DNA of 64,000 bases from a virus (taxonomy: Duplodnaviria; Caudoviricetes), in the IMG/VR virus record IMGVR_UViG_3300038393_001263, positions 1-64,000 of that record; one strand, written 5' to 3'. Below, piece by piece: positions 1 through 64,000 of this stretch. The translations under genes and the position numbers were made by a program. The notes under the pieces were generated by a model that was not told where the DNA came from, searched no databases, and was given only the letters and a program-made list of their open reading frames with translations. Numbering within the stretch: the stretch's first letter is position 1; every line of letters starts with the position of its first letter.

Positions 1-186
1 CTCCTCGATCGCCTGGTGCCCGGCGATTCGGAGATGATCATCAGCCCGCACTATGACGGCGGGAGCATACTGGACATCGACCTGAGCCGACTTGCTGCAT
101 CGGCGAACGAGCAAGACCTGTTGGATCTGATTCGCTGCGGCGTCGGAATCGCCAACGAGATGGACGACTTCCTGTACATCGACTGA
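1..186 (+). CDS. Hypothetical protein, 5'-truncated; paralog of 1814..2152
   Basis: Frame 1 is open from base 1 to TGA at 184-186 and ends ANEQDLLDLIRCGV...DDFLYID, matching ASEEDLLDLVRCGV...DSLSMYV of 1814..2152. Confidence 0.7.
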   Translation, partial: LLDRLVPGDSEMIISPHYDGGSILDIDLSRLAASANEQDLLDLIRCGVGIANEMDDFLYID

Positions 187-201
187 CATCAAGGAGATTC
201 C

Positions 202-498
202 ATGTCGGCCCTACAGCCTGACGGCAGCCCGTTTCCGCCGGTCAAGACCAGTTCGTGGTCCTTCAAGAACAGCATCGGCACGAGCAAGGTTTTCAACAAC
301 CTCGCCCGAAAATCCTTCTCGCTCGGTCAGATCGTCTACCTCAAACACCACGAGGGCAAGCATCCCGGCGTCGTCAATGGGATCTTGGAGGAAGCCGTGG
401 GCTACGAGTACCGAGTCTCGTGGCCGCATCTGGACGGGACGTGGAAGTGGCATCACGAGGTCGAGTTGACGTCGGAATATGAACCGAACTTTGGGTGA
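202..498 (+). CDS. Hypothetical protein
   Basis: ATG preceded by AAGGAG; fits operon packing. Confidence 0.65.
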   Translation: MSALQPDGSPFPPVKTSSWSFKNSIGTSKVFNNLARKSFSLGQIVYLKHHEGKHPGVVNGILEEAVGYEYRVSWPHLDGTWKWHHEVELTSEYEPNFG

Positions 499-508
499 GG
501 AGAAGCGA

Positions 509-952
509 ATGAACATCGGACTTCCAATGACCGGAAGCGTCGCCAGAATCAACCACAGCGTCTTCCTTGAGCCGAATCAGGGCCATCGCGAAATCTGGAC
601 CATCAAGGTTTCAGCGCCGTTCCTGATCGGCGCAGTGAAGTCGCAGATCGCCCATGCGGAAGCCCAGATTGAGAGCCTGAACGCCTCGCTTGAACGACTC
701 AAGAAGCAGCTAGAGGATCGCGATTCCGCCCGATTCGCAGCCATTCGATCGATGTTTCGATTCAAGGATCTTCTGTTCTATCGAAGCGTCCGCACGGAAT
801 GGGACATCGACGAACAGGAAACCAAGTTGTCCGAGCTGAACGACTGGCTTCGATTCCTGTCGGCGATGCCGTTCGACTCCGGGGTCTCGCTCGACCAACA
901 GGACTTCGCGTACTTCTTCCCCGGCGATCTGTATCAGGCGATGAATTCGTGA
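509..952 (+). CDS. Hypothetical coiled-coil protein (paralog family with 964 and 1398)
   Basis: GAGGAG at 497-502 before ATG 509; C-terminal FLSAMPFDSGVSLDQQDFAYFFPG motif. Confidence 0.7.
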   Translation: MNIGLPMTGSVARINHSVFLEPNQGHREIWTIKVSAPFLIGAVKSQIAHAEAQIESLNASLERLKKQLEDRDSARFAAIRSMFRFKDLLFYRSVRTEWDIDEQETKLSELNDWLRFLSAMPFDSGVSLDQQDFAYFFPGDLYQAMNS

Positions 953-963
953 GGAGCGTGCCG

Positions 964-1398
964 ATGGCTGTATCCCTGTTCGAGAACCACGCGGTCAAGT
1001 TCAAGGCCGATCTGCTGTCGGCTTACGCCAAGATGTGCGTCGACGACATGACCGCCGTGAATGAGCAAGCCAAGACAAAACTCCAGGTCGAGCGGGACGC
1101 GCTGAAGGCCAAGAGGTTCGGTCGCCTCCGAAGCCTCTGGTCTTATCTCAAGTTCCGCAAGGCCGAACGGGGCATCGCGCGGCAGGAGGAGTGCATCGAC
1201 GCCTGGACGCAGAGGTACTTCTTCCTGACGGCGATGGGGCCTGATGCGGAAGTTCCGCTCAACCAGCGTGATTTCGACGTCTTCTTTCCCGGCGGACTGT
1301 TCAAGATCATCCTGGCCCACTACGCCAAGGTTGCGAGCGCGGCGCAGGATACGCCCGTTGAGACCAATGAGGCTGTGACCAAGGAGCCGAACTCTTGA
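964..1398 (+). CDS. Hypothetical protein (paralog of 509..952)
   Basis: GAGGAG before ATG 964; FLTAMGPDAEVPLNQRDFDVFFPG motif. Confidence 0.7.
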   Translation: MAVSLFENHAVKFKADLLSAYAKMCVDDMTAVNEQAKTKLQVERDALKAKRFGRLRSLWSYLKFRKAERGIARQEECIDAWTQRYFFLTAMGPDAEVPLNQRDFDVFFPGGLFKIILAHYAKVASAAQDTPVETNEAVTKEPNS

Positions 1399-1817
1399 TG
1401 TCCTACCCCTGGTGGAATATCCATCGCCTCAATCGTCGCCACGCGCCCGAGTGCTGCTGCGGACGGAAGTCATGGACGATCGAAGTCGCCGCGTCGAAGG
1501 TGAAAGCGGCGGTGAAGCGGCAGTTGGCGACGTGGGAACTCGTCATGAGGCCGATCCAATCGGAACTCGATGCGATCGGAGTGATCCTTGACAAAGCCCC
1601 TTGTGGGGACGCGTGGGACGCGTTTTTCGAACTGAACAGAAACCTGTACGACCGCAGGAGACAGTTGGACCGCAGGAAGTCGGAGGTCCAGCCAGACGTC
1701 GAAAAGTGGCAGAAGTGGGACGCATTCCTCGCTTCGATGCCGGACGACGAGATGTTGGAGCTGACGAGGGATGACCACGAACTGTTCTTTTACGGGAAGG
1801 AGATCGACGCAGTATGA
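1398..1817 (+). CDS. Hypothetical protein (distant paralog of 509..952)
   Basis: Start overlaps the upstream stop; FLASMPDDEMLELTRDDHELFF motif. Confidence 0.65.
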   Translation: MSYPWWNIHRLNRRHAPECCCGRKSWTIEVAASKVKAAVKRQLATWELVMRPIQSELDAIGVILDKAPCGDAWDAFFELNRNLYDRRRQLDRRKSEVQPDVEKWQKWDAFLASMPDDEMLELTRDDHELFFYGKEIDAV

Positions 1818-2152
1818 TCGCCACCCTCACCGAAACCCAGAAGCGCACGCTCTCCCGCAAGATGCTCGCGTTCTTCGAGGAACGCGCCGACGACTTCGGC
1901 AACATCGAAGATGTCAAGCCATCGCGCCGGCTGCATCGCAGGCCGGACCTGAACGCCTTTCTTTTGTTGGATAAACTATTGACGAATGGCAATGATTCTG
2001 CTATTCTGGTCGACGCAAGAAACGAACAGGTCTGGCTGAGCCCGAAGCCGTGGGAAGTCATGCAGAGGGCGAGCGAGGAAGACCTGCTCGACCTTGTTCG
2101 GTGCGGCGTGTTCTACGACGAAGACAATGACAGTTTGTCGATGTACGTCTAA
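1814..2152 (+). CDS. Hypothetical protein
   Basis: ATGA overlap with the upstream gene; paralog of 1..186. Confidence 0.7.
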   Translation: MIATLTETQKRTLSRKMLAFFEERADDFGNIEDVKPSRRLHRRPDLNAFLLLDKLLTNGNDSAILVDARNEQVWLSPKPWEVMQRASEEDLLDLVRCGVFYDEDNDSLSMYV

Positions 2153-2164
2153 GGAGTTCCGGTC

Positions 2165-3274
2165 TTGAAAGCGACGTTTTCCCGCAAGCCCCTGCTCGAC
2201 GCCTTCAACACCGTCTCCAGCGTCGCGCCGACGCGATCGCCCAAGCCGATCCTTCAGAATGTAAAGCTGTCGCTGCGTGACGGCGAGGCAAGCCTGTCCG
2301 CCACCGATCTTGAGGTGGCAATCACTCATCAAGTCGATGGCGTGTCCCTGATCGATGACGGGCAAGCGATCCTCCCGGCCATTCGATTTGGCTCCATCCT
2401 CAAGACGTCGTCTGATGATGAACTGACCATTGAAGTGGCCGACGACAAGTTGATGATCCGTGCCAAGCGATCGAAGTTCGCGCTGCCGCGAGAAGACCCG
2501 GATCTCTTTCCATCCATCGGCGAATTCGAGAGCGAGAACTACAAGTCGCTGGCCGCCGGGGACATTCGGAAGTTGGTGCGAAGGACGCACTTCGCGGCCG
2601 ATCTCGACTCGGCTCGATACGCACTCGGCGGCGCGTTGGTCGAGTACACCGACGATTCGCTAATCTTCGTCTGCACCGATGGACGGCGGCTCGCGAAGGC
2701 TTCCGTGCCAGCCGAGACAGTCGGCGATCTGGACTTCGGACAGCCGGTTCTTCCGCTCAAGTCAATGCGTCTCATTGACAAAGCAATCAACGACGATGGT
2801 GATTTAGCCCACTTCGCTATCAAAGTCGGCACATCGGCGATGGTTCGAACGTCGCAGGCTACGGTCTACGCTCGTTTGGTCGAAGGCCGGTTTCCACGAT
2901 ACGCCGACGTGTTTCCAAAGACATGCACGCTGTCCGTTCCGATCGTGGCCGGCGCGTTCCGGTCGGCGATCGATCAGGCTGCGGTCGTTACCAGCGACGA
3001 GAGCCGTGCGGTGTCGTTCCGGTTCTCGAAAACCGGAATCGAACTGAGCAGTCGATCGGCAGATATCGGCGAATCCAAGGTTGAGCTTCCGATGGAGATC
3101 GACGCGGAGGAAGACCTGGTCGTCGATATGGACAACCGATTCGCGGGCGAAGGCATCAAGTCGTTGGATCCAGAGAGCGAGTTGGCCGTCGATCTGGTCG
3201 ACTCCAAGTCGCCGGTGACATTTCGGTTGGGTGATGAATTCACCTACGTCGTGATGCCGCTGACGCGGGACTGA
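2165..3274 (+). CDS. dnaN: DNA polymerase III beta sliding clamp
   Basis: 369 aa; motifs RSPKPILQNV, LSATDLE, RYALGG, VCTDGRRL, RLVEGRFPRY and C-terminal YVVMPL; AAGGAG before the TTG start. Confidence 0.95.
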   Translation: MKATFSRKPLLDAFNTVSSVAPTRSPKPILQNVKLSLRDGEASLSATDLEVAITHQVDGVSLIDDGQAILPAIRFGSILKTSSDDELTIEVADDKLMIRAKRSKFALPREDPDLFPSIGEFESENYKSLAAGDIRKLVRRTHFAADLDSARYALGGALVEYTDDSLIFVCTDGRRLAKASVPAETVGDLDFGQPVLPLKSMRLIDKAINDDGDLAHFAIKVGTSAMVRTSQATVYARLVEGRFPRYADVFPKTCTLSVPIVAGAFRSAIDQAAVVTSDESRAVSFRFSKTGIELSSRSADIGESKVELPMEIDAEEDLVVDMDNRFAGEGIKSLDPESELAVDLVDSKSPVTFRLGDEFTYVVMPLTRD

Positions 3275-3319
3275 GTGAAACACTAGGAAGCACTGCGAGA
3301 AATCGTGGTGAATAGGACG

Positions 3320-3432
3320 GGTTTTGCACGGCGTGGCACAGTTGGGCACGGCTGGGCTCGGTCCGGCTTGGGTGTTCATCACTTCTGGCGACGGTCTTAA
3401 ATGTGGCCGTCGTCGGGATCTCCGAAAGGAGA
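3320..3432 (+). ncRNA. Putative guide RNA unit 1
   Basis: ggtTT tgcAC ggcGT ggcAC agtTG ggcAC ggcTG ggcTC ggtCC ggcTT gggTG; hairpin 3385-3416 with loop ttaaatgt; hairpin tctcc-gaaa-ggaga. Confidence 0.75.
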
Positions 3433-3436
3433 AAGC

Positions 3437-3552
3437 GGCGTGGCGAGGGTTGGTGGGGCCGGGCATGGCATGGCATGGCGCGGCGAGGGTTCTACGAACA
3501 TCTGCGGGCGTCTTTAAATGTAGGCGTTCGCGGGTTGTCTCCTGCGGGGGAC
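3437..3552 (+). ncRNA. Putative guide RNA unit 2
   Basis: NN = GT GA TT GG CG AT AT AT GC GA (TT); loop ttaaatgt; hairpin gtctcc-tgcg-ggggac. Confidence 0.75.
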
Positions 3553-3562
3553 TGACGGCGCT

Positions 3563-3679
3563 AGCGGGGTTTGGCTTGGATGGGCATGGTGAGGTTGGGC
3601 ATGGTGAGGCAAGGAATCTTCGGATTATCTGCGGGCGCTCTGAAATGGGCGTCCGTGGGTTGCTCGCGGAAACGCGGGT
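3563..3679 (+). ncRNA. Putative guide RNA unit 3
   Basis: NN = GG TT TT TG AT GA TG AT GA AA (AT); loop tgaaat; hairpin gctcgcg-gaaa-cgcgggt. Confidence 0.75.
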
Positions 3680-3683
3680 AGAG

Positions 3684-3797
3684 GGTTCGGCTTGGTGTTG
3701 CCAGGCGCGGCATGGCTGGGCAAGGCGTGGTTCGGGCGTTCATCGCATCTGCAATCGGCCTTGAATGCGGCTGATTGTGGGTTGTCCCGAAAGGGGC
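3684..3797 (+). ncRNA. Putative guide RNA unit 4
   Basis: NN = TC TT GT CA GC AT TG AA GT TC (CG); loop ttgaatgc; hairpin gtccc-gaaa-ggggc. Confidence 0.75.
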
Positions 3798-3801
3798 AGG
3801 A

Positions 3802-3906
3802 GGTTTGGATTGGCAACGCATTGCGTGGCACGGCAGTGCTAGGCGAGGCAAGGTTCCATCGGGCGGCTTAAACGTGTCGCCCGATGGGTTGTCCGCGAGA
3901 GCGGAC
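3802..3906 (+). ncRNA. Putative guide RNA unit 5
   Basis: NN = TT TT AA AT GT AC AG TA GA AA (TC); hairpin catcgggcggc-ttaaacgt-gtcgcccgatg; hairpin gtccgc-gaga-gcggac. Confidence 0.75.
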
Positions 3907-3916
3907 TGGTGGTTCT

Positions 3917-4020
3917 GGCCTGGCTCGGCATGGCAGTGCAGGGCGTGGTCGGGCGCGGTGCGGCAAGGGTTCTTCGGAACATCCACGTGCCTTCTTAAAT
4001 GCGGGGGTTCGTGGGTTGGC
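3917..4020 (+). ncRNA. Putative guide RNA unit 6
   Basis: NN = CT TC AT AG AG GT CG GC GC AA (TT); loop ttaaatgc; second hairpin degenerate. Confidence 0.7.
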
Positions 4021-4051
4021 TGACAGATTGAACGACAACAGGAGCAAGCGA

Positions 4052-4567
4052 ATGTTCAATGTGAGCGAGGAAGTGAAAGCGAAGGTTGAAGCGGCGTTGT
4101 CCGTCCTACGTGAATACAAGCGAGGCGACCGCGTTCCGCACGAGGAACTTGAGAAGGCGACCGGGTTGAATCGGGACTGCGGCACCGACTACTACCGGAT
4201 CGTCATGAAGGCCCGCAAGAGGCTCCGCGACGAGGACGGAATCTGGTCGTGTTATGAACAGTCGGAAGGCTTCCATCTCTACACGGAGCGGGAGACCTTG
4301 ACCGAGGAACCGAAGTTCCGAAGCAAGAAAGCCCGCAGGCAGATGCGTTACGTCGTGAAAGCCGCGACGGCGATCCCGACGAACTCGCTGTCGTTCACCC
4401 AGAGGCGACTTCAGGAGGCGGTCGTCGACAGCGCGAAGGAGATGGCGCGCAAACTGTCGGCCAAGGCGGAAGTGGCCGAACAGGCGTCCCAGCCCTACAA
4501 GGGAATGCCGATCCGCAAGGTGGAGTCGTTGACTCCTCCGGTCGTTCAAACGAGTGCTGCTGTTTGA
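4052..4567 (+). CDS. Accessory protein inside the repeat locus; possible winged-helix DNA-binding N-terminus and helical C-terminus
   Basis: AGGAG about 10 nt before ATG 4052 (the longer ORF call from 3884 runs through the repeats); GDRVPHEELEKATG resembles an HTH; basic, 171 aa. Confidence 0.75.
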   Translation: MFNVSEEVKAKVEAALSVLREYKRGDRVPHEELEKATGLNRDCGTDYYRIVMKARKRLRDEDGIWSCYEQSEGFHLYTERETLTEEPKFRSKKARRQMRYVVKAATAIPTNSLSFTQRRLQEAVVDSAKEMARKLSAKAEVAEQASQPYKGMPIRKVESLTPPVVQTSAAV

Positions 4568-4615
4568 TTCTTTCTTTCCAGTTTTGATTTCTACAAGGCA
4601 AGGGGTTTTCATCGA

Positions 4616-5284
4616 ATGGCTACGACGTACGAGTTCGAGTTCAAGGGCAAGCAACCGCTCCTCATGCACCAGGACAATATCGCCGGCCAGGAACTCATCA
4701 AGCGATGGCAGAAGGATCCGAAAAACAAGGCTGTTTCGGAGAAGGGCGACGACCGCTCGCCCGCATGGACGTGGCAGATTTACCTGTACACCGGAGACGG
4801 CAAGGTCGTCATGCCTTCGGAGTGCGTCATGTCGTGCATCCGAAAAGCTGGAGCGATGATCGAGATCCCAGGCGGCAAGCGCGGCAAGACGTTCAAGGAC
4901 GCGACGCAGTACGGGATCATCCCCGCCGACGAATCGTTCCAGTTCTTCTGCTGCGGCAAGCCTCTGGAACTTGAGCCGATCACGGCTCTATGGGAGGACA
5001 ACGACTTCGCGAAGCATCAGGATCTAGCCAAGAGCCTTGGCTTCGAGTTGTTCGTGAAGCGGGCGAAGATCGGCCAGTCCAAGCACATCCGGGTCCGCCC
5101 GATGTTCAAGGATTGGAGCATCAAGGGGTCGTTCGTCGTCACTGAGCAAGCGATCACGAGCCCGATCCTCGCCGAAATGCTGATGCTCGCGGGCGACCGC
5201 GTGGGGCAAGGCGACTGGCGTCCGTCGTCGAAGACGCCGGGGCCTTACGGCACGTTCAACGTCAATCTGAGTCAGGTTGCATAA
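4616..5284 (+). CDS. Cas7/RAMP-like RNA-binding protein (putative guide-RNA effector)
   Basis: 222 aa; N-terminal strand YEFEFKGKQPLLMH; VMPSECVMSCIRKAG resembles the Cas7/Csm3 IPxSSLKG.IR box; C-terminal Gly-rich loop AGDRVGQGDWRP..GPYGTF; flanked by the repeat arrays. Confidence 0.75.
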   Translation: MATTYEFEFKGKQPLLMHQDNIAGQELIKRWQKDPKNKAVSEKGDDRSPAWTWQIYLYTGDGKVVMPSECVMSCIRKAGAMIEIPGGKRGKTFKDATQYGIIPADESFQFFCCGKPLELEPITALWEDNDFAKHQDLAKSLGFELFVKRAKIGQSKHIRVRPMFKDWSIKGSFVVTEQAITSPILAEMLMLAGDRVGQGDWRPSSKTPGPYGTFNVNLSQVA

Positions 5285-5286
5285 GC

Positions 5287-5397
5287 GGACAGGCGCGGCG
5301 TGGGTGGGAAAGGCACGGCTCGGCCGGGCTGGGTGAGGGCGTAAGCATCTGCGGCCAGCCTTGAACGTGGCTGGTCGCGGGTTGTCTCGAAAGAGAC
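5287..5397 (+). ncRNA. Putative guide RNA unit 7
   Basis: NN = CA GC GT TG AA AC TC CG TG GA (CG); loop ttgaacgt; hairpin gtctc-gaaa-gagac. Confidence 0.75.
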
Positions 5398-5407
5398 TGG
5401 TGTTGTG

Positions 5408-5522
5408 AGACTGGCATGGCCAGGTCGGGCGAGGCATGGCGTGGCAAGGCCAGGCGTGGGCGTCCATCGCTTTCGCGTGCAGTCTTAAATGCGGCTGCAT
5501 GCGGGATCTCTCAGAAGAGAGG
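5408..5522 (+). ncRNA. Putative guide RNA unit 8
   Basis: NN = (CT) AT CA CG GA AT GT AA CA GT (CG); loop ttaaatgc; hairpin tctctc-agaa-gagagg. Confidence 0.75.
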
Positions 5523-5528
5523 GCAATA

Positions 5529-5667
5529 GGCTCGTACAGGCGCGGTTCGGCGGGGCCTGGCATTGCGAGGCGAGGTCAGGTGCGGCGAGGCCTGGTTTGG
5601 CATGGGTGTTCATCACATTCACGGTCGATCTTAAATGCGGTCGGCCGTGGGTTGTCCCGGAAGGGAC
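5529..5667 (+). ncRNA. Putative guide RNA unit 9 (longest tract, 14-16 pentamers)
   Basis: NN = (TC CA) GC TC GG CT AT GA GA CA GC GA CT TT AT (TG); loop ttaaatgc; hairpin gtccc-ggaa-gggac. Confidence 0.75.
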
Positions 5668-5673
5668 TTTCGA

Positions 5674-5769
5674 GGTGGGGTATGGCTGGGCACGGCATGG
5701 CTATGCTTGGTCCGGTTTCGCCACTGCCGGTCTTGAATGTGGCCGGCAGTGGCATGCTCCTCTAGGAGT
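5674..5769 (+). ncRNA. Putative guide RNA unit 10 (shortest tract, 9 pentamers)
   Basis: NN = GG AT TG AC AT TA TT CC TT; hairpin gccactgccggtc-ttgaatgt-ggccggcagtggc; hairpin gctcc-tcta-ggagt. Confidence 0.72.
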
Positions 5770-5773
5770 AAGT

Positions 5774-5895
5774 GGCCGGGCGAGGTACGGCTTGGCAAGG
5801 CAACGCGTGGCGGGGTTTGGCGGGGCATGGGCGTTTATCGCATCTGCCGTCGATCTGAAATCATGGTCGGCGGCGGGTTGCCCGCGCAAGCGGGC
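5774..5895 (+). ncRNA. Putative guide RNA unit 11
   Basis: NN = CG GA AC TT AA AA GT GG TT GG AT (CG); loop tgaaatcat; hairpin gcccgc-gcaa-gcgggc. Confidence 0.75.
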
Positions 5896-5899
5896 AGAT

Positions 5900-6011
5900 G
5901 GCTTGGTTTGGCACGGCGCGGCTGGGCACGGCTAGGCCCGGCGAGGACTCTTCGGAGTATCTGTGGTTGATCTTGAATGTGGTCAATCGCGGGTTGTCGG
6001 TGAAAACCGAC
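5900..6011 (+). ncRNA. Putative guide RNA unit 12
   Basis: NN = TT TT AC GC TG AC TA CC GA (CT); loop ttgaatgt; hairpin gtcggt-gaaa-accgac. Confidence 0.75.
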
Positions 6012-6021
6012 TGTCGGCGCT

Positions 6022-6102
6022 GGTTTGGTCTGGCCTTGCATGGTCCGGCTAGGCGCGGCTTGGCAAGGGCAACGCACGGTCAACCCCACGATCGTGCGTT
6101 GC
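6022..6102 (+). ncRNA. Putative guide RNA unit 13 (terminal, divergent scaffold)
   Basis: NN = TT CT CT AT CC TA GC TT AA (CA); single 13-bp hairpin gcaacgcacggtc-aaccccac-gatcgtgcgttgc. Confidence 0.65.
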
Positions 6103-6186
6103 AAATTTCCTTGCCAGACGCTATTATTTTTAGGAAGGAGGCGCGTCGCCATCCAAATCCGTGAGATTCATCAAGAGGTTGAGGAC

Positions 6187-6675
6187 ATGCAGGAGCCAGA
6201 ATCGACGACCGGGCGGAAGTACAAGTCGGTGGAGGATTACGTCGAGATCGCGAACGATTTGATCAAGAAGTACGGCGGGATTCCGGGGTCCAGGTGGCTG
6301 ATCGACAACGGGCTGAACGCCTTCTACACCTGCATGCGGAAGCACCCGGAGCCGTTCAAGGACATGCCGCGAGTGAAAGGGGAGCCGATGCCGCTGGATG
6401 ATCCGTCGTTGCGCAGGACGCCGAAGCATCGGCCCGACCTGCTGCTCGTGTCCGAGATCCTGGATTTCGCACAGTGCAGCATGCCCGACGACTGGCGGCT
6501 CGACCTCAGTTTCGACAACGGCGGTTGCGGCGTCAGCGTGATCGCGCCGAACGGATTCCGCCGTGTCGTGCCGGTCGCCGAGGGTCGCGGGCTCATCGAT
6601 TCGATCGAGATCCACGTCAACCGGGCGAGGAAGGAAAACGGACTGGAACCCGTGAAATGGGAGACCGCCAAGTGA
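6187..6675 (+). CDS. Hypothetical protein
   Basis: GAGG before ATG 6187; 162 aa. Confidence 0.6.
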   Translation: MQEPESTTGRKYKSVEDYVEIANDLIKKYGGIPGSRWLIDNGLNAFYTCMRKHPEPFKDMPRVKGEPMPLDDPSLRRTPKHRPDLLLVSEILDFAQCSMPDDWRLDLSFDNGGCGVSVIAPNGFRRVVPVAEGRGLIDSIEIHVNRARKENGLEPVKWETAK

Positions 6676-7061
6676 GCGTGATTGAGCAGTTGGCCGAGCA
6701 AACATTGAAGAACGTCGAAGACGAGCCGAACAGGGGCGAGCCCAAGGGCGACGTGATCCTGACGTTGGCAGTGATTTCAGCGGTTATCAAACTATTAATC
6801 CTGGCATACGACTGCTGGAAGGCGTCCCCCGGATCGTCATTGAAGAAATGCCAGAACCCGAACTGGCTCCAGCGATTCCGCATGAGGCGCGTCGTCCGCA
6901 CGGTGCTCAACGTCGAAGGCGTCAGCGAGAAGATGGAAGAGGCGTGCGCGGCCTTGCTCAAGACCGGCAAGGCGATCACGCAGGATCAACTCATGGCGGC
7001 GGTGATCGAGAACCAGAACGACCGGACGCTGCCGGACCTGGCGGCGAAGTATGGGGTGTAA
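6672..7061 (+). CDS. Hypothetical membrane-anchored protein
   Basis: GTGA overlap; hydrophobic segment VILTLAVISAVIKLLILAY. Confidence 0.6.
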   Translation: MSVIEQLAEQTLKNVEDEPNRGEPKGDVILTLAVISAVIKLLILAYDCWKASPGSSLKKCQNPNWLQRFRMRRVVRTVLNVEGVSEKMEEACAALLKTGKAITQDQLMAAVIENQNDRTLPDLAAKYGV

Positions 7062-7062
7062 G

Positions 7063-7260
7063 ATGGTAGTTTTCAAACTCTGGGTCGAAATGCTTCTCGA
7101 AGCCATTCTACTTCTCATGCTCGCCGCATTTGTCATGTCGGTCTTGCATTATGCGAGTTCTTGGGCTGGACCCAAGCCTTCACCCGAGGTCGACCGCATC
7201 GATCGCCTTGAAGCCAAGATCGACCGCATCCACAACGTCATCGTCGGACCACAACATTGA
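7063..7260 (+). CDS. Small membrane protein
   Basis: One TM segment followed by a short coiled coil. Confidence 0.5.
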   Translation: MVVFKLWVEMLLEAILLLMLAAFVMSVLHYASSWAGPKPSPEVDRIDRLEAKIDRIHNVIVGPQH

Positions 7261-7547
7261 TAACTGGCACTGAAATAGACAAGGCGTTGGAAACCGCCGA
7301 CCCGCGACTCGCCCTCGCCCTGTCGCTGATCTCGGGCCGGCGCAAGTGGAAATCGCTGACGGACGACGAGTGCGTGCTGCTCGGGCACGGACGAAGCTAC
7401 ATAAGCAGACGCAGGGGTCGCATGGAGAACACGGCCGATTGGGCGCGGCTGTGGTGCGGCAAGAACGACTTCCTCGCCCAAGCCGAGCGGATCGTGTTCG
7501 AGTACCTGACTAACAAGACGAGTGAAACCGGAGGCAATTCAGAATGA
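7257..7547 (+). CDS. Hypothetical protein (paralog of 7544..7924)
   Basis: RLALALSLISGRRKWKSLTDDECVLLG motif; TTGA overlap. Confidence 0.6.
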   Translation: MITGTEIDKALETADPRLALALSLISGRRKWKSLTDDECVLLGHGRSYISRRRGRMENTADWARLWCGKNDFLAQAERIVFEYLTNKTSETGGNSE

Positions 7548-7924
7548 GCGGTACTGAGAAGATCGATTTTTTCCCTGAATCATGGGATGTCAAATGGGAC
7601 GAAAGCCATCGACTGCGGACGGCGATCGGCCTTCTGAGCGGTCGGATCGAGTTTGCGAACATGGACGACTTCCAGTGCCGCCAACTCGGCTACCATGCGG
7701 AACGCCGAAACTACGACAGCAAGGATGTGACGGCCGACACCGTCGTTCGCCTCTCGAATCCCAGAGAGGCGCGTAAACGCGCTGAAAACATCGTCATAAG
7801 TGTAATCAGCGCCTTGATGCACTTCTGTAACGAGCACGAACAGCAGCAGAAGAAACTTCTCGAACGCATCGAGAAACTGGAAGCCGCGAACACCCTTGCC
7901 TTGGAGGTTGCTGAGAATGCCTGA
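7544..7924 (+). CDS. Hypothetical protein
   Basis: RLRTAIGLLSGRIEFANMDDFQCRQLG motif; GGAGG before the start. Confidence 0.65.
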   Translation: MSGTEKIDFFPESWDVKWDESHRLRTAIGLLSGRIEFANMDDFQCRQLGYHAERRNYDSKDVTADTVVRLSNPREARKRAENIVISVISALMHFCNEHEQQQKKLLERIEKLEAANTLALEVAENA

Positions 7925-8441
7925 CCTGAATCTCGTCCAGCTCATGGGCCGACTGACCGCCGATCCCGAATTGCGGCGCATCCCGAGCGGCGCCGCCGTG
8001 ACCGAACTCCGCATGGCGGTTAACAAGTCGTTCAAGACTCGCGACGGCGAGAAACGAGAGGAAGTGCTCTATGTCGACGTGACGCTTTGGGAGAAGACCG
8101 CCGAGATCGCCTGCCAGTATCTCCGCAAGGGGAGTCCGGTCTACGTCCAGGGTTCGCTCAAGATGGACGAGTGGGACGACAAGACGACAGGCGAGAAGCG
8201 GTCGAAGATCAAGGTGAACGGCGAGAGTTTCCAGTTCCTCGAAAGCAGGCCGCGCGACGAAGGCGGAAACGGCGGCGGCTACCAGAGCCAGCGACAGCCC
8301 GAACCGCAACGTCCGCAGGGTCGACCTTCCGCGCCGCCCGCCGGTCGTGGTGGATACAGCGGGCAAGGCGGTCGTGGGACCGCGCCGCCGGTCACGCAGA
8401 GGGAAGTGGACGAGTACGACGACTCGGACATTCCGTTCTAA
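7917..8441 (+). CDS. ssb: Single-stranded DNA-binding protein
   Basis: NLVQLMGRLTADPELR OB-fold start, Gly/Gln-rich linker, acidic tip DDSDIPF. Confidence 0.95.
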   Translation: MPDLNLVQLMGRLTADPELRRIPSGAAVTELRMAVNKSFKTRDGEKREEVLYVDVTLWEKTAEIACQYLRKGSPVYVQGSLKMDEWDDKTTGEKRSKIKVNGESFQFLESRPRDEGGNGGGYQSQRQPEPQRPQGRPSAPPAGRGGYSGQGGRGTAPPVTQREVDEYDDSDIPF

Positions 8442-8493
8442 AGTGTTTATATGAAATGACTTACGTCGGAACCGTTCTTGACGGAGAACCTTG

Positions 8494-8712
8494 ATGGCCG
8501 AAATGAATCCCGATCTTGAGAAGCGGTTCACGTACCACAGGCCCAAGCCGGATCAGAAAGAGAGGTACGAGACGATCCGCCAGCGGTTCAAGGATATGGC
8601 CTACTTCATCACCGAGAACACGCCTTCTTCGCGCGAACAGGCTTTGGCGATGACGAACCTTGAGCAGTGCTTGATGTGGGTCAACGCGTCGATCGCGAGG
8701 AATGAGGCATGA
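8494..8712 (+). CDS. Acb2/Tad1-like helical hairpin protein (putative nucleotide-signal sponge)
   Basis: RFTYHRP..QKERYETIR...PSSREQALAMTNLEQCLMWVNASIARN resembles the Tad1 SRENACALTHVEEALMW helix. Confidence 0.7.
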   Translation: MAEMNPDLEKRFTYHRPKPDQKERYETIRQRFKDMAYFITENTPSSREQALAMTNLEQCLMWVNASIARNEA

Positions 8713-8936
8713 CCCACTCGTTCACGCTGGTCATCGATGTGGATGATCTGACAGACGAGGTGGCGAACCGTCTGTGCGAGGCCGGTTGCGACGATGCGAC
8801 CGTGTCTCGTTCGGGCGGCGAGACCAAGTTAGCGTTTGATCGCGAGGAGATTTCATTCGCGGTCGCGATGTTGTCGGCGATCAGGAATGTGAATCAGGCG
8901 GGGTATAGAGTCGTACGGATCATCAACGAAGCTTAG
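8709..8936 (+). CDS. Conserved small hypothetical protein
   Basis: FTLVID..LTDEVANRLCEAGCDDAT...FDRE...AMLSAIRNV pattern, recalled from HTH/antitoxin-associated small domains. Confidence 0.6.
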   Translation: MTHSFTLVIDVDDLTDEVANRLCEAGCDDATVSRSGGETKLAFDREEISFAVAMLSAIRNVNQAGYRVVRIINEA

Positions 8937-8951
8937 ACCGGGGCATGATTG

Positions 8952-9236
8952 ATGTCTGAACCGAAGGAACTTTCCACCACCGACCTGATGATCCTGCGCG
9001 GATTGTTGCAGAAGACGGGATGGGGCGAGTTCATGAGACACATCGGCAGTCTGATGGCCGAGCAAGTTGACAAGTCCAATCGCGAGACCGGAGATAAGTT
9101 GTTCGAGTGCAGCCGCACGATTCACGCGTTGAATCCGTTCTTCGCGGAGTGTGGCCGGTTTCTGTACACGAACCACGGCGAACTGCTTTCAGACGAAGAC
9201 ATGGCGACGATCCGTAAGTACGCAGGAGTCGAGTGA
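8952..9236 (+). CDS. Hypothetical protein
   Basis: ORF fits operon packing. Confidence 0.55.
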   Translation: MSEPKELSTTDLMILRGLLQKTGWGEFMRHIGSLMAEQVDKSNRETGDKLFECSRTIHALNPFFAECGRFLYTNHGELLSDEDMATIRKYAGVE

Positions 9237-9722
9237 ATGCCCAGGTTGATCCGCGTCATATCGGGTGCTCAAACTGGATCCGATCAGGCAGCCCTCCGCG
9301 CGGCCAAGAGTCTCAATATAGAGACAGGCGGCTGGCTGCCCAAGGGCTGGCTCACGGAGGACGGCCCGCGTCCCGAGTACGCCGAGTTGTACGGCTGCCA
9401 AGAACACTCGTCGCCCGCGTATCCGCCGCGAACCCACAAGAACGCCGCCAGCGCGGATATGACGTTGTGGTTGGGACGCACTGGATCGCCGGGGTACTGG
9501 TGTACCAAAAAAGGCTGCGACCTGGCGAAGACGCCGTTCCGCGAATACACCGAGCCGTTCCCGACGCACATGATGTTCTACGTCGTGGATCAGATCGCGT
9601 CGCGGTTCTACGGGCGGGACTACAGCCTTAACATCGCCGGGCCTCGCGAATCGACGCAGCCTGGAATCGGCGAGCGAGCGGAAGCGTTCCTGGTCGAGTT
9701 GTTCAAGGAACTGGCGAAGTGA
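9237..9722 (+). CDS. SLOG-superfamily protein (putative molybdenum-carrier/YpsA-like)
   Basis: VISGAQTGSDQAAL, GGWLPKGWLTEDG, RTHKNAASADMT and LNIAGPRES motifs. Confidence 0.8.
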   Translation: MPRLIRVISGAQTGSDQAALRAAKSLNIETGGWLPKGWLTEDGPRPEYAELYGCQEHSSPAYPPRTHKNAASADMTLWLGRTGSPGYWCTKKGCDLAKTPFREYTEPFPTHMMFYVVDQIASRFYGRDYSLNIAGPRESTQPGIGERAEAFLVELFKELAK

Positions 9723-10075
9723 AGCTATTCAATAGGCGTCCCCTGCTCTCCGAACTTCGCAAACTCGCGGACCTTGAGGCCAACTGGGATGGCTATCAGG
9801 CCGACCCGATCGACCCCGACATCCTCAAGGCGGCCGAGCGGATCGCCGAGACGATGCCGCTGTTCGCCGGGTTGCCGTCGGTGGTGCCGATGACGCGCGG
9901 GCGTCTTCAGTTCGAGTGGCACAAGGGGAGTCGATCACTGGAGATCGAGGTCGAAGACCCGGAAACTATCCACTGGTTGAAGTTCGACACCGAAGGAATC
10001 GAAGAGGAGGCTACGGCGTCCTCGTATGACACGCAGGCTATTTACGACCTGCTCAACTGGTTCATCTCTTCCTGA
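9719..10075 (+). CDS. Hypothetical protein
   Basis: NWDGYQADPI and GRLQFEW motifs; GTGA overlap. Confidence 0.65.
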   Translation: MKLFNRRPLLSELRKLADLEANWDGYQADPIDPDILKAAERIAETMPLFAGLPSVVPMTRGRLQFEWHKGSRSLEIEVEDPETIHWLKFDTEGIEEEATASSYDTQAIYDLLNWFISS

Positions 10076-10087
10076 AAGGTAGTTCTC

Positions 10088-10324
10088 ATGCTTGTCAAGC
10101 TCGGCAGTCATTGGATCGATCCATCCAACGTCCGGTATATCAAGTGTTACGAAGCGAACAGTGATTGGGACGTCAAGCAGGGGACGAATGGCCCGCGAGT
10201 TGTCGTCGCCATGAAGGACGCCAACGAGAACATCGTCATGCTCGGTGCCCAAGAACTCGCCGACGTGTATGCCGAGAGAGTCAACCTGGAGTTGAGACGC
10301 AGGGAGAGCCTGGACCCAAGTTGA
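10088..10324 (+). CDS. Hypothetical protein
   Basis: AAAGG upstream; HWIDPSNVRYI beta-rich start. Confidence 0.55.
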   Translation: MLVKLGSHWIDPSNVRYIKCYEANSDWDVKQGTNGPRVVVAMKDANENIVMLGAQELADVYAERVNLELRRRESLDPS

Positions 10325-10384
10325 CTCGCAGCGATCTGTTTTTCTCTCGAATTACCATCCCAACGTTTTCTGAAAGGATAGAGC

Positions 10385-11020
10385 ATGAGTTGCCCTAATT
10401 GCGGATGCCAGGAACTCAACGCCTACGTTTTGCTCGACCGCAGCGGGTCGATGGCGAGCCGTTGGTCTGAGGCTCTGGGGTCTATCAACGCCTACGTCAA
10501 GGAACTAGCCAAGGGATCGGCGAAGGTGACGCTGGCGACGTTCGACACCGTCGACACCCTGAAGTTCGACGTGCTTCGCGACGCGGTTCCGGCCGGCGAC
10601 TGGAAGGACGTGACCGATCAGGACGCGGTGCCGCGCGGCGGAACTCCCCTGTTCGACGCCCTGATTCGCGCCGTCTCGCTCGCCGAGTCTGCGAACTCGG
10701 GCAAGACGGTTCTCGTCGTCATGACGGACGGTGCCGAGAACACCAGTCGCGAGGCGACCAAGGCTACGGCGAAGGCGGCGATCGACCGCTGCAAGTCGAA
10801 GGGCTGGGAGGTCATCTTCCTTGGTGCCGACTTCAACGCGTTCGGCGAGGCGTCGTCGGTCGGCGTCGGATTCTCGAAGGTGATGTCCATGAGCGCCGGC
10901 AATTACGTCCAGACGATGTCGGATCTCGGTGCCAAGTCGAGAGCCTACGTCGAGGCGAACGCCGCGATCGACTTCACGGACGAAGACCGTCTTGTAGCGA
11001 CGGGCGGCGGGTCGAAGTAG
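10385..11020 (+). CDS. von Willebrand factor A (vWA) domain protein
   Basis: MIDAS motif LLDRSGSM, plus TPLFDA and MTDGAEN. Confidence 0.88.
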   Translation: MSCPNCGCQELNAYVLLDRSGSMASRWSEALGSINAYVKELAKGSAKVTLATFDTVDTLKFDVLRDAVPAGDWKDVTDQDAVPRGGTPLFDALIRAVSLAESANSGKTVLVVMTDGAENTSREATKATAKAAIDRCKSKGWEVIFLGADFNAFGEASSVGVGFSKVMSMSAGNYVQTMSDLGAKSRAYVEANAAIDFTDEDRLVATGGGSK

Positions 11021-11054
11021 GAAGTCCAGTGACCGCGAAATCTTGATCCATGAC

Positions 11055-11090
11055 CCTCGCCGCGATGGACCGCCGCGAGGTTTTCTTTTG
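11055..11090 (+). terminator. Putative intrinsic terminator closing the early operon
   Basis: Stem cctcgc...gcgagg (11055-11080) followed by TTTTCTTTT. Confidence 0.55.
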
Positions 11091-11249
11091 GATAGTCATT
11101 TCAGTCTTAACTGAAACTACAGACAGTTCAGAAATTTCTAAAATCAGTGATAAGTGGCATTGATGAAACGACTTGCGAAATCGAAAATGTAAACAAGCTT
11201 GTTCGGAAAGCGAATTCGACCCCTTAGAGGTATAGGGAGGTCGCGGAAT

Positions 11250-11762
11250 TTGGCTAGTTGGATTCGCAAGAACAAGGGTGCAGTCAGTCGCTTCCACGAG
11301 GAAGACGACGAGGACTCGCGCAACGTTCATGCGGGCCACGACCCCGACGACGGCGAACAGATCGACCGCCCCGACGGCATCGAGCCGCTTGAGGCTGACG
11401 CCTTCCTTCGCCTGCGGGCGCACCTCTGGTCCGACCTGCATTCGATCGGCTGCTCGTACCGTCGCATCGCCAAACTGTTCGGCGTCTACAAGGAACTGGT
11501 TGAACAGGCGATCAAGGACGTCCCCGACTTCATTCGGGTGGATCGCCGTCCCGCCGAGCGATACTTCGACCGCCTTCGCGCGGTGATGGCTCAGGAGCCG
11601 AAGAACATCGCCGAGTTCGCCGAGTTGATGCAACGCCAAGCCGGCACGCTCGGCCTCGAAGGCGGCATCCTCGGCGGCATGGGTATCCGCAGGAACTCGG
11701 TCGAAACGATCATCGGCTCCCCGCGCAAGTCGCAGGCCAGGAAGTTCAAGGCGAGCGAATGA
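11250..11762 (+). CDS. HTH-containing putative transcription regulator
   Basis: GGGAGG before TTG 11250; GCSYRRIAKLFGV resembles an HTH; lies just upstream of the late genes. Confidence 0.5.
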   Translation: MASWIRKNKGAVSRFHEEDDEDSRNVHAGHDPDDGEQIDRPDGIEPLEADAFLRLRAHLWSDLHSIGCSYRRIAKLFGVYKELVEQAIKDVPDFIRVDRRPAERYFDRLRAVMAQEPKNIAEFAELMQRQAGTLGLEGGILGGMGIRRNSVETIIGSPRKSQARKFKASE

Positions 11763-12151
11763 AATACAAGAATCCGTTCGCGAACTTCGAGCCGCCCGCG
11801 CCGCCCGTTCCGGGGCCGCAACTCACGCCCATGTTCGGCTCGTCCGGCAAGGCGTTGAAGTTGTTGAAGTGCACCGACATTCACCCGTGCCGGTGCTTCC
11901 GGGCGAACGGCGTCGCGGATCGCAAGTGCGAACTCTGCGGTGGAACCGGGGTCGCGGAGATCCCCAAGGGATCTCGCCTCTACTGCCCGGTCGACGGCTG
12001 CGACAAGTCGGGCATGGACCACCTGCCGATCATGCAGCGCGATCCCGCGACCGACCCCAAGCCAGAGCCCAAGAATCCCGCCCCGGACGCCTCGTCCGAA
12101 CCGAACAAGCCGAACCGCAAGGCCAAGCGGAAGGCTCTCCAGCCCGCCTAG
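11759..12151 (+). CDS. Cys-rich hypothetical protein
   Basis: CELCGGTG (DnaJ-like zinc motif) and CPVDGC. Confidence 0.55.
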   Translation: MKYKNPFANFEPPAPPVPGPQLTPMFGSSGKALKLLKCTDIHPCRCFRANGVADRKCELCGGTGVAEIPKGSRLYCPVDGCDKSGMDHLPIMQRDPATDPKPEPKNPAPDASSEPNKPNRKAKRKALQPA

Positions 12152-12286
12152 TCCAGAGCCGGCGCAGCCGGCGTTCGTTACGCCGCGCTTTTAGATCTCG
12201 CGCGCCTTTATACAGCGGGGATATGTTGTCGGCCGACCGAGCGTCGGCTGCGCCGGCTCCACGTCAACACCAAGAAGGTGAACGTC

Positions 12287-12496
12287 ATGGCAGTTTTTGA
12301 AGACCGCATCGCTGAAATCAAGGCCGAGTTCGGCAACTACAAGAACCGCGTCGCCGCCTCGATCGCGGACAAAGAGTCGCAGATCGCCGAGGCCGAAAAA
12401 AAGTTGCAGGATGCTGCGGCCTCTGCCGTGCCGTTGGACGCGTTCGTCGCCTTCTGCGACGAATTGCTCGCGGACATCAAGGGGGCCTCGTCATGA
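12287..12496 (+). CDS. Small coiled-coil protein
   Basis: AAGAAGG upstream; heptad pattern. Confidence 0.55.
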   Translation: MAVFEDRIAEIKAEFGNYKNRVAASIADKESQIAEAEKKLQDAAASAVPLDAFVAFCDELLADIKGASS

Positions 12497-13065
12497 GCGA
12501 TCCCGCTCCGACGCCTGCGCCCGTCCAGGTCAGGACGTTCAGTTGGTACGACGAACTGAAGTCGGTCGTCATGGGGTTCGCGCTGGGCGTCGCCCTTTCG
12601 GGCCATGTGACGCCGGCCCCGACGCCCATTCCCGTTCCGCCGCCCGTCCCGTCTCCGACTCCGATCCCCGCGCCGATCCCGCCGCCCGTCCCCGAATGGG
12701 GGCCTCTGGCGAAGATCATCATCATGTATGAGTCGAGCAAGTTGACCGGCTATGAGGTCTTCTACACTCAGACCGTCCGCGACGCCCTGAACCAGATCGC
12801 GCCGCCCGACTCGACGCAGACGCCCTCGTGGCGGATCTGGGACCAGAACGTGGACGCCAGCCGCGAGCCGACGTGGGCCGACGCAGTCACCAAGGCCAAG
12901 GCGGATTTCGCCGCCCTGTCCTTCAATATCGTCAGCGTGTTCAGCGCCTCATCCGACCCGATCCTCTACGCGTTCGACGCGTCCGGCAAGATGAAGTCGA
13001 TCCCGCTGAAGGGCCTGTCCGACGCGGACGCCGTCGCGAAGATCAAGGCCCTTGGGGGGAAGTGA
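12493..13065 (+). CDS. Membrane-anchored protein with Pro-rich linker
   Basis: Hydrophobic VVMGFALGVAL segment, poly-(PT/PV) linker, then a globular domain; coupled to the peptidase gene. Confidence 0.65.
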   Translation: MSDPAPTPAPVQVRTFSWYDELKSVVMGFALGVALSGHVTPAPTPIPVPPPVPSPTPIPAPIPPPVPEWGPLAKIIIMYESSKLTGYEVFYTQTVRDALNQIAPPDSTQTPSWRIWDQNVDASREPTWADAVTKAKADFAALSFNIVSVFSASSDPILYAFDASGKMKSIPLKGLSDADAVAKIKALGGK

Positions 13066-13066
13066 C

Positions 13067-13849
13067 GTGTCGAAGCTTTTCGTCATCGACGACTCGACCC
13101 CCATCGACAAGATCGCCCACCCCGAGTTCGGATGGAACTCCGGTCGCGGTCTCGACCTGTCTGCAAGGGGCGCCGAAGGCTACGCGGGTGTCGCCGATCC
13201 GTTCCCCGCCGATCTCGTGATTCCCCGATCCGAGTGGCAGGCGCGGATCCAGGAACGACAGGAACGCAAGGCGACGCTCAAGGGCAACCTTCGGGCGGCC
13301 GGGATCAAGGTTAAGAACCAGCAGCAGACCCCGTATTGCTGGGTCAACGCCCCGACCTTCGCCACCGAGGCCGTTCGGTTCCTCCAGGGACAGAAGTATG
13401 TCGTGCTCTCGCCCGCCAGCGCTGGGGCGCAGATCAAGAACTTCCGCGCCGTCGGGGGATGGGGCAAGGAAGCCCTCGAATGGATCGTGGCCAAGGGGCT
13501 CGTCCCCGTCGACAAGTGGCCCGCCAACGCGATCGACCGCCAGTACGCGACGGCCGAGAACAAGCAGATCGCGCTCAACTACCGGGTCGACGAGTGGTGG
13601 GAGCTTGAGCCCGGCAACATCGACCATCTCGTCTCGGTCCTGCTGCGCGGCCTGCCTGTGCCCATCGGCCTGAACTGGTGGGGCCACGAGGTCACGGCCG
13701 TCGACCCGCTCTGGGTCGATGGCGACATCGCCATTCAGTTCGCCAATAGTTGGGGCGAGGCTTGGGGCGACAACGGGTACGGCGTGCTGCAAGGCCGTCG
13801 AATGTACCCGGACGACGCCGTGGCTCCTCGAACCGCGATCGCCGCCTAA
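13067..13849 (+). CDS. Papain-like cysteine peptidase (C1 family)
   Basis: Q..CW (NQQQTPYCW), catalytic His in WWGHEVTAV, and ANSWGEAWGDNGYG. Confidence 0.88.
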   Translation: MSKLFVIDDSTPIDKIAHPEFGWNSGRGLDLSARGAEGYAGVADPFPADLVIPRSEWQARIQERQERKATLKGNLRAAGIKVKNQQQTPYCWVNAPTFATEAVRFLQGQKYVVLSPASAGAQIKNFRAVGGWGKEALEWIVAKGLVPVDKWPANAIDRQYATAENKQIALNYRVDEWWELEPGNIDHLVSVLLRGLPVPIGLNWWGHEVTAVDPLWVDGDIAIQFANSWGEAWGDNGYGVLQGRRMYPDDAVAPRTAIAA

Positions 13850-13862
13850 CCCCACGGTGCGT

Positions 13863-14150
13863 ATGGCGCTCAACGTCAACGTCAACGTTTACCACTCCCT
13901 CTCGCCAGCACTGGAAGCCATCGTCATGGGAAAGATCGACGACCTGAACGCGAAGTTGGACGCTCTTGACGCCGCGCTGGATCAAGAGAAGTCCGAGGCC
14001 GGCGGGCTGACGGCCGAGATCGCCGACCTGAAGGCGAAGCTCGCCAGCGGCCTGAGCGCCGACGAGGCGGCTGCGGTCGAAGCCAAGATCGACGCGCTGC
14101 TCGCCAAGGTTCCCGGCACCGTCACCCCCGACGCGCCGCCCGCCGCCTGA
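13863..14150 (+). CDS. Coiled-coil hypothetical protein
   Basis: Ala/Leu/Asp-rich heptads. Confidence 0.55.
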   Translation: MALNVNVNVYHSLSPALEAIVMGKIDDLNAKLDALDAALDQEKSEAGGLTAEIADLKAKLASGLSADEAAAVEAKIDALLAKVPGTVTPDAPPAA

Positions 14151-14262
14151 TCTTACATCCCCGCCGATTTCGATCGTCGGGCAGCGCCGGGTTCGTCGGG
14201 ATCGCCGATGAGCCCGGCAGCTTTCATTTCCAGTTCATCCATGCCCGACAGGAGAGTCCGCA

Positions 14263-14472
14263 ATGTGGATCAAGGTCGCTCAGTTCGCCCTGCAAATCGC
14301 CATCATGGCCGTCGGCAAGGTGTCGCCCGCGCAGTGGGCTCAACTTGGGGTCGTCATCCAGTCCTGGCTCCAGACGATCATCGAGAAACTGCCGGTCGGC
14401 CATCCCCTGATCACGATGACGAGTTCCTTCCGCGCCCCGCTCTCGAAACTCCAGCCGCCCGACAAGGGTTGA
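14263..14472 (+). CDS. Small membrane protein (holin-like candidate)
   Basis: AGGAG upstream; hydrophobic N-terminal half. Confidence 0.5.
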   Translation: MWIKVAQFALQIAIMAVGKVSPAQWAQLGVVIQSWLQTIIEKLPVGHPLITMTSSFRAPLSKLQPPDKG

Positions 14473-14473
14473 C

Positions 14474-14656
14474 GTGGACGTCCTCGTGCTGCTCGCCCTG
14501 ATGGTCCTGATAGCCGTGTACGTGCCGGCGATCGACATGATGGGCGAGCCGTGTTTCAACGCCGATGTGTTCTGGATGGCGGTCCTGATCGGTCTCCTCG
14601 CTGCAATCACCTGCTACGTGATTCGCGCGGTATGGCGTCGGTCGACGGGGAGATGA
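14474..14656 (+). CDS. Two-TM protein (holin-like candidate)
   Basis: Two hydrophobic helices and a basic C-terminus (RAVWRRSTGR). Confidence 0.5.
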   Translation: MDVLVLLALMVLIAVYVPAIDMMGEPCFNADVFWMAVLIGLLAAITCYVIRAVWRRSTGR

Positions 14657-14659
14657 ATC

Positions 14660-15070
14660 ATGGAGTCGATTTCGAGCGGCAAGGCTTTCCTGGCCAGCCT
14701 CGTCACCGGCATTCCGACGGGCGTGTTCGCCGCGATCAATGGAGAGTCCGTGTCCGTCGCGATCGGAGCGGGAACCGCCGTCATCATGTTCCTGTTCTCG
14801 ATCCGCAACACGGCGAACGACCAGTACATCAAGGGCCTGAACACGCAGATTCAGGAAGCCTCCGAGGCCCGGCGCAAGGAGAGCGAGGCGCATATCGCCG
14901 AGTTGGCCGCGCTCCGCATGGAAATCTCGGACTTCAAGGTCCAGGTCCACTCAATGCAGACCAACGGCGACCAGGCGAAGAAGACGCTGGCGGCCCACTC
15001 CTGCCCGCAAGCCGCCGACCCCGCCGCCAAGTGCCGACTGCCCGAAACCCTCGCCTCGATCCTGTCGTGA
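14660..15070 (+). CDS. TM plus coiled-coil protein (holin/spanin-like candidate)
   Basis: Two hydrophobic segments, then a coiled coil and two Cys. Confidence 0.55.
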   Translation: MESISSGKAFLASLVTGIPTGVFAAINGESVSVAIGAGTAVIMFLFSIRNTANDQYIKGLNTQIQEASEARRKESEAHIAELAALRMEISDFKVQVHSMQTNGDQAKKTLAAHSCPQAADPAAKCRLPETLASILS

Positions 15071-15082
15071 TGGGGTGACGCG

Positions 15083-15307
15083 ATGAACGAAGTCGAACGA
15101 CAATGGCTGACGCTCGCCCTGATGGTGTCCATCGCCGCGTTCATTATCGCGTCCGACGTCTGGCTGACCAAGTTCTACGGCGTCAACTCGACGTACAGCC
15201 GCGTAGCCGCCGGCCTGTTCGATCGATATCCGGTGGCCCTCGTTGTCGTCGTGTTCGCCATCGGCGTGCTGATAGGCTACACGCTGCTCCCGACGCAATC
15301 GCGATAG
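15083..15307 (+). CDS. Two-TM protein (holin-like candidate)
   Basis: Two clear TM helices. Confidence 0.55.
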   Translation: MNEVERQWLTLALMVSIAAFIIASDVWLTKFYGVNSTYSRVAAGLFDRYPVALVVVVFAIGVLIGYTLLPTQSR

Positions 15308-15311
15308 CCCT

Positions 15312-16073
15312 ATGACGCTGAACCACTACCAGCGACTCTTCCTGCACTACTACCTCGGCGACGCCAACGGCGACGAGGTCAAGGCCGCCGAGATGGCGGG
15401 CTATGGGCGCCCCGCGTTGATGGGGCCTCGGCTGCTCAAGAGCCGGTCGGTCTGCGCCGAACTCGCGAAGAAACTCGACGACGCCGGCGCGATGTCGAGC
15501 ACCGAAATCCTCGCCAGGCTGTCGGCCATCGCCTCGCTGGACGTGATGGAGTTCGTCGAGTTCAAGACCGAGAAGAACCGCGCCGGCGAGGACGTCGAGA
15601 AGCCGTTCGTCAACCTCAAGAAGATCAAGAAGCTCAAGAAGGGCGGCTTGATCAAGGATCTCAAGATCCGCCCGAGCGGCGAGATCGAGATCAACCTCCA
15701 CAACGCCGTGGACGCGATGGACAAACTGGCCAAGTACCACGGCCTGTTCAAAGAGCGGATCGAGATCGAGCATATTGGCGGTGGCATCGGGAATGACCGA
15801 ATCATTGCAATCATTGGCGGGTTCGCTCAACTCGCGGGAGCGGTTGGCCCTGGAGCGGCATATCGCGAACCAGAGCCCGGCGGGCTACGCGGTGGTGGCG
15901 AGCAATGGGAAGTGGATGCCCGCCCCGCACTTGAGGTTGATCAACCAACTCCTGCTGTGGATCGACCAGAGGGCGGTGGATCGCCTTGTGATCACCCTCG
16001 GCCCGAGGCACGGGAAATCCGAGCTGATCTCGAAATACTTCCCGGCATGGACGATCGGCCGGAAGCCGAATGA
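15312..16073 (+). CDS. terS: Terminase small subunit
   Basis: YQRLFLHYYL...DEVKAAEMAGY, EILARLSAIA and MDKLAKYHGLFKE; last about 93 codons overlap terL in another frame. Confidence 0.85.
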   Translation: MTLNHYQRLFLHYYLGDANGDEVKAAEMAGYGRPALMGPRLLKSRSVCAELAKKLDDAGAMSSTEILARLSAIASLDVMEFVEFKTEKNRAGEDVEKPFVNLKKIKKLKKGGLIKDLKIRPSGEIEINLHNAVDAMDKLAKYHGLFKERIEIEHIGGGIGNDRIIAIIGGFAQLAGAVGPGAAYREPEPGGLRGGGEQWEVDARPALEVDQPTPAVDRPEGGGSPCDHPRPEAREIRADLEILPGMDDRPEAE

Positions 16074-16638
16074 CCGCTACATCCTCGCCAGTTACGAGTC
16101 CGATTTCGCCGCCGAGTGGGGCCGCAAGGTCCGTGACCTGATCGACGACAACGGCCAGCGTTTGTTCGGCGTCAAGCTTCGCCAGGACAGCAAGGCGGCC
16201 GACCACTGGATGGTCGAAGGCGCGGTCGGCGGCATGCAGACATGCGGCGTCGGGGGAGCCTTGACTGGAAAAGGCGCAGACATATTAGCCATCGATGATC
16301 CATTTAAGAGCATCGACGAGGCGAACAGCGAGACGATCCGGTCCAAGAAGATGGACTGGTTCCGCACCGCCGCCTACACGCGTCTTGAACCGACCGGCGC
16401 GATCATCATGGTCGCGACGCGGTGGCACGAGGAAGACATCACCGGCACCGTTCTCGAAGAGATGAAGGACGGCGGCGACCAGTGGACCTACCTCCATCTT
16501 CCTTCGCTGCACGAGGGCAAGGAGGTCTGGGCCGAACTGACGATCCCCGGCGAGCACGCCGAGCGGATCAAGGCTCACGAGGGGATGACGTTCAAGCAAC
16601 TCAATACCTTCCTTGAGCACTGCCAGGCTGCGGCATGA
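15793..16638 (+). CDS. terL: Terminase large subunit, N-terminal ATPase part
   Basis: Walker A VITLGPRHGKS, Walker B ILAIDDPFK, GGALTGKGAD and ATRWHEED. Confidence 0.9.
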   Translation: MTESLQSLAGSLNSRERLALERHIANQSPAGYAVVASNGKWMPAPHLRLINQLLLWIDQRAVDRLVITLGPRHGKSELISKYFPAWTIGRKPNDRYILASYESDFAAEWGRKVRDLIDDNGQRLFGVKLRQDSKAADHWMVEGAVGGMQTCGVGGALTGKGADILAIDDPFKSIDEANSETIRSKKMDWFRTAAYTRLEPTGAIIMVATRWHEEDITGTVLEEMKDGGDQWTYLHLPSLHEGKEVWAELTIPGEHAERIKAHEGMTFKQLNTFLEHCQAAA

Positions 16639-17531
16639 GCGTCGAAATCGAAGACGACGACATCGAGACGCTGAAGCCTGTTAAGATCCGCATCAAGGTC
16701 CATGACGACGGGCCGGCGCTGTGGCCCGAGCGATTCTCGGCCAGGAAACTTCGCCAGACGGCGAAGACGATCGGGTCGTATTTCTTCGCGGCGCTCTACC
16801 AGGGTTCACCTTCGCCCGAAGGCGGCGGCCGGTTCAAGCGTTCGTGGTTCAAATACTACAAACTCCAGAACGGCTATCTCCGTCTCGACGGACGCTCTTT
16901 CCAGTTGGCCCACTGCCGAATATTCGGCTGCGTCGACCTCGCATTCGCGCTAAAGAAGGATTCGGACTACACGGTGATCGGTGCGTTCGCCGTCACCCCC
17001 GATTGCGACCTCGTCCTGCTCGATCTTCATCGTGAACGCATGACCGGAGACCAACTGGTCCCCGCGTGCCGGGCGATGGAGACGAAGTGGGGTTTCGTCT
17101 ATATCGGGATCGAGGACGTTCAGGCCCAAACGCTCGTCGTCCAGACGGCCCGAAAGCAAGGGCTTGTGGTCCGACCGCTCAAGGCCAACATGGACAAGGG
17201 CGAGCGGGCTATACCGTTGCAAATCTACATGGAAGCCGGCCAGGTTTGGTTTCCGTCGTCGCATCCCGAACTCGCCAACCTCGAACACGAACTCCTCACG
17301 TTTCCGCAGGGCGCGAAGGACGACACGGTCGACGTGCTCGCCTATGCCGGGCTCCAGATGCAGAAGTACGGCGCGGCCGCCATTCCACCTGAAGAACGAG
17401 CCCGCCTCGAACGCGAACGCCTCGAACGCGAGTGGCAGGCCAAGGTCGAACGCGACAAGGCCGCGCAAGCCGACTACGAACACCCCCGATGGTGGCAAGA
17501 CGCATGGAGCGGAGACGAGCATGACGATTAG
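16635..17531 (+). CDS. terL: Terminase large subunit, C-terminal RNase H-like nuclease part
   Basis: ALWPERF, ALYQGSPSPEGG, VDLAF, IGIEDVQ, DKGERA and AKDDTVD; ATGA overlap with the ATPase ORF. Confidence 0.9.
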   Translation: MSVEIEDDDIETLKPVKIRIKVHDDGPALWPERFSARKLRQTAKTIGSYFFAALYQGSPSPEGGGRFKRSWFKYYKLQNGYLRLDGRSFQLAHCRIFGCVDLAFALKKDSDYTVIGAFAVTPDCDLVLLDLHRERMTGDQLVPACRAMETKWGFVYIGIEDVQAQTLVVQTARKQGLVVRPLKANMDKGERAIPLQIYMEAGQVWFPSSHPELANLEHELLTFPQGAKDDTVDVLAYAGLQMQKYGAAAIPPEERARLERERLEREWQAKVERDKAAQADYEHPRWWQDAWSGDEHDD

Positions 17532-17533
17532 TA

Positions 17534-17562
17534 TTGACTTTTGGCTATGATATAAGGATAAT
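17534..17562 (+). promoter_or_regulatory. Putative sigma70 promoter upstream of tnpB
   Basis: TTGACT-N17-GATAAT. Confidence 0.55.
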
Positions 17563-17609
17563 CGAGTTCTCTCTATGGGCGCGGGGTTGTTTTCGGCATA
17601 GGAAAAACC

Positions 17610-18803
17610 GTGGCGACGTACACATACAAGTTCCGGATATCACCCAACGCCGATCAAGCCTCTCGGCTGTCCCGGAATTTCGGCGCATGCCGGTTTGTGT
17701 ACAACTACTTTCTCGCCAAGAGACAACAGGTATACCGAGAGAACGGGAAGGGGTCAACGTATTACAAAGACTGTGCCGACCTCACCCAATTGAAGAAAGA
17801 ACTGCCGTGGATCAAGGACGCAAATTCCCAGTCCTTGCAGAAGGAGTTGAGGAACCTTGACACCGCCTATAGTCAGTTCTTCAAGAAGAAGGCCCGCTTT
17901 CCCAAATTCCACTCCAAGCACAAGGACAAGCAATCTTTCCATGTTCCCCAAGGAACACGGTTGAAGAACGGGCGGTTGTATATCCCGAAGTTTAAAGAGG
18001 GTATTCGGCTCAAGCAACACCGCCCTATCGATGGCGAGATCAGGCATGCGACGGTCATCCGGAACCGATCTGGCCAGCACTTTGTCTGCATCTGTGTTGA
18101 GCGGGATTTGCCGAAATTCGAGACGAACTCCAACATGGTTGGCGTCGATCTCGGCTTGAAGGACTTGGCGACGTGTAGCGACGGCGAGGTCTTTGAGAAC
18201 ATCCGACCCTATCGCAACCTGCACCGCCGTCTCCGCCGACTACAGAAGTCGGTCAGTAGAAAGGTCAAGGGGTCGCACAGCTATATCAGAGCCAAGCAGT
18301 TGGTGGCTAAGTGCCACCAGAAGATCGCCGACATCCGGAACAACCATCTCCATCGGGTCAGCAAGTCACTGGTCAACGAGAATCAAGTGATCGTGCTTGA
18401 AGACCTCCATGTCAAGGGGATGATGGCAAATCGGAGGTTGGCTAAGTCGGTGGCGGACGTGTCATTTCATGAATTGGCGAGACAGATCGAGTACAAGGCG
18501 GGGTGGTATGGGCGGGAAGTGATCCGGGTGGACCGCTGGTATCCTTCGTCCAAGACCTGTCATGCGTGCGGATTCATCAATGAAGGATTGACGTTAGAAG
18601 ACAGGGAATGGACATGCCCGATTTGCAAGAAAGAACATGATCGAGACTTCAACGCCTCGATGAATATCCTTGCCGAAGGCATGCGCCAACGAAGCACAAC
18701 CGTGGGAACCACGGGGGTAGCGTGTGGAGAGGGTATTAGACTTCCATCGGGAAGCTGCTCTCGTCGAAGCACAGAAGCCGCTGGATATTTAGCCCAGCGA
18801 TAG
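17610..18803 (+). CDS. tnpB: TnpB RNA-guided endonuclease
   Basis: HTH start TYKFRISPN...FGACRFVYN; RuvC-I GVDLGLK; RuvC-II VLEDLHV; Zn finger SSKTCHACG..CPIC; RuvC-III HDRDFNASMNI. Confidence 0.95.
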   Translation: MATYTYKFRISPNADQASRLSRNFGACRFVYNYFLAKRQQVYRENGKGSTYYKDCADLTQLKKELPWIKDANSQSLQKELRNLDTAYSQFFKKKARFPKFHSKHKDKQSFHVPQGTRLKNGRLYIPKFKEGIRLKQHRPIDGEIRHATVIRNRSGQHFVCICVERDLPKFETNSNMVGVDLGLKDLATCSDGEVFENIRPYRNLHRRLRRLQKSVSRKVKGSHSYIRAKQLVAKCHQKIADIRNNHLHRVSKSLVNENQVIVLEDLHVKGMMANRRLAKSVADVSFHELARQIEYKAGWYGREVIRVDRWYPSSKTCHACGFINEGLTLEDREWTCPICKKEHDRDFNASMNILAEGMRQRSTTVGTTGVACGEGIRLPSGSCSRRSTEAAGYLAQR

Positions 18804-18867
18804 TTCACCAGGGCGAGCGAGACCGCGTCTCCGCGCGTTGCGCCGCAGCACTCAGGGCCTTGCAGTC

Positions 18868-19311
18868 ATGAGCATCGAAGCCAAGCGTCGCGGTCGTCCG
18901 CCGAAAGCGCGAGCCGAGTCCGTCGAAGAGATCGCCGAAGACGTCGTCGAAGACGAGGTCGTCGAAGAGGACGCCCCGGACGAAGCGGTCCCGGTGGTCG
19001 TCGCGAACGGCCCGAAGTGCAAGTTCTGCGGCCGTCCGATGATGAGGTCGACCAAACTGCTCAAGCGGTACGAACTGGTCGCCGTCCGCTGCTCGCGGTG
19101 CCGCACGCTCGGGATCGAGCACGACGACTACGGCCCGTTCGACGAGAACTCGGCGATCGTCGGCAGCCCCCCGCCCATCGTCGTCCGGGCGCGGACGCTG
19201 TACGCCGAACGACACGCCGTCGCGCCGCCCCCGCCGCTCCAGCACGACCCGGTCTACGCCGCGATCACGAGCGATTGGGACGACGGACGCTGGGCCGAGA
19301 TCGAAATGTGA
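18868..19311 (+). CDS. AT-hook and Zn-ribbon hypothetical protein
   Basis: KRRGRPPK, an acidic tract, and CKFC...CSRC. Confidence 0.55.
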   Translation: MSIEAKRRGRPPKARAESVEEIAEDVVEDEVVEEDAPDEAVPVVVANGPKCKFCGRPMMRSTKLLKRYELVAVRCSRCRTLGIEHDDYGPFDENSAIVGSPPPIVVRARTLYAERHAVAPPPPLQHDPVYAAITSDWDDGRWAEIEM

Positions 19312-19357
19312 TTAAGGCCGCGATCGGGGTTGAGCCGAAGACCAGAATGCGATATCA

Positions 19358-19633
19358 TTGGCATTTGTCAGTGATCTGACGCCCGCCGGAATCACCATGC
19401 ACCGCAGACGCCGCGACGCCATCGAAGACTTCCTCGTCGTCACAGCCGGCCCCTGGCTTCCCGCCGCGATCGATTTCGCGTGGAAGACCCTGCTCGGCCT
19501 GGCGGCGATCCCCCTGGCGCTGATCGCGTTTATGGGGCTGAAAGTCTTCCGGTGGATCCTTCGGCTGCACGACTTCGGCGAGAGGACGCAGAACGCCATC
19601 AGCCTCTTCATCAACCCCCGGCGCGACGCATGA
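19358..19633 (+). CDS. Small membrane protein
   Basis: TM segment LLGLAAIPLALIAFMGL. Confidence 0.4.
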   Translation: MAFVSDLTPAGITMHRRRRDAIEDFLVVTAGPWLPAAIDFAWKTLLGLAAIPLALIAFMGLKVFRWILRLHDFGERTQNAISLFINPRRDA

Positions 19634-19896
19634 TCGAAACGACGAACGACGCCGAGACGTATTGCTCGGACTGCGGCTGCATCTCCGACGACGAGATTTG
19701 CCCGCGATGCCGCGCGGAGATCGCCGACGCCCAGAGCCGGAACCCGGACTATCGCGGCGACCGGCGCTGGAACGGGCAGATCATGTCGCGACGCAACGAC
19801 GAACTGGACGGAACCGTACTGTCCGACGTAAGGGAGATGCCGGGGTTCTCGATGTCGAGACGATGGCGGATTAAAGGAAATCGCCGTTTCCTTTAA
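19630..19896 (+). CDS. Zn-ribbon hypothetical protein
   Basis: CSDC...CPRC; ATGA overlap. Confidence 0.45.
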   Translation: MIETTNDAETYCSDCGCISDDEICPRCRAEIADAQSRNPDYRGDRRWNGQIMSRRNDELDGTVLSDVREMPGFSMSRRWRIKGNRRFL

Positions 19897-19947
19897 TACA
19901 AACGCTCGGATGAAAGCCTTGTCATCGGGTCATGAAATAAGGAAGCC

Positions 19948-20193
19948 ATGAGCGTCATCCATCGGCAGGTCATCGACCACGACCACGGGCTGAAGTGCAA
20001 GCGGTGCGGCTGTCGCTATGAGGCCGAGCACGTCGAGACGTATTCGCATCGCTTCGACAATCGCTTCGATCCGAAAAGCGACGCGCCGCCCACGCCGAAC
20101 GCCTCCCATGTCCAACTGAAGTGCGTCGACTGCGGCGAATCCGAATGCTATCCGTCGATCGAATACGCGGTTTCGGTGGAGAAGACGTCATGA
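19948..20193 (+). CDS. Zn-ribbon hypothetical protein
   Basis: AAGGA upstream; CKRC...CVDC. Confidence 0.5.
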   Translation: MSVIHRQVIDHDHGLKCKRCGCRYEAEHVETYSHRFDNRFDPKSDAPPTPNASHVQLKCVDCGESECYPSIEYAVSVEKTS

Positions 20194-20333
20194 TCCCTCT
20201 CTATACGTTCAGCGTGGCGATGTTCCCCGGCCATGCGACGATGGCCCTGCCGCGATTCCGCGAGATGAATCACTATTACTGTGTGAACGCCGCGATCTAT
20301 GCGGAACTGTCGTTCGCCGAAGCGACCAACTGA
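20190..20333 (+). CDS. Small hypothetical protein
   Basis: ATGA overlap; 47 aa. Confidence 0.3.
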   Translation: MIPLYTFSVAMFPGHATMALPRFREMNHYYCVNAAIYAELSFAEATN

Positions 20334-20345
20334 TACACACGCCAG

Positions 20346-20440
20346 GGCGAGGTGGCTCAGCCTCCGAAACAGTAGAACAGGCTGGCGCCAGCCTGGGATT
20401 CACGTCGGATGTGCAGCAGGTTCGAAGCCTGCCCTTGGTT
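20346..20440 (+). tRNA. Degenerate tRNA-like element (anticodon not assignable)
   Basis: TGGCTCAG A-box start; T-arm gcagg-TTCGAAG-cctgc; acceptor cgagg/ccttg; long variable arm; abnormal anticodon arm; no encoded CCA. Confidence 0.4.
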
Positions 20441-20448
20441 CTCTACGT

Positions 20449-20502
20449 CCCGCCATGCTTCCCTTGCTGAGTCATCGGCGAGGCCCGTGGCGGGTTTTCT
20501 TT
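20449..20502 (+). terminator. Extended hairpin with T-tract after the tRNA-like element
   Basis: cccgccatg/cgtggcggg outer stem with inner ttgctga/tcggcga stem, followed by TTTTCTTT. Confidence 0.5.
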
Positions 20503-20524
20503 GACAATTCGGAGCCGGCGTGCC

Positions 20525-20755
20525 ATGCGACACCGCCTCAAGCCGTCCTTCGACGACATGGAGGATCGGATCAGCCCGAGCACGCTGATATCCGACCCCA
20601 CGGTGCCGCGTCCTCCGACGAATCCCGATCCGACGCCCCCGCCGACGCCGACTCCACCGCCCATGCCCGAGCCGTCGCCCGGACCGTATCCCGGCGACGA
20701 CCCTCCGATCGTGTATCCGCCGCCACCCGAAGGCGGACCAGTCGGACCCGCCTGA
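20525..20755 (+). CDS. Small Pro-rich protein with a planctomycete-type export motif
   Basis: MRHRLKPSFDDMEDRISPS resembles the R..P.LE.LEDR..PS planctomycete extracellular N-terminal motif. Confidence 0.6.
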   Translation: MRHRLKPSFDDMEDRISPSTLISDPTVPRPPTNPDPTPPPTPTPPPMPEPSPGPYPGDDPPIVYPPPPEGGPVGPA

Positions 20756-20783
20756 ATCACCTTCCTCGGCTGCCGGATCAACC

Positions 20784-22424
20784 TTGCCCACCCTCAGCGA
20801 GCGAATCGACGGAGCCCTCTCGGCGTACGGGTTCGAGCGTAAAAGCTCGCCCGGACCTGCGGGGGGATACTCCTTCGGCACCACGTTCGTCGGCGGCCCG
20901 AACTACACCGACGCGTGGAAGTCGAAGCGAGCCCCGTCGCCGGCCGAACTGGTCGAGCACTTCAAGTCGCTCGTCTTCTCGTGCGTCATCACGAACGCCG
21001 ACGCCGTTAGTTCGGTGCCGCTCAAACTCTACATGAACGTCTCCGACGGCCGCAAGCCGAAGGACGGACTGGGGTCGCAGGAGATCACCAAGCGGCAGGT
21101 CGAGCATCTTCGCTCCACGCAGTACGTCGGAGGCTCGGCGGGCGTCTCGGACATCAGGGAGGTCCGCGACCATCCCTTCCTCATGGCGCTGGACCAGCCC
21201 GATCCGCAGGGCATCCTCAGCCGCACGCAACTTCTCAAACTGATATCGATGTACTGCGACACGGTCGGCGTCGCGTACGTCCAGCCCGAAGGCCGCGTCA
21301 GTGCCCCGTACCGCTGGCTGTGGATCCTCGCCAGCCAGTACATGCTGCCGGTGTTCGACGGCTCCAGTCCGATCCCGTCGTCGTACAACTACGGCAGCCG
21401 GAACTTCAAACCCGAAGAACTGATCTGCTTCCGAACCAGCCTCAGCCTCAAGAACTCCTACGGGTCGAACTACTCGCCGCTCTACGCGGCCGTCGAGTAC
21501 GCCAAGCTCGAAGACAAGTTCGTCTCGATCCAGGAACAGTTGATGGCGCAGGGGCCGCGTCCCAACCTTTTGGTGACGCCGTCGAACCCCGACCTGCCGC
21601 CCGGCCAGGACGAGAAACTTCGGTTCGAGCAAGACCTGAACCGGAAGCACGCTCGCGGCGCGCAGGGCGGCGTGATCGTCGCCAACGGCGCCTGGGACGT
21701 GAAGCCGATCACGTACAGTCCGACCGACCTGACCGGCCTGAAGATCGCCGAGTACGACCTGGAGCGGATCTGCGCGTGCTTCGGCGTGCCGATCACGCTG
21801 TTCCTCAGCGAGACGAACCTCGCCAACCTCCAGGCGGCCGAGAAACTTCACGCCGTCCGCGCCGTCAATCCCCGCTGCAAGGCGATCGCCGACCGCCTGA
21901 CGCAAGTCGTCCGCCAGTGGGATCGACGCCTGTTCTTCGCGTTCGACAACGCGGTGGCCGCCGACCGCGAGTTGGAGGCGAAGCTTTTCGACATGGAGAT
22001 CAAGAACGGCTCCACGACGATCAACCAGGCGAACCAGGAGACCGGGAAGCCGCCCGTGCCGTGGGGCGACGAGCCGTGGTTCCAGAACACGATGGCCCAG
22101 CCGTCGGCGATCAAGGAATTGAACCAAGCTACTATTACGGCAAGCACCCTCGCTGCGGTAGGATCGAAGGAAGGCGGCGGCAGTGCGGCCGTCGGCAACA
22201 AGGACGCGAAGAAAGCCAAGGGCGGCTCGCAGAAGGGCGGCTCCGATGCTAAGCGGAATCTTGAGCCTGGCTATCCCGATCTTCCTGGCGTTGTTCGTAG
22301 CCTTCACGATCAAGCCGATGAGGCGGTTCTTGCAGTCGAAGGATTGACGCTGGAGGGTGAGGATGGCGACCCTTTCGCCTTCCTGGCCTGGGACGAGGAA
22401 AGCCGCTCGGCGGCGAACGGCTGA
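20784..22424 (+). CDS. Portal protein (HK97/lambda-like)
   Basis: GSNYSPLYAA, RFEQDLNRKHARGAQ, ERICACFGVP, NLANLQAA and STTINQAN..GKPPV. Confidence 0.9.
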   Translation: MPTLSERIDGALSAYGFERKSSPGPAGGYSFGTTFVGGPNYTDAWKSKRAPSPAELVEHFKSLVFSCVITNADAVSSVPLKLYMNVSDGRKPKDGLGSQEITKRQVEHLRSTQYVGGSAGVSDIREVRDHPFLMALDQPDPQGILSRTQLLKLISMYCDTVGVAYVQPEGRVSAPYRWLWILASQYMLPVFDGSSPIPSSYNYGSRNFKPEELICFRTSLSLKNSYGSNYSPLYAAVEYAKLEDKFVSIQEQLMAQGPRPNLLVTPSNPDLPPGQDEKLRFEQDLNRKHARGAQGGVIVANGAWDVKPITYSPTDLTGLKIAEYDLERICACFGVPITLFLSETNLANLQAAEKLHAVRAVNPRCKAIADRLTQVVRQWDRRLFFAFDNAVAADRELEAKLFDMEIKNGSTTINQANQETGKPPVPWGDEPWFQNTMAQPSAIKELNQATITASTLAAVGSKEGGGSAAVGNKDAKKAKGGSQKGGSDAKRNLEPGYPDLPGVVRSLHDQADEAVLAVEGLTLEGEDGDPFAFLAWDEESRSAANG

Positions 22425-23194
22425 TCGCCAAGCCGGCGTCGGCCGAGGCGATCCTCGCCCACGTCCTCAAGAAACTCGGATGGACCTCGCGCTACAAGAA
22501 GGGATCGCTCGATGAGCATGAGCGTCTTCGCCTCCTCGCAGCGATTCGCGCTTTTTCAAAAGCGTGGATCCGACATGAGGCTGAACAGTGGGCGCGGCAG
22601 CAACTCGACTGGCAAGAGAAGCGGAGTCTTCTCGGCGCAGCCGAAGTTGAGCAAGTTGGGCGGTCTCTACGTGAACAAGCGGAGCGGTTCTTCCGGCGGA
22701 TGAAAGGGTTCGTCCGCGAGTCGATCGTCGCGGGCGTCATGGGTCTGCTCGGCCCGCGTCCGATGACCGGCGAAGAACTCCAGCACGCCGAACGCCTCGC
22801 GACCGTCCAGGACGCGTACCTCGATCGCTTCAAGGCCGACCTGCTTCGTCCCCAGCCGTTCCCGCCCGACAAGACCTACCAAATCTTCATCGGCCCCGCG
22901 CCGATCACCGCCAATCAGTTCATCGCCCGCGCGGAGTCCTACGGCGCGACCGTCTGGGGCGACGCGCAGGAGATCGCCCGAGCGTCCTACGCTCGCGAAG
23001 GCGTGTTCGACGAGGAACGGCTGGTTCTCGGCGACGCGGAACACTGCCAAGGCTGTATCGACGACAATGCTCGCGGCTTCGTCCCCATTGGAACGCTGGC
23101 TCCGATCGGGTCGCGCGAGTGCAGGCAAAATTGCCGGTGTCATTTCAGCTACCGCAGACGTCCGATCAACACGGTTTTTCAGGCGACGCCATGA
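22421..23194 (+). CDS. Head morphogenesis protein (MuF/SPP1 gp7-like); start uncertain (CTG 22421 or ATG 22700)
   Basis: C-terminal HCQGC...RECRQNCRC; frame open from 22361; position after portal. Confidence 0.65.
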   Translation: MIAKPASAEAILAHVLKKLGWTSRYKKGSLDEHERLRLLAAIRAFSKAWIRHEAEQWARQQLDWQEKRSLLGAAEVEQVGRSLREQAERFFRRMKGFVRESIVAGVMGLLGPRPMTGEELQHAERLATVQDAYLDRFKADLLRPQPFPPDKTYQIFIGPAPITANQFIARAESYGATVWGDAQEIARASYAREGVFDEERLVLGDAEHCQGCIDDNARGFVPIGTLAPIGSRECRQNCRCHFSYRRRPINTVFQATP

Positions 23195-23430
23195 GCAGCG
23201 AACTCGGCAGGATCATGAGCGGCCGTAAGCTCGGCGACATGATCGTTGAAGCCTTGGGCATCACTCATCCCGTTCGCAGCATCAAGATCGAACTCGACTG
23301 GCGCGGTGAGCCGGCACTCGTGACGATCGAGTCGTTCGTTCGCGACGAGCAAGGGAAGAAACTCGCGATCCTCTTGACCGAAGGCTTCGAACTTCGCAAG
23401 CGGAGCGAGGAGCAAACGCCGCTGGTGTAG
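23191..23430 (+). CDS. Hypothetical protein
   Basis: ATGA overlap. Confidence 0.55.
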   Translation: MSSELGRIMSGRKLGDMIVEALGITHPVRSIKIELDWRGEPALVTIESFVRDEQGKKLAILLTEGFELRKRSEEQTPLV

Positions 23431-23432
23431 CC

Positions 23433-23987
23433 ATGCCGATCTCGTGGAATCCGACGAGTTGGATCGACCGGCTCGTCGAGCAACGGATGCACGTCGCCGG
23501 CCAATCAATGGTCGCGATGGCCAAGGCGTTGGTTCCCGTCGACACCGGATTGCTCAAGTCGAAGATTTACTACACCTACGCGCCCGCCACCAAGACGCTG
23601 ACGCTGCACGCGGATACCGGCTACAGCCTCTTCGTGGAGCAGGGCACGCATAAAATGGCGCCACGGCCTTATCTAAGGCCAGCCATCAACGCCTTCGCCC
23701 CCGCCTTCCTGACCGGGAAGTTCACGGGCGTCTCCACCCAGATCATGGGCGGGACGTTCAACGACGAATTCCACGTCCCGCTCAAGATCCAATCCAAGAT
23801 TCGCCCCCATATCGCCGCCGCGAACGCCATGCACAACGTCGGCGCGGTCGCGAGGACGAAGTTGACCGCCGTCCATATGACCCGCGACAACGAGCCGCGA
23901 CGTCACAACGTCGGACTCCAGCAGAAGAACAAGGTCATCCTTTCGAGCCTGTCCAAGCTCAACCGCATGCGCAAGGCATGGAATTAA
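23433..23987 (+). CDS. HK97 gp10-like tail/neck component
   Basis: PVDTGLLKSKI and YSLFVEQGTHKMAPRPYLRPA. Confidence 0.8.
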   Translation: MPISWNPTSWIDRLVEQRMHVAGQSMVAMAKALVPVDTGLLKSKIYYTYAPATKTLTLHADTGYSLFVEQGTHKMAPRPYLRPAINAFAPAFLTGKFTGVSTQIMGGTFNDEFHVPLKIQSKIRPHIAAANAMHNVGAVARTKLTAVHMTRDNEPRRHNVGLQQKNKVILSSLSKLNRMRKAWN

Positions 23988-24247
23988 TGATCTCTCCTCC
24001 CCTGCTCGTCTCCCCCCTCGTCGCCCTCACCGACTCCGAACGCGAAGAGTTCACCGGCGAAGTCAAGGACATTTCCAAGGCGACGGACGGATCGGTGATC
24101 TCGATCCCGTTCCCGATCGCGATGCACCACCGGATCGACGGGATCTGGCTCCCCGTCTCGGACCTCGGCTCGTTCCACGCACCGCCCGATCCCAAGGCGA
24201 AACCTGAGCCGGAAGAGTCGAGTTACGTACCGGACGAGTTCGCCTGA
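23987..24247 (+). CDS. Hypothetical protein
   Basis: TAATG overlap. Confidence 0.5.
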   Translation: MISPPLLVSPLVALTDSEREEFTGEVKDISKATDGSVISIPFPIAMHHRIDGIWLPVSDLGSFHAPPDPKAKPEPEESSYVPDEFA

Positions 24248-24278
24248 GCGACCGCCTTTCCGAATCACGAGGCTTGAA

Positions 24279-25250
24279 ATGGATCATCTACGCCGGTCGT
24301 TCGCCGCCACGATGGACGACGCCAATCCTGCGGAACGAACCATCGTCGCGAAGATCAGCGTCGGGGACGTCGATCGGCATCGCACGCTCATCGACTCCAG
24401 GGGCATCGACCTGACGAACTTCCGTCAGAACCCCGTGGTCCTGTTCGAGCACGGGCTCGACCCGACGCGCGGCGCCGTCCCGATCGGACGCTGCCTCTGG
24501 GTTCGCCACGACGGAAGCGGGAACGGCCGGCTGATCGCCAAGACCCAGTTTTCCCGCGATGCCTTTTCGCAGACCCTATTCGACTTCTACCGCGACGGCA
24601 CGATGCGGGGCTGGTCGATCCAGGGCGGGCGAAAGGACGCGAGCCCGCCGACGCGGGAGGAGATCCGCAGGCGTCCCGAACTGGCCGACTGCGAACTGAT
24701 CTACAGATCAATCGATCTATACGAGTACTCGGCCGTGTCAGTGCCGAGCTGCGCCTCGGCCTTGTCGGACCCCGAACTCCGCTCCCTCTCGAAACTCGTC
24801 GTTCGCGGCTTCTGGTCCCCGAGCGAGGAAGTCAAGCCGTTGATCGACAGCCTGTGCGTCGAAGTCGACCCGGAAACGGAAGAGGCCCCCGCCGACGAGA
24901 CGCCCGCCGAGGAAGTCGCGACCGACGCCGAAGTGGCCCGCGACGCGCCGACCGAAGACGTGGTCGAAGCCGTTGTCGAGACCGATCCGGAAACGGCCGA
25001 GCCAGTCGTCGAAGAGACGGTCGAGCGTTCGGCGCCGGAAGCGGAACCGATCGCGGAAGCCTCGCCCGAACCCGAGAAGGAAGTCGAGCCGGAACCCGTC
25101 GTCGAGCCCGCGAAGCCCGAACTGCCGCCGCTCGTCGGCCGGACACTGGAAGAGGTCGTGAAGTCCGCCGTCGATCCGATCGGCGCATTCGAGCGGGCGT
25201 TCGCGGAGAAGATGAAGGATCTCCAGGGCTGGCTTCGCGGCGAAGCTTGA
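24279..25250 (+). CDS. Prohead (capsid maturation) protease with acidic C-terminal extension
   Basis: DRHRTLI, NPVVLFEHG, PIGR, GWSIQG and YEYSAVSVP; Glu/Pro-rich tail. Confidence 0.88.
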   Translation: MDHLRRSFAATMDDANPAERTIVAKISVGDVDRHRTLIDSRGIDLTNFRQNPVVLFEHGLDPTRGAVPIGRCLWVRHDGSGNGRLIAKTQFSRDAFSQTLFDFYRDGTMRGWSIQGGRKDASPPTREEIRRRPELADCELIYRSIDLYEYSAVSVPSCASALSDPELRSLSKLVVRGFWSPSEEVKPLIDSLCVEVDPETEEAPADETPAEEVATDAEVARDAPTEDVVEAVVETDPETAEPVVEETVERSAPEAEPIAEASPEPEKEVEPEPVVEPAKPELPPLVGRTLEEVVKSAVDPIGAFERAFAEKMKDLQGWLRGEA

Positions 25251-25295
25251 TCAGTCGGCGTCATCACGTTCTTTGAAAATCCGAGGCATCGCACC

Positions 25296-26366
25296 ATGTC
25301 AACCGCACCGAGCGGAATCGACGCCGCCGTCCGCCTGTTCGGCGACATCAGCCGGTCCATCGTCGACCGGGACGCGCCGGAAGCCGTCCGTCGCGGCTGG
25401 AACACCTACGGCGGCGGCCCCAACGGCGGGTTCCTGCTCGACACGGATTTGATCGGCGGGATCTTCGACAAGGCCCGCGCGATCGACGGACCGCTGGCGC
25501 GATGCCTGCTCCTGCCGACCACGAAGCATACCGCCGAGTGGCCGGTGTTCGACGAGACCAGCCGCGCGAACGGATCGCGGCTCGGCGGCATCAAGGGCCG
25601 CTGGCAGGGGACGACCGACGACCAGTCGATGACGCCCTACGCCAGCCAGCCGTCGGTCGCGATGAACCAGTTCGTCCCCAAGCGGTTCACGATCCTCTCG
25701 CAGCCGTACTCGCGCGACCTGCTCGAAGACGCCCCGATCGCCGAGGCCGCCCTCGAATACGCGGCCAGACAGGAAGTCCGCTACGAGATCGTCAACGCGA
25801 TGATCAACGGGCAGGGCGCCACCCACCCCTACGGCGTGCTCAACTCGCCCTCCACGATCGCCGTCTCCCGCGCCACGCCGAGCACGATCAGCCAGGCCGA
25901 CGTCGACAACGCGTGGTCCCGCATGTGGGGCTTCAGCCGCCGCAACGCGGTCTGGCTGGCGAACGACGACACGCTGCTCAAGATCGACGCGGTCGCGACG
26001 ACGCTCGGCTGGCCCGCCGCCACCTATCTCCCGCAGGGCGTCGCCGGAAACCCCTATCCCTTGCTCAAGGGACGGCCGCTGCTCCCCTGCGAGCAATGCG
26101 CGGTCCTCGGGTCGACCGGCGATTTGATCCTCGGCGACTGGAGCCAGTACGCCCTGGTCGTCCGCACGGTCGACGACGAGGCGACGCTCTCCTATGCGTC
26201 GCCCGAAGCCTTCATCGAGAAGCGTTCGGCCGACCAGTTCATGTTCGACACGGATTCCATCGTCTTCCGGTTCAAGATCCGGATCGACGGCATGCCGCTC
26301 TGGAAGAAGCCGATCACCATCGCGGACGGTTCCCAGACCGCTTCGCCCTTCGTCGTCATCGCCTGA
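25296..26366 (+). CDS. Major capsid-like protein 1 (HK97 fold, no scaffold domain)
   Basis: NGGFLL, PYGVLNS, LKGRPL, GDLILGDWSQY and FRFKIRIDG. Confidence 0.85.
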   Translation: MSTAPSGIDAAVRLFGDISRSIVDRDAPEAVRRGWNTYGGGPNGGFLLDTDLIGGIFDKARAIDGPLARCLLLPTTKHTAEWPVFDETSRANGSRLGGIKGRWQGTTDDQSMTPYASQPSVAMNQFVPKRFTILSQPYSRDLLEDAPIAEAALEYAARQEVRYEIVNAMINGQGATHPYGVLNSPSTIAVSRATPSTISQADVDNAWSRMWGFSRRNAVWLANDDTLLKIDAVATTLGWPAATYLPQGVAGNPYPLLKGRPLLPCEQCAVLGSTGDLILGDWSQYALVVRTVDDEATLSYASPEAFIEKRSADQFMFDTDSIVFRFKIRIDGMPLWKKPITIADGSQTASPFVVIA

Positions 26367-26529
26367 CGACGCATTTCCCACACGCTCCCCGCGTGCCCTT
26401 CGGTGCGAGTAATCAGGTCTCCCGGTTCGACCCTCCTTCGAGGTGCGGCGGACGTCAGGCGGGCTGGAGATTCACCGCGCTCATGTCCCACCCTTCCCAC
26501 GTCCCACCTCCATCGAGGGTTCCCCGCCC

Positions 26530-27993
26530 ATGTTTATCAAGCTGAAGTCCGACGCTGGCGGCCACAAGGCCGGCGCGGTCATCGAAATCCCGGATGAGGC
26601 CGTCGCTCGCGGCTACATCGCATCCGGTCTCGCCGAAGAGTCGGACCAGAGCGGCCTCGTCGCCAGCCTGGTCGAAGCCCGACTCGGCGCGATCAACGAG
26701 AGCGTCGCCAGCACGCTCGACGAGTTCAAGCGGACGTTCCTCGACAAGACCCCCAGCAACGGCCCCCCGGCCGCGCCGGACAAGGGCGTCGAGTTCGACG
26801 GCGAGATCGAAGGGACCGAGTCGCCCTCCGATCGCGGGGTCGACGGCAAGAACGTCTCTCGCGGCCTCGGCGAGATCCTGCAACTGATCGCCCGGACCAG
26901 CATCCACCAGCCCCAGGCCGATCGCGAGCACGCCGACGAACGGCTCGTCCGGCACTTCGAGTTGCCGAAGGTCAAGAACTCGGAAGGCGTGGTCTCCCGA
27001 ACCGGCACCGAGTCGATGAGCGGAGGCGCGACCTACGGCTACTTCATCAAGCCGGAAATCCTGAGCGGGTACTTCGAGATCGCGATGGAAGACTCGCTGA
27101 TCGAGCCGTACGCGTTCAACGTCCCGGTCGGAACGACCAACGAGGTGAACTGGCCGGCCCTCGACCAGTATTTCACCCCGACCGCCGGGCAGTCGGCGGC
27201 GACGGCCGGCGTCCAGGTCTATCGCAAGAGCGAGATCCGCCAGCGGCAGGCGTCCGACGCCAAACTGCGGAACATCACGCTCAAGATCAACGACCTGACC
27301 GCATTCACGAGCGTTTCCCGCGACCTCGTGGCCGACAACTACATCGCGATCACGACCCTGCTGCCGAGCCTCTTCATGAAGGCCATGGCCTTCACGAAGG
27401 ACTACGAGTTCCTGAACGCCCAGGGCGGCGACCGCCCGATCGGGCTCCGCAACAGCGCGGCCCTGCTGACCGTCAATCGTGGAACGGCGAGCCACATCTA
27501 CTTCCCGGACCTGCTCAAGATGCTCAGCATCTTCGACCAGAGCCGGCTCAAGAGCGCGATGTGGATCGCCCACCAGTCGACCTACACCGAACTGGCCGCG
27601 ATCAAGGATTCGTCCGGAACTTTCGCGTTCCAGCCGAACGCCCTCATCACCCAGGCCGCGATGTTCTCCGCGATCAGCGGGACGAAGTCGGGCGGGATGA
27701 ACTTCGCCGCGCAGGGAACCCTGCACGGCCTGCCGATCCGGTTCACCAGCGACAAGCTGGAAATCCTCGGCACGGCGGGCGACCTGATGCTGATCGACCC
27801 CAGCCAGTACGGCGTCGCCAACCGCTCGGGGATCGAGGTCGGCGTCAGCGATCAGTTCCTCTTCGACCAGGACCAGCTTTGCTACAAGTGGAAGCTCCGC
27901 AACGACGGGCAGTCGCTCTGGTCCGGTCCTCGCCTGTCGACGACCCCGGCCGGCGGCCTGTTCAAGACCTCGCCGTTCGTCACCCTCGTCTGA
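26530..27993 (+). CDS. Major capsid protein 2 (HK97 fold with N-terminal scaffold-like region)
   Basis: YGYFIKPE, PIGLRNS, TLHGLPI, GDLMLIDPSQY and WKLRNDG; about 150-aa N-terminal extension. Confidence 0.9.
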   Translation: MFIKLKSDAGGHKAGAVIEIPDEAVARGYIASGLAEESDQSGLVASLVEARLGAINESVASTLDEFKRTFLDKTPSNGPPAAPDKGVEFDGEIEGTESPSDRGVDGKNVSRGLGEILQLIARTSIHQPQADREHADERLVRHFELPKVKNSEGVVSRTGTESMSGGATYGYFIKPEILSGYFEIAMEDSLIEPYAFNVPVGTTNEVNWPALDQYFTPTAGQSAATAGVQVYRKSEIRQRQASDAKLRNITLKINDLTAFTSVSRDLVADNYIAITTLLPSLFMKAMAFTKDYEFLNAQGGDRPIGLRNSAALLTVNRGTASHIYFPDLLKMLSIFDQSRLKSAMWIAHQSTYTELAAIKDSSGTFAFQPNALITQAAMFSAISGTKSGGMNFAAQGTLHGLPIRFTSDKLEILGTAGDLMLIDPSQYGVANRSGIEVGVSDQFLFDQDQLCYKWKLRNDGQSLWSGPRLSTTPAGGLFKTSPFVTLV

Positions 27994-28018
27994 TCACTCA
28001 TCCCGGAGGTTTACCCTA

Positions 28019-28477
28019 ATGTTCGCATCTCGCAAGTTCCGGGACGTGTTCAGCGAGCTGAACGCCGGACTCTCGCCCGCCGTCTATGCGGCCGGCTCCT
28101 CGATCGGCTCGGCCATCCCCATGACCGGCCGAAGCAAGATCGCCTTCCACCTGGACATGGGTTCGGGCGGGGCGGCCTCGGTCCAGATGTTGATCTACGC
28201 CGCGCCGACCTCGGCCGGCACCGGGTCGATTCTCGTCGGCTCGACCGGGCTGGCGTACGCCTCGGCGACGTCGGCCTCGGGCGGAACCTACGTCACGGAA
28301 GTCCGGGGCGAATACCTCGGCGACCGTAGCGCGGGCACGTGGGTCTTCCCGGTCCTGTCAGTGTCGGGTGCTTCGGTCGTCGCCGCCGTCCACGCCAATG
28401 GTTTCGTTGAGCGTTACACCCCGGCGTACAACCAGGACACGCCCGCCTACGTCAAAGGCGAAACCTTGCTATATTGA
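28019..28477 (+). CDS. Putative capsid decoration protein
   Basis: Beta-rich, Gly/Ser/Ala-rich protein directly after the capsid gene; GGAGG upstream. Confidence 0.55.
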   Translation: MFASRKFRDVFSELNAGLSPAVYAAGSSIGSAIPMTGRSKIAFHLDMGSGGAASVQMLIYAAPTSAGTGSILVGSTGLAYASATSASGGTYVTEVRGEYLGDRSAGTWVFPVLSVSGASVVAAVHANGFVERYTPAYNQDTPAYVKGETLLY

Positions 28478-28595
28478 TTAGCTTCCATCATTAGTTTACA
28501 ATGATGGTTGTCAATGAAATGCCGAAGCTGATCCCTTCGGTTTAGGTGCCAGGTCGAGTGGTCGGCCTGGCACCGCCCTTACCACTGAGGAAGAT

Positions 28596-29255
28596 ATGGC
28601 CCTGTTGCCGCTCTACCGCAGGATTGGAACTATTTCCAACCGGTACGCCAAATTCCCAGAAGACTACGAAATAGCCGGGCATTCCCAGATCGACGACGAC
28701 GCAGCCGAACTCGAAGAGATCCAAAAAAGAAGATGGCTTCTTGCCGAAGCCAAAGGCGTCAGCGTCAAGTACGGACGATCGTTTGAGCGCATAGATGGCA
28801 AGTATAAGTCCGTGTTGCTTCATAGGCTTGTGTGGACTCTGCGTCGGGGTTTGATTCCTCGAAACATGGTGATCGATCACATCAATCACGACGGTCTTGA
28901 CAACAGAATTGCCAATCTGCGGGTCGTCACCCAGGCCGACAACAGCAAGCATTGCCGCCTCCAGTCGAACAGCAAATCCGGGTACATCGGCGTTGATTCG
29001 GCAAAGCACCGCTCGCACCTGTATAACTGCCATTCGGCCTACATTTGTCCCAACGCCAAAAAGAAATCCCTTGGATGTTACCCGACTCCGCAGGAGGCTG
29101 CGGTCGCCCGAGACATCGCCGCGTCAATCCTCTATGCCGAATTCTTCGTATCCAACGACATCCCCAAAACGGAAGTCTCGGTGGAGCGGCGAGAGGAAAT
29201 ACGCATGGTCGTCGAGAAGCATCTGAGAAGGCACTCGCTGATCGCATCGTCCTGA
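28596..29255 (+). CDS. HNH homing endonuclease with AP2 domain
   Basis: IDHINHDGLDNRIANLRVVT..DN; SGYIGV...SLGCYPTPQEAAVARD; lower GC. Confidence 0.88.
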   Translation: MALLPLYRRIGTISNRYAKFPEDYEIAGHSQIDDDAAELEEIQKRRWLLAEAKGVSVKYGRSFERIDGKYKSVLLHRLVWTLRRGLIPRNMVIDHINHDGLDNRIANLRVVTQADNSKHCRLQSNSKSGYIGVDSAKHRSHLYNCHSAYICPNAKKKSLGCYPTPQEAAVARDIAASILYAEFFVSNDIPKTEVSVERREEIRMVVEKHLRRHSLIASS

Positions 29256-29286
29256 TCGGCATTCCCTTCCCTCTTGAGAGCCCCTT

Positions 29287-30252
29287 ATGCATCCGAAGCT
29301 CACGGTCGGCGTCCCGCACCTGGACCGCACCGAATTCCTCGGCAAGACGATCGACTGCCTGCTGAATCAGGTGGTCCCCTGCAAGATCCTCGTCGCGGAC
29401 CAGGGCAAGACCGACGCCACGTTCGAGCTGATGCAGACCTACAAGGACAATCCGCTCGTCTCCCACGTTCCCACCGAGGCCACGTGCCTCTGGGAGAACT
29501 GGCAGGCCGCCGCCGACTCCGCGATGGAGGACGGGGCCGAATACTTCGCGTGGTGCCAGGACGACGACATCGTCCACCCGCGCTATTCCGAGCGGATCGT
29601 CGCCGCCTTCGACACCTTCCCTGACGCCTCGACGTGGACGGCCGTCCTGTCGATCGCCGAATACGAACACCTGGCCATGTGGTGGACCGGCGTCGGGCCT
29701 CCGATCCCGATGGATCTGCTCCGCAATCGGCCTACCGTCATTGACGGGATGATGCTCGTCCCCTTCTCGTACTGCTCCAGTTGGGCCTTGTCGCCGGCCG
29801 CCGCGTTCCGTTGCGGCGAGGGTTTCAGGGAAGCCCTCCGCGAAGTGCCGACGCACTGCGACCTGTACACCGAGCGGACGATCCTCGCGGCGATGGGCCG
29901 CAAGGGCAAGGTCGTGTGCGACCCCGTCCGCATCGGCTACTGGCGACACCACGGCAAGAACGAATCCTACCGCCAGAACCTCGTCGAGAGGCCCCGGCAG
30001 CAGGAAGCGTTCCTCGAATACACCGACCGGCTGATGGACGACCTGCCGAACTGGCGCGACCAGTTCGAGGAATGGGCGAAGATCATGCCGAACCCGAGTC
30101 TTCGCGGCTACCTGGCGAGCATGGAAGGCTTGGAGTCGAGATACATCTACGCGGTGGCCGATTGCCTTACGCGATCGATGCGAGAAGAACGGCTATACGA
30201 CGATCTCAGGGCCGAGATGTTTCCGGAGCTGGACGCTCCTCTGGTGGTTTAG
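29287..30252 (+). CDS. Glycosyltransferase family 2 (GT-A)
   Basis: LTVGVPHLDR..FLGKTIDCLLNQ, ILVADQG and WCQDDD (DxD). Confidence 0.85.
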   Translation: MHPKLTVGVPHLDRTEFLGKTIDCLLNQVVPCKILVADQGKTDATFELMQTYKDNPLVSHVPTEATCLWENWQAAADSAMEDGAEYFAWCQDDDIVHPRYSERIVAAFDTFPDASTWTAVLSIAEYEHLAMWWTGVGPPIPMDLLRNRPTVIDGMMLVPFSYCSSWALSPAAAFRCGEGFREALREVPTHCDLYTERTILAAMGRKGKVVCDPVRIGYWRHHGKNESYRQNLVERPRQQEAFLEYTDRLMDDLPNWRDQFEEWAKIMPNPSLRGYLASMEGLESRYIYAVADCLTRSMREERLYDDLRAEMFPELDAPLVV

Positions 30253-30448
30253 GCTCCCAGAGGACGCAGCCAAAATCCTCGTGCACGCAAAGCGACGCCC
30301 TTGCGTTTGGCGCTTCATGCAAGATGATTACGGCTAATCCCTTGGGAACAGGGCGTTTTTCGTCGCCGATCATGCCACAGAATCCTTCCTCTTGACAATA
30401 GGTGCTTCGATAGAAACACCTGCACGTCCCGCATCTTTTTTCAGCCAT
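30206..30448 (-). CDS. Small Cys-rich protein (tandem paralog 3)
   Basis: KRCGTCRCF...HEDFGCVLWEPK. Confidence 0.65.
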   Translation of the reverse strand: MAEKRCGTCRCFYRSTYCQEEGFCGMIGDEKRPVPKGLAVIILHEAPNARASLCVHEDFGCVLWEPKPPEERPAPETSRP

Positions 30449-30704
30449 TCTTGGACTCCCACAAGACGCAGCCGAATTCGGGGCGTACGTTCAGCGATGC
30501 CGAATAGTCTTCGATGTCGGTCGTGAAGGCAAGGCAATCGGGCTCGGGCTTGTTTTCGTGGTCATACGGAAGCCTATTGAGTTTGATCGCCCGGCATTTC
30601 CCGAAGGCGTATCGATCGCCGGGCTCCATGATGTCTGCTCTCATGAAGTCCTTCCTGAGAAGGCCGCCGAACCATTTGCACGTCCCGCATAGCTTGTCAG
30701 TCAT
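30441..30704 (-). CDS. Small Cys-rich protein (tandem paralog 2)
   Basis: KLCGTCKWF...RPEFGCVLWESK. Confidence 0.7.
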   Translation of the reverse strand: MTDKLCGTCKWFGGLLRKDFMRADIMEPGDRYAFGKCRAIKLNRLPYDHENKPEPDCLAFTTDIEDYSASLNVRPEFGCVLWESKNG

Positions 30705-30933
30705 TCTTCTGCTCCCACAAGACACACCCGAAGTCGCGTTTGCACACCAAGTCCGACCGTTCTCTGCTGATCGTGTAGACGATACGGTCAAAAAAATCAT
30801 CAAACGGCTCGTGTTCCATGACGTCGTATTGATCTATATTGCCGATCCGCTTACAGAAACCCCAAGTGGCCGGCGGCTGATAGTCTTCGTTCTTGGTCTC
30901 GTAGTGTTTGCACGTCCCGCATAACTTCTCCAT
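30697..30933 (-). CDS. Small Cys-rich protein (tandem paralog 1)
   Basis: KLCGTCKHY...KRDFGCVLWEQK. Confidence 0.7.
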   Translation of the reverse strand: MEKLCGTCKHYETKNEDYQPPATWGFCKRIGNIDQYDVMEHEPFDDFFDRIVYTISRERSDLVCKRDFGCVLWEQKND

Positions 30934-32612
30934 CACTTTCCCACCTCCTTCAACTCGGGCAGCCTCTCGAACAACTGACTCTCCAGTTCCGCCTTCTCGT
31001 CCAGCAACTTGTTGAACCAGTCGGCCCGATTGCGGTAGTGGCCGGCGAGCATGCGGTTGTTGACGATGTTCGTATAGGCCGACTCGGCGGTGCCGCTGCG
31101 GACATGGTGATCCAAAGCATAGCGGATCATCATCTCGGGGTGTCCCGTTCCCAAATTGAGTACGGTGCGATCCCCGAGAATCCACGGGTCGCGGTCGTTT
31201 CTTAGCACCGCCACGCCCTCTGCCCCGCACTCGATCTGAGTGATGTCGCTCTTGCACCGATTGAGCCGCGTGTCGCCAAGGGCCAAAATCGCCACGTCGC
31301 ACGTTCTTAGCAACGCCCGGTATTTCTCGTAGGGCTGGAACGCATAGAACGTCTTATGCTTCGTCTCAAGGGCGTCGTAGAGATCCCGGTCATGAACGAC
31401 GACGAAGTGGCACCGATCGGGGCGTCCGGCGACAACCTCGTTGACGATCTTGACGACGTCCCCCCAGTCCTCACGCTTCCGTTGCCCTCCCATATAGATG
31501 CGGACGACGTCGGATTCGACGTACTCTCGTTTTGGTCCGATGGCCTTGATCTGATTCGGGAACACCGCGACATTCGGGTTGATCGGACGGACGAGTTCGG
31601 CGATCGCCTCGGTGCTGACGCTGATCGCGTGGCAAGCCTTCAACGCCCATTCGACGCTCGGAACCTTGAGCTTGCTTCGGAACCCTTCGTACCACGGGTC
31701 GTCGTCCCACTCGCCGACGATGAGGCAGCCGTCCTTCAGATGCTTTCGCACGGCTTCCTCTGCGATATTGAAGCGTTGGCGTACAACGACTACGGCTTCC
31801 CCCGGCTCGACCTCTGTCGGGACTTCCGAATAACGGAATCCGGGAATGGTCGCGAGGAATTGACCGGGTTCGGTGAGACGCGGGCGGGCGCAGCAGGCTT
31901 CGGCGGTGAAGCCACGAATGAGGATGCGTCGGGAAACTGGATCCGCCTTGAACCCGTGAATGATCCACTGGTACGCCTGGCACCCCTCGCGGAACTTCGC
32001 GACGTCGGGAGCAAGGCCGAACTGCTTGACCGCGTCGATCAAGACCGAGCCGCCTGGGTCCAGATTACGCGGGACGATCTTGGCGACGCTTAGGCCAGCC
32101 GCCTCGAACATGTCGATCAGCGACTTCTTCGTGAACCAGCGGAGATGAGTCCGGTCGAAAGTCCCGGAGTCCATCAGAGGCCATTCGCCGTGCAGCAGCG
32201 CGGTGATCGCCCGCCAGTGCTGGATGTTCGGCACGCAGGCGACGATGGAACCGCCGTCGGCCAAATAGTTGTCGACGCAGGCTTTCAGGACCGCGTGTGG
32301 ATCTCGCAAGTGTTCTAGGACATCGCCAAACGCCAAGGCGTCGAATCGCTCGTCATCGTCGCAGCCGTATTCGTCGAGAAACCGTTCGATCGGCAGCGAG
32401 TAGACCGACGACAATCGGCCGCTCTTTTCAGCCTCGGTCGCCGCCTCATAGTTCGCCTCGACCCCGATGTAATGGCACTTCGGATTGATGAGGCGATACC
32501 TCGCCGCCAGCGCCCCGGTTCCGCATCCGACCTCCAGAACGCGTTTCGCGTCGGGCGGCAGCATGGCGAGAAGGTCGAAATTCACGTTGTTGTAATAGTC
32601 GGGGACGGCCAT
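30933..32612 (-). CDS. Class I SAM methyltransferase fused to a glycosyltransferase (GT-B/GT4-like) domain
   Basis: VLEVGCGTG, FGDVLEHLRDP, VACVPN and DRTHLRWFT; C-terminal GEWDDD, VFPNQI, CDVAILAL..RLNRCKSDI..IECGA. Confidence 0.85.
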   Translation of the reverse strand: MAVPDYYNNVNFDLLAMLPPDAKRVLEVGCGTGALAARYRLINPKCHYIGVEANYEAATEAEKSGRLSSVYSLPIERFLDEYGCDDDERFDALAFGDVLEHLRDPHAVLKACVDNYLADGGSIVACVPNIQHWRAITALLHGEWPLMDSGTFDRTHLRWFTKKSLIDMFEAAGLSVAKIVPRNLDPGGSVLIDAVKQFGLAPDVAKFREGCQAYQWIIHGFKADPVSRRILIRGFTAEACCARPRLTEPGQFLATIPGFRYSEVPTEVEPGEAVVVVRQRFNIAEEAVRKHLKDGCLIVGEWDDDPWYEGFRSKLKVPSVEWALKACHAISVSTEAIAELVRPINPNVAVFPNQIKAIGPKREYVESDVVRIYMGGQRKREDWGDVVKIVNEVVAGRPDRCHFVVVHDRDLYDALETKHKTFYAFQPYEKYRALLRTCDVAILALGDTRLNRCKSDITQIECGAEGVAVLRNDRDPWILGDRTVLNLGTGHPEMMIRYALDHHVRSGTAESAYTNIVNNRMLAGHYRNRADWFNKLLDEKAELESQLFERLPELKEVGK

Positions 32613-32653
32613 TTTTTCCTCGCTCTGTTGACGGCTGAAAGACACGGCCAACA

Positions 32654-32682
32654 ACAATATCAAACGGCAATGATTTTTGCAA
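32654..32682 (-). promoter_or_regulatory. Putative sigma70 promoter for the minus-strand glycosylation cassette
   Basis: Minus-strand TTGCAA-N17-TATTGT, 42 nt upstream of ATG 32612; the spacer holds ATCATTGC. Confidence 0.5.
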
Positions 32683-32695
32683 GTGGAGCCGCCTC

Positions 32696-32938
32696 GTGGA
32701 CCTACGCTGCACCATCACCCCCGTCCCCGGAGCGGTGAGCATCCCGTTCGCCGAGGACTTCCTCGTGTCGGTGAAGTTCATCGACTCGGAGACCGGCGCG
32801 GTCGTCGGTGATTACTCGGGCGACAAGGCCGTTCTTGTCTCCACGCTGCTCGCCTCGATGCCGGCCGAAGTCCTCGCCCAACTCGTGAACGAGACCGCCG
32901 TGAGAATGGTCGCTATCGCAAGAGGCGTTCCCATGTAG
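32696..32938 (+). CDS. Hypothetical (virion-associated?) protein
   Basis: GTG start; phage codon usage; lies in the structural region. Confidence 0.5.
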   Translation: MDLRCTITPVPGAVSIPFAEDFLVSVKFIDSETGAVVGDYSGDKAVLVSTLLASMPAEVLAQLVNETAVRMVAIARGVPM

Positions 32939-33026
32939 TGGTTGTTCGACTCGACAAAATCAATGACATTTGGTATTGTCATCAACCAGTGACGATCATC
33001 AAATGCCTTGGATTTTGGAGAGACGA

Positions 33027-33641
33027 ATGGGCAAGTTGGGGGCCGATGTGGCCGGGCAGAGGTTCGGTCGACTTACTGCAATTGAAAAGGTTCGCAATAA
33101 AAGAAACGAGCCGGCGTGGCGATGCGTCTGCGACTGCGGCAAGGAGAAGATTGCCGTTGTTCACAAGTTGACTTCCGGCCACACGGTCTCCTGCGGTTGC
33201 GCTCGGACGAAGCACGGGACGAGCCATACACGCGCGTATGAAGCGATCAAGAACGCCATTAAACGGTGTTCCAATCCAGATACGCCGGGATGGGATCGCT
33301 ACGGCGGACGAGGGATCACAGTCTGCGAAAGATGGCTCCGTGATCCCGCCGCGTTTGTGGCTGACATGGGCGAACCGAAGGAAGGCTTCACCCTTGAAAG
33401 ACTCGACGTTCACAAGGGCTACGAACCTGGAAACTGCGTCTGGGCTACAAGGCAAGACCAAGCCAGAAACAGAGAAAACACTCTGATGGTCTCGTTCCGC
33501 AACGAGACCAAAAGCCTGGCCGAGTGGGCCGACATTCTGAATGTTCGCTACCTCACGCTCTACAAGAGGCTAGGGCGAGGCTGGAGCGTCGAACAGGCGT
33601 TCACGATCCCAATGGGTCAACGACTGAAAAGGATCGAGTAG
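33027..33641 (+). CDS. HNH-type homing endonuclease
   Basis: GQRFGRLTAIE, WRCVCDCG, SCGC, RYGGRGITVCERW and TLERLDVHKGYEPGNCVWAT..QARN; lower GC. Confidence 0.88.
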   Translation: MGKLGADVAGQRFGRLTAIEKVRNKRNEPAWRCVCDCGKEKIAVVHKLTSGHTVSCGCARTKHGTSHTRAYEAIKNAIKRCSNPDTPGWDRYGGRGITVCERWLRDPAAFVADMGEPKEGFTLERLDVHKGYEPGNCVWATRQDQARNRENTLMVSFRNETKSLAEWADILNVRYLTLYKRLGRGWSVEQAFTIPMGQRLKRIE

Positions 33642-34753
33642 TGACCGCGTATTATATATCGACGACTGGCTCGGACTCGACTGGAGACGGGCTTAGTCCG
33701 TCCACAGCCTGGGCCTCGTTTTCGAAGGCTCTCTCCATCACCGCTTCGGGTTCCGGCGACACGATCTACGCGGCCCCCGGAATCTATCGCGGCGTGGCGA
33801 CGATGAGCGTCACGCCGACGTCGTCGAGCCCGCTCTTGATTATCGGCGACAACACCGGGTCGATCTTCGGCGTCTCGCCCGGCGTGGTGGACTGGCGGGC
33901 TTGGACGAACGACACGACGCCGATCGGCACCAACACGCTCGCGGCGGTCGGCAAGTCCTACGTCACGATGAAGGGCCTGAAGATCACGGGTGGAAGCGGC
34001 TCGTGCGCCTTCCTGTCGGCCGACTGCACGAACTGGACGATCCAGGACTGCATCTTCATATCCTACCTGAACAACCAGTGCCTCCAGTATTCCGGCGCGA
34101 CGTCGGGCACGGTCTGGAATTCCATCGTCGACCGCTGCGACTTCATCGCCAGCACGAGCAACTGCATCACGTTCGCCGTCCCCCTGAACGCCTCCGAGTA
34201 CAGCGCCAACATCACGGTCCAGAACAGCCGCTTCTGGACGCGCGGCAACGGAGTCGTCCTGCAATCGGCGGCGACGGGTTCGTTCCTCGGGACCGGCGTC
34301 GCGATCCAGAGTTGCGATTTCCATTGGGCGAGCACGGCGGTCAACGTCTACGCGTCCAACGCGATCAACATGACGACGCCGATCAGCATCCGGGGCTGCT
34401 ACGTCCACGGGGCGCAGACGGGGTTCGGGGCCAACAATACGACGCAGGTCGCGGAAGATCGGAACATCATCCTCGCCTCGACGCCGCGATCCAGCGTCAG
34501 CATCGGGGCCAACTCGACGACCGTCGCCGCCTCCGCGTTCAACATCAACGACGAGCGGCTGACCGGCGCCCAGATCCGGCCGTTCTTCGAGCCGATGGCG
34601 ACCAGCCCGTTCCTCGCCTGGTTCACGGACGGGGCGACGCCCGCCGTGGACGTCTGGAACCAGAACCGCCCCGCCACGGCCTCGGCGGGAGCCCTCGAAC
34701 GCGACACGTTCCCCACCGGCACCGTCATCAACATCTTCCAGTCCGAGAGCTGA
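33641..34753 (+). CDS. Right-handed beta-helix (pectin-lyase-like) virion protein
   Basis: YYISTTGSD..GDG...AWASFSKA, GDTIYAAPGIY and repeated xIxNCxF rungs. Confidence 0.75.
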   Translation: MTAYYISTTGSDSTGDGLSPSTAWASFSKALSITASGSGDTIYAAPGIYRGVATMSVTPTSSSPLLIIGDNTGSIFGVSPGVVDWRAWTNDTTPIGTNTLAAVGKSYVTMKGLKITGGSGSCAFLSADCTNWTIQDCIFISYLNNQCLQYSGATSGTVWNSIVDRCDFIASTSNCITFAVPLNASEYSANITVQNSRFWTRGNGVVLQSAATGSFLGTGVAIQSCDFHWASTAVNVYASNAINMTTPISIRGCYVHGAQTGFGANNTTQVAEDRNIILASTPRSSVSIGANSTTVAASAFNINDERLTGAQIRPFFEPMATSPFLAWFTDGATPAVDVWNQNRPATASAGALERDTFPTGTVINIFQSES

Positions 34754-34759
34754 GGTCCA

Positions 34760-35971
34760 ATGGCCGACAATATTGAACTGAGCCCCGGCGCAGGCGGCGC
34801 GAAGATGCGGGCCTACAAGGACGCGTCGGGCAACACCTACGCCCCGGCCGCCGTCGTCTACATGACCTCGACGACCGACGGCGCGGCCGTCGCGCAGCCG
34901 GTGCAGGTCGGCCACGGCCTCCCGGTCCAGCAGGACGGGACGTTCGTCGTGAACCCCGGCGACACGCCGAACACCAATCCCTGGCTGACCTCCATCGCGC
35001 AGGGCGGCAACACGGCGATCGTCAACGGCAGCGGCCAGTTGACCGTCCTCGCGGCGATCGACGGCACCGTGGCGGTCGGCTCGATCGCGTCGATCACCAA
35101 CCCCGTTACGGTGGTCCAACCGACTCCCGCAAGCCTCACCTGCACCGCGAACATCGCCGCCGGCCAGACCCTCGCGACGGTGACGAACGTCGGCTCGGTG
35201 ACGAGCGTGACCAATCCGGTCACGGTGGCCCAGAACACCCCCGGCAACCTGCTCGCGACCGTCTCGATCGCGTCGGCCCAGACCCTCGCGAACGTGACCA
35301 CGGTGGGGACGATCACGAACCCGGTCACGGTCGCGCAGGCGACGGCCGCGAACCTCAAGGCGACGGTCAACATCGCGGCGGCTCAGACGCTCGACACGGT
35401 GACGACCGTCGCCGCCGTGACCAGCATCACGAACCCGGTGACGATCGTCCAGGCCACCGCCGCGAACCTGAACGCGACCGTGTCCATCGCCGCCAACCAG
35501 ACGGTGGCCAACGTCACCACCGTCAGCACCATCACCAATCCCGTGACCGTGGCGCAGGCGACCGCTTCCAGCCTCAACTGCACGGCGATCATCGGGGCCG
35601 GGACGAACCTGATCGGCAAGGCGGCCGTCGGCCAGGATACGAGCGCGATCTACAACGGCGCGACCGCCCTGACGCCTTCGTACGCGGTCATCTCGGCCAG
35701 TTCGTCCGGCGACAACCAGATCGTCGCGGCGCAGGTCGGCAAGAAGATCCGCGTGCTCCAGTGGAGCCTGACGTCGAACGGCACCGTCTCGGCGACCTGG
35801 CGATCGGGCACGACGCCGATCACCGGGGCTCGGCCGCTGATCCAGTACGCCTCGTGCGGCGGCTCGTTCTCGCCGATCGGGCGGTTCGAGACGGCGGCGG
35901 GTTCGGCGCTGAATCTGAACCTCTCGGGCGCGACCGCCGTCGGCGGGGAGATCGCCTACGTCCTGATTTGA
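34760..35971 (+). CDS. Fibre-like virion protein with internal TNPVT repeats
   Basis: Thr/Val/Ala-rich; five TNPVT-initiated repeats. Confidence 0.7.
   Translation: MADNIELSPGAGGAKMRAYKDASGNTYAPAAVVYMTSTTDGAAVAQPVQVGHGLPVQQDGTFVVNPGDTPNTNPWLTSIAQGGNTAIVNGSGQLTVLAAIDGTVAVGSIASITNPVTVVQPTPASLTCTANIAAGQTLATVTNVGSVTSVTNPVTVAQNTPGNLLATVSIASAQTLANVTTVGTITNPVTVAQATAANLKATVNIAAAQTLDTVTTVAAVTSITNPVTIVQATAANLNATVSIAANQTVANVTTVSTITNPVTVAQATASSLNCTAIIGAGTNLIGKAAVGQDTSAIYNGATALTPSYAVISASSSGDNQIVAAQVGKKIRVLQWSLTSNGTVSATWRSGTTPITGARPLIQYASCGGSFSPIGRFETAAGSALNLNLSGATAVGGEIAYVLI
35085..35585 (+). repeat. Coding tandem repeat of alternating 38/35-codon units
   Basis: TNPVT(V/I)xQ.T.(A/G)(S/N)L...I(A/S)A.QT(L/V)..VT.V repeated 4.5 times. 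Confidence 0.8.
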
Positions 35972-35984
35972 CGGAGCAACCGCG

Positions 35985-36119
35985 ATGTTCGTCTACTTCC
36001 TCTCGAACCTCGGCATGGGCGCGGGCGGCGTGGTCGACCCGATCCTCTGCTCGCTGCCGTTCGACGCCTGCACGCTGGCGTCCGCGAACCCCGCCGATCC
36101 GTGCGGCTGCAAGTCCTGA
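35985..36119 (+). CDS. Small Cys-containing protein (44 aa)
   Basis: GGAG before ATG 35985; MFVYFLSNLGMGAGG...DPCGCKS; below the ORF-track cutoff. Confidence 0.45.
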   Translation: MFVYFLSNLGMGAGGVVDPILCSLPFDACTLASANPADPCGCKS

Positions 36120-36140
36120 CCCTTCGTCCGAGGCCGATTC

Positions 36141-37388
36141 ATGTTCACGTGGACCGTCGTTCAAGGGCAGGCCGCGAAGTTGCCCATCGTCGTCTCGGCC
36201 TGCCCGTTGACGACGGCCTCGGTCATGGCCGCGTCGGTCTCGACCGGGCTCACCGACGCGGCCCTCGTCACGTTCACTCCGACGTTCGCGGCGTCCGGCC
36301 CCCCGAACGTCGTGCTGTCGATGACCTCGGCGCAGACCGCGACGCTCCAGCCCGGCGCGTACGTTTGCCACGTCCGGCTGGCGTCGAACAGCGGCGAGAT
36401 CGCGTTCGGCGTCGTCCAGGTCGTCGCCGCCCCAGGATACACGCCGACCTACGACGTCCTGGCGACCCCCGCGCAGGCGATCCTGCTGAACCCCGAGCTG
36501 GCCAATGGACCGGAAGGCCCCGGCAAGGTCGCCGCCCTGCCCTTCATGCTCCAGAAGGCGACCGAGACGATCCGACGCCATTGCAACAGGGTCTTCACCA
36601 GGCGGACCTACACGGAGTACCTGTCGCCCTCGCTCGAAGGCGAGATCATGCTTCGGGAGATGCCGATCAACAAGGTGACGCGCATCCAGCGGACCCCGAC
36701 GACGGCGATCACGATCACGGCCGATCCGGCGACGTATCAGGTCGCCTACGTCGATTACAGCAGCGTCGACCTCGCCCTGCCCAACCCCTACGACGTCGCC
36801 TACACCGGGATCGTGCTCAACGCCTTCTCCAGCGGCGTCGCGTCCAACGTCCCGATCCTCTTCGCCGGCCTGACGACGATCAACGACCTGGCCGCCGCCG
36901 TGGACGCGGTCTCGGGCTGGAAGGCGACGGTCGCCGGGAACTACGGCCTGCTGCCGGTCTCCGAACTCTACTGCGACGGCAACTCGCAGGGGGCTCTCGA
37001 CGACGGGATGCAAATCTGCGTCTTCGCCGAGGACGTTTCGGAGTCGCGGCTCGATCGCAGGACGGGTCTGATCCAGATGCCGCGCTACGGCCGCAACTTC
37101 GGCCCCCCGTTCAACTGGTCCTTCCTCGGATGGGATGACCAGTACGACGTCACCTGCGACGACCTGGTCCGCGTGACCTACGACGCCGGGTTTACCGTCG
37201 TCCCGGCCGTGATCCAGGAAGCCGCCGTCGAACTCGCCAAGGTCTACTTCGACCGCTCCGACGTCGACTACGCGGTCAAGAAGGAGTCGACCGGCTACTA
37301 CTCCTACGAGTTGAACGAGAACATCAGCCTGTCGATCCCCGACCCGATCCGCCAGGATCTCGCCCCCTACCGCATCCACCACGCATGA
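36141..37388 (+). CDS. Head-tail connector/adaptor-like protein
   Basis: KATETIRRHCNRVF..RTYTE and VRVTYDAGF..VPAVIQEAAVEL (gp6-like motifs) split by a long insertion. Confidence 0.7.
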   Translation: MFTWTVVQGQAAKLPIVVSACPLTTASVMAASVSTGLTDAALVTFTPTFAASGPPNVVLSMTSAQTATLQPGAYVCHVRLASNSGEIAFGVVQVVAAPGYTPTYDVLATPAQAILLNPELANGPEGPGKVAALPFMLQKATETIRRHCNRVFTRRTYTEYLSPSLEGEIMLREMPINKVTRIQRTPTTAITITADPATYQVAYVDYSSVDLALPNPYDVAYTGIVLNAFSSGVASNVPILFAGLTTINDLAAAVDAVSGWKATVAGNYGLLPVSELYCDGNSQGALDDGMQICVFAEDVSESRLDRRTGLIQMPRYGRNFGPPFNWSFLGWDDQYDVTCDDLVRVTYDAGFTVVPAVIQEAAVELAKVYFDRSDVDYAVKKESTGYYSYELNENISLSIPDPIRQDLAPYRIHHA

Positions 37389-37747
37389 AACGACCCTCCA
37401 GCCGCATGGCCCCGCACGTCGTCACGATTACGCGGAATACGCAGGGGACGGAAGAGGACGGCGGCCGTCGCGTCGCCTCCGCGACCACGGCGACGAGCCT
37501 TCGCTGCTTCGTCCAGCCGGGCCTCGCGCGGACGATCATCGATACCAGCGACGCCACCGGGAACAGCCGCGTCACCGAGTTCAACCCGACGCGGATCTAC
37601 TTCCTGGACGACGTCGGAATCTCGGTCCAGGATCTCATCTCCTGGGTCGACCACGCGGGCGTCACGCACACCTATCAGGTCGTCGGCTACATCGCCCCCG
37701 CCGCGCCGTTCGCCCAATGGCGGGCCGAGTGCCAGGAGAAGATTTAG
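37385..37747 (+). CDS. Head closure (stopper)-like protein
   Basis: Size and position; HVVTITRNT, LRCFVQP and HTYQVVG. Confidence 0.6.
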   Translation: MKRPSSRMAPHVVTITRNTQGTEEDGGRRVASATTATSLRCFVQPGLARTIIDTSDATGNSRVTEFNPTRIYFLDDVGISVQDLISWVDHAGVTHTYQVVGYIAPAAPFAQWRAECQEKI

Positions 37748-37750
37748 AGC

Positions 37751-38503
37751 ATGCCGTTCTCCCTCGTCGAGAATTGGGACTCCGTCACCGCCCCCGCCGT
37801 GCCGGCCGGGTGGAACAACGACGCGGGGATGGTCACGTCCACGTCCCAATCCAACACCGCGCCGAACTCCCTGGCGCTGACGAGCGGGACGGCGGGCGTC
37901 GTCTACTACGCGACCTACGCGACGGCCGACCCCGGCAACGGCATGACGCTCGACTACACCGCGTTCGTGTTCGTCGACACCTCGGCGTCGACCGGGCTCT
38001 ACCGCGTCGGCCCGACGTTCCGGTGCTCGTCCGCGACGATGAACAACACGTCGACCAGTTGCTATTGGGTCAACGTCGCGTTCAACAACGCCTTCACCGG
38101 GAACCGAATCCGGTTCTCGAAGATCGTCAATGGGACCGTGACGGATCTGTCCGAGGTCGCGAACACCGACCTGAGCTTCAATCGCGGAACCTGGTACTCG
38201 ATCCGCACGCTCTGCTACGGCTCGGACACGTTCAACGTCACCCTCACGCGGATCACCGACGGCTACACGATGAACACGGCCGGCGTGTTCGGCCTGTCGT
38301 CGACCCCGGTCTTCTCGTCCCTCGTCGCCTCCGACATCGCGTCCGGGGCCTACTTCGGCCTCGCGGCGGCCGGCGCGAACACGGCGAGCAAGCTGTTCAT
38401 GGACAGCCTCGGCGCGAACGCGTCCGGCGCGGTCGTGACGCCGCCCCCCAAGCCGAAGATCATTCGCATCCCCTGGGGATGCACCTGCTGGCACCCCGAC
38501 TAG
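37751..38503 (+). CDS. Virion protein with beta-sandwich (lectin-like) domain
   Basis: Beta-rich, Thr/Ser/Asn-rich; structural operon. Confidence 0.6.
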   Translation: MPFSLVENWDSVTAPAVPAGWNNDAGMVTSTSQSNTAPNSLALTSGTAGVVYYATYATADPGNGMTLDYTAFVFVDTSASTGLYRVGPTFRCSSATMNNTSTSCYWVNVAFNNAFTGNRIRFSKIVNGTVTDLSEVANTDLSFNRGTWYSIRTLCYGSDTFNVTLTRITDGYTMNTAGVFGLSSTPVFSSLVASDIASGAYFGLAAAGANTASKLFMDSLGANASGAVVTPPPKPKIIRIPWGCTCWHPD

Positions 38504-38609
38504 CCCTCCACGTCCCCCTCCCTCCCCGAAGCACCGATCGGCCAGTTCCGTGCGGAACCCCGGCCCGCTCGCCCCACGTCCCATCCTCATTTCTGAGAGG
38601 TTCCCCGCA

Positions 38610-39068
38610 ATGGCAGGTCTCAACGGATACGCCGCCTGGCCGGTCACGAACTGCAACGCCAACACCCAGACGGTGATGCAGCTCGTCGCCCCGACCAACC
38701 AGCGGCTCCGCGTCACGGCCCTCGAAATCAGCTTCGATGGCACCAACAGCGCGAACGCCCCGGCGGCCGTCTCGATCGAGCGGCAGACCGGCGGCACGTT
38801 CACCAACACCTCGGTCGCCCCCAAGAAGACCAACGACCCCTCGGGCACCGGCGAAACCCTCCAGGCCAACACGAAGAACACGCAGACCGTCGCGCCGACC
38901 TCGGGCGACATCATGCGGAACTTCTACATCCCGGTCTTCGGCGGGCTCGTGGTCTACCCGTTCGCCCCCGGCCAGGAAGTGATGGTCCCGGGCGGCACGA
39001 CCCTCGGCGTCAAGGTCACGACCACGGCGCAGGTCAACTGCTTCGGCGGCCTCTGCTACGAGGAGTAA
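38610..39068 (+). CDS. Virion structural protein
   Basis: GAGAGG leader; beta-rich. Confidence 0.6.
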   Translation: MAGLNGYAAWPVTNCNANTQTVMQLVAPTNQRLRVTALEISFDGTNSANAPAAVSIERQTGGTFTNTSVAPKKTNDPSGTGETLQANTKNTQTVAPTSGDIMRNFYIPVFGGLVVYPFAPGQEVMVPGGTTLGVKVTTTAQVNCFGGLCYEE

Positions 39069-39131
39069 TCCGCATCGGCGGGGGACGGGATCACCCCTCC
39101 CCCGCCCTTCCCATCGCCGCTCCCCGAATCG

Positions 39132-40787
39132 TTGTCCCCTGACGCCTTGAAGGCGGTGGTGTCGACCGTGTCGCTACGCTTCCAGGGCGGAAATCGACGC
39201 CGGCGCGTGCTCGTCGTCGCGTCGAACAACCCGAATTCGTCGCCGATCGTCACGGCCGCCGCGCGGAACCGCGTGGTGATCGTTCCCCGGCCCCCGCTCC
39301 GACCGACGCCCCCGGTCGATCGCGTCGTCGCGGTCCACACGGCCTACACCACGGGCGGCACCCCTCCCCCGAACAACAACGGCGGCGGCAGCCCGCGCCC
39401 GCTCCAGCCCAACTGGATCGTCGGAGCCCTCCGCGCCCGCTACCCGAAGCCGTTCGTCCGCGCGATCGTCGCGCACACCACGTACAAGCCGCCGACGAAG
39501 GACGGCCTGCCGAATCAGGTCGTCGTGGTCGACCCGCAGCGCCGGCCCGTCGTCCGCCGGTCGGTCGTCGTCAGGCCCGAATTCAAGTGGGGGGTCAACC
39601 ACGGCAAGACGCCGATCGCCCCCGTCGTCGTGCGTCGCCCGGTCGGCCTCCGCGTCCCGCAGCCGATCGTCGTCGCGTCGCCGCCGACCAGCGGCCTCGG
39701 CTTCCTTCCGTCGCCCTCCCGGCCGATCGTCATCCCCCGGCAGAAGCCCACGCGGACGCGCGGCTCGTTGATGGTGCTCGGCTTCGCCGACGCGGGCGAT
39801 CGTGTTCGCGCCAACCCGATCGTCGCCGCTCGGCCTCCCCTGCGGAAGACCGTCCCGCATCCGATCATCGCCTCGACCGTCGAATCGTTCGCGATCCGGC
39901 CGACCCAGCCGCACCGGCCGATCATCATCCCCTGCGCCGTTCCCAAGCGGCGGCGCGGATCATTGATGGTCCTCGGCTTCTCCGACGCGGGCGAGATCCC
40001 GCCGGCCTCGGTGATCGCCCCGACCGTCGTCGCGTTCCACCCCAGGCCGTCCGACCGCCGCCGCCCGCCGATCGTCGTCCGGCCCCTGCCCGCGTTCAAT
40101 CCCAGCTCCGTCCCGCCGCCGATCGCGCACGTCGTCGCGATCCCGCGCGGTCGCAAGGCGGCTCCCTGGCGCTACGACTCGCAGTTCCTCAAGTTCGTCC
40201 CGCCGCCGCCGCGACACGACCCGATGCCGCGCATCCTCGGCGTGCCGATCCCGAGACGGAGGTCGCCGCTCATGTGGCCGACGCCGCAGGTGAGGACGTC
40301 GATCCTCCAGCCCGACGACCAGCGGTACACCAAGCCGTGGGATCTGATCGCGGCGTGCATCGCGCACCTGCGTTCGGACCCGGCGATCGTCGCCGCGTTC
40401 GGCGACGCGAAGGGCGTCGCGGGCAAGGACAAGTTCGTCAGCGACGTCGAGCTGCCGAAGACCGACCTGCCCTACGCGATCTTCGACGAGCCCGACGAGT
40501 CCGAGGACTACGAGACGCAGGACCAGACCAATCGGTACTCGTCGACCATCCGAGGCGTGTTCCACCTCACGGTCCTCGCGGACGAGAAGTTGGCCGCCCG
40601 CAGGCTCGGCGACATGGCCGCCGCGTCGCTCAACGACGCCCCGCTGGTCTTCCAGGACGGCGTGCTGATGTACCTGCGCCGCTCGGAGCGACGCTTCCCC
40701 ATCGTCGCCGCGACCGGCCCCGGCCCGAACGTGACGATGTTCAAGCGCGTCGTTGAATTCATGTACATGATCGAACGATTCTTCTGA
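39132..40787 (+). CDS. Tail terminator-like domain with long Pro/Arg/Val-rich N-terminal region
   Basis: C-terminal about 150 aa (AHLRSDPAI, LPYAIF, VFHLTVLA..LAARRLGD) immediately before the tail tube gene; start uncertain. Confidence 0.6.
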   Translation: MSPDALKAVVSTVSLRFQGGNRRRRVLVVASNNPNSSPIVTAAARNRVVIVPRPPLRPTPPVDRVVAVHTAYTTGGTPPPNNNGGGSPRPLQPNWIVGALRARYPKPFVRAIVAHTTYKPPTKDGLPNQVVVVDPQRRPVVRRSVVVRPEFKWGVNHGKTPIAPVVVRRPVGLRVPQPIVVASPPTSGLGFLPSPSRPIVIPRQKPTRTRGSLMVLGFADAGDRVRANPIVAARPPLRKTVPHPIIASTVESFAIRPTQPHRPIIIPCAVPKRRRGSLMVLGFSDAGEIPPASVIAPTVVAFHPRPSDRRRPPIVVRPLPAFNPSSVPPPIAHVVAIPRGRKAAPWRYDSQFLKFVPPPPRHDPMPRILGVPIPRRRSPLMWPTPQVRTSILQPDDQRYTKPWDLIAACIAHLRSDPAIVAAFGDAKGVAGKDKFVSDVELPKTDLPYAIFDEPDESEDYETQDQTNRYSSTIRGVFHLTVLADEKLAARRLGDMAAASLNDAPLVFQDGVLMYLRRSERRFPIVAATGPGPNVTMFKRVVEFMYMIERFF

Positions 40788-40805
40788 GGCATCGAAGGAG
40801 CCGCA

Positions 40806-41228
40806 ATGGCGATCACCAGCATCCCGGACAAGGTCACGGGGAAGGCGGGTTACATCCTCTACAACGGGACGCAACTCCCGATCCGGCGGTGGAACGCCCG
40901 CGTCACGCGCAACATGGCGGACTGCACGGATTCGAGCGACTACGACTCGAATGCGGACATGGTCGGGCGGACCCAGATCCCCACCAGCGCAATCCTTGAG
41001 GCGTCGATCGAGGGCTGCTATCGGCGTTCCTCGACGGCCGGCGTGATCATCGCGAACCTGTTTACCGGCATCACGGCCGTTCCGTGCGTCCTCGGCATCG
41101 ACCAGAACACGCCGTTCGGGTCCGGGACCGTCGACATCACCGACTACAACCAGGATTCGCCCCTCGAAGACGTCGTGAGCTTCACCTGCAACATCCGCAG
41201 CAACGGACTCTTCATCCCGAGCCAGTGA
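40806..41228 (+). CDS. Major tail tube protein
   Basis: IRRWNARVTRNMADCTDS and LEDVVSFTCNIRSNG; AAGGAG; precedes the chaperone and TMP genes. Confidence 0.8.
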   Translation: MAITSIPDKVTGKAGYILYNGTQLPIRRWNARVTRNMADCTDSSDYDSNADMVGRTQIPTSAILEASIEGCYRRSSTAGVIIANLFTGITAVPCVLGIDQNTPFGSGTVDITDYNQDSPLEDVVSFTCNIRSNGLFIPSQ

Positions 41229-41233
41229 GCCTT

Positions 41234-41761
41234 ATGAACGACCTGAAGATCCTGACCGCGCAGCCCCAGCCCTTGGCGATCGACGGCGAGACCTACATGG
41301 TCCACCCGCTGACCATCGAGGATTGGGGCGCCCTCCAAGCCTGGGTCGACCGCCAGTTCGTCGATCCCTTCGACGTGGTGGCGAAGGCCATCGAGAAGGG
41401 CAAGTTCACCGTCGCCCAGCAGCAGTACATGCTGTCGGAGGCCCTCAAGGAATCGATCAAGCCGAAGGCCCCGCTCGGCTCGATCGAGGCCGACGCGCTC
41501 CTGATGTCGATGGACGGCTACACGCAAGTCCTCTACCTGTCGATTCGCAAGGGCCGACCGGGCTTCACCGAGAAGGACGCCAGGAACTTGGCCCTGAAGC
41601 TGAGCGCCGCCGACGCGACGAAACTCGGCCAGGTCTCCACCCTGAATCTGGTCGCCTCCGACCCAAAAGACGAGCCGCTGAACGTGACGCCGCCCGCGCG
41701 GAAGAGTGGTTCGGCGGCATCCCTGAGACGGACGCGGGCGGCGAAAAGGACTGGTGGCTGA
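41234..41761 (+). CDS. Tail assembly chaperone (gpG-like)
   Basis: Lies between tail tube and TMP; LTIEDWGALQ. Confidence 0.75.
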   Translation: MNDLKILTAQPQPLAIDGETYMVHPLTIEDWGALQAWVDRQFVDPFDVVAKAIEKGKFTVAQQQYMLSEALKESIKPKAPLGSIEADALLMSMDGYTQVLYLSIRKGRPGFTEKDARNLALKLSAADATKLGQVSTLNLVASDPKDEPLNVTPPARKSGSAASLRRTRAAKRTGG

Positions 41762-41943
41762 TCTTCCACAAACTCGCCGCCGAGGCCGAGATGTCGTTCG
41801 ACCAGATCGGCCGCCTGACGATCCCCCAGCTCGTGTGCCGCTTCTCCGAGAAGCCGCCCGACGGCAAGCAGAAGATCGCGTCGTTCGCCGAATACGAGGC
41901 GGCGATCCGTGAGCACGAAGCCGCCTGGAACTCGCCGACATGA
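41662..41943 (+). CDS. Frameshifted chaperone extension (gpGT-like)
   Basis: In-frame slippery heptamer C CCA AAA at 41662-41668; the -1 frame is open to 41943 and encodes WWLIFHKLAAEAEMSFDQIGRLTIPQL. Confidence 0.65.
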   Translation, partial: PKRRAAERDAARAEEWFGGIPETDAGGEKDWWLIFHKLAAEAEMSFDQIGRLTIPQLVCRFSEKPPDGKQKIASFAEYEAAIREHEAAWNSPT

Positions 41944-43472
41944 TGAACATCAATCAGTCCGTGCTCGCCAACGCGGTGATCAACATCACCGGCAATACGC
42001 GCGGATTCGATTACGCGATCAACCAGACCCGCAAGCAGATGCAGGGCTTCCTCGTCTTCGCCAACGCGATCGGCGGGAAGACCGGCGGCCTGCTCGCGAA
42101 TGGCCTGGCGATGGGCGCGATCGGGCCGGTCATGAACTCGGTTCTCGGCCATAAACTCGGCGGCAAGGCCGGCGGCTTCCTCCAGAAGTTCGGCCTGACC
42201 AGCGACCCCATGAAGGACGTCGCCGACGCAATGGACCTGGCGCGGCGGCGGTTCGCCCACGAGACGTATCTCCACAAGCTGCGCGGGCTCGCCATCGCGC
42301 AGGGCAACATCTACAACGGCCAGCGGCTCAACACGCCGATGGACGTGAGGCGGGCGCGGATCGAGCACGCGATGGCCGCGCCGAAGATGGCCGACATCTC
42401 GCAGCAGTACGTGGCCGGCGCGGCGTCGAAGGCCCAATCGCTCGCGCTGATGCTCGGGCAATTCGGCCTCGTCGTCACGGCCGCGACGACCGCCTTCAAG
42501 ACGCTTGTCGCGTCGGGCATGGACCTGAACGAGAAGATGAAGAAGGCCGTTCGGGTCTTCGGGTCCAACGTTGGTTCCGTCGTCGGCGGATACGATCGCT
42601 TCGGCGCGTCGATGAGCCGAAGCCAGTACCTCTCTGGCGCGTCCGGAATCGGACTCGAACTCAACCACGCGGCCCTCGGTCGCGGCCCGACGTCCGCGAT
42701 GGCGTCTGCGATGGCGCGGAGGGCGGGCGAACTCGCCGAGTCCAACGGCGACGATTTCGATGAAGTCGTCGGCAAGATGCAGTCGGCGCTCCACGGGTCG
42801 ACCGACGCCCTGAAGAACCTCGGCGTCGTCCTGTCCGACGACCTCGTGCGGGCCTATGCGTTCAACAACGGGATGATCAAACTCGGCGAGCATATGTCCG
42901 AGCAGGTTGCGATTCAGGCCCGATACGCGCTGGTTATGAGCCAGACGAAGGACTCCGCGCAATCGGCCCTCGTCCGGTTCTTCGACGTCGGCGTGCAGTG
43001 GAATTCGTTCCTGTCGGGCCTCGGCAATTCGTTGAGCGCGATGGGGAGTTTCCTGGCCCCGATCACGGCCGGAATCCTGGGCGTGACCAACGCGCTAATG
43101 GGGCTGTTCGCGGTTATTTCTCCGTTCTCCTATGTGCGAAAGTTCACCAACGCCATCGGCATCACGAGCGACGACCAGAACAATGCGGCCCTGGACCGTC
43201 AGAAGCTTCTCGAACAGGCGAAGGACGACGCCAGCCGCGCCGACGACGTGATCCGTCGCGAACGCGCCAGGCAGTCGTCGAACGTCGGATACCACTCGCC
43301 GGAAGATTTCTACAAGCACATCCAGAAGGGCATATTCGGCGACCCGACCGAGTTCCAGAAGCGACAGACGGACCTCATGCACGAGTTCGTCATCGTGTCC
43401 AAGGAAACGCGCGACATCCTCCGCGACTTCGGCTACAAGGTCAAGGACGGCTCGGCCCTGTTGCAGCCCTGA
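41940..43472 (+). CDS. Tape measure protein (short, 510 aa)
   Basis: Ala/Gly-rich helical composition; DEVVGKMQSALHGSTDALKNLGVVL motif; position. Confidence 0.85.
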   Translation: MMNINQSVLANAVINITGNTRGFDYAINQTRKQMQGFLVFANAIGGKTGGLLANGLAMGAIGPVMNSVLGHKLGGKAGGFLQKFGLTSDPMKDVADAMDLARRRFAHETYLHKLRGLAIAQGNIYNGQRLNTPMDVRRARIEHAMAAPKMADISQQYVAGAASKAQSLALMLGQFGLVVTAATTAFKTLVASGMDLNEKMKKAVRVFGSNVGSVVGGYDRFGASMSRSQYLSGASGIGLELNHAALGRGPTSAMASAMARRAGELAESNGDDFDEVVGKMQSALHGSTDALKNLGVVLSDDLVRAYAFNNGMIKLGEHMSEQVAIQARYALVMSQTKDSAQSALVRFFDVGVQWNSFLSGLGNSLSAMGSFLAPITAGILGVTNALMGLFAVISPFSYVRKFTNAIGITSDDQNNAALDRQKLLEQAKDDASRADDVIRRERARQSSNVGYHSPEDFYKHIQKGIFGDPTEFQKRQTDLMHEFVIVSKETRDILRDFGYKVKDGSALLQP

Positions 43473-43505
43473 TCGCACTGTCCATTCCACCGAGGCTTTC
43501 CGTTC

Positions 43506-44531
43506 ATGGCCAAGCTCTCTTCGAGCCCGTTCATCAGGTTCGCGTCCAGCGACGACCACTTCTTCGCGTCAGTCTACGTCGGACCGGACGCATCGAGCGG
43601 GCTCCGCGAGACGATGCATTCCGACGTCGGGATGCAGGTCGAGATCGACTTCCGCGTGCCGTGGACGCGGCGACTCCAATTCCTCTATATCCTGCGCGGC
43701 TCGTGCGGATTCGACGGCGACAACTACTGGCGTCAACTTCCTGTCTCGCTGCCGACGATCCTGTTCGATTCCGTCGCCGAGATGAACGAGAACGAGGACC
43801 AAGCCCCCTACGCATGGGATCGGTATTACTGTACCTCGATGGGCCAGGGTAGGCCGCTCAAGATGAGGACGTCGGACGACCAGGGCGAGCCGACCGGATG
43901 GATTGGATGGCCCTACGCCGAAGAGGTGATCATTCCGACCGTCTGGACGGTCCCAATGTATACCATCGCCGAGGACCCCTACGACCCCAAGACCGTGGGG
44001 ATGGATCCCAGCGGATTCCCCTATACGACGACCAGGTGGCGCACGACCGGCGAAATCTTCTCTCCTTATACAAACGCATATAAATTCGTTAACGACGTAA
44101 CGCCGGCCAACGAAGCCAACATCGGCATCCTCCGCGCCAAGACGGAGTTGTCGATCACCCGGCACTTCATGCCGTTCGTCGACACCGTCACCCTCGACGC
44201 GATGATCGGCAAGGTGAACCTTGATCCCATCCAGATCGGCTCCGATACGAACCCATTCGAGTCTATGCTCTACTTGGGATACGAGACGGAGCAGTACGCC
44301 AACCCCTCGAACGGCAAGATCGTCTACGACATCACCCACCGGATCATGGTGAACGGACCCGTGCTCGACAAGGACGGCAAGCCCCAGGAGTCGTGGAACT
44401 ACTACATGAATCGCAAGGGCTACTGGGACAAACTCGTGCTCAAGGACAACGAGACCCGCCGCGTCTACGACTCGACCGAATTCAAGTGCAAGATTTGGCC
44501 GGACTACGTCGACTGCGAGGACTCGCTGTGA
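43506..44531 (+). CDS. Putative distal tail/baseplate protein
   Basis: Directly follows TMP; aromatic and beta-rich. Confidence 0.6.
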   Translation: MAKLSSSPFIRFASSDDHFFASVYVGPDASSGLRETMHSDVGMQVEIDFRVPWTRRLQFLYILRGSCGFDGDNYWRQLPVSLPTILFDSVAEMNENEDQAPYAWDRYYCTSMGQGRPLKMRTSDDQGEPTGWIGWPYAEEVIIPTVWTVPMYTIAEDPYDPKTVGMDPSGFPYTTTRWRTTGEIFSPYTNAYKFVNDVTPANEANIGILRAKTELSITRHFMPFVDTVTLDAMIGKVNLDPIQIGSDTNPFESMLYLGYETEQYANPSNGKIVYDITHRIMVNGPVLDKDGKPQESWNYYMNRKGYWDKLVLKDNETRRVYDSTEFKCKIWPDYVDCEDSL

Positions 44532-44950
44532 TCGCCAAGCCGCAATTCAAGAAGGTTCGCAGGAGCAGCCCGTTCCGGCCCCTGTTCGACGACCTGAACC
44601 GCGCGATCGCCAACCAGAATCGGATGCCCGGAACCGGATTTGGCCTTCTCGGCAACGCGATCACGCGGACCAGCCAGGACTACATGGTGGGCGTCGTGTC
44701 CTCGTCGCCCGCCATCGGGGGCGCGACGGTCAACGACGACAAGACGCGCGACGTCGCGATGGGCGTCGCCATCGAACAGACGCTCGAAATCAAGGATTCG
44801 GCGTTCCGGTTGGTCCCGGCCGGCGACGAGGATACGGCCTCGTTCACCTGCTACAACTGGTCCCGCGATCCGATCGACCAGGACACGCTGATCATCTGCG
44901 AGAAGTATTTCGGCACGTGGGTCATCACCTGGGTTGAGTGCTCGTCTTAA
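44528..44950 (+). CDS. Putative tail protein
   Basis: GTGA overlap; ends GTWVITWVEC. Confidence 0.6.
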   Translation: MIAKPQFKKVRRSSPFRPLFDDLNRAIANQNRMPGTGFGLLGNAITRTSQDYMVGVVSSSPAIGGATVNDDKTRDVAMGVAIEQTLEIKDSAFRLVPAGDEDTASFTCYNWSRDPIDQDTLIICEKYFGTWVITWVECSS

Positions 44951-45204
44951 ACCGAAAGCAGATCGTCATGCAGATGCTCGCGAAATCTTCCTTCATCGGC
45001 GGTGCCGTCAAGGGAGACGATGAATCTCTGGTCCTCGGAATCGGGCACGCCTTCCCATTGGACCCGGAGACCGGAGCCGAGAAGTCGATCGATCCGATCC
45101 GGGTATGCAATGTGGATAAGTCGCAGATCGAGCCAGGATCGAAGGTCGTCCTGCGTCAAATCTGCGGCCACTGGTTCGTGACCGGCGTCGTACCTCCGTA
45201 TTAA
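44938..45204 (+). CDS. Hypothetical protein, weakly similar to the C-terminus of 44528..44950
   Basis: Ends ICGHWFVTGV; start uncertain. Confidence 0.4.
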   Translation: MLVLNRKQIVMQMLAKSSFIGGAVKGDDESLVLGIGHAFPLDPETGAEKSIDPIRVCNVDKSQIEPGSKVVLRQICGHWFVTGVVPPY

Positions 45205-45220
45205 CGAACGAGGTTTACTG

Positions 45221-46618
45221 TTGGGCATTCGCAACAGACAGGGTTGCTGCTGCGGGACGCCTCCCTGCGCCAACGCCTGTTCCGCGTGCGGCGGCGTCAC
45301 GCTGAAGAACGGCGTCGTGAAGGACGCGAACGGCGAATGGCCGCTCAAGCAGCCGAGCACGCCCGGCGCGGCCTGGAGGACGGCCGCGATCCCGTTCCAG
45401 ACCGATTCGTGGACGAACGGCGACTGCGTGCAGGCGAGCGGCCTGGCGTTCTACTACTACTACTTCGCCTGCGGGGCCGAGAAGACGCCGCAGGACGGGA
45501 CCGTCACGCTGAGCATCGGCTACTCGGCCGTGCCGTGCAGCGGGACCGCATTCTACACCGGGTCGAAGACGCCGGGCCTTGTTTTCGACAAGCAGTTGAC
45601 GCCCTCGCAGTTCACCTGCAACCCGCTCAAGGCGGCGGCCACCTTCGACTCGTACATGGGACTCGCGCCGCCTGCCCCCGAAGCGACCGTGACGCTGGAG
45701 ATCGACGACGACACCGGGAAATGCCAGTGCCGCCTGTGCGAGAACGACTCGTACGGCAGCGGCGACATGATCCTGACGTACCATATCAAGGAAGGCGACG
45801 CCGATCCGATCGACGGCACGCTGACGCTCAAGAAGACGATCCTCCCGTTCTCGCCGGTGCTGCCCTACGCCTGGACGGGGAACGTCGATTGGTGGACCGG
45901 GCCGTCGTGCTCGAATCCGACCGCCGACCCGAGCGGCGTCAACGTCTTCGCCCAATGCAGCAACCTGCAATTCCTGAAGTGGTGCGGCGGCGTCGATGAT
46001 GGCTACCGCACGGCCCCCGGCATCCAGAAGCCGGACGACGTCAACTTTACGCTCTACGGACCCGACGGCGACAAGCAGGGTTGGGCCAGACTGAAGGACG
46101 CGCCGCTCGACGCCCCCTGGGGCGCATGCTGCGACCCCTGCAACCTGCCGAGGGCGGATCTGACCGCCACGGCGACGTCGCATTCGGTGCAGACGGCCCC
46201 GCCCGGCCCGACGACGGACGAGACGATCTACAGTTTCGATCTCATCTACTCCGAGACGCCGTACGAAGTCCCCGTAGACATGTTCGACCCCACGACGATG
46301 GTCCCCGTCGGCCACTGGCGATCCGAGGCGACCGCAGTCGACCCCGGTCACGGCATCCCCAATCCCGCCGTCGCCTATGTCGTCTGCTCCAACGACGGCG
46401 TCGAGCTTCTCCTGACGGGAGTGTCGGAAGCATTTCCCTACGGGACGTCCGACAGCCTGTCGCCGTGGACTCCCCCCGAAGCCCTTGTCGCGACGACGGA
46501 TTCGACCTGCGATCCCCTGCATATCCACGAACGGTACTACGGGTGCGCCGCGCTTCCGTCGCCGCCTCGCGTGATCTGCGTCACCGTCGACACCTACCTT
46601 GACGAGTCCGAATCGTGA
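45221..46618 (+). CDS. Cys-rich putative tail-tip protein
   Basis: N-terminal GCCCG.PPC..AC..C and many further Cys. Confidence 0.65.
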   Translation: MGIRNRQGCCCGTPPCANACSACGGVTLKNGVVKDANGEWPLKQPSTPGAAWRTAAIPFQTDSWTNGDCVQASGLAFYYYYFACGAEKTPQDGTVTLSIGYSAVPCSGTAFYTGSKTPGLVFDKQLTPSQFTCNPLKAAATFDSYMGLAPPAPEATVTLEIDDDTGKCQCRLCENDSYGSGDMILTYHIKEGDADPIDGTLTLKKTILPFSPVLPYAWTGNVDWWTGPSCSNPTADPSGVNVFAQCSNLQFLKWCGGVDDGYRTAPGIQKPDDVNFTLYGPDGDKQGWARLKDAPLDAPWGACCDPCNLPRADLTATATSHSVQTAPPGPTTDETIYSFDLIYSETPYEVPVDMFDPTTMVPVGHWRSEATAVDPGHGIPNPAVAYVVCSNDGVELLLTGVSEAFPYGTSDSLSPWTPPEALVATTDSTCDPLHIHERYYGCAALPSPPRVICVTVDTYLDESES

Positions 46619-46974
46619 AATGCCCCCACTGCCCCGTCCCCGACGGCGAAGGGTGTCGGTCCTACGCGAAGTTGTGCGAGAACCTGGCGAAGAACCCGTC
46701 GCGATGGCGTCCCGTCCTCGATCGCGTCAACGCCCCGCTCGAACCGTCGCCGCATTCGACGCCGATCGGCTACGCGCTGGAATCCGCCGTCGGCTTCGTC
46801 AAGTCGCGCGGTGCGGCTTCCGGCGATGACGAGGCCGAGAGGCGACACGCGATCTGCCGGTCGTGCCCGCACGATCTCTATGTCCCGGCGACCGACAAGT
46901 GCAAGAAATGCTCCTGCACAATGCGCAGGAAAGTTCGCGGCCTGGGTTTCAAGTGCCCGATGGGGGAGTGGTGA
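46615..46974 (+). CDS. Cys-rich small protein
   Basis: CPHC; RRHAICRSCP, CKKCSC and KCPMGEW. Confidence 0.65.
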   Translation: MKCPHCPVPDGEGCRSYAKLCENLAKNPSRWRPVLDRVNAPLEPSPHSTPIGYALESAVGFVKSRGAASGDDEAERRHAICRSCPHDLYVPATDKCKKCSCTMRRKVRGLGFKCPMGEW

Positions 46975-46977
46975 TCC

Positions 46978-47508
46978 ATGCCGTTTTTCAAGACCGGCCC
47001 CGCCGTCGATCGCGTGTCCGGCAAGAGCGGCTACATCCAGGTCATGGAGAACGACCAGGCGATCCCTGTTCGGCTTCCGTTCTTCTTCTGGACCGCGCGG
47101 ACGACCATTCAGTTCGCCGACCGGACGAGCAGTGTCCACTACAGCCAGGACGCCAAGTTGGTATTCGCGTCCAGTATTCCGACCGCAATGTCGATGTCCG
47201 GCGTCGTCCGGGGCCGATACCGCCGCAGCGCGACGCCGAAGCACGTCATTCAGCAATTGTTCAAGGGACGAACGCCGTTCCGCATGGAACTCGGCTTCAG
47301 CCCGAACGACAAATACGTGGACCTCTACGCCTGGATCACGGAGTTCGAGATTCAGGTCGGCCTGGACGACGTCGTCGAGTTCTCGTGTTCGTTTCGGAGC
47401 GAGGGCGAGATCACCGACCTGACGAACCAAGACGAGTCGGAAGCGCCGGAAAACCCGGACGATCCTGGCGATCCGGAGGCTGATCCCGAGGACGATCTTG
47501 GGTCTTAG
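46978..47508 (+). CDS. Tail-tube-like paralog
   Basis: WITEFEIQVGLDDVVEFSCSFRSEG matches ITDYNQDSPLEDVVSFTCNIRSNG of 40806..41228. Confidence 0.65.
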   Translation: MPFFKTGPAVDRVSGKSGYIQVMENDQAIPVRLPFFFWTARTTIQFADRTSSVHYSQDAKLVFASSIPTAMSMSGVVRGRYRRSATPKHVIQQLFKGRTPFRMELGFSPNDKYVDLYAWITEFEIQVGLDDVVEFSCSFRSEGEITDLTNQDESEAPENPDDPGDPEADPEDDLGS

Positions 47509-48052
47509 ATTCTTTAAGAAGTTGTTCTTTCAACGTCGGCTCCCTCGGCGGCGCCGGCTTGACCTGGGCCTGCGAGTCCTCGGGGGTCTTGCGATAGCGG
47601 AACCGGCGCGAGAGTTTATTGTCGAGGACCAAGTATTTCGGCGTGAACCTGGTCTGGTTTCGCGCCCAATCAGGAACGTCGCCGATAAACCAGCGGTTCA
47701 TTCCGTCCTTGACGTGATCGTGTTTCAGGGCGATCTCGGGGTGGTCCGTGATATACTTGAGAATGGACGTCTTCACCTTATAGGTTTCGCCAACGCGAGC
47801 CAGAGCCATTGAGGCCAAGTACTTCTCGCACTCCTCTTCTTCGCGGGCGAGGAACTTTCGCCGCTCTATGCTCAACTTGATGATCGTCTTCGACGGGAAC
47901 CTGACTTTCGTCTCCGCTTTCGCCCACGCCTTGGCCGAAAGCGCCGCCTCGTAAATCTGCCTGATCTTCACGCCGTCCATCTTCGCGACGGCCTTGGCCT
48001 CGCTCGTCGTCTGCCCAGCCAACCCGACCACGAGCGCCAGCGTCCACATCAT
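47411..48052 (-). CDS. Putative exported hypothetical protein
   Basis: Signal-peptide-like MMWTLALVVGLAGQ; GGAGG leader; the 3' end overlaps 46978..47508. Confidence 0.5.
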   Translation of the reverse strand: MMWTLALVVGLAGQTTSEAKAVAKMDGVKIRQIYEAALSAKAWAKAETKVRFPSKTIIKLSIERRKFLAREEEECEKYLASMALARVGETYKVKTSILKYITDHPEIALKHDHVKDGMNRWFIGDVPDWARNQTRFTPKYLVLDNKLSRRFRYRKTPEDSQAQVKPAPPREPTLKEQLLKESKTQDRPRDQPPDRQDRPGFPALPTRLGSSGR

Positions 48053-48082
48053 CGCTCGATTCCTCCCTCTTGGTGGAATGCC

Positions 48083-48364
48083 ATGACCGAACGAGGCCGG
48101 ATGATCCGCCGTCTCCAGCGGGCGATCGCCGCGTCCAGCAACCCCAACATCTCGAAGCGGGCTCGGCACACCGCCGCCCGCCGCGCCGCCGCATTGGCGG
48201 AAGGTTTAGGCTTGATAGACCGCCCTGCGGTTTGTCAAGCCTGTTTTCATTCTAGGACGCTTTTCCGCCATCATCCAGACCATTCCCATCCGATCGCCGT
48301 CGTGTTCCTTTGCGAAGACTGCCACCGCCGGGCCGACATCCTCCAGAAGCGAAAGGGCGCATAG
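48083..48364 (+). CDS. Small HNH endonuclease-like protein
   Basis: CQAC...HHPDHSHP..V.FLCEDCHRRAD. Confidence 0.65.
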   Translation: MTERGRMIRRLQRAIAASSNPNISKRARHTAARRAAALAEGLGLIDRPAVCQACFHSRTLFRHHPDHSHPIAVVFLCEDCHRRADILQKRKGA

Positions 48365-48655
48365 ATGAAAGACGCGAGCGAGACCCCGCGCAGCGACCTC
48401 CCCGAAGGCGTCGAGCCCGTGGGCGACGAGTGCTTCGACGCGAACGAGGCCCACATCGAGAACCAGATCAGCGACCGGCTCTGGATTCGCTCGATCGCCA
48501 TGCTGATCGAGACCGTCGCCGGCTCCAAGTGCGACGTGTCGCCTCGCATCAAGTGCTCGATCGAGGACATGGTCATCGCGGGGTGCGAGCGCGCCGCACG
48601 CATCTTCCGCGCCGATCTCCCGGAATTCGACATTGACGACCCCGATGGGTATTGA
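48365..48655 (+). CDS. Acidic hypothetical protein
   Basis: Adjacent ORF with phage-like codon usage. Confidence 0.5.
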   Translation: MKDASETPRSDLPEGVEPVGDECFDANEAHIENQISDRLWIRSIAMLIETVAGSKCDVSPRIKCSIEDMVIAGCERAARIFRADLPEFDIDDPDGY

Positions 48656-48729
48656 CGTACAGTGTCGTGCTCACGCACAATATCAATGACGTTTAGTATT
48701 GATTTTGTTTTCCATCGGAGGCTGGCGAC

Positions 48730-50034
48730 GTGGCTCGGCTCACACCCGAACAGAAGGCGGTCCTGCGGAAGTGCCGCAGCGAGAAGATGGCGTGCCGACC
48801 GGCCGGCGAACTGGCCGGCTGCGCGGCGAGCACGGCGCTGGCCTATTTCCACTGGCTGGAACGGAACGAACTGATCGACGAGGCCCCGGCGGCCCCCGCC
48901 CGCACGAAGTTCAAGGTCGTCGAATCGAGCGACGGGCAGACCATCGAGGGGATCAGCCCGACGCGGATCAGGACGCTGGAAGACGCGATCGCCTTCGCCG
49001 AGGTCGACACCAAGGTCTGGCGCGTCAAGACCTGGGAATGCACGTCCTGGGAAGTCGTCATGAAGATGAAGGGCGGCAAGGATCAGCCCGACCAGGCCGA
49101 GCGGCACGGGCTCTGGCGCGTGTCGCTGAAACTCGAACGCCTCGCGCCCAAATTCATCCTCGACGGCCTGGACGCCATCTTCGACAGGATGAAGGACGCG
49201 GCGAAAGGTTATCACTTCGACCTGCCGCACGTCGCCCCGCGCGAGACGGGCGGGACGATGATGGAGATCAACATCCCCGACCTGCACCTCGGCAAGCTCT
49301 GCTGGGCTCCCGAGACAGGCGGCGACTACGACCTCAAGATCGCCGAGGAGGTCTACGATCAGACGGTCGTCGACCTGCTCAAGCACGCGAAGACCTACGA
49401 CCCCGAACAGATCGTCTTCCTGCTGGGCTCCGACTTCTTCCACTACGACACGCCGGCCGGCACGACGACCGCCGGGACGCCGCTCGACCGCGACGGGCGG
49501 CTCGCCAAGATGTTCGAGATCGGCTTCCAGATGCAGAATCGGTCGATCCGCCGCGCCCTCGCCGCAGCCCGTCGCGTGAAGGCCGTCCTGATGCCGGGCA
49601 ACCACGACGCCGTCTCGTCGTTCTGCCTGGCCCGCGCCGTCGCGGCGCAGTTCCACATGGACGATCGCGTTTCCGTCGACTACGGGCCTTGCGTCCGCAA
49701 GTACGTCCAGTACGGCGTCAATCTGATCGGCCTCGCCCACGGCAATGGCGTCAAGAGGGCCGATCTGCCCCTGATCATGGCCACCGAACGGCCGAAGGAG
49801 TGGGCCGCGACGACGTGCCGGGAATGGCATCTCGGCCACCTCCATACGTCCAAGGCGTTCGAGACCAAGACGGTCGACGAGCACAAGGGGGTGATCGTGA
49901 GGATCATCTCGTCGCTTTCCGGCACCGACGCCTGGCATTATGAGAACGGATACGTCGGGAACCGTCGGGCGGGCGAAGCCTTCGTGTACGAGAAGGATCG
50001 CGGGTTCGTCGCCAACCTCGTCGCGGCGGCGTAA
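48730..50034 (+). CDS. Calcineurin-like metallophosphoesterase with N-terminal HTH-like region
   Basis: IPDLHLG, GSDFFHYD, PGNHD, AHG and WHLGHLH. Confidence 0.85.
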   Translation: MARLTPEQKAVLRKCRSEKMACRPAGELAGCAASTALAYFHWLERNELIDEAPAAPARTKFKVVESSDGQTIEGISPTRIRTLEDAIAFAEVDTKVWRVKTWECTSWEVVMKMKGGKDQPDQAERHGLWRVSLKLERLAPKFILDGLDAIFDRMKDAAKGYHFDLPHVAPRETGGTMMEINIPDLHLGKLCWAPETGGDYDLKIAEEVYDQTVVDLLKHAKTYDPEQIVFLLGSDFFHYDTPAGTTTAGTPLDRDGRLAKMFEIGFQMQNRSIRRALAAARRVKAVLMPGNHDAVSSFCLARAVAAQFHMDDRVSVDYGPCVRKYVQYGVNLIGLAHGNGVKRADLPLIMATERPKEWAATTCREWHLGHLHTSKAFETKTVDEHKGVIVRIISSLSGTDAWHYENGYVGNRRAGEAFVYEKDRGFVANLVAAA

Positions 50035-50342
50035 GAACCCTCCGAAAACGCCTGGAACATCCGCGCCCCGGCCATAACGTTCCCCTCCCGCCCTCGCCGA
50101 CAAGCCCAAATCGGCATTTTTCTTGAAAATTTCACGCGAGATCCACGACGCGCGTCGGACGCCCTAAAGGGTTAGTGATCAATGATCTGCAACGCGGGTC
50201 GCGATCATTGACGGGGGCCGAAATAGGCGATATCCCCCTTGCAAAGCATCACGACCGCTTGCATCGTGAGTCGGTTTATATTAGTCTCTCCGAGTCTGAT
50301 CAATCATTTCCCCTGCACGACGCAACAACGGAGGATACGTGG

Positions 50343-50648
50343 ATGGGGGCGATCGGTGTGAAGGCTCGGGGCGAAGAGGCTCAGGGGTTGGAATACTGGC
50401 GTCGCGAGGCGGCAACGTGGGAAGAAAGGGCGACGATGCTCGAAGAAGAGATCGCCGCCCTCAAGCAGCCGCTTCGGCTGGTCTTCCGCAGTCTCGTGGA
50501 CGGCGAGATCGTGAGCCGGGACGTGGTGAAGGCTGGAGAGGAGTTCTGGCCGGGCATGCAGGAGAAATACCCCTACCTGAAGGATTGGTCCTACGAGGTC
50601 GACTCAGGAATGGTCTACGCCGTTAACCCAATCCTTGAAGCTGACTGA
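50343..50648 (+). CDS. Hypothetical protein
   Basis: GGAGG upstream; coiled-coil segment. Confidence 0.5.
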   Translation: MGAIGVKARGEEAQGLEYWRREAATWEERATMLEEEIAALKQPLRLVFRSLVDGEIVSRDVVKAGEEFWPGMQEKYPYLKDWSYEVDSGMVYAVNPILEAD

Positions 50649-51059
50649 ACTGCTCATGTCGTAGGGCAGTTTCAGGGTCCGCAGTTTCTTCTCCTTCTTC
50701 GGCGGCGGCAGCGCCCTCTTCGGGTCTTCCGCCGCTTCCGCTTTCCCGGCGAGCGTGAGCGCCTTGACGGGCCGCGCCGGCTTGACGTCCTCGCGGGCTA
50801 TATCCCGGTTCAGCCGCCTCGCCCCGCTGTCCACGAGCGACGCGAGCACGCCGATCCGCTTCATCTCGCTCCAGTCGACGACCCCCTCGGCCTCGGCCTC
50901 GTACAATCCGACGACCAGGCTGTTGACCAATGCCTGGATCGTAAACTTGCTGCCGTGCCAGTCCCTTCGCCGGTTGGTCGAGTCGACGAGTTCGTCCAGC
51001 ATCTTCTTGACATGGGCGAACATTTTCACCTGGAGCGGCTTCTCGCTTTTCCAATGCAT
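50604..51059 (-). CDS. Putative ribbon-helix-helix-like regulator
   Basis: LQVKMFAHVKKMLDELV strand-helix pattern; GAGG upstream; divergent from the 51382 operon. Confidence 0.45.
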   Translation of the reverse strand: MHWKSEKPLQVKMFAHVKKMLDELVDSTNRRRDWHGSKFTIQALVNSLVVGLYEAEAEGVVDWSEMKRIGVLASLVDSGARRLNRDIAREDVKPARPVKALTLAGKAEAAEDPKRALPPPKKEKKLRTLKLPYDMSSSVSFKDWVNGVDHS

Positions 51060-51113
51060 TCAGATTTCCCCCTCGGTTGAATCATTTTCTCTTCAATGAT
51101 GATGCCAAAAGCA

Positions 51114-51142
51114 TTGACAGGCATCATTGAAATTTGTAATAT
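51114..51142 (+). promoter_or_regulatory. Putative sigma70 promoter with overlapping inverted repeat
   Basis: TTGACA-N17-TAATAT; TCAATGATG (51093) and CATCATTGA (51122) flank the -35. Confidence 0.65.
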
Positions 51143-51381
51143 CGACTTCGGGTGGCGACGACTGCCGCCGGACTGCCCGATTCGACCCGCACCGACGATT
51201 TACGCTCGCCGGGGCGCCGTGGGTCCGCACAGGCCCCACGTACCATACTCCTCCCACATAGGCAACCTTACTATCTGGGTAGGTCGAATTTCAAGAGCGA
51301 GCCGGCGAAAATCGTGGCGAATCCCATTGTTTTTGTGAAACAGTCTAAGAAGAACAGCATTCGTCGGGAGTTAAACTCAAA

Positions 51382-51747
51382 ATGAGGATTGGGAGACACG
51401 CCGTCGATTTCGGGGCGCTCCAGGCCATCGACGACGGCAAGTTGAATCTCGTGCTCCAGAAGCATTTGCAGAGGGCGTGCCAAGACTGCCAGGATCGCCC
51501 CAACGACAACAAGCCCCGGAAGGTGACGGTCGAGATCGGCTTCACCCCGATCATTGAGCAGGACGGCGACGCCTGCGACGCATGGATGCAGGTCAAGCTC
51601 AAGAGCAGCATCCCCGACCACCAATCCAAGCCGTATTCGGTCGGACTCCAGAAGAACGGCCAGTTCGTCTATTCGCCGAATTCCCTGAACAACGTCAATC
51701 AGGAAACCTTCGGCTACGACGACGACTATGACGGAGACGATCAATGA
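51382..51747 (+). CDS. Conserved phage hypothetical protein (usual partner of DUF2303-like genes)
   Basis: RKVTVEIGFTP motif; GGGAG upstream. Confidence 0.65.
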   Translation: MRIGRHAVDFGALQAIDDGKLNLVLQKHLQRACQDCQDRPNDNKPRKVTVEIGFTPIIEQDGDACDAWMQVKLKSSIPDHQSKPYSVGLQKNGQFVYSPNSLNNVNQETFGYDDDYDGDDQ

Positions 51748-52505
51748 TTCGTGACGCGCTGGAATTGGTGGGCGGACTGAAGGCGGAATCGCTGTGCCCG
51801 AAGACCGTCCACGAGACGCGGACGCAGAGGTACGTCAAGCTCGGCGACGACATCGTCCCGTACGCCAAGGATCTCCCCGCGCGGGACCATGACGTCGACA
51901 TTCTGAACGACCTGATCGCTTTGGCGAACCGCTTCCACGAGGACGACCATCAGCCCGTCGTCTGGTTCAACGAAGACACGGTCGTGCTCGTCGTCAATGA
52001 CGAGGGGGATCGCGCGGACGTCGCCACGATGAAACTGGAACGGAGCGATCTGTTCAAGGCGATCTCGAACCTGAACCCGGCGACGTGGTATCAGCCCAAG
52101 GATTTCGTCCGTCTGCTGCGGATCACGCTGTACGGGGCTCTGGAGCCGTCCGTGCTGCTCGATCCGGTGCGGAAGGTGAAGTTCGAGACGACGTCATCGG
52201 CTAGCTCCGAGAACGCTCGCACTCGCGAGAGCGTCGACAAGAGCATCCTCAACAGTATCTCGTCGGCGTCCGCGCTGCCCGAGTACGTGACGTTGACGCT
52301 CCCGGTCTACGTCAACCCCGGCGCGAACATCAAGGTTTCGGTCGTGGCTGCGGTCGAGATCGATTACACGCGCCAGGCGTTCCAGCTCGTCATCCTCCCC
52401 GACGAACTGGAGAACGCGAAGGATACGGTCATGCGGCATCTGGCCGACGTGCTGGGAGCCCAACTCGACGACGGCGTCCTGGCCTACCAGGGCTCGCCGT
52501 CCTGA
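51744..52505 (+). CDS. DUF2303/YfdQ-like protein
   Basis: WYQPKDFVRLLR and LPEYVTLTLPVY; gene pair context. Confidence 0.55.
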   Translation: MIRDALELVGGLKAESLCPKTVHETRTQRYVKLGDDIVPYAKDLPARDHDVDILNDLIALANRFHEDDHQPVVWFNEDTVVLVVNDEGDRADVATMKLERSDLFKAISNLNPATWYQPKDFVRLLRITLYGALEPSVLLDPVRKVKFETTSSASSENARTRESVDKSILNSISSASALPEYVTLTLPVYVNPGANIKVSVVAAVEIDYTRQAFQLVILPDELENAKDTVMRHLADVLGAQLDDGVLAYQGSPS

Positions 52506-52593
52506 TCATCCGAACCGCTCGCCCTGCGATGGAGCGCGGGGCGGGATCATTGACGAGGAAGCCAGGGTATCAATGATGGGAAGGTGAGGTCTC

Positions 52594-52803
52594 ATGAATT
52601 TCCTTGCCGGCGCGATGATGGGCAGTTCGACGGCGTTCCTGGTCGTCTTGTTGATGATCTCGGGATCGTTCAACGGGGTCGCGAAGAGGCTGGAATGGCT
52701 CGAAGCGACGGTTCGGGAGTTTCAGAAACGCGATCCCCGCGACGAGGCCGATTGGTGGAAGTCGGGCGCGGGCGAAGAAGAGGATGGTCCTGATGATTAT
52801 TGA
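52594..52803 (+). CDS. Small membrane protein
   Basis: TM helix; GAGG upstream. Confidence 0.45.
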   Translation: MNFLAGAMMGSSTAFLVVLLMISGSFNGVAKRLEWLEATVREFQKRDPRDEADWWKSGAGEEEDGPDDY

Positions 52804-52987
52804 AACGGCGGAAGAACGCAAGGCGCGGCGGTCGCGCAAGTGGATTCGCGAGTATCGCCGGGCGTGGGCGAACATCGCGGCCATGCCGACGCTGGACGAG
52901 GAAGGTCGTTCCTCGCTAGATACGGCCAAGGAACGGAATGGGCGGGTCATCGAGAAGAAGCCGGTGAAGCGTAAGCAGGCGTCGTAA
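52784..52987 (+). CDS. Basic hypothetical protein
   Basis: Arg/Lys-rich; overlaps the upstream gene. Confidence 0.4.
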   Translation: MVLMIIETAEERKARRSRKWIREYRRAWANIAAMPTLDEEGRSSLDTAKERNGRVIEKKPVKRKQAS

Positions 52988-53005
52988 AGTCAGGGGACCG
53001 CCGTC

Positions 53006-53236
53006 ATGCAGTGTTCGGAGAAGATCCGCTATTTGTTCCACAAAGACGCCGTGAAGGCTGCGGACAGGACTAGGATGGCGAGCCAGTACAGCAAGGAAGC
53101 CGCGAGGGCTGCGGAGAGTCTGGAAGCGTACAAATGCTCGCGATGCACGTTCTGGCACGTCGGGCATCGCCCTTTGGATATGCGTGAAAGCTGCTATCAA
53201 ATCCTCAAGAAAAACCCATTGGTCGGCGTCGCCTAG
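53006..53236 (+). CDS. Small Zn-binding hypothetical protein
   Basis: AYKCSRCTFWHVGH motif. Confidence 0.55.
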   Translation: MQCSEKIRYLFHKDAVKAADRTRMASQYSKEAARAAESLEAYKCSRCTFWHVGHRPLDMRESCYQILKKNPLVGVA

Positions 53237-53643
53237 AAACCCCGAAAATCATCGTCCACCGGCTTCCTCAGCAAGCCGCTCAGGTAGCTGCCCAGAGACA
53301 CGTTCTTTTGGGCAGCGTTTTTTTGCGCCTGCTGCACGATGAAGCGGTCGATCGGCACGTTGATATCGTTTCTCGGCGTATCCGCCGCCGCCAGGTCCAG
53401 CGTCGCGTGCTTGGCGATGAACTTCCGCAACACCGGCTCGTCGCGAAACCACTCGTTGACGTGGTGGATCGCCTTGAACAGTCGGTGCAGGGCGCGTTCC
53501 TCGAAGTTGTCCTCCGAGACGACGCCGAGGATTTCCAGCGGCTCCTTATGCTCGTAGCAGAGCCGGTCGTACCGCGATCGGAAGTAGTTCGTCCGGCCGA
53601 TCTTGACGAGGTTCTTCGACGGCGAGCGCAGAAAGTAGATCAC
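53233..53643 (-). CDS. T5orf172/MUG113 (GIY-YIG-like) domain protein with C-terminal RHH-like segment
   Basis: MIYFLR...VKIGRT, ERALHRLF and EWF; INVPID...NVSLGSYLSGLL; GGGAGG upstream. Confidence 0.75.
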   Translation of the reverse strand: MIYFLRSPSKNLVKIGRTNYFRSRYDRLCYEHKEPLEILGVVSEDNFEERALHRLFKAIHHVNEWFRDEPVLRKFIAKHATLDLAAADTPRNDINVPIDRFIVQQAQKNAAQKNVSLGSYLSGLLRKPVDDDFRGF

Positions 53644-53738
53644 GCCTCCCTCCTTTCAAGGAAATCCTAGCCTACGTCGCGATTCGAAATCAAGGTCCGT
53701 CCCGAAGCCGCCTCGCCCAGAATCATTGATAATTGGCA

Positions 53739-53767
53739 TTGACTCTCGCATTTCAAACGGGTAGCAT
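53739..53767 (+). promoter_or_regulatory. Putative sigma70 promoter of the recombination/replication operon
   Basis: TTGACT-N17-TAGCAT; ATCATTGA at 53722 just upstream. Confidence 0.6.
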
Positions 53768-53813
53768 TGGACCCGTGGGAACAATGATGACCGCAAGGGG
53801 ACGGAGACGAGAC

Positions 53814-54059
53814 ATGAGCCACGAGACGGCGAACCTGATGCTCGACGACGACGGCGACGTGTACGTTTTCGTCCCCTGCGGCGAGGAAGAACGGGACATT
53901 GAACGCCTGGGTCATATCGAGAGCGGCCCGCACATTATCCCCGACCACCTGCTCGACGAGTACGAAGAACTGGTCGACGTGTGGCGCGAATGGGAGCGGG
54001 AAGCCAACGGATATTACGCCGGGGTCGACCTTGCATGGAGAACCGCGAAGGGATGCTGA
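53814..54059 (+). CDS. Hypothetical protein
   Basis: GGAG upstream of ATG 53814. Confidence 0.5.
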   Translation: MSHETANLMLDDDGDVYVFVPCGEEERDIERLGHIESGPHIIPDHLLDEYEELVDVWREWEREANGYYAGVDLAWRTAKGC

Positions 54060-54076
54060 AAGTCGGAGGCAGTGCG

Positions 54077-54295
54077 ATGAATTTCGAGGCTTATCGCCGC
54101 GCCAGGAGGATCGAGGCGTTGTTGGACCGGCTCGACCGGCGCGGAAGTCGGTTGATGAACATGGCCATAGAGACCCGTGGAGGACCGGGATACGAGGAGT
54201 GCCTGAACGCCATCAAGATCATCCGTGATCGCTGCATCAAGATCGCCGTTTGTGTGAACCGTTTGTCTCGACCTGTTGCAAAGCGATCCGCGTGA
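54077..54295 (+). CDS. Hypothetical protein
   Basis: GGAGG upstream. Confidence 0.45.
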   Translation: MNFEAYRRARRIEALLDRLDRRGSRLMNMAIETRGGPGYEECLNAIKIIRDRCIKIAVCVNRLSRPVAKRSA

Positions 54296-54347
54296 CATCG
54301 ATTTGAAAGACGCTGAAACCACTAACAAACCCAAGAGGAGAACCACG

Positions 54348-55535
54348 TTGGCATCGACCGAGATTGCATTGAACCCCAGGGTCGTGGGCATGAAGAAATT
54401 CCTCATGTCCCAGGTCGACGAGATCAAAAAGGCGTCGCCGGAATCCCTTTCGCCGATGAAGTTGATCGAGGTCGCGAGCGTCTGCGCCTATCGCAACCCG
54501 ACGCTGCTCGATTGCGAACCGGAGTCGCTGCTGACAGCCGTCTTGCAGGCCACTTCGCTCGGCCTGGACATCAACCCGACGACGGGCGAGGTCTATCTGA
54601 TCCCTCGCAGGAACGGCCGGGCTAATGTCATGGAAGTCCAGTTCCAGCCCGGATATCGCGGCCTCGTGAAGTTGGCTCGCCAGGCGGGCGGAATCAAGTA
54701 CATCCAGGCCGACGTGGTTTATGAGAAAGACGTTTTCGAATACTACCGCGATCCGGACCTGAAGTTCCGCCATGTGCCGTTCCGAGGCGCAGACAAGGGC
54801 GACGTCACCGACGTCTACGCCGTGGCGAAGTTCACCAACGACGAGTATCAGATCGTCGTTTTAGCGAAGGACGAAGTCGAATTGATCCGTGGTCGTTCGC
54901 AGTCGGCCAAGTCCGGCCCTTGGGTCACGGACTGGAACGAGATGGCCAAGAAGTCTGCTCTGAAAAGGCTGTGCAAGACACTGCCGGTCGGAACCAATTC
55001 CAAGGTCGCCGAAGCCTTGGCGCAAGCCATCGACATCGACAACAGCGACTACGACAACAGCGATTCCCATCACGCCAAGAACTTCGACAACAAGACCGGC
55101 AATGGGACCGGCGCATACGCCAGCGCCGAGGACGTGAAGGCGTACGAGGCTTGGTACAAGGAAAAGGTCGCCGAGTTCAACAACAGGTGGATTGCGTTCA
55201 ACACTAAGGCGGACGGCGAGATCGACCCCGAAGCCGGCGAGGTCTTAAACGCCTTCCAGGCCGCGACGCAACTCTATCGCTTCGCTCAATCCACCGGCCT
55301 CATCAACGCTCCCCTCGAACCTCGCGCCGGACAGCGAGACAAGTTCGCGGCCGTCGCCTTCGTCAATGACTTCGACGCGATGGACGCCGAGCTGACGCGG
55401 TTTGCCCGCGAGCAAGCAGCCAAGGCCAAGGCGAAACTCGGCAAGTCCAAGACAGCCGTCGAAGCCCCGAAGCAAGCGGGCGACGATGAGTACGTCGGCG
55501 AAGGGCGCGAGCCGGGGTGCGACGATGACAAGTGA
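54348..55535 (+). CDS. recT: RecT/Redbeta-family single-strand annealing protein
   Basis: LGLDINP..GEVYLIP, QPGYRGLVKLARQAG, VVYEKDVF and PWVTDWNEMAKKSALKRLCKTLP; GAGGAG before TTG. Confidence 0.92.
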   Translation: MASTEIALNPRVVGMKKFLMSQVDEIKKASPESLSPMKLIEVASVCAYRNPTLLDCEPESLLTAVLQATSLGLDINPTTGEVYLIPRRNGRANVMEVQFQPGYRGLVKLARQAGGIKYIQADVVYEKDVFEYYRDPDLKFRHVPFRGADKGDVTDVYAVAKFTNDEYQIVVLAKDEVELIRGRSQSAKSGPWVTDWNEMAKKSALKRLCKTLPVGTNSKVAEALAQAIDIDNSDYDNSDSHHAKNFDNKTGNGTGAYASAEDVKAYEAWYKEKVAEFNNRWIAFNTKADGEIDPEAGEVLNAFQAATQLYRFAQSTGLINAPLEPRAGQRDKFAAVAFVNDFDAMDAELTRFAREQAAKAKAKLGKSKTAVEAPKQAGDDEYVGEGREPGCDDDK

Positions 55536-55764
55536 CAACGACACGATCCTGATCATCAAGGAAGCCGGCGGCGGCCATACGGTCGTCGTCGGTGGGCTCC
55601 ACTACGCCGATGGACTCGCGAAGGACGAATGCCTCGGTGTGGTGGCGTCCGTGCTCTACACCGGCAATGCGCCGTATGTTCGTTCGCCTCGCGACTACGC
55701 CAATGAACTCAAGAGGCGAACGGAACAGATGGCCAAGCCTGAATCATTCGACTTCACGATTTAG
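55525..55764 (+). CDS. Hypothetical protein
   Basis: Overlaps the recT stop. Confidence 0.5.
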   Translation: MTSDNDTILIIKEAGGGHTVVVGGLHYADGLAKDECLGVVASVLYTGNAPYVRSPRDYANELKRRTEQMAKPESFDFTI

Positions 55765-55773
55765 GAGCCGTTC

Positions 55774-56034
55774 ATGGGCAACTGGAAGTGCCGACTCTTC
55801 GGCCATCGAGACATCGACCCGGAAGCGATCTACGATCCGTTCATCTGCAAGTGGTGCGGGGTTTGTGAATACGACGAGGATTGCTTCCAGCCGTGGCACA
55901 TCGAGGTCTATCACCTGACGCGATTCCGTCTGAAGAACTGGCTCAAATCGTGGAAACTGTGGTTTCAACGTTGCCCGGACTGCAAGCGGCGGATCGGGCG
56001 ATGCGACCAGAACATCGATCACATCCCGTTCTAG
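55774..56034 (+). CDS. Cys-rich hypothetical protein
   Basis: AGGAG upstream; CRLFGH, CKWC and CPDC. Confidence 0.55.
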   Translation: MGNWKCRLFGHRDIDPEAIYDPFICKWCGVCEYDEDCFQPWHIEVYHLTRFRLKNWLKSWKLWFQRCPDCKRRIGRCDQNIDHIPF

Positions 56035-56042
56035 GAATTCAC

Positions 56043-56384
56043 ATGATTGACATTACGAAACTCAGGCCAGGCGATCGCATTATGTGGCCCACTACTGCCG
56101 CAGCGGTCCAGGGCCTCAAGCCTGGCGATGTGTTTACGGTCGACGATCCTCCGACGAAGTTGATTGCCGGGATGAGGATCGCGGTTCGCGGGATTGACGT
56201 CGATGGAGCGTCAATCCTGATTGATCCAACGCACTTCGTTCTATGCTCCGAGTCGGATTCCTCGTTTGCCGACGGCCGAATTGAGAAAGGCCCATCATCG
56301 TGTTTCTGCGATCTCATGTCCCTCATGCGAGTCGGCTGCCAGTGCGGCCATATGGCGCGGGAAAGGGAGGCGAGACTTGGTTGA
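56043..56384 (+). CDS. Hypothetical protein (paralog of 56377..56619)
   Basis: IDITKLRPGD...VFTVDDPPT. Confidence 0.55.
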   Translation: MIDITKLRPGDRIMWPTTAAAVQGLKPGDVFTVDDPPTKLIAGMRIAVRGIDVDGASILIDPTHFVLCSESDSSFADGRIEKGPSSCFCDLMSLMRVGCQCGHMAREREARLG

Positions 56385-56619
56385 TCTCGAAACCATCAGG
56401 CCGGGCGACCACGTTGCGGCGATCGTCCACGAGAAAAGCGTCTGTTACGCCGATTGCGACGGCCACCAATTCACCATCCAAAACGGCGAGGTCTTTGTCG
56501 TCGCCGATCCGCCGACTGACAATCGGAGAAGGCACGCAAGGCTTATCGACGACCGTTCGCCGCGCGGATACTTCCTGTCCGCCCCTCATCACCTGAACCG
56601 CATGGAGCCTGCTGAATGA
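56377..56619 (+). CDS. Hypothetical protein
   Basis: GGGAGG before TTG; VDLETIRPGD...VFVVADPPT. Confidence 0.55.
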   Translation: MVDLETIRPGDHVAAIVHEKSVCYADCDGHQFTIQNGEVFVVADPPTDNRRRHARLIDDRSPRGYFLSAPHHLNRMEPAE

Positions 56620-56906
56620 ACGACATCTGCGAACCTCCGTTTGAGACGGCAGAGGAGTCATTCTTAGAGCCTATCTGGGGGCCATATCAACACACTGACA
56701 ACGAACTCCGCTTGATGTGGTCCTTGCTGTGGGTTCAATTCAAGAGCAGGAAGATGTGCCGGGAGTTTATGCATTACAACCGACTCTGCACGATCCCAGA
56801 ATGGCGAGAAGCGTTATCGATCGCCGCTTCGCAAAACCCTGATTTCTCCAGCCTGAGATACGTCGTGAGGATCGCACAGAACAGGCGATGGGAGGCGAGG
56901 CGATGA
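56616..56906 (+). CDS. Hypothetical protein (paralog of the N-terminus of 57258..57785)
   Basis: EPPF...NELRLMWS...F..R..C motif. Confidence 0.6.
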   Translation: MNDICEPPFETAEESFLEPIWGPYQHTDNELRLMWSLLWVQFKSRKMCREFMHYNRLCTIPEWREALSIAASQNPDFSSLRYVVRIAQNRRWEARR

Positions 56907-57187
56907 AACGCGACACGTCGACTCCTCTCTTCTCGCTCATCGACCACCTTCCCGCGACGGACCCGAACGTTGCGACCGACGCCCGACGACGATTGTCGGG
57001 CCAAAACAAGAAAATCCTCGATCGACTCAAGGAAGGCCCCGTGCGCCTTCGCGAGTTGTGCTCGATCGCCGCCAAGTACACCAGCCGGATCAGCGATCTT
57101 CGCAAGGCCGGTTGTGTAATCGAGTGCAAGCCTCAGCCCGACGGCAACTCGATCTACACGCTCGTCAGCAGTCCGTCTTACCTCTAA
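56903..57187 (+). CDS. Winged-helix DNA-binding protein
   Basis: QNKKILDRLKEGP..LREL...KYTSRISDLRKAGCVIE. Confidence 0.75.
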   Translation: MKRDTSTPLFSLIDHLPATDPNVATDARRRLSGQNKKILDRLKEGPVRLRELCSIAAKYTSRISDLRKAGCVIECKPQPDGNSIYTLVSSPSYL

Positions 57188-57257
57188 GCCTTCCTCGTGC
57201 ATTCATCCCGATCCCACATCAAGCCCCGCTCACACGGGGCTACGGGGGCGCATTGTC

Positions 57258-57785
57258 ATGTCGGCAGTATTGAAGCCGAAAACCATCCCCATTCGCGCCG
57301 TCGAGCCTTTGCCCGACGAGCCGCCGTTCATCACCGACGCGGAGCGGTTCTACCCTCCGGTCTCCGGGAAGTACGCGCATGACGAATCCGAACTGAGGAC
57401 GATGTGGTCACGCATCTGGCGATGCTTTCGCAACCGCAGGTTATGCGAGGGATTCCTGGACAGATGCCAACTCCATTCGATGGAGATTTGGGCGCAGGCG
57501 TTCGAGTATGTCCGCCAGAGGAAAGATCCGGGGTTCGAGATCATCGCCTACATCGATGCGATCGCCTACGGGTTCGAGCGGGAAGGCACGCCCGAACAGA
57601 AGGCCATAAAGAAGGCCGAGATGGAGGAGCAGGCCAGGAAGGCGGTTGGACCCCAGGTCATCGACCCCGAAGATCCCGACATCAAGGCGTTCGAGAAGCG
57701 GTACAACACGATGACGCAGGAAACCATAGCCGAGAACCCGGTCTTCCTTCGTTACAAGAATCGCAACCGAGGCGTCAGCGAGTGA
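57258..57785 (+). CDS. Putative replication initiator/helicase-loader-like protein
   Basis: Immediately upstream of dnaB; helical domain; assignment from position only. Confidence 0.45.
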   Translation: MSAVLKPKTIPIRAVEPLPDEPPFITDAERFYPPVSGKYAHDESELRTMWSRIWRCFRNRRLCEGFLDRCQLHSMEIWAQAFEYVRQRKDPGFEIIAYIDAIAYGFEREGTPEQKAIKKAEMEEQARKAVGPQVIDPEDPDIKAFEKRYNTMTQETIAENPVFLRYKNRNRGVSE

Positions 57786-57792
57786 GCGAGCA

Positions 57793-59244
57793 ATGTCTTT
57801 CGATCGGCCTCGGTATGGAGTCGTGCGCGATGAACGGAAAGATGATCTACGCAACGAAGCCGACCGGCTTCCGCCCCAGAACCTCGAAGCCGAGCGGTGC
57901 GTCCTCGGCGCGATCATGCTCGACAACAACGTCTTCGACGACGTAATCGACCACATCAAGGGGCCAGACGATTTCTATCGCAAGGCCCATAAGGTCGTTT
58001 ACGAGCAGATGCTCTGGATGCGCGAGAACGGCAGGGCGATCGACGCCGTCACGCTCCCCGACAGGCTGACCCAACTCGGCGAGTACGAACGCATCGGGGG
58101 CGATGAACTCCTCGCGGAGATATCCAACAGCGTCCCCCACGCCGCTAACGCGCGATATCACGCCGACATCGTCCGCCAAAAATCGGTCAGCCGCCAACTG
58201 ATCCAGATGGCGACTGAAATCATCAAGGACGGTTATTCCAATGCCTACGCATCGGATGAACTCCTGGACAACGCCGAGAAGCGCGTCTTTTCGATCCGCG
58301 ACAAGCAGGTTTCCAGGGGGACGGTGGGGATTATGCAGGCGGTCGACGAAGCATTGTTGATGATGGACAAGGTCAAGAACAGCGGCGAGGTCAACTGGCT
58401 GCTGACCGGGATACCACCGCTCGACAAGATCCTCATGGGTCTCCACGGCGGTCAGCTCATCATCATGGCGGGTCGGCCCGGCGCGGGGAAGAGTGCGTTC
58501 GCGGCCCAGGTTTGCGCCCATATCGCCGGGGGCCAGCACGAGAGCACGCTCCTGATCAGCCTGGAAATGCTGAACGTCGAGTTCGCTCGACGGATGATCG
58601 CGGCCGGCGCGGGCATCAACTCGAAGGTGATGAAGAGTCCCAAGAAGTTGAGCGACGCGCAGGCCGAGAAGATCAACGAAGCCGCCGGAAAGGTGGCGAT
58701 CACCAGGCTTCGCATCGACGACACGCCGGGACAGAGCCTTATGCAGATCGCCGCGAACGCACGGCGATGGAAGCGCAAGGACAACCTCGGCCTTCTCGTT
58801 GTCGACTACCTCCAGAAGATCAAGGAGCCCATGCAGAAGGGCGAGGGCCGCCATACGGTCGTCGGTCGGATCTCCACCGGCCTCAAGAATCTCGCCAAGG
58901 AACTCAACATCCCGATCATCGCGCTGGCTCAGTTGAACCGCGACATGGAGAAGGACAAGCGGGCTCCGCAGATGTCCGACATCAGGGAGAGCGGTGATAT
59001 CGAGGCCGACGCGGACGTCATCCTCCTGCTCCACAACCGCACGCCGAAAGGTCAAGAGGTCGGCCCCGTCGACATCATCGTGGCCAAGAACCGCGACGGC
59101 GAGGAAGGCATCGTCGGCACGATCTTCGACCGACCGACAAGCACGTTCACGGCCATTGCGGCGTCGGGCCAGCAAGAGGCCGCCAGCCACAATCCTATCC
59201 TGGATTCCGGGTTCGACGACAACGGCGAGTTTGCATTCCTATGA
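57793..59244 (+). CDS. dnaB: Replicative DNA helicase DnaB
   Basis: PPQNLEAERCVLG, Walker A AGRPGAGKS, VVDYLQ, ALAQLNR, SDIRESGDIEADAD and IVAKNRDG. Confidence 0.96.
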   Translation: MSFDRPRYGVVRDERKDDLRNEADRLPPQNLEAERCVLGAIMLDNNVFDDVIDHIKGPDDFYRKAHKVVYEQMLWMRENGRAIDAVTLPDRLTQLGEYERIGGDELLAEISNSVPHAANARYHADIVRQKSVSRQLIQMATEIIKDGYSNAYASDELLDNAEKRVFSIRDKQVSRGTVGIMQAVDEALLMMDKVKNSGEVNWLLTGIPPLDKILMGLHGGQLIIMAGRPGAGKSAFAAQVCAHIAGGQHESTLLISLEMLNVEFARRMIAAGAGINSKVMKSPKKLSDAQAEKINEAAGKVAITRLRIDDTPGQSLMQIAANARRWKRKDNLGLLVVDYLQKIKEPMQKGEGRHTVVGRISTGLKNLAKELNIPIIALAQLNRDMEKDKRAPQMSDIRESGDIEADADVILLLHNRTPKGQEVGPVDIIVAKNRDGEEGIVGTIFDRPTSTFTAIAASGQQEAASHNPILDSGFDDNGEFAFL

Positions 59245-59807
59245 AAACAACCAAGGCGAAGAAGCCGAAGAAGAAGCCGACGTACGCCCCCCTGCCCTGC
59301 GGCACCGTCCTGATGGCGTTGGACGTGTCGTCCAGCGTCACGGGTTGGGCGGTCGGCCTCATCACCGAAAACCGGCGCGTCGAGCACGTCGAGTTCGGCC
59401 TCCTCAAGCCGACTCAGTCGTGGCCGTCGACCAGGCGGATCGACTGGATGCGGGAGGAGATCCTGCGTCTCATCATGGATCACGAGCCGACCGCCGGCTG
59501 CCTCGAATGGCAGTCGCACAAGCGGACGCACGTTTCCGTTCAGGGACTTGCCGTGCTCGGACAAAGCCAGGGAATCTTGTTCGCCGCGATGTCGGATTGC
59601 ATCCCGACGGACAGGGTCAGCGAACGCGAGTGGACCAAGACCAACGGCCGCAACATCTCGAAGGCGTCGAGATGCGAGTACGTCAAGGCCGTCGTCCCCG
59701 AGTACCTCCGGCGCACGGAGGACGACCCCGGTTTCGACATCGGCAAAGACGCCGCTGACGCGCTCGGCCTCTTATTATGGAGAGCCAACGTCGGCGAGTC
59801 GAGTTGA
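59241..59807 (+). CDS. RuvC-like Holliday junction resolvase
   Basis: MALDVSSSVTGWAV, CLEWQ and DAADALGL. Confidence 0.8.
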   Translation: MKTTKAKKPKKKPTYAPLPCGTVLMALDVSSSVTGWAVGLITENRRVEHVEFGLLKPTQSWPSTRRIDWMREEILRLIMDHEPTAGCLEWQSHKRTHVSVQGLAVLGQSQGILFAAMSDCIPTDRVSEREWTKTNGRNISKASRCEYVKAVVPEYLRRTEDDPGFDIGKDAADALGLLLWRANVGESS

Positions 59808-59886
59808 AACCAAGAAACACCAATGATCGAAAGGCACGATCAATGCTGCCGAAATCGGACTGGTTCTTTGACACAAGGGGCACGAC

Positions 59887-60393
59887 ATGAAACCGACGAA
59901 GGATTCCCGATCCACCCTCTACGACGCACATTGCCAGGAACTCACGCCAGCCAACCGCAGCCAATACCGCCAGGTCGCCGCGATCGACAAGGCGAGCGGC
60001 GTCAGGACGACGACATTCCAGGAATACAAGGACGAACTGCGCAAGCAGGGCAACATCGGCATCGCCATCAGCCTGGACGGCGAGATCGTCGGCTACGCGA
60101 TGGTACGGCTGACCTCGATCAAGGTGACGCTCAATCACATGGTCGTCGCGCCGGAATACCGCCGGCGCAACGTCGCCCGCATGCTGCTGCGGTGCATCGA
60201 CGAGAAGCTTCTGAAGGCGAAACGCGTACTGGAGTTCGTCGTTCGCGAGGACGACATGGACTCGCTGATGTTCCTGAAGGCGTGCGGGATCGAGGCGACG
60301 GGCGAGGTGTTGCCGGGGGTTGAGCGAGACAGTTTTGTGTTTGTCACGCGCGGTGGATTTAGCAAAGGGTTTCCCGAGTTCAAAGGAGAGTGA
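59887..60393 (+). CDS. GNAT (RimI-like) acetyltransferase
   Basis: GEIVGYA, MVVAPEYRRRNVARMLL and FLKACG. Confidence 0.85.
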   Translation: MKPTKDSRSTLYDAHCQELTPANRSQYRQVAAIDKASGVRTTTFQEYKDELRKQGNIGIAISLDGEIVGYAMVRLTSIKVTLNHMVVAPEYRRRNVARMLLRCIDEKLLKAKRVLEFVVREDDMDSLMFLKACGIEATGEVLPGVERDSFVFVTRGGFSKGFPEFKGE

Positions 60394-60395
60394 GT

Positions 60396-60602
60396 ATGGG
60401 CGTCAAGCGAGAGGTCGGCGCGGCGGAACAGGTTCGGATCATGTCCGACACGTACGAACTGCCGTGCGTCACGGTGGCGAGCGGGCATTGGCAGGACGGC
60501 GACCGCGTGAAGTCGCGGGATATGCGCGATCTGGCGAATGTGTGGGCCGAGATCAGGGTTCTGGCCGAGAATTTCGACTTCAATTCGCGATTGAATCAAT
60601 GA
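60396..60602 (+). CDS. Hypothetical protein
   Basis: AGGAG upstream. Confidence 0.4.
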   Translation: MGVKREVGAAEQVRIMSDTYELPCVTVASGHWQDGDRVKSRDMRDLANVWAEIRVLAENFDFNSRLNQ

Positions 60603-60686
60603 TAAATGGTCTTGAAATGGAAGACGACCCTCGTCATAATGGCGAGGGTTGTTTCATTGATGGAGATTCAAGAGCAAGGAGGTTCG

Positions 60687-60866
60687 ATGCTGGTTCTGAG
60701 CAGGCGTGAGCAAGAGGCGATTGTCATCGCTGGGTCGATCGTCGTGAAGGTCTTGGAAGTGCGCTGCGGCGTCGTCCGACTGGGCATCGTCGCGGACAAG
60801 GATATCTCGGTCCACCGCGAGGAGATCGAGGAGAAGATCGTAAGGGAAAGGAGAATGTTGGATTGA
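60687..60866 (+). CDS. csrA: Carbon storage regulator CsrA/RsmA
   Basis: MLVLSRR..EAIVI...IVVKVL....VRLGI.A...ISVHREEI; AGGAGG ribosome-binding site. Confidence 0.93.
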   Translation: MLVLSRREQEAIVIAGSIVVKVLEVRCGVVRLGIVADKDISVHREEIEEKIVRERRMLD

Positions 60867-61708
60867 GCGAGTCGAGTTCGGCGTCGCGATCAAGACCCCT
60901 GATCGACTTGGAAATCCCGGAGCATGCATACTTCTTCGGGTTCATATCCGGGGATGGCCATTTGTGCCAAGGGGTCGGGCGTAAAGGCAACCTCTCCATA
61001 GAAATCGCCGCACGCGATCGGCCTTTACTGGAACGTTTCGCGGATCTGTTTCCGGTGAACAGCCGACTCAGCGAAAGGACGCGAGACACAAACTTCAAAA
61101 GAGCGCACACCTCATGTTGCCTGACGATCTGCGCGGTTGAGTTTCGCGAGAAACTCATCGAACTAGGACTGCCGCATAGCAAGAAATCGGAAACAGTGGG
61201 AATTCCGAATGCGAACTTCTCCGAGATCGATTTCTACCGAGGATTGATCGATGCGGATGGCTCTCTCGGGATGTCCAAGGAGGGTCGGCCATTCTTGACG
61301 CTGACGACGTCAAGCGACTCAATCGCCAGCCACTACAAGGAGTTTCTGCAAGGGATCACCGGAAAGCCCAGTAACACGAACAGGAACAAGCGAGACAATG
61401 TTTTCAACATCATGGTATGGCGAAATGACGCCAAGACGGCTGCCGAGCGTCTTTACTACAATGGTTGCTTGGCGTTACCGAGGAAACGCCTGATGGCTCA
61501 AACCATCAAGGAGTGGGTCAAGCCAAAAAGAGAACCTCAAGGCTCATATCCAAAGTGGACAGCCCAAGAGGATTCGATTCTGTCATCGAATTCGCTGCTG
61601 GATTGCCAACAGATGATGTCCCATAGAACGCCCGCTGCGGTGCGGCTTCGGCATTACAAGTTGAGGCGTGCTGCGTACAAGGATATCAAGGATCCTTATA
61701 AGGACTGA
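60863..61708 (+). CDS. Free-standing double-motif LAGLIDADG endonuclease
   Basis: YFFGFISGDGHL and FYRGLIDADGSL; C-terminal WTAQEDSIL (Myb-like); lower GC. Confidence 0.85.
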   Translation: MSESSSASRSRPLIDLEIPEHAYFFGFISGDGHLCQGVGRKGNLSIEIAARDRPLLERFADLFPVNSRLSERTRDTNFKRAHTSCCLTICAVEFREKLIELGLPHSKKSETVGIPNANFSEIDFYRGLIDADGSLGMSKEGRPFLTLTTSSDSIASHYKEFLQGITGKPSNTNRNKRDNVFNIMVWRNDAKTAAERLYYNGCLALPRKRLMAQTIKEWVKPKREPQGSYPKWTAQEDSILSSNSLLDCQQMMSHRTPAAVRLRHYKLRRAAYKDIKDPYKD

Positions 61709-61911
61709 GCCATCATCCGTCAACCAATCCTCGGTCGCCTGGCCCGCCTGCATTACGCCGCGAAGAAGGTTCCGTTCTTCCCGCACCACGGGAAGGTCGG
61801 CCGCATCGTCATCGTGTCGCGCGGCAAGGGGCCGAGGAATGTGGGCGTGTTGATCGAGGGAAGGATCGTTTGCGTGGGCAGGGGGAATCTCGTGGCGGTG
61901 GAGGAAGAGGT

Positions 61912-62709
61912 GTGAGTCATCTGTTCGCGAAGGCTGACGCATGTCGTTTGCCCCTGGAATCAGGAAGCGTCGACCTGATCATCGGCTCGCCGCCGTACAT
62001 GGATCGCCGAACCTATGGCATCGGTGCGACGCGCCAGTGTGAGGATTGGGTCTCGTGGATGCTCGACGTGACCGAGGAAGCCTTACGCGTCACGAAGGGC
62101 GCGGTGATCTGGATCGTCGGCGGATCCACGAAGAAGCGTCGGTATCAGCCCGGCCCGGAAATGTTGCTCGCGGACGGATGGAGGCGCGGCTGGGGCATGG
62201 AAGCCCCCTGTTATTGGCATCGCTTCGGCATCAGCGGGTCGGGCGGTGATCAGTGGTTCCGCAAGAACATCGAATACTGCCTGTGTTTCAAGGCGGTCGA
62301 CAAACTGCCGTGGTCGGACAATCTCGCTCGCGGCCACGCTCCGAAGTGCAAGCCGGGCGGCGCGGTGTCGCATCGCAAGGTCGACGGATCGCGCGTCGCC
62401 AACGGCAAGCGGATTGAAGTGAAGATCGCCAATCCGGGGAATCTGATCAACACGGGAGCGAGCGGAGGCGGGAACATCGGCGACCAACTCGCGCACGACA
62501 ACGAAGCGCCGTTCCCAGAAGAGTTGGTGGATTTCTTCATCGCTTCGCTGTGCCCTCCGGGCGGAATCGTGTGTGATCCATTCAGCGGAAGTTTTACGAC
62601 GACAAAAGTTGCTGTAGGTCTTGGTCGCAAGAGTATTGGTTTCGACATCAGGCTTAGTCAGTGCGAACTCGGCAAGCGAAGGATGTCGACGTTTGCCGCC
62701 GTATCTTGA
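61912..62709 (+). CDS. Beta-class amino-DNA methyltransferase (N4C/N6A)
   Basis: Motif IV GSPPY before motif I DPFSGSFTT; NEAPFPEELV; GAGG before GTG. Confidence 0.88.
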   Translation: MSHLFAKADACRLPLESGSVDLIIGSPPYMDRRTYGIGATRQCEDWVSWMLDVTEEALRVTKGAVIWIVGGSTKKRRYQPGPEMLLADGWRRGWGMEAPCYWHRFGISGSGGDQWFRKNIEYCLCFKAVDKLPWSDNLARGHAPKCKPGGAVSHRKVDGSRVANGKRIEVKIANPGNLINTGASGGGNIGDQLAHDNEAPFPEELVDFFIASLCPPGGIVCDPFSGSFTTTKVAVGLGRKSIGFDIRLSQCELGKRRMSTFAAVS

Positions 62710-62716
62710 GGTCCAA

Positions 62717-63316
62717 ATGGAATCCAAATCGAATTCACAAATCAACGGATTGGATAGCCGATGCAGGGTTTGTGGGGTGCCAACAACGCCATTATCAAGG
62801 ACCAGGCCGAGAGCTTTCTGCTCTCGTGAATGCGATCGCGCCTGGAGATCGCAGTCTTTCAGAGGGAACAAACATCGCGTTGGGTTGAAGCCGGCACACT
62901 CATTTCCCAAGGGCAATGAGCCTTGGAATAAAGGCATGAAAGGAGTTCATTTTAGCCCGGAAACAGAATTCAAGCCTGGTCATTCCGGAACACGAACTTG
63001 TGATCTTGGCACAGTGACCATCCGCAAGGACAAAAGCGGAAACCCTCGGGCCTGGGTCAAAGTTTCAACGCCTGATGTCTGGGTTCCGCGAGCCGTTCTG
63101 AATTGGATCGCCTCTGGAAACTCAATTCCTTCTGGATGTGTTGTTCACCACGACAATCGCGACACCTTGGATGACAGCCTGTCGAACCTGCGGTGTGGCG
63201 ATAGAGCTTCGCATCTCGAAGAACATCGAGAGGAACATATGGCGATCAAATTAGCCAAACGGCAGGCCGCCGAAGAGGTCCAATCTTCCGACCTGCCGTT
63301 GCCGCTGTTTGATTGA
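62717..63316 (+). CDS. NUMOD3-like/HNH homing endonuclease with N-terminal Zn finger
   Basis: CRVC..FCSREC; FPKGNEPWNKG; FKPGH; HHDNRDTLDDSLSNL; lower GC. Confidence 0.82.
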   Translation: MESKSNSQINGLDSRCRVCGVPTTPLSRTRPRAFCSRECDRAWRSQSFRGNKHRVGLKPAHSFPKGNEPWNKGMKGVHFSPETEFKPGHSGTRTCDLGTVTIRKDKSGNPRAWVKVSTPDVWVPRAVLNWIASGNSIPSGCVVHHDNRDTLDDSLSNLRCGDRASHLEEHREEHMAIKLAKRQAAEEVQSSDLPLPLFD

Positions 63317-63423
63317 CACCACGGAGGAGCATCTTGAGCGACGATTCAGAACGAATCCTGTCCGACGAAGAGATCCGGCGTATGTTCATGCTGCTGTTGA
63401 TCCAGCGCGAGGTCAAAAAAGAG

Positions 63424-64000
63424 TTAGACCTCCTTCGGACCAAGAATCACGATCCTCAGCCAATCGATGGCGTCGGCGAACTCGGCGTCGGACGGGATGA
63501 CGTACGCCTGCTTGGCGATCGTGTCGGGAGCGTGGGCTAGGAAGTAGTCCGTGTAGAACTTGTACTGAGGATGGGTCGCCAGGATCGTCGCCGCCGTCTT
63601 CCGCAGGTGCATCATCGGCAGCCTCGCCTTTCCCATGCGCGTCCACGCCATCTGGATCGAATCGCTTCGGCAAAGTTTCTCGCCCTCCATGTCGTACTTT
63701 ACTAGGGGCGTCCCGCGATTCGTGGTCAGCGTCAGTTCCCCGTCCGATCGATACCTTTTCAGTAGTTCCAGGGTCTCGGGCCAGAGTTTGTAGGTGACGA
63801 CGGGGCTCCCTGTGTCTTTGGTCTTGGACCGCGCCCGCGTGATCGTCCCCTTCCTCCAGTCGATCTCGTCGTTGCGAAGGTCCGCCACGTCGCTCTGATA
63901 GAAACCAGCCTGGATCATGAGGAGCAGGTAAAGCCTCATGCGTCCAGTCGCGCGATCAAGGATCTCCCGTACCTCATCGATCGTGAAGACCTCGATCTTG
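63424..64000 (-). CDS. int: Tyrosine recombinase/integrase, catalytic domain (5'-truncated by the window edge)
   Basis: FTIDEVREIL, R.KT, HLRKTAAT (HxxR), FLAH and terminal Tyr in AKQAYV. Confidence 0.88.
   Translation of the reverse strand, partial: KIEVFTIDEVREILDRATGRMRLYLLLMIQAGFYQSDVADLRNDEIDWRKGTITRARSKTKDTGSPVVTYKLWPETLELLKRYRSDGELTLTTNRGTPLVKYDMEGEKLCRSDSIQMAWTRMGKARLPMMHLRKTAATILATHPQYKFYTDYFLAHAPDTIAKQAYVIPSDAEFADAIDWLRIVILGPKEV

What the first reader, a model, noticed from the sequence alone, without database searches (positions are those of the whole stretch)
3375..6102. Conserved two-hairpin scaffold with RNA-level covariation 3' of each tract
Seen: hairpin 1 has an 11-13 bp stem whose sequence differs in every unit while pairing is kept, with many G-T pairs. 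Its loop is TTRAAYGY in 10 of 12 cases. A GGGTT-like linker leads to hairpin 2, whose loop is GNRA in 8 of 11 cases. Tract-to-scaffold junctions fall mainly into two classes, GGGYG-TTCATC and GG(G/A)NT-CTTCGGA. Units 1 and 7 have no scaffold upstream, so the scaffold belongs at the 3' end. Inference: G-U pairs and GNRA loops mean selection acts on RNA structure, probably a processing site, loading handle or 3' protection.
Basis: partly seen in the sequence, partly recalled or inferred. Interest (0 to 1): 0.75.

Follow-up and report, generated by a model that had tools for sequence, protein, structure and literature searches.

The report
Hairpin tails of phage VIPR guides
The repeated hairpin scaffold is real and under RNA-level selection, but it is the structured 3' tail of the guide RNAs of a VIPR system, a CRISPR-related phage DNA-silencing system described in 2026 preprints; here the tail is three hairpins, not the published pseudoknot.

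Summary
Twelve copies of a 54-67 nt scaffold lie on the + strand, each directly after a tract of in-phase GGY-NN pentamers. Each copy folds the same way, and base pairing is kept through compensatory changes.

I add a third helix.

The locus is a VIPR system, as described in bioRxiv 10.64898/2026.04.26.720920, .720927 and 2026.10.15.759431:
- The 222-aa gene at 4616-5284 is Vipr. It matches PDB 36pp "SUSP1 Vipr protein" at E 4.6e-18 and keeps the GGY-contact residues.
- The 13 tracts are vrRNA guides.
- The 171-aa neighbour is a winged-helix-like accessory gene.
- The scaffold is the vrRNA 3' tail.

This scan has also noted VIPR many times on other DNA (51 findings in at least 47 genomes).

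Three things are not in the texts I read:
- The tail architecture is H0-H1-H2, with no pseudoknot.
- The tail varies in sequence within one array.
- It sits between every pair of adjacent guides in arrays with no promoter-like site, while some terminal guides in relatives lack it. This suggests a role in separating or processing the guides.

The tail type is confined to a narrow clade of metagenomic phages. I found no natural targets.

The parts
3315..3374 (+). vrRNA guide tract 1 (GGY-NN pentamers, in phase)
3370..3433 (+). tail 1: H0 (GUG-UUCAU-CAC), H1 (loop UUAAAUGU), H2 (GAAA)
   Evidence: R1 63.6 bits; MFE z -5.4
3437..3491 (+). guide tract 2
3487..3552 (+). tail 2: H0 (GUUC-UAC-GAAC), H1, H2 (UGCG loop)
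   Evidence: R1 46.8 bits; z -4.5
3563..3617 (+). guide tract 3
3613..3678 (+). tail 3: H0 (UUCG loop), H1 (variant loop UGAAAU), H2 (GAAA)
   Evidence: R1 26.8 bits; z -4.4
3684..3738 (+). guide tract 4
3734..3797 (+). tail 4: H0, H1 (UUGAAUGC), H2 (GAAA)
   Evidence: R1 84.6 bits (seed); z -3.5
3802..3851 (+). guide tract 5
3842..3906 (+). tail 5: no H0; H1 (UUAAACGU), H2 (GAGA)
   Evidence: R1 29.2 bits; z -4.3
3912..3971 (+). guide tract 6
3967..4020 (+). tail 6 (last of array 1, just before the vap gene): H0 (UUCG) and H1 only, no H2
   Evidence: R1 33.4 bits; z -3.0
4052..4567 (+). 171-aa accessory gene (vap-like), N-terminal winged-helix-like fold plus long helices
   Evidence: No Pfam or PHROG match. 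Homologues lie next to vipr in all close relatives, upstream or downstream. AF2 pLDDT 81 with weak wHTH matches.
4616..5284 (+). vipr (RAMP/Cas7-like guide-binding protein), 222 aa
   Evidence: PDB 36pp_D SUSP1 Vipr, E 4.6e-18. 29.6% identity to the SUSP1 gene over 94% of its length. phrog_4652. AF2 pLDDT 93; best folds are Cas7/Csm3.
5287..5341 (+). guide tract 7
5337..5397 (+). tail 7: weak H0 (GC-GUAA-GC), H1 (UUGAACGU), H2 (GAAA)
   Evidence: R1 74.3 bits (seed); z -5.3
5413..5462 (+). guide tract 8
5458..5521 (+). tail 8: H0, H1 (UUAAAUGC), H2 (AGAA)
   Evidence: R1 83.9 bits (seed); z -3.6
5529..5608 (+). guide tract 9 (longest, 14-16 pentamers)
5604..5667 (+). tail 9: H0, H1 (UUAAAUGC), H2 (GGAA)
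   Evidence: R1 86.2 bits (seed); z -4.2. L166:3651 has the same H1 arm behind an unrelated guide.
5674..5718 (+). guide tract 10
5714..5769 (+). tail 10: no H0; H1 (UUGAAUGU), H2 (UCUA)
   Evidence: R1 37.4 bits; z -5.9
5774..5833 (+). guide tract 11
5829..5895 (+). tail 11: H0 (UUUAU), H1 (variant loop UGAAAUCAU), H2 (GCAA)
   Evidence: R1 53.0 bits; z -5.0
5900..5949 (+). guide tract 12
5945..6011 (+). tail 12: H0 (UUCG), H1 (UUGAAUGU), H2 (GAAA)
   Evidence: R1 44.8 bits; z -5.2
6022..6071 (+). guide tract 13 (no H0-H1-H2 tail)
6069..6102 (+). terminator-like hairpin (13 bp, then a T-rich run) that closes array 2 and stands in place of a tail for tract 13

Best explanation
What it is. The scaffold is the structured 3' tail of the guide RNAs (vrRNAs) of a phage VIPR system. 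The operon runs dnaN, then six vrRNAs, then vap, then vipr, then seven vrRNAs, then a terminator, all on the + strand.

How the system works, taken from the literature on SUSP1 and not shown here. One Vipr protomer binds each GGY-NN pentamer, flips out GGY and presents NN. The filament then reads double-stranded DNA by the NNx (1-nt skip) rule and silences it.

The tail in this clade. It is three consecutive hairpins.
- H0 is short. Its 5' arm is the last pentamer, which reads GGR rather than GGY.
- H1 has 13-14 bp, a conserved AUCUG/CGGGU base with U.G pairs, a freely covarying inner stem and a conserved UURAAYGY loop.
- H2 has 5-7 bp and mostly a GNRA loop.

Inferred roles.
(a) H0, starting at a GGR pentamer that the pyrimidine pocket of Vipr should reject, ends the filament and fixes its register. 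This is the job done by the pseudoknot cap in SUSP1.
(b) H1-H2 is a separator between guides. The arrays are back to back with no promoter-like site inside them. The module would stop Vipr polymerising into the next guide, protect the 3' end, and probably mark where a nuclease (host or phage) cuts the polycistronic precursor into RNAs of about 100-145 nt.
(c) The conserved H1 loop and wobble pairs are most likely a protein-contact surface.

Shown here: the structure, its strand, its conservation, its position and the identity of the system. Inferred: roles (a) to (c).
For: System identity.
- A Vipr family profile hits PDB 36pp_D 'SUSP1 Vipr protein' at E 4.6e-18, with the motifs HxD, RVRP and GDWRP aligned. 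These correspond to SUSP1 H17, R138 and D177-W178-R179, which contact GGY (10.64898/2026.04.26.720927).
- tblastn to phage SUSP1 gives 29.6% identity over 94% of the query.
- The AF2 model (pLDDT 93) is closest to Cas7/Csm3.
- There are 13 in-phase tracts of 9-16 pentamers, all on the + strand. Position frequencies are G .92, G .99, Y .87, then two near-uniform positions. There are none elsewhere in the 73.6-kb record, and shuffles give 0.3.

Tail structure. Model hits fall on the + strand only.

Separator role.
- In the window and six relatives, every tract followed by another tract has an H1(+H2) module between them: 11/11 in the window, and L166 3/3, L165 3/3, L161 1/1, L162 4/4, L167 3/3, L170 2/2.
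- Terminal tracts often lack it. Window tract 13 and the last L165 tract end in a terminator hairpin. L162, L167 (two) and L170 (two) end in AAGG/GGGG followed by a U-run before a gene.
- The terminal window unit 6 lacks H2.
- L165 has an H1 directly after vipr and before the first tract (5671-5704).
- No promoter-like site lies inside the arrays.

GGR junction. The last pentamer is GGG or GGA wherever H0 is present. SUSP1, L094, L169 and L042 also have GGG at the junction.

Tail and guide evolve separately. The same H1 arm occurs in window unit 9 and in L166:3651, behind unrelated guides.
Against: - There are no RNA-end or expression data for this phage, so processing and even transcription are inferred.
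- No natural target was found for any of the 13 guides, so function is not shown for this locus.
- Some terminal tracts in L161 and L166 do carry H0-H1(-H2) before a gene, so the module is not strictly internal.
- The promoter scan covers sigma-70-type consensus only, and the host's promoters may differ.
- The A5 alignment is fitted to the model, and the 27 tails are related by descent, so the shuffle controls overstate significance. The slid-partner control and the independent MAFFT alignment A1 support the structure all the same.
Confidence: 0.85

Rival explanations
1. H1-H2, or the whole tail, is mainly a docking site for the accessory winged-helix protein (Vap, 4052-4567) or another factor that joins the Vipr filament. 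It is not mainly a cap or processing signal. This overlaps with the main reading.
For: The H1 loop (UURAAYGY) and three U.G pairs stay conserved while the inner stem drifts, which is the usual pattern of a protein-recognition hairpin. The vap-like gene co-occurs with this tail type in all close relatives.
Against: The predicted fold is a DNA-binding type, and the matches are weak (best E 0.038). The preprint describes the vap genes as appearing to be involved in DNA interaction (10.64898/2026.04.26.720920). L174 has a distant homologue of this vap (25% identity) but none of these tails.
Confidence: 0.15
2. The module is a self-cleaving ribozyme that cuts the array into single guides, as in the hammerhead-interspersed VIPR arrays.
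For: Ribozyme-separated vrRNA arrays exist in VIPR types I and V (10.64898/2026.04.26.720920, fig. S19). Here too the guides are back to back with no promoters in between.
Against: No ribozyme family matches even at E up to 10. The three hairpins follow each other with 0-2 nt linkers, so there is no multi-helix junction or conserved core. The only conserved unpaired bases are the 8-nt H1 loop.
Confidence: 0.04
3. Each hairpin pair is a transcription terminator or attenuator for a separately transcribed guide gene.
For: The hairpins are stable and GC-rich (-21 to -39 kcal/mol). The SUSP1 vrRNA loci have room between units for their own promoters.
Against: Neither H1 nor H2 is followed by a U-run, and the only terminator-like site is at 6069-6102. 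Only 3-15 nt separate H2 from the next tract, which leaves no room for a promoter.
Confidence: 0.04
4. The feature acts at the DNA level, as cruciforms, recombination sites or protein-binding iterons in the replication module.
For: The locus lies beside dnaN in the replication module.
Against: The conserved U.G pairs would be C.A mismatches on the other strand. Model hits are on the + strand only. Stem sequence is free while pairing is kept. The Vipr family has been shown to bind such RNAs (literature).
Confidence: 0.02

Closest known systems
vrRNA 3' tail of type II VIPR (Escherichia phage SUSP1); bioRxiv 10.64898/2026.04.26.720920, .720927 and 2026.10.15.759431
   Same: It has the same position, directly after the last GGY-NN pentamer, with a GGG pentamer at the junction. 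It has the same partner, a Vipr RAMP protein with the same GGY-contact residues. It has the same logic: a variable guide capped by a structured 3' element.
   Different: The SUSP1 tail is an H-type pseudoknot of about 35-40 nt that is nearly invariant between units (and the papers). Here the tail is 54-67 nt of three consecutive hairpins with no pseudoknot, column identity between units is only about 63%, and pairing is kept by compensatory changes. The covariance model of this tail finds nothing at the vrRNA tails of SUSP1, even with filters off. The units here are back to back with no promoter-like site in the arrays.
CRISPR repeat hairpin / 3' handle of class 1 crRNAs (Cas6-processed)
   Same: A structured element alternates with variable guides in a long array next to a RAMP gene. 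It plausibly defines where the precursor is cut and stays on the mature guide.
   Different: CRISPR repeats within an array are near-identical in sequence, whereas these differ in almost every stem position. No Cas6, cas1 or cas2 is present. Guides are pentamer-coded, not contiguous spacers. The only Rfam CRISPR-repeat match is sub-threshold (21 bits against a 35-bit cut-off) and on the wrong strand.
Hammerhead-ribozyme-interspersed and staggered vrRNA arrays (VIPR types I and V; figs S18-S19 of 10.64898/2026.04.26.720920)
   Same: They are alternative published solutions to the same problem: releasing single guides from a contiguous array.
   Different: No ribozyme is detectable here. Guides do not overlap; each is separated from the next by a tail plus 3-15 nt.
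Simpler tails in more distant Vipr relatives (L094, L169: one short hairpin; L048: an H1-like hairpin with a CUGAAAUUA loop only)
   Same: The H0-like hairpin that starts in the last GGG pentamer is shared with L094 and L169. An H1-like hairpin with a related loop is shared with L048.
   Different: Only the narrow clade with Vipr at least about 54% identical to this one combines H0, H1 and H2.

Membership tests
VIPR system (Vipr + vrRNA) | Vipr protein: a single-RRM RAMP homologous to SUSP1 Vipr | tested here: met
   The profile of 44 homologues hits PDB 36pp_D 'SUSP1 Vipr protein' at E 4.6e-18. tblastn to SUSP1 gives 29.6% identity over 94% of the query. The AF2 model's best matches are Cas7/Csm3.
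VIPR system (Vipr + vrRNA) | GGY-contact residues: a beta-sheet His, a thumb Arg and the G-loop D-W-R | tested here: met
   H18, R159/R161 (RVRP) and D200-W201-R202 are invariant in 44 homologues. They align with the HAD, YRP and GDWRP motifs of SUSP1. Their roles are taken from 10.64898/2026.04.26.720927.
VIPR system (Vipr + vrRNA) | vrRNA tract: 9-16 in-phase GGY/NN pentamers with hypervariable NN, flanking vipr | tested here: met
   There are 13 tracts of 9-16 pentamers on the + strand only. Frequencies are G .92, G .99, Y .87, and NN is near uniform.
VIPR system (Vipr + vrRNA) | Structured 3' tail directly after the tract | tested here: met
   12 of 13 tracts carry the tail; covariation and folding are shown.
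VIPR system (Vipr + vrRNA) | Adjacent accessory gene (vap) with a predicted DNA-interaction role | tested here: inconclusive
   The 171-aa gene always lies next to vipr in close relatives. It has a winged-helix-like N-terminus, but the PDB matches are weak. Similarity to SUSP1's downstream gene is not convincing (E 0.016 over 19 aa).
VIPR system (Vipr + vrRNA) | vrRNAs are expressed as RNAs of about 100 nt and co-purify with Vipr | not testable with these tools
   This needs small-RNA sequencing and a pull-down.
VIPR system (Vipr + vrRNA) | Guides match natural DNA targets by the NNx (1-nt skip) rule | tested here: inconclusive
   No match exceeded the shuffled-guide maxima in the phage's own 73.6 kb plus 1.4 Mb of held loci. 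Two 16-base seeds scanned against IMG/VR gave only chance-level extensions.
SUSP1-type pseudoknot tail | H-type pseudoknot of about 35-40 nt, near-invariant between units | tested here: not met
   The MFE fold is three separate hairpins in all 12 units. By eye I found no loop-to-flank complementarity. Model R1 finds no SUSP1 tail. Column identity between units is 63%.
Ribozyme-interspersed vrRNA array | A recognisable self-cleaving ribozyme (hammerhead) between guides | tested here: not met
   The Rfam scan at E up to 10 over 2500-7000 gave no ribozyme family.
tRNA-like guide tails (noted by this scan in another VIPR phage) | A cloverleaf or mini-tRNA module | tested here: not met
   ARAGORN finds no tRNA or tmRNA in the window. 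There is no closing acceptor-like helix.
CRISPR array | Near-identical direct repeats with contiguous spacers and cas genes | tested here: not met
   The scaffold copies differ in sequence. The only CRISPR-repeat match is sub-threshold and on the - strand.

The most novel reading that the evidence does not exclude
The H1-H2 module is a true separator between guides: a structured element that is recognised and cut by Vipr, Vap or a host RNase. That would make this array a structural half-way house between VIPR and CRISPR arrays, with a structured repeat alternating with each guide. Under this reading, the unusual divergence of stem sequence within one array, with pairing kept, is itself selected. 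It could prevent recombinational collapse of the array, or let the phage escape rival vrRNAs that target the repeat-tail junction; such vrRNA-targeting guides are reported in 10.64898/2026.10.15.759431.
Probability: 0.15. Interest if true: 0.6.

Novelty: new variant of a known kind. Interest (0 to 1): 0.3.

Why it matters
VIPR is a very recent discovery. In the preprints I read, only the SUSP1 pseudoknot tail has been analysed structurally.

This locus, with at least five related metagenomic phages, shows that the tail is not one conserved element. It appears to be modular. A short capping hairpin that starts at a GGR pentamer seems widely shared. A long hairpin with a conserved loop and a GNRA hairpin are added where guides lie back to back.

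That yields testable hypotheses about three things:
- how Vipr filaments are terminated and kept in register;
- how multi-guide precursors are cut without ribozymes or separate promoters;
- which tail features matter when vrRNA arrays are engineered.

It does not change the picture of what VIPR is.

Tried and rejected
1. Rfam scan of 2500-7000 at E up to 10: only sub-threshold noise.

2. ARAGORN on the whole window: no tRNA or tmRNA.

3. A degenerate motif for the H1 base, loop and linker, scanned against IMG/VR: 35 single hits. None was confirmed by the covariance model, so they are chance matches.

4. The search for related loci with the single Vipr protein in viral contigs: nothing. The family was reached instead through a (GGCNN)6 pattern scan, a protein search and contig look-ups.

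5. My early idea of a TRAP-like ring-protein or sponge RNA was dropped once the PDB hit named Vipr.

6. Pseudoknot: I looked by eye for complementarity between the H0 or H1 loops and the flanks and found none. This was not searched exhaustively.

7. Target search by the NNx rule in the phage's own genome and in 1.47 Mb of held loci: no score above the shuffled-guide maxima.
- Seed from guide 9 in IMG/VR: the best extensions match 23 of 32 bases; most lie in one conserved tape-measure motif, and the other half of the guide does not match.
- Seed from guide 8 in IMG/VR: 10 hits in unrelated frames. The best reaches 18 of 20 bases, but that is expected by chance.

8. Typing the system as one of the published types I-VII: not possible, because the papers' data tables are not held. 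It is closest to type II by layout (vipr plus a DNA-binding-type vap) and by being alignable to SUSP1 Vipr.

Full report
**What is in the sequence**

The window is the first 64 kb of a 73.6-kb IMG/VR virus record. The stretch between dnaN (2165-3274) and the gene at 6187 holds two non-coding arrays on the + strand. They flank two genes, at 4052-4567 and 4616-5284.

Reading the arrays gives 13 tracts. Each is made of 9-16 pentamers held in one unbroken phase. Over 145 pentamers the position frequencies are G 0.92, G 0.99, C/T 0.87, and then two positions with near-uniform composition. Tracts of this kind occur 13 times on the + strand, never on the - strand and nowhere else in the 73.6 kb. Shuffled genomes give 0.3 on average.

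The loop motif occurs at 3397, 3514, 3641, 3761, 3868, 3995, 5361, 5485, 5631, 5733, 5856 and 5973.

**Checking the observation**

The H1 loop is TTRAAYGY in 10 of 12 copies. The H2 loop is GNRA in 8 of 11. The two junction classes are real.

I make three refinements.
- The conserved flanks AUCUG and CGGGU pair with each other, with U.G wobbles, so H1 has 13-14 bp.
- The "junction classes" are a third, short hairpin, H0. It is either GYG-UYYAU-CRC or a 4-bp stem with a UUCG or UAC loop. Its 5' arm is the last pentamer of the tract.
- There is a 13th tract (6022-6071). It ends in a terminator-like hairpin (6069-6102) rather than the scaffold. Unit 6, the last before the first gene, has no H2.

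The statistics support the structure.
- On an unbiased MAFFT alignment of the 12 copies, 98.2% of H1 cells pair and 12 of 14 pairs change on both sides. No shuffle out of 500 reaches this, and sliding the partners by 1-3 columns drops pairing to 38-52%.
- Each copy folds alone into the same three-hairpin minimum-energy structure, with z between -2.95 and -5.88.
- A covariance model seeded on four copies finds all 12 copies, on the + strand only. It also finds 15 tails in five related metagenomic contigs.
- On those 27 rows, 97.8% of cells pair and 21 of 22 pairs show double changes (H0 3/3, H1 13/14, H2 5/5).

There are caveats. That alignment is fitted to the model, and the rows are related by descent. 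Three U.G pairs are conserved, which fits RNA and not the complementary strand.

**What it is**

By tblastn, 26 of them carry a homologue of the 222-aa gene. The two loci I read had that gene immediately beside the tracts.

The protein family is large, with at least 1354 members and no Pfam domain. A profile of 44 members hits one solved structure, PDB 36pp "SUSP1 Vipr protein", at E 4.6e-18. The HxD, RVRP and GDWRP motifs are aligned. The AF2 model (pLDDT 93) is closest to Cas7 proteins of type VII and type III CRISPR systems.

A literature search then gave four 2026 preprints.
- The discovery paper is 10.64898/2026.04.26.720920. VIPR systems consist of a Vipr RAMP protein plus vrRNAs made of 9-16 GGY/NN repeats followed by a structured "3' tail". 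They are found mainly in phages. They recognise double-stranded DNA through the NN dinucleotides with one skipped base per repeat, and silence competing mobile elements.
- The structure paper is .720927. One protomer binds each repeat. GGY is read by H17, R138 and D177-W178-R179. [quoted passage not shown] DNA unwinding proceeds from the tail-proximal end towards the 5' end.
- The competition paper is 2026.10.15.759431. It treats a shared consensus tail as what makes a vrRNA competent for Vipr complex formation.
- The fourth is 2026.10.21.760802. It recovers VIPR arrays from 5-nt periodicity.

The locus meets every sequence-level criterion of a VIPR system.

The 171-aa gene is the likely accessory gene (vap).
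- Homologues lie next to vipr in all close relatives, either upstream or downstream.
- The model has a winged-helix-like N-terminus followed by long helices.
- Structural matches to wHTH regulators are only weak.

**How this tail differs from what is published**

SUSP1 tails are H-type pseudoknots of about 35-40 nt and are nearly identical between units. Here the tail is 54-67 nt of three consecutive hairpins with linkers of 0-2 nt. Column identity between units is only about 63%, and I saw no pseudoknot. The model finds nothing at the vrRNA tails of SUSP1, L094 or L042, even with filters off.

The tail type has a narrow distribution.
- Contigs whose Vipr is 54-67% identical to this one have it: L161, L162, L165, L166 and L167.
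- L170, at 56% identity, has only a variant of H1.
- Among 120 other viral loci with pentamer tracts, only L048 has a weak relative. That is an H1-like hairpin alone, with a CUGAAAUUA loop.
- None of 31 loci from cellular genomes with Vipr at 36-48% identity has it.
- More distant relatives carry other tails: a single short hairpin that starts in a GGG pentamer (L094, L169), other hairpin sets (L174, L181), a pseudoknot-like element (L042), or about 700 nt of uninterrupted tract (L052).

The GGG or GGR pentamer at the tract-tail junction recurs in every clade I looked at, SUSP1 included.

**Most likely mechanism**

*Shown.* The element is an RNA structure at the 3' end of each guide. It is conserved by compensatory change, and it lies within a + strand operon that has no promoter-like site inside the arrays and one terminator-like hairpin at the end.

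*Inferred, step 1.* The structure paper says the Y pocket sterically excludes purines. A GGR pentamer should therefore not be bound in the normal way. Together with H0 it would end the filament and fix its register. This is the role of the pseudoknot cap in SUSP1.

*Inferred, step 2.* H1-H2 separates the guides.
- In the window and six relatives, every tract that is followed by another tract has an H1(+H2) module between them: 11/11 in the window and 16/16 in the relatives.
- Terminal tracts often have none. They end in a terminator hairpin or run straight into a U-run and a ribosome-binding site.
- Terminal units tend to lose H2.
- L165 even has an H1 in front of the first tract of an array.

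This pattern fits a boundary, processing and 3'-protection element better than an obligatory loading handle. It is not absolute, however: L161 and L166 keep tails before genes.

*Inferred, step 3.* The conserved loop and wobble pairs of H1 suggest a protein contact, but the partner is unknown.

Tails and guides evolve separately. Window unit 9 and L166:3651 share an identical H1 5' arm but have unrelated guides.

**What failed**

No natural target was found by the NNx rule. I tested the phage's own genome, 1.47 Mb of held loci and two IMG/VR seed scans. The exact-pattern tool cannot tolerate mismatches, so this is weak negative evidence. The system could not be assigned to one of the seven published types because the data tables are not held.

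**Verdict**

The kind of element is already described, and this scan has met VIPR repeatedly: 51 findings in at least 47 genomes.

What remains of interest is a distinct, modular tail architecture with strong covariation, and positional evidence for a role in separating guides. I rate this as a new variant of a known kind, of modest interest.

Noticed in passing
L168:1940-2599 and L168:2905-3567: A related metagenomic contig carries two Vipr-like genes close together. The second ends in a GEWRP G-loop motif and came up when I aligned supposed vap genes. It may be a two-paralogue VIPR locus.
   Followed up: no
L052:6300-7010: About 700 nt of uninterrupted in-phase GGCNN pentamers with no tails, downstream of a vipr-like gene ending GDFRPTYGRF and upstream of a RusA-like gene. 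It probably belongs to the published 'staggered array' class.
   Followed up: no
L042:650-1200 (- strand): Another VIPR array whose near-identical tails look like a hairpin plus a pseudoknot: ATTGC in the first loop is complementary to GCAAT at the 3' end. This was seen by eye only.
   Followed up: no
L048:2600-2960 and 4090-4310: A VIPR locus whose tails are a single 12-13 bp hairpin with a CUGAAAUUA loop. This resembles the variant H1 loops of window units 3 and 11 and suggests H1 is older than the H0-H1-H2 combination.
   Followed up: partly
window 4568-4615: A T-rich 48-nt spacer lies between vap and vipr, with no obvious Shine-Dalgarno sequence. Another first-reader note also mentions it.
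   Followed up: no
window 5529-5608 (guide 9); L219, L227, L235, L237: The 3' half of guide 9, read as NNx, spells codon positions 1-2 of EEQAELFI. This matches a conserved tape-measure-protein motif (YKPIEEQAELFIR) in a set of related viral contigs. The 5' half of the guide does not match (23 of 32 bases), so I treat it as chance.
   Followed up: yes
window 6099-6127: The only sigma-70-like promoter match in 3100-6300 lies right after the array-2 terminator hairpin, in front of the gene at 6187.
   Followed up: no
L167:616-801: A relative carrying this tail type encodes a small protein with a weak CsrA (PF02599) hit a few genes upstream of its VIPR locus.
   Followed up: no

What the first reader, a model, noticed from the sequence alone, without database searches (positions are those of the whole stretch)
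4616..5284. Stand-alone minimal Cas7/RAMP-like protein outside any CRISPR-cas operon
Seen: 222 aa with three RAMP-like hallmarks, namely the first strand with PLLMH, the P.(S/E)...IR..G helix and the terminal Gly-rich loop GQGDWRP..GPYGTF. No other cas gene is in the window. Inference: a single-subunit filament effector that would act by binding or steric repression, for example against competing phages, instead of cleavage.
Basis: partly seen in the sequence, partly recalled or inferred. Interest (0 to 1): 0.85.

Follow-up and report, generated by a model that had tools for sequence, protein, structure and literature searches.

The report
Phage VIPR locus: Vipr protein plus guides
The 222-residue protein is a Vipr, the small Cas7-like protein of the phage RNA-guided DNA-silencing systems (VIPR) first described in 2026; it sits beside an accessory gene and 13 guide-RNA units, so it is a clear new member of a known kind, not a new system.

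Summary
The ORF at 4616-5284 (+) is real and is a Vipr protein. It shares 30% identity with the SUSP1 Vipr (BLASTP E 1e-16). That protein (PDB 36pp) is its only PDB sequence match. The AlphaFold2 model (pLDDT 93) matches only Cas7-type RAMPs at the top of both fold searches. The SUSP1 residues that hold the GG of the guide are conserved here as H18, R161, D200, W201 and R202.

The gene is not stand-alone. It has 6 guide units upstream and 7 downstream on the same strand. Each unit has 9-14 YNNGG repeats with conserved Y and GG and near-random NN. Twelve units end in a conserved, covarying hairpin tail. The gene upstream (4052-4567) is a Vap1 homologue. The record is an uncultured phage of 73.6 kb with no Cas1, no Pfam RAMP match and no CRISPR array.

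New here:
- a large two-part array of 13 guides
- vap placed before vipr
- a three-hairpin tail not found in the 160 related loci or the SUSP1 locus searched

I could not identify guide targets or the host. Verdict: new member of a known kind.

The parts
3317..4030 (+). Upstream vrRNA array, six units. U1 3317-3433, U2 3434-3552, U3 3565-3678, U4 3681-3797, U5 3799-3906, U6 3914-4030. Each has 10-11 YNNGG repeats followed by a tail of about 55-65 nt.
   Evidence: Regex and register analysis, alignment A1, tail model hits, single-sequence folds.
4052..4567 (+). vap1-like accessory gene (171 aa, P0121). Predicted winged helix followed by two long helices.
   Evidence: Translation. A profile of 62 homologues next to vipr genes hits SUSP1 Vap1 at 46 bits, E 2e-16, with Vap1 left out of the profile. 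AF2 pLDDT 93 with H-b-H-H-b-b topology. Weak Foldseek hits to MarR/Rrf2/MntR-type regulators.
4568..4615 (+). T-rich spacer between vap and vipr. It ends in CAAGG-CAAGG followed by GGTTTTCATCGA, which resembles a repeat-to-tail junction. AAGGGG lies 10 nt before the ATG.
   Evidence: Read directly from the sequence. Its role was not tested.
4616..5284 (+). vipr gene (222 aa, P0001): minimal Cas7-like RAMP.
5285..6068 (+). Downstream vrRNA array, seven units. D1 5285-5398, D2 5410-5523, D3 5536-5667, D4 5671-5771, D5 5771-5893, D6 5897-6011, D7 repeat tract 6019-6068. Each has 9-14 YNNGG repeats. D1-D6 carry the conserved tail.
6069..6112 (+). 13-bp hairpin plus T-rich run that ends unit D7 and the locus. 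It is terminator-like and has the stem and loop sizes of tail hairpin H1.
   Evidence: Terminator scan, fold.

Best explanation
This is the effector gene of a complete phage VIPR (Viral Interference Programmable Repeat) locus, most like the published type II systems of phage SUSP1 and the P. fulva prophage. The order on the + strand is six vrRNA units, vap1-like gene, vipr, seven vrRNA units, terminator.

Inferred mechanism, by homology to SUSP1:
- Each vrRNA is bound by one Vipr protomer per YNNGG unit, forming a helical filament.
- H18 and D200 would read the first G. R161 and W201 would hold the second G. R202 and helix 1 (E69) would hold the pyrimidine.
- The two variable bases of each unit are left exposed.
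- These NN bases pair with double-stranded DNA in an NN-skip-NN pattern, skipping one base per unit.
- The bound filament blocks transcription of a competing phage, prophage or satellite, without cutting.
- The winged-helix Vap1-like protein would enhance this.

Shown here: the homology, the fold, the conserved contact residues, the repeat code, the strand-specific structured tails, the phage context and the lack of self-targets. Inferred only: expression and processing of the RNAs, filament formation, the 1-nt skip rule for this clade, repression and the targets.
For: Protein:
- The only PDB sequence match is 'SUSP1 Vipr protein' 36pp (E 4.9e-11 for the single sequence, 4e-18 for the family profile).
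- BLASTP to SUSP1 Vipr gives 30% identity over 213 aa, E 1e-16. Both proteins fall in PHROG 4652.
- SUSP1 H17, R138, D177, W178 and R179 align to H18, R161, D200, W201 and R202, which are invariant in 44 homologues (residue roles).
- The model has pLDDT 93. Top fold matches are Cas7-type RAMPs.

Guides:
- 15 runs of at least 4 YNNGG units lie at 3342-6068, all on the + strand, with none elsewhere in the 73.6-kb record. Markov shuffles give a mean of 0.26.
- Over 141 units, position 1 is Y in 88%, positions 2 and 3 have entropy 1.97 and 1.94 bits, position 4 is G in 92% and position 5 is G in 100%.
- Tail hairpin H1 has 14 pairs, 10 of them with compensatory changes, plus G-U pairs that work only on the + strand RNA.
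- The tail model finds 12 copies, including 2 left out of the seed alignment, and nothing else in the window.

Context:
- A Vap1 homologue lies next to vipr.
- All 80 related IMG/VR loci and 77 of 80 metagenome loci carry YNNGG runs on the vipr strand; in the metagenome set the count is 406 runs against 1 on the other strand.
- The record is a phage with portal, capsid, tape measure, DnaB and clamp genes.
- No guide matches its own genome above shuffled guides.
Against: - No experimental data exist for this locus. No RNA-seq shows the vrRNAs or their ends.
- I found no convincing natural target. The best hits (all 9 canonical units of D2 and of D6) are at the number expected by chance, and no second guide hits the same records.
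- The tail is not the SUSP1-type pseudoknot, and the tail model does not match related loci. Capping and processing may therefore differ.
- The gene order vap-vipr is the minority arrangement, seen in 6 of 80 related loci.
- The type II assignment rests on Vap1 and Vipr homology. The authors' phylogeny and type table were not available.
Confidence: 0.9

Rival explanations
1. A VIPR system that destroys its targets, as proposed for the nuclease-associated types III-V, with Vipr recruiting a nuclease.
For: Published VIPR types III-V carry predicted nucleases or helicases. The record is only 78% complete, so an unseen partner gene cannot be excluded.
Against: The only accessory gene in the locus is a Vap1 homologue with a winged-helix-like fold and no nuclease domain. 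Nuclease-bearing types are reported mainly from defence islands of cellular genomes, not phages.
Confidence: 0.05
2. A relic or hijacked CRISPR-Cas Cas7 subunit, for example a phage mini-CRISPR or an anti-CRISPR decoy that poisons host Cascade or Csm complexes. It would be unrelated to the flanking repeats.
For: The fold is Cas7-like (Z about 10 to Csm3, Cmr4 and type VII Cas7).
Against: There is no cas gene, Cas1, Pfam RAMP match or CRISPR array in the record. Sequence identity to Cas7 proteins is 7-14%, against a significant sequence match to SUSP1 Vipr. The residues that bind GGY are conserved. YNNGG arrays accompany homologues in nearly all of 160 loci.
Confidence: 0.02
3. The YNNGG tracts are DNA elements, such as iterons or binding sites for Vap or Vipr, or G-rich structural DNA. 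They would not be guide RNAs, and the protein would have another nucleic-acid-binding role.
For: Transcription of the arrays was not shown here. Only one sigma-70-like promoter and one terminator-like site were found in 3100-6300, and neither lies inside an array.
Against: The tails keep a 14-bp hairpin through compensatory changes and use G-U pairs that exist only in + strand RNA. All repeats are on the gene's strand. In SUSP1 the equivalent tracts are transcribed and co-purify with Vipr.
Confidence: 0.03

Closest known systems
SUSP1 Vipr / type II VIPR system (Escherichia phage phiSUSP1, KT454805; PDB 36pp; bioRxiv 10.64898/2026.04.26.720920, 10.64898/2026.04.26.720927, 10.64898/2026.10.15.759431)
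   Same: Homologous Vipr: 30% identity, same PHROG, conserved GGY-contact residues. Homologous Vap1. YNNGG guide tracts of 9-14 units on both sides of the genes on the same strand, each followed by a structured tail. Phage-borne. No cas genes.
   Different: 13 guide units against 4. vap lies upstream of vipr instead of downstream. The tail is three hairpins (about 65 nt, with a CUUAAAUG loop) instead of a pseudoknot of about 40 nt, and the tail model does not hit the SUSP1 locus. The protein is 222 aa against 195 aa. The carrier is an uncultured phage of about 60% GC with unknown host. Targets are unknown.
CRISPR Cas7-family RAMPs (Csm3, Cmr4, type VII Cas7, Cas7-11 domains, type IV Csf2)
   Same: RRM core, thumb and glycine-rich loop. 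VIA Z 8-10.6 over 130-170 residues. Backbone subunits that polymerise along a guide RNA.
   Different: 7-14% identity and no Pfam RAMP match. No cas operon or CRISPR array. The guide is a pentanucleotide-repeat RNA read two bases per protomer, not a spacer read five of every six bases.
Type IV CRISPR-Cas (plasmid-borne, nuclease-free interference)
   Same: An RNA-guided system carried by a mobile element, used against rival mobile elements and acting largely by binding or silencing. This comparison is from established knowledge, not tested here.
   Different: Multi-subunit Csf complex with Cas6 processing, CRISPR arrays and spacer acquisition in trans. VIPR has one protein and repeat-coded guides.

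Membership tests
VIPR system (Vipr + vrRNA) | Protein homologous in sequence to an experimentally characterised Vipr | tested here: met
   PDB 36pp 'SUSP1 Vipr protein' is the only hit: E 4.9e-11 for the single sequence, 4e-18 for the profile. BLASTP gives 30% identity, E 1e-16. Shared PHROG 4652.
VIPR system (Vipr + vrRNA) | Minimal RAMP fold: single RRM core, thumb, glycine-rich loop | tested here: met
   AF2 pLDDT 93. Foldseek rows are all CRISPR RAMP or effector chains, mostly Cas7-type. VIA top 19 are Cas7-type, Z 10.6-8.0. The G-loop G-x-G-D-W-R-P is at 197-203.
VIPR system (Vipr + vrRNA) | Residues that recognise GGY in SUSP1 (H17, R138, D177, W178, R179) | tested here: met
   They align to H18, R161, D200, W201 and R202, invariant in 44 homologues. 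E71 aligns to E69 (roles).
VIPR system (Vipr + vrRNA) | Adjacent same-strand tracts of 9-16 YNNGG repeats with conserved GGY and hypervariable NN | tested here: met
   13 tracts of 9-14 units. 15 runs against 0.26 expected, all on +. NN entropy 1.97 and 1.94 bits, against G 92% and G 100%.
VIPR system (Vipr + vrRNA) | Conserved structured 3' tail after each repeat tract (a pseudoknot in the SUSP1 clade) | tested here: met
   12 of 13 units have a conserved tail. H1 has 14 bp, 10 with compensatory changes. The tail model gives 12 hits and each tail folds alone to the same shape. No pseudoknot was seen. The tail type differs from SUSP1.
VIPR system (Vipr + vrRNA) | vipr-accessory (vap) gene in the locus | tested here: met
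   P0121 family profile against SUSP1 Vap1: 46 bits, E 2e-16. Homologues lie next to vipr in 70 of 80 related loci.
VIPR system (Vipr + vrRNA) | vrRNAs expressed and bound by Vipr as a filament | not testable with these tools
   Needs RNA-seq, pull-down or cryo-EM.
VIPR system (Vipr + vrRNA) | Guides match foreign mobile elements by the 1-nt skip rule and do not match their own genome | tested here: inconclusive
   No self-match above shuffled guides. Seed-and-extend scans of IMG/VR with 6 guides gave only chance-level hits and no convergence.
VIPR type II (SUSP1 / P. fulva type) | Placement in the authors' Vipr phylogeny together with vap1 association | tested here: inconclusive
   The Vap1 homology is met. 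The authors' tree and type table are figures or data files that were not held.
CRISPR-Cas Cas7 (effector backbone subunit) | Encoded in a cas operon next to a CRISPR array | tested here: not met
   No Cas1 or Pfam RAMP match in the record. No spaced direct repeats. PADLOC and NCBIfam are empty for this protein.
CRISPR-Cas Cas7 (effector backbone subunit) | Cas7-type RAMP fold | tested here: met

The most novel reading that the evidence does not exclude
This phage clade may have a VIPR sub-architecture not yet described. It has two long arrays (6 + 7 guides) with no room for per-guide promoters and no ribozymes. Each guide is capped by a clade-specific three-hairpin tail without a pseudoknot. 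That would imply that long precursor transcripts are cut into guides at the small inter-unit hairpin, by a host RNase or by Vipr or Vap1. This would be a CRISPR-like processing step inside a type II-like VIPR.
Probability: 0.3. Interest if true: 0.5.

Novelty: new member of a known kind. Interest (0 to 1): 0.32.

Why it matters
VIPR systems were described only in 2026. They are proposed to be older than CRISPR and are being considered as very small programmable DNA binders. This locus adds a clean, complete example from an uncultured GC-rich phage. It has one of the larger guide sets (13), a reversed gene order and a different RNA tail. It is therefore useful for mapping the natural variation of tails, array organisation and guide processing, and as a source of 13 natural guides whose targets could reveal this phage's competitors. 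It does not change the picture of how such systems work.

Tried and rejected
- Pfam, NCBIfam and PADLOC gave nothing for the protein. Rfam found nothing in 3000-6500, so there are no hammerhead ribozymes between guides. Megablast of 3000-8000 against phages found no match.
- Self-targeting: no guide matches the 73.6-kb record above shuffled guides.
- Targets in 80 related VIPR loci: none above the null.
- Targets in IMG/VR: 16-base seeds from D3, U6, D2, U2 and D6 and an 18-base seed from D5 were scanned and then extended.
  - The best results are all 9 canonical units of D2 matched in L151/G001 (in frame in a 98-aa ORF) and all 9 of D6 matched in L170.
  - Each of these is expected about 0.5 times by chance from the seed counts.
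  - D3, U6 and U2 reached 79-86% NN identity; the D3 and U6 matches sit in conserved genes.
  - Four full records were fetched and scanned with all 13 guides. No second guide stands out in any of them. I rejected these as demonstrated targets.
- Host inference from the phage-borne TnpB: the best genome match is 46% identity, which is uninformative.
The viral, genome and metagenome scans returned only loci of at most 50% identity.
- The tail model does not match the SUSP1 locus or the 80 related viral loci, and gives one marginal hit in the 80 metagenome loci.
- The Vap fold search gave only weak winged-helix hits with E of 0.04 or more.
- The VIPR type table could not be read because the figures and data files are not held.

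Full report
**Observation.**
The ORF at 4616-5284 on the + strand is open, starts with ATG and gives 222 residues. PLLMH is at 14-18. PSECVMSCIRKAG is at 67-79, which is a helix in the model. GQGDWRPSSKTPGPYGTF is at 197-214. The protein is real and widespread. There are 1354 database homologues at E<=1e-3, almost all unnamed metagenomic proteins of about 220 aa. It matches PHROG 4652, of unknown function, at E 8e-20. Pfam, NCBIfam and PADLOC give nothing.

**Identity of the protein.**
- A search of all PDB chain sequences returns one significant hit, 36pp 'SUSP1 Vipr protein'. The E-value is 4.9e-11 with the single sequence and 4e-18 with a 44-sequence profile that covers both the N- and C-terminal parts.
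- tblastn against phage genomes finds about 30% identical 'hypothetical proteins' in 123 records, mostly Felixounavirus/Suspvirus phages including SUSP1.
- Direct BLASTP to the SUSP1 protein gives 30% identity over 213 residues, E 1e-16. The SUSP1 protein falls in the same PHROG.
- Vipr is the RAMP protein of VIPR (Viral Interference Programmable Repeat) systems. These are described in three 2026 preprints: 10.64898/2026.04.26.720920, also PMC13142463; 10.64898/2026.04.26.720927; and 10.64898/2026.10.15.759431.
- The cryo-EM paper names the SUSP1 residues that hold the guide's GGY. H17 and D177 contact the first G. R138 and W178 contact the second G. R179, E71 and M72 contact the pyrimidine.
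- In an alignment with 44 family members these map to H18, D200, R161, W201, R202 and E69 of the window protein. The first five are invariant.

**Fold.**
An AlphaFold2 model built on 44 homologues has mean pLDDT 93 and pTM 0.87.
- Foldseek against the PDB returns only CRISPR RAMP or effector chains among the 50 rows shown. Most are Cas7-type: type VII Cas7, Csm3, Cmr4, Cas7-11/gRAMP and type IV Csf2. The best E-value is 3e-5 and TM is about 0.5.
- The Foldseek-independent VIA search gives Cas7-type RAMPs as its top 19 hits, with Z 10.6-8.0 over 130-170 aligned residues at 7-14% identity.
That PDB copy ends on 8 April 2026, so the Vipr structures themselves were not in the fold library.

**The gene is not alone: guide units.**
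- A scan for tandem YNNGG units found 15 runs of 4 or more units, all on the + strand and all between 3342 and 6068. There are none on the other strand and none elsewhere in the 73.6-kb record. Markov shuffles give 0.26 runs on average.
- Read in register, these form 13 units: six upstream (U1-U6, 3317-4030) and seven downstream (D1-D7, 5285-6112). Each has 9-14 repeats. The published range is 9-16.
- Over all 141 repeats, position 1 is a pyrimidine in 88%. Positions 2 and 3 have entropy 1.97 and 1.94 bits, with all 16 dinucleotides used. Position 4 is G in 92% and position 5 is G in 100%. No two guides share more than half of their NN bases. This is the published vrRNA code.

**Tails.**
- Twelve units end in a conserved tail. 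It consists of a small hairpin H0 (absent in U5 and D4), a 13-14-bp hairpin H1 with a CUUAAAUG-type loop, the motif GGGUUG, and a small tetraloop hairpin H2 (absent in U6).
- RNAalifold on ten tails predicts H1 with 14 pairs. Ten of them show compensatory changes, and several are G-U pairs, which fit only the + strand RNA.
- A covariance model built from those ten finds exactly 12 copies in the window. These include the two variants left out of the seed (D4 at 33.5 bits, U5 at 24.4 bits). It finds nothing else.
- D7 ends instead in a 13-bp hairpin plus a T-rich run that scores as a terminator.
- Rfam finds nothing, so the array is not of the ribozyme-interspersed type.
- The SUSP1 tail is a shorter pseudoknot. 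The tail model does not hit the SUSP1 locus or the 80 related viral loci, and gives one marginal hit in the 80 metagenome loci. The tail is therefore clade-specific.

**Accessory gene.**
- The ORF between the upstream array and vipr starts at the ATG at 4052, which has an AGGAG upstream, and encodes 171 aa.
- Alone it has only four database homologues and no Pfam or PHROG match. Its direct BLASTP to SUSP1 Vap1 is weak (E 0.016).
- An iterative profile search over the ORFs of 80 related viral loci finds a homologue next to vipr in 70 of them.
- A profile of 62 of these sequences, built without Vap1, hits SUSP1 Vap1 at 46 bits, E 2e-16, over nearly its whole length. It is therefore a Vap1 homologue.
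- Its model (pLDDT 93) has a winged-helix topology followed by two long helices. Foldseek hits are weak (E of 0.04 or more) but are mostly MarR/Rrf2/MntR/OmpR-type DNA-binding domains. This fits the published description of type II Vap proteins as predicted DNA binders.
- In 64 related loci vap follows vipr, as in SUSP1. In 6 it precedes vipr, as here.

**Family-wide link.**
All 80 related IMG/VR loci carry YNNGG runs on the vipr strand, and only three have a single run on the other strand. Of 80 further metagenome loci, 77 do, with 406 runs on the vipr strand against 1 on the other.

**Context.**
- The record is an IMG/VR virus contig of 73,615 bases, estimated 78% complete. It has portal, major capsid, tape-measure, DnaB-like helicase and sliding-clamp genes.
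- The clamp gene ends at 3274, just before the first guide.
- No Cas1, Pfam RAMP match or CRISPR-like spaced repeat is present.

**Mechanism.**
By homology, one Vipr protomer binds each YNNGG unit, hides GGY and presents NN. The filament then pairs with dsDNA while skipping one target base per unit, and it represses transcription without cutting. In SUSP1 this silences a satellite's recombinase gene and decides the outcome of phage-satellite competition. All of this is inferred for the present locus.

**Targets.**
- No guide matches its own genome above shuffled guides. This agrees with the published lack of self-targeting.
- No target was found in the related VIPR loci.
- I used six IMG/VR scans with 16-18-base seeds from guides D3, U6, D2, D5, U2 and D6, and extended each hit.
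- The best cases are matches of all nine canonical units of D2 (record G001, 56494-56519, in frame with a 98-aa ORF so that the skipped bases fall on wobble positions) and of D6 (L170). With 10 and 8 seed hits respectively, one such extension is expected about half the time by chance.
- In four complete target-candidate records no second guide scores above its null.
- Targets therefore remain unknown. So does the host: the phage-borne TnpB has no close genomic relative.

**Limits.**
I could not fetch the contigs of the closest relatives (51-67% identity) to test guide turnover.
- The authors' type table and tree were not available as text. 'Type II-like' is my inference from the Vap1 and Vipr homology.

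**Earlier notes of this scan.**
Other first-stage notes on this same genome describe the 13 units, the tail scaffold and the accessory gene. My analysis reached the same features from the sequence and agrees with them.

**Verdict.**
It describes a system that is already published. This is a new, well-formed member of the VIPR family. Its secondary peculiarities are a 6 + 7 array, the vap-vipr order and a three-hairpin tail.

Noticed in passing
window 17610-18803 (+): A TnpB-type protein of 397 aa with Pfam HTH_OrfB_IS605, OrfB_IS605 and Cas12f1-like TNB domains, and PHROG 506 at E 5e-135. The same phage therefore also carries a member of a second RNA-guided nuclease lineage. The closest genomic relatives are only 46% identical.
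   Followed up: partly
window 4596-4615: Just before the vipr ATG the 5' leader reads CAAGG-CAAGG followed by GGTTTTCATCGA. This resembles the last repeats plus the start of a vrRNA tail (compare GGGCGTTCATCGC). It may be a vestigial guide end or a Vipr-binding site for autoregulation.
   Followed up: no
window 6069-6127: The hairpin that ends guide D7 has the same stem and loop sizes as tail hairpin H1 (13 bp, 8-nt loop) and doubles as a terminator-like site. A sigma-70-like promoter (TTGCAA-17-TATTAT) for the next gene overlaps its 3' end.
   Followed up: partly
window 3852-3906 (U5) and 5714-5771 (D4): Two of the 13 guide units have a variant tail without the first small hairpin. U5 also has the most degenerate repeat tract, with 6 of 11 canonical units. 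These may be decaying or functionally distinct guides.
   Followed up: partly
window 35070-35621: Five tandem copies of a 114-nt (105-114 nt spacing) imperfect repeat lie inside a large + strand ORF in the structural region. It is probably a repeat-domain tail or fibre protein.
   Followed up: no
G001:C1:56494-56519 (locus L151 4920-4945): A complete 63.9-kb IMG/VR phage has a perfect NN-skip-NN match to all nine canonical units of guide D2. The match is in frame in a 98-aa ORF of unknown function, with the skipped bases on wobble positions. It is at chance level on its own and no other guide hits that phage.
   Followed up: yes
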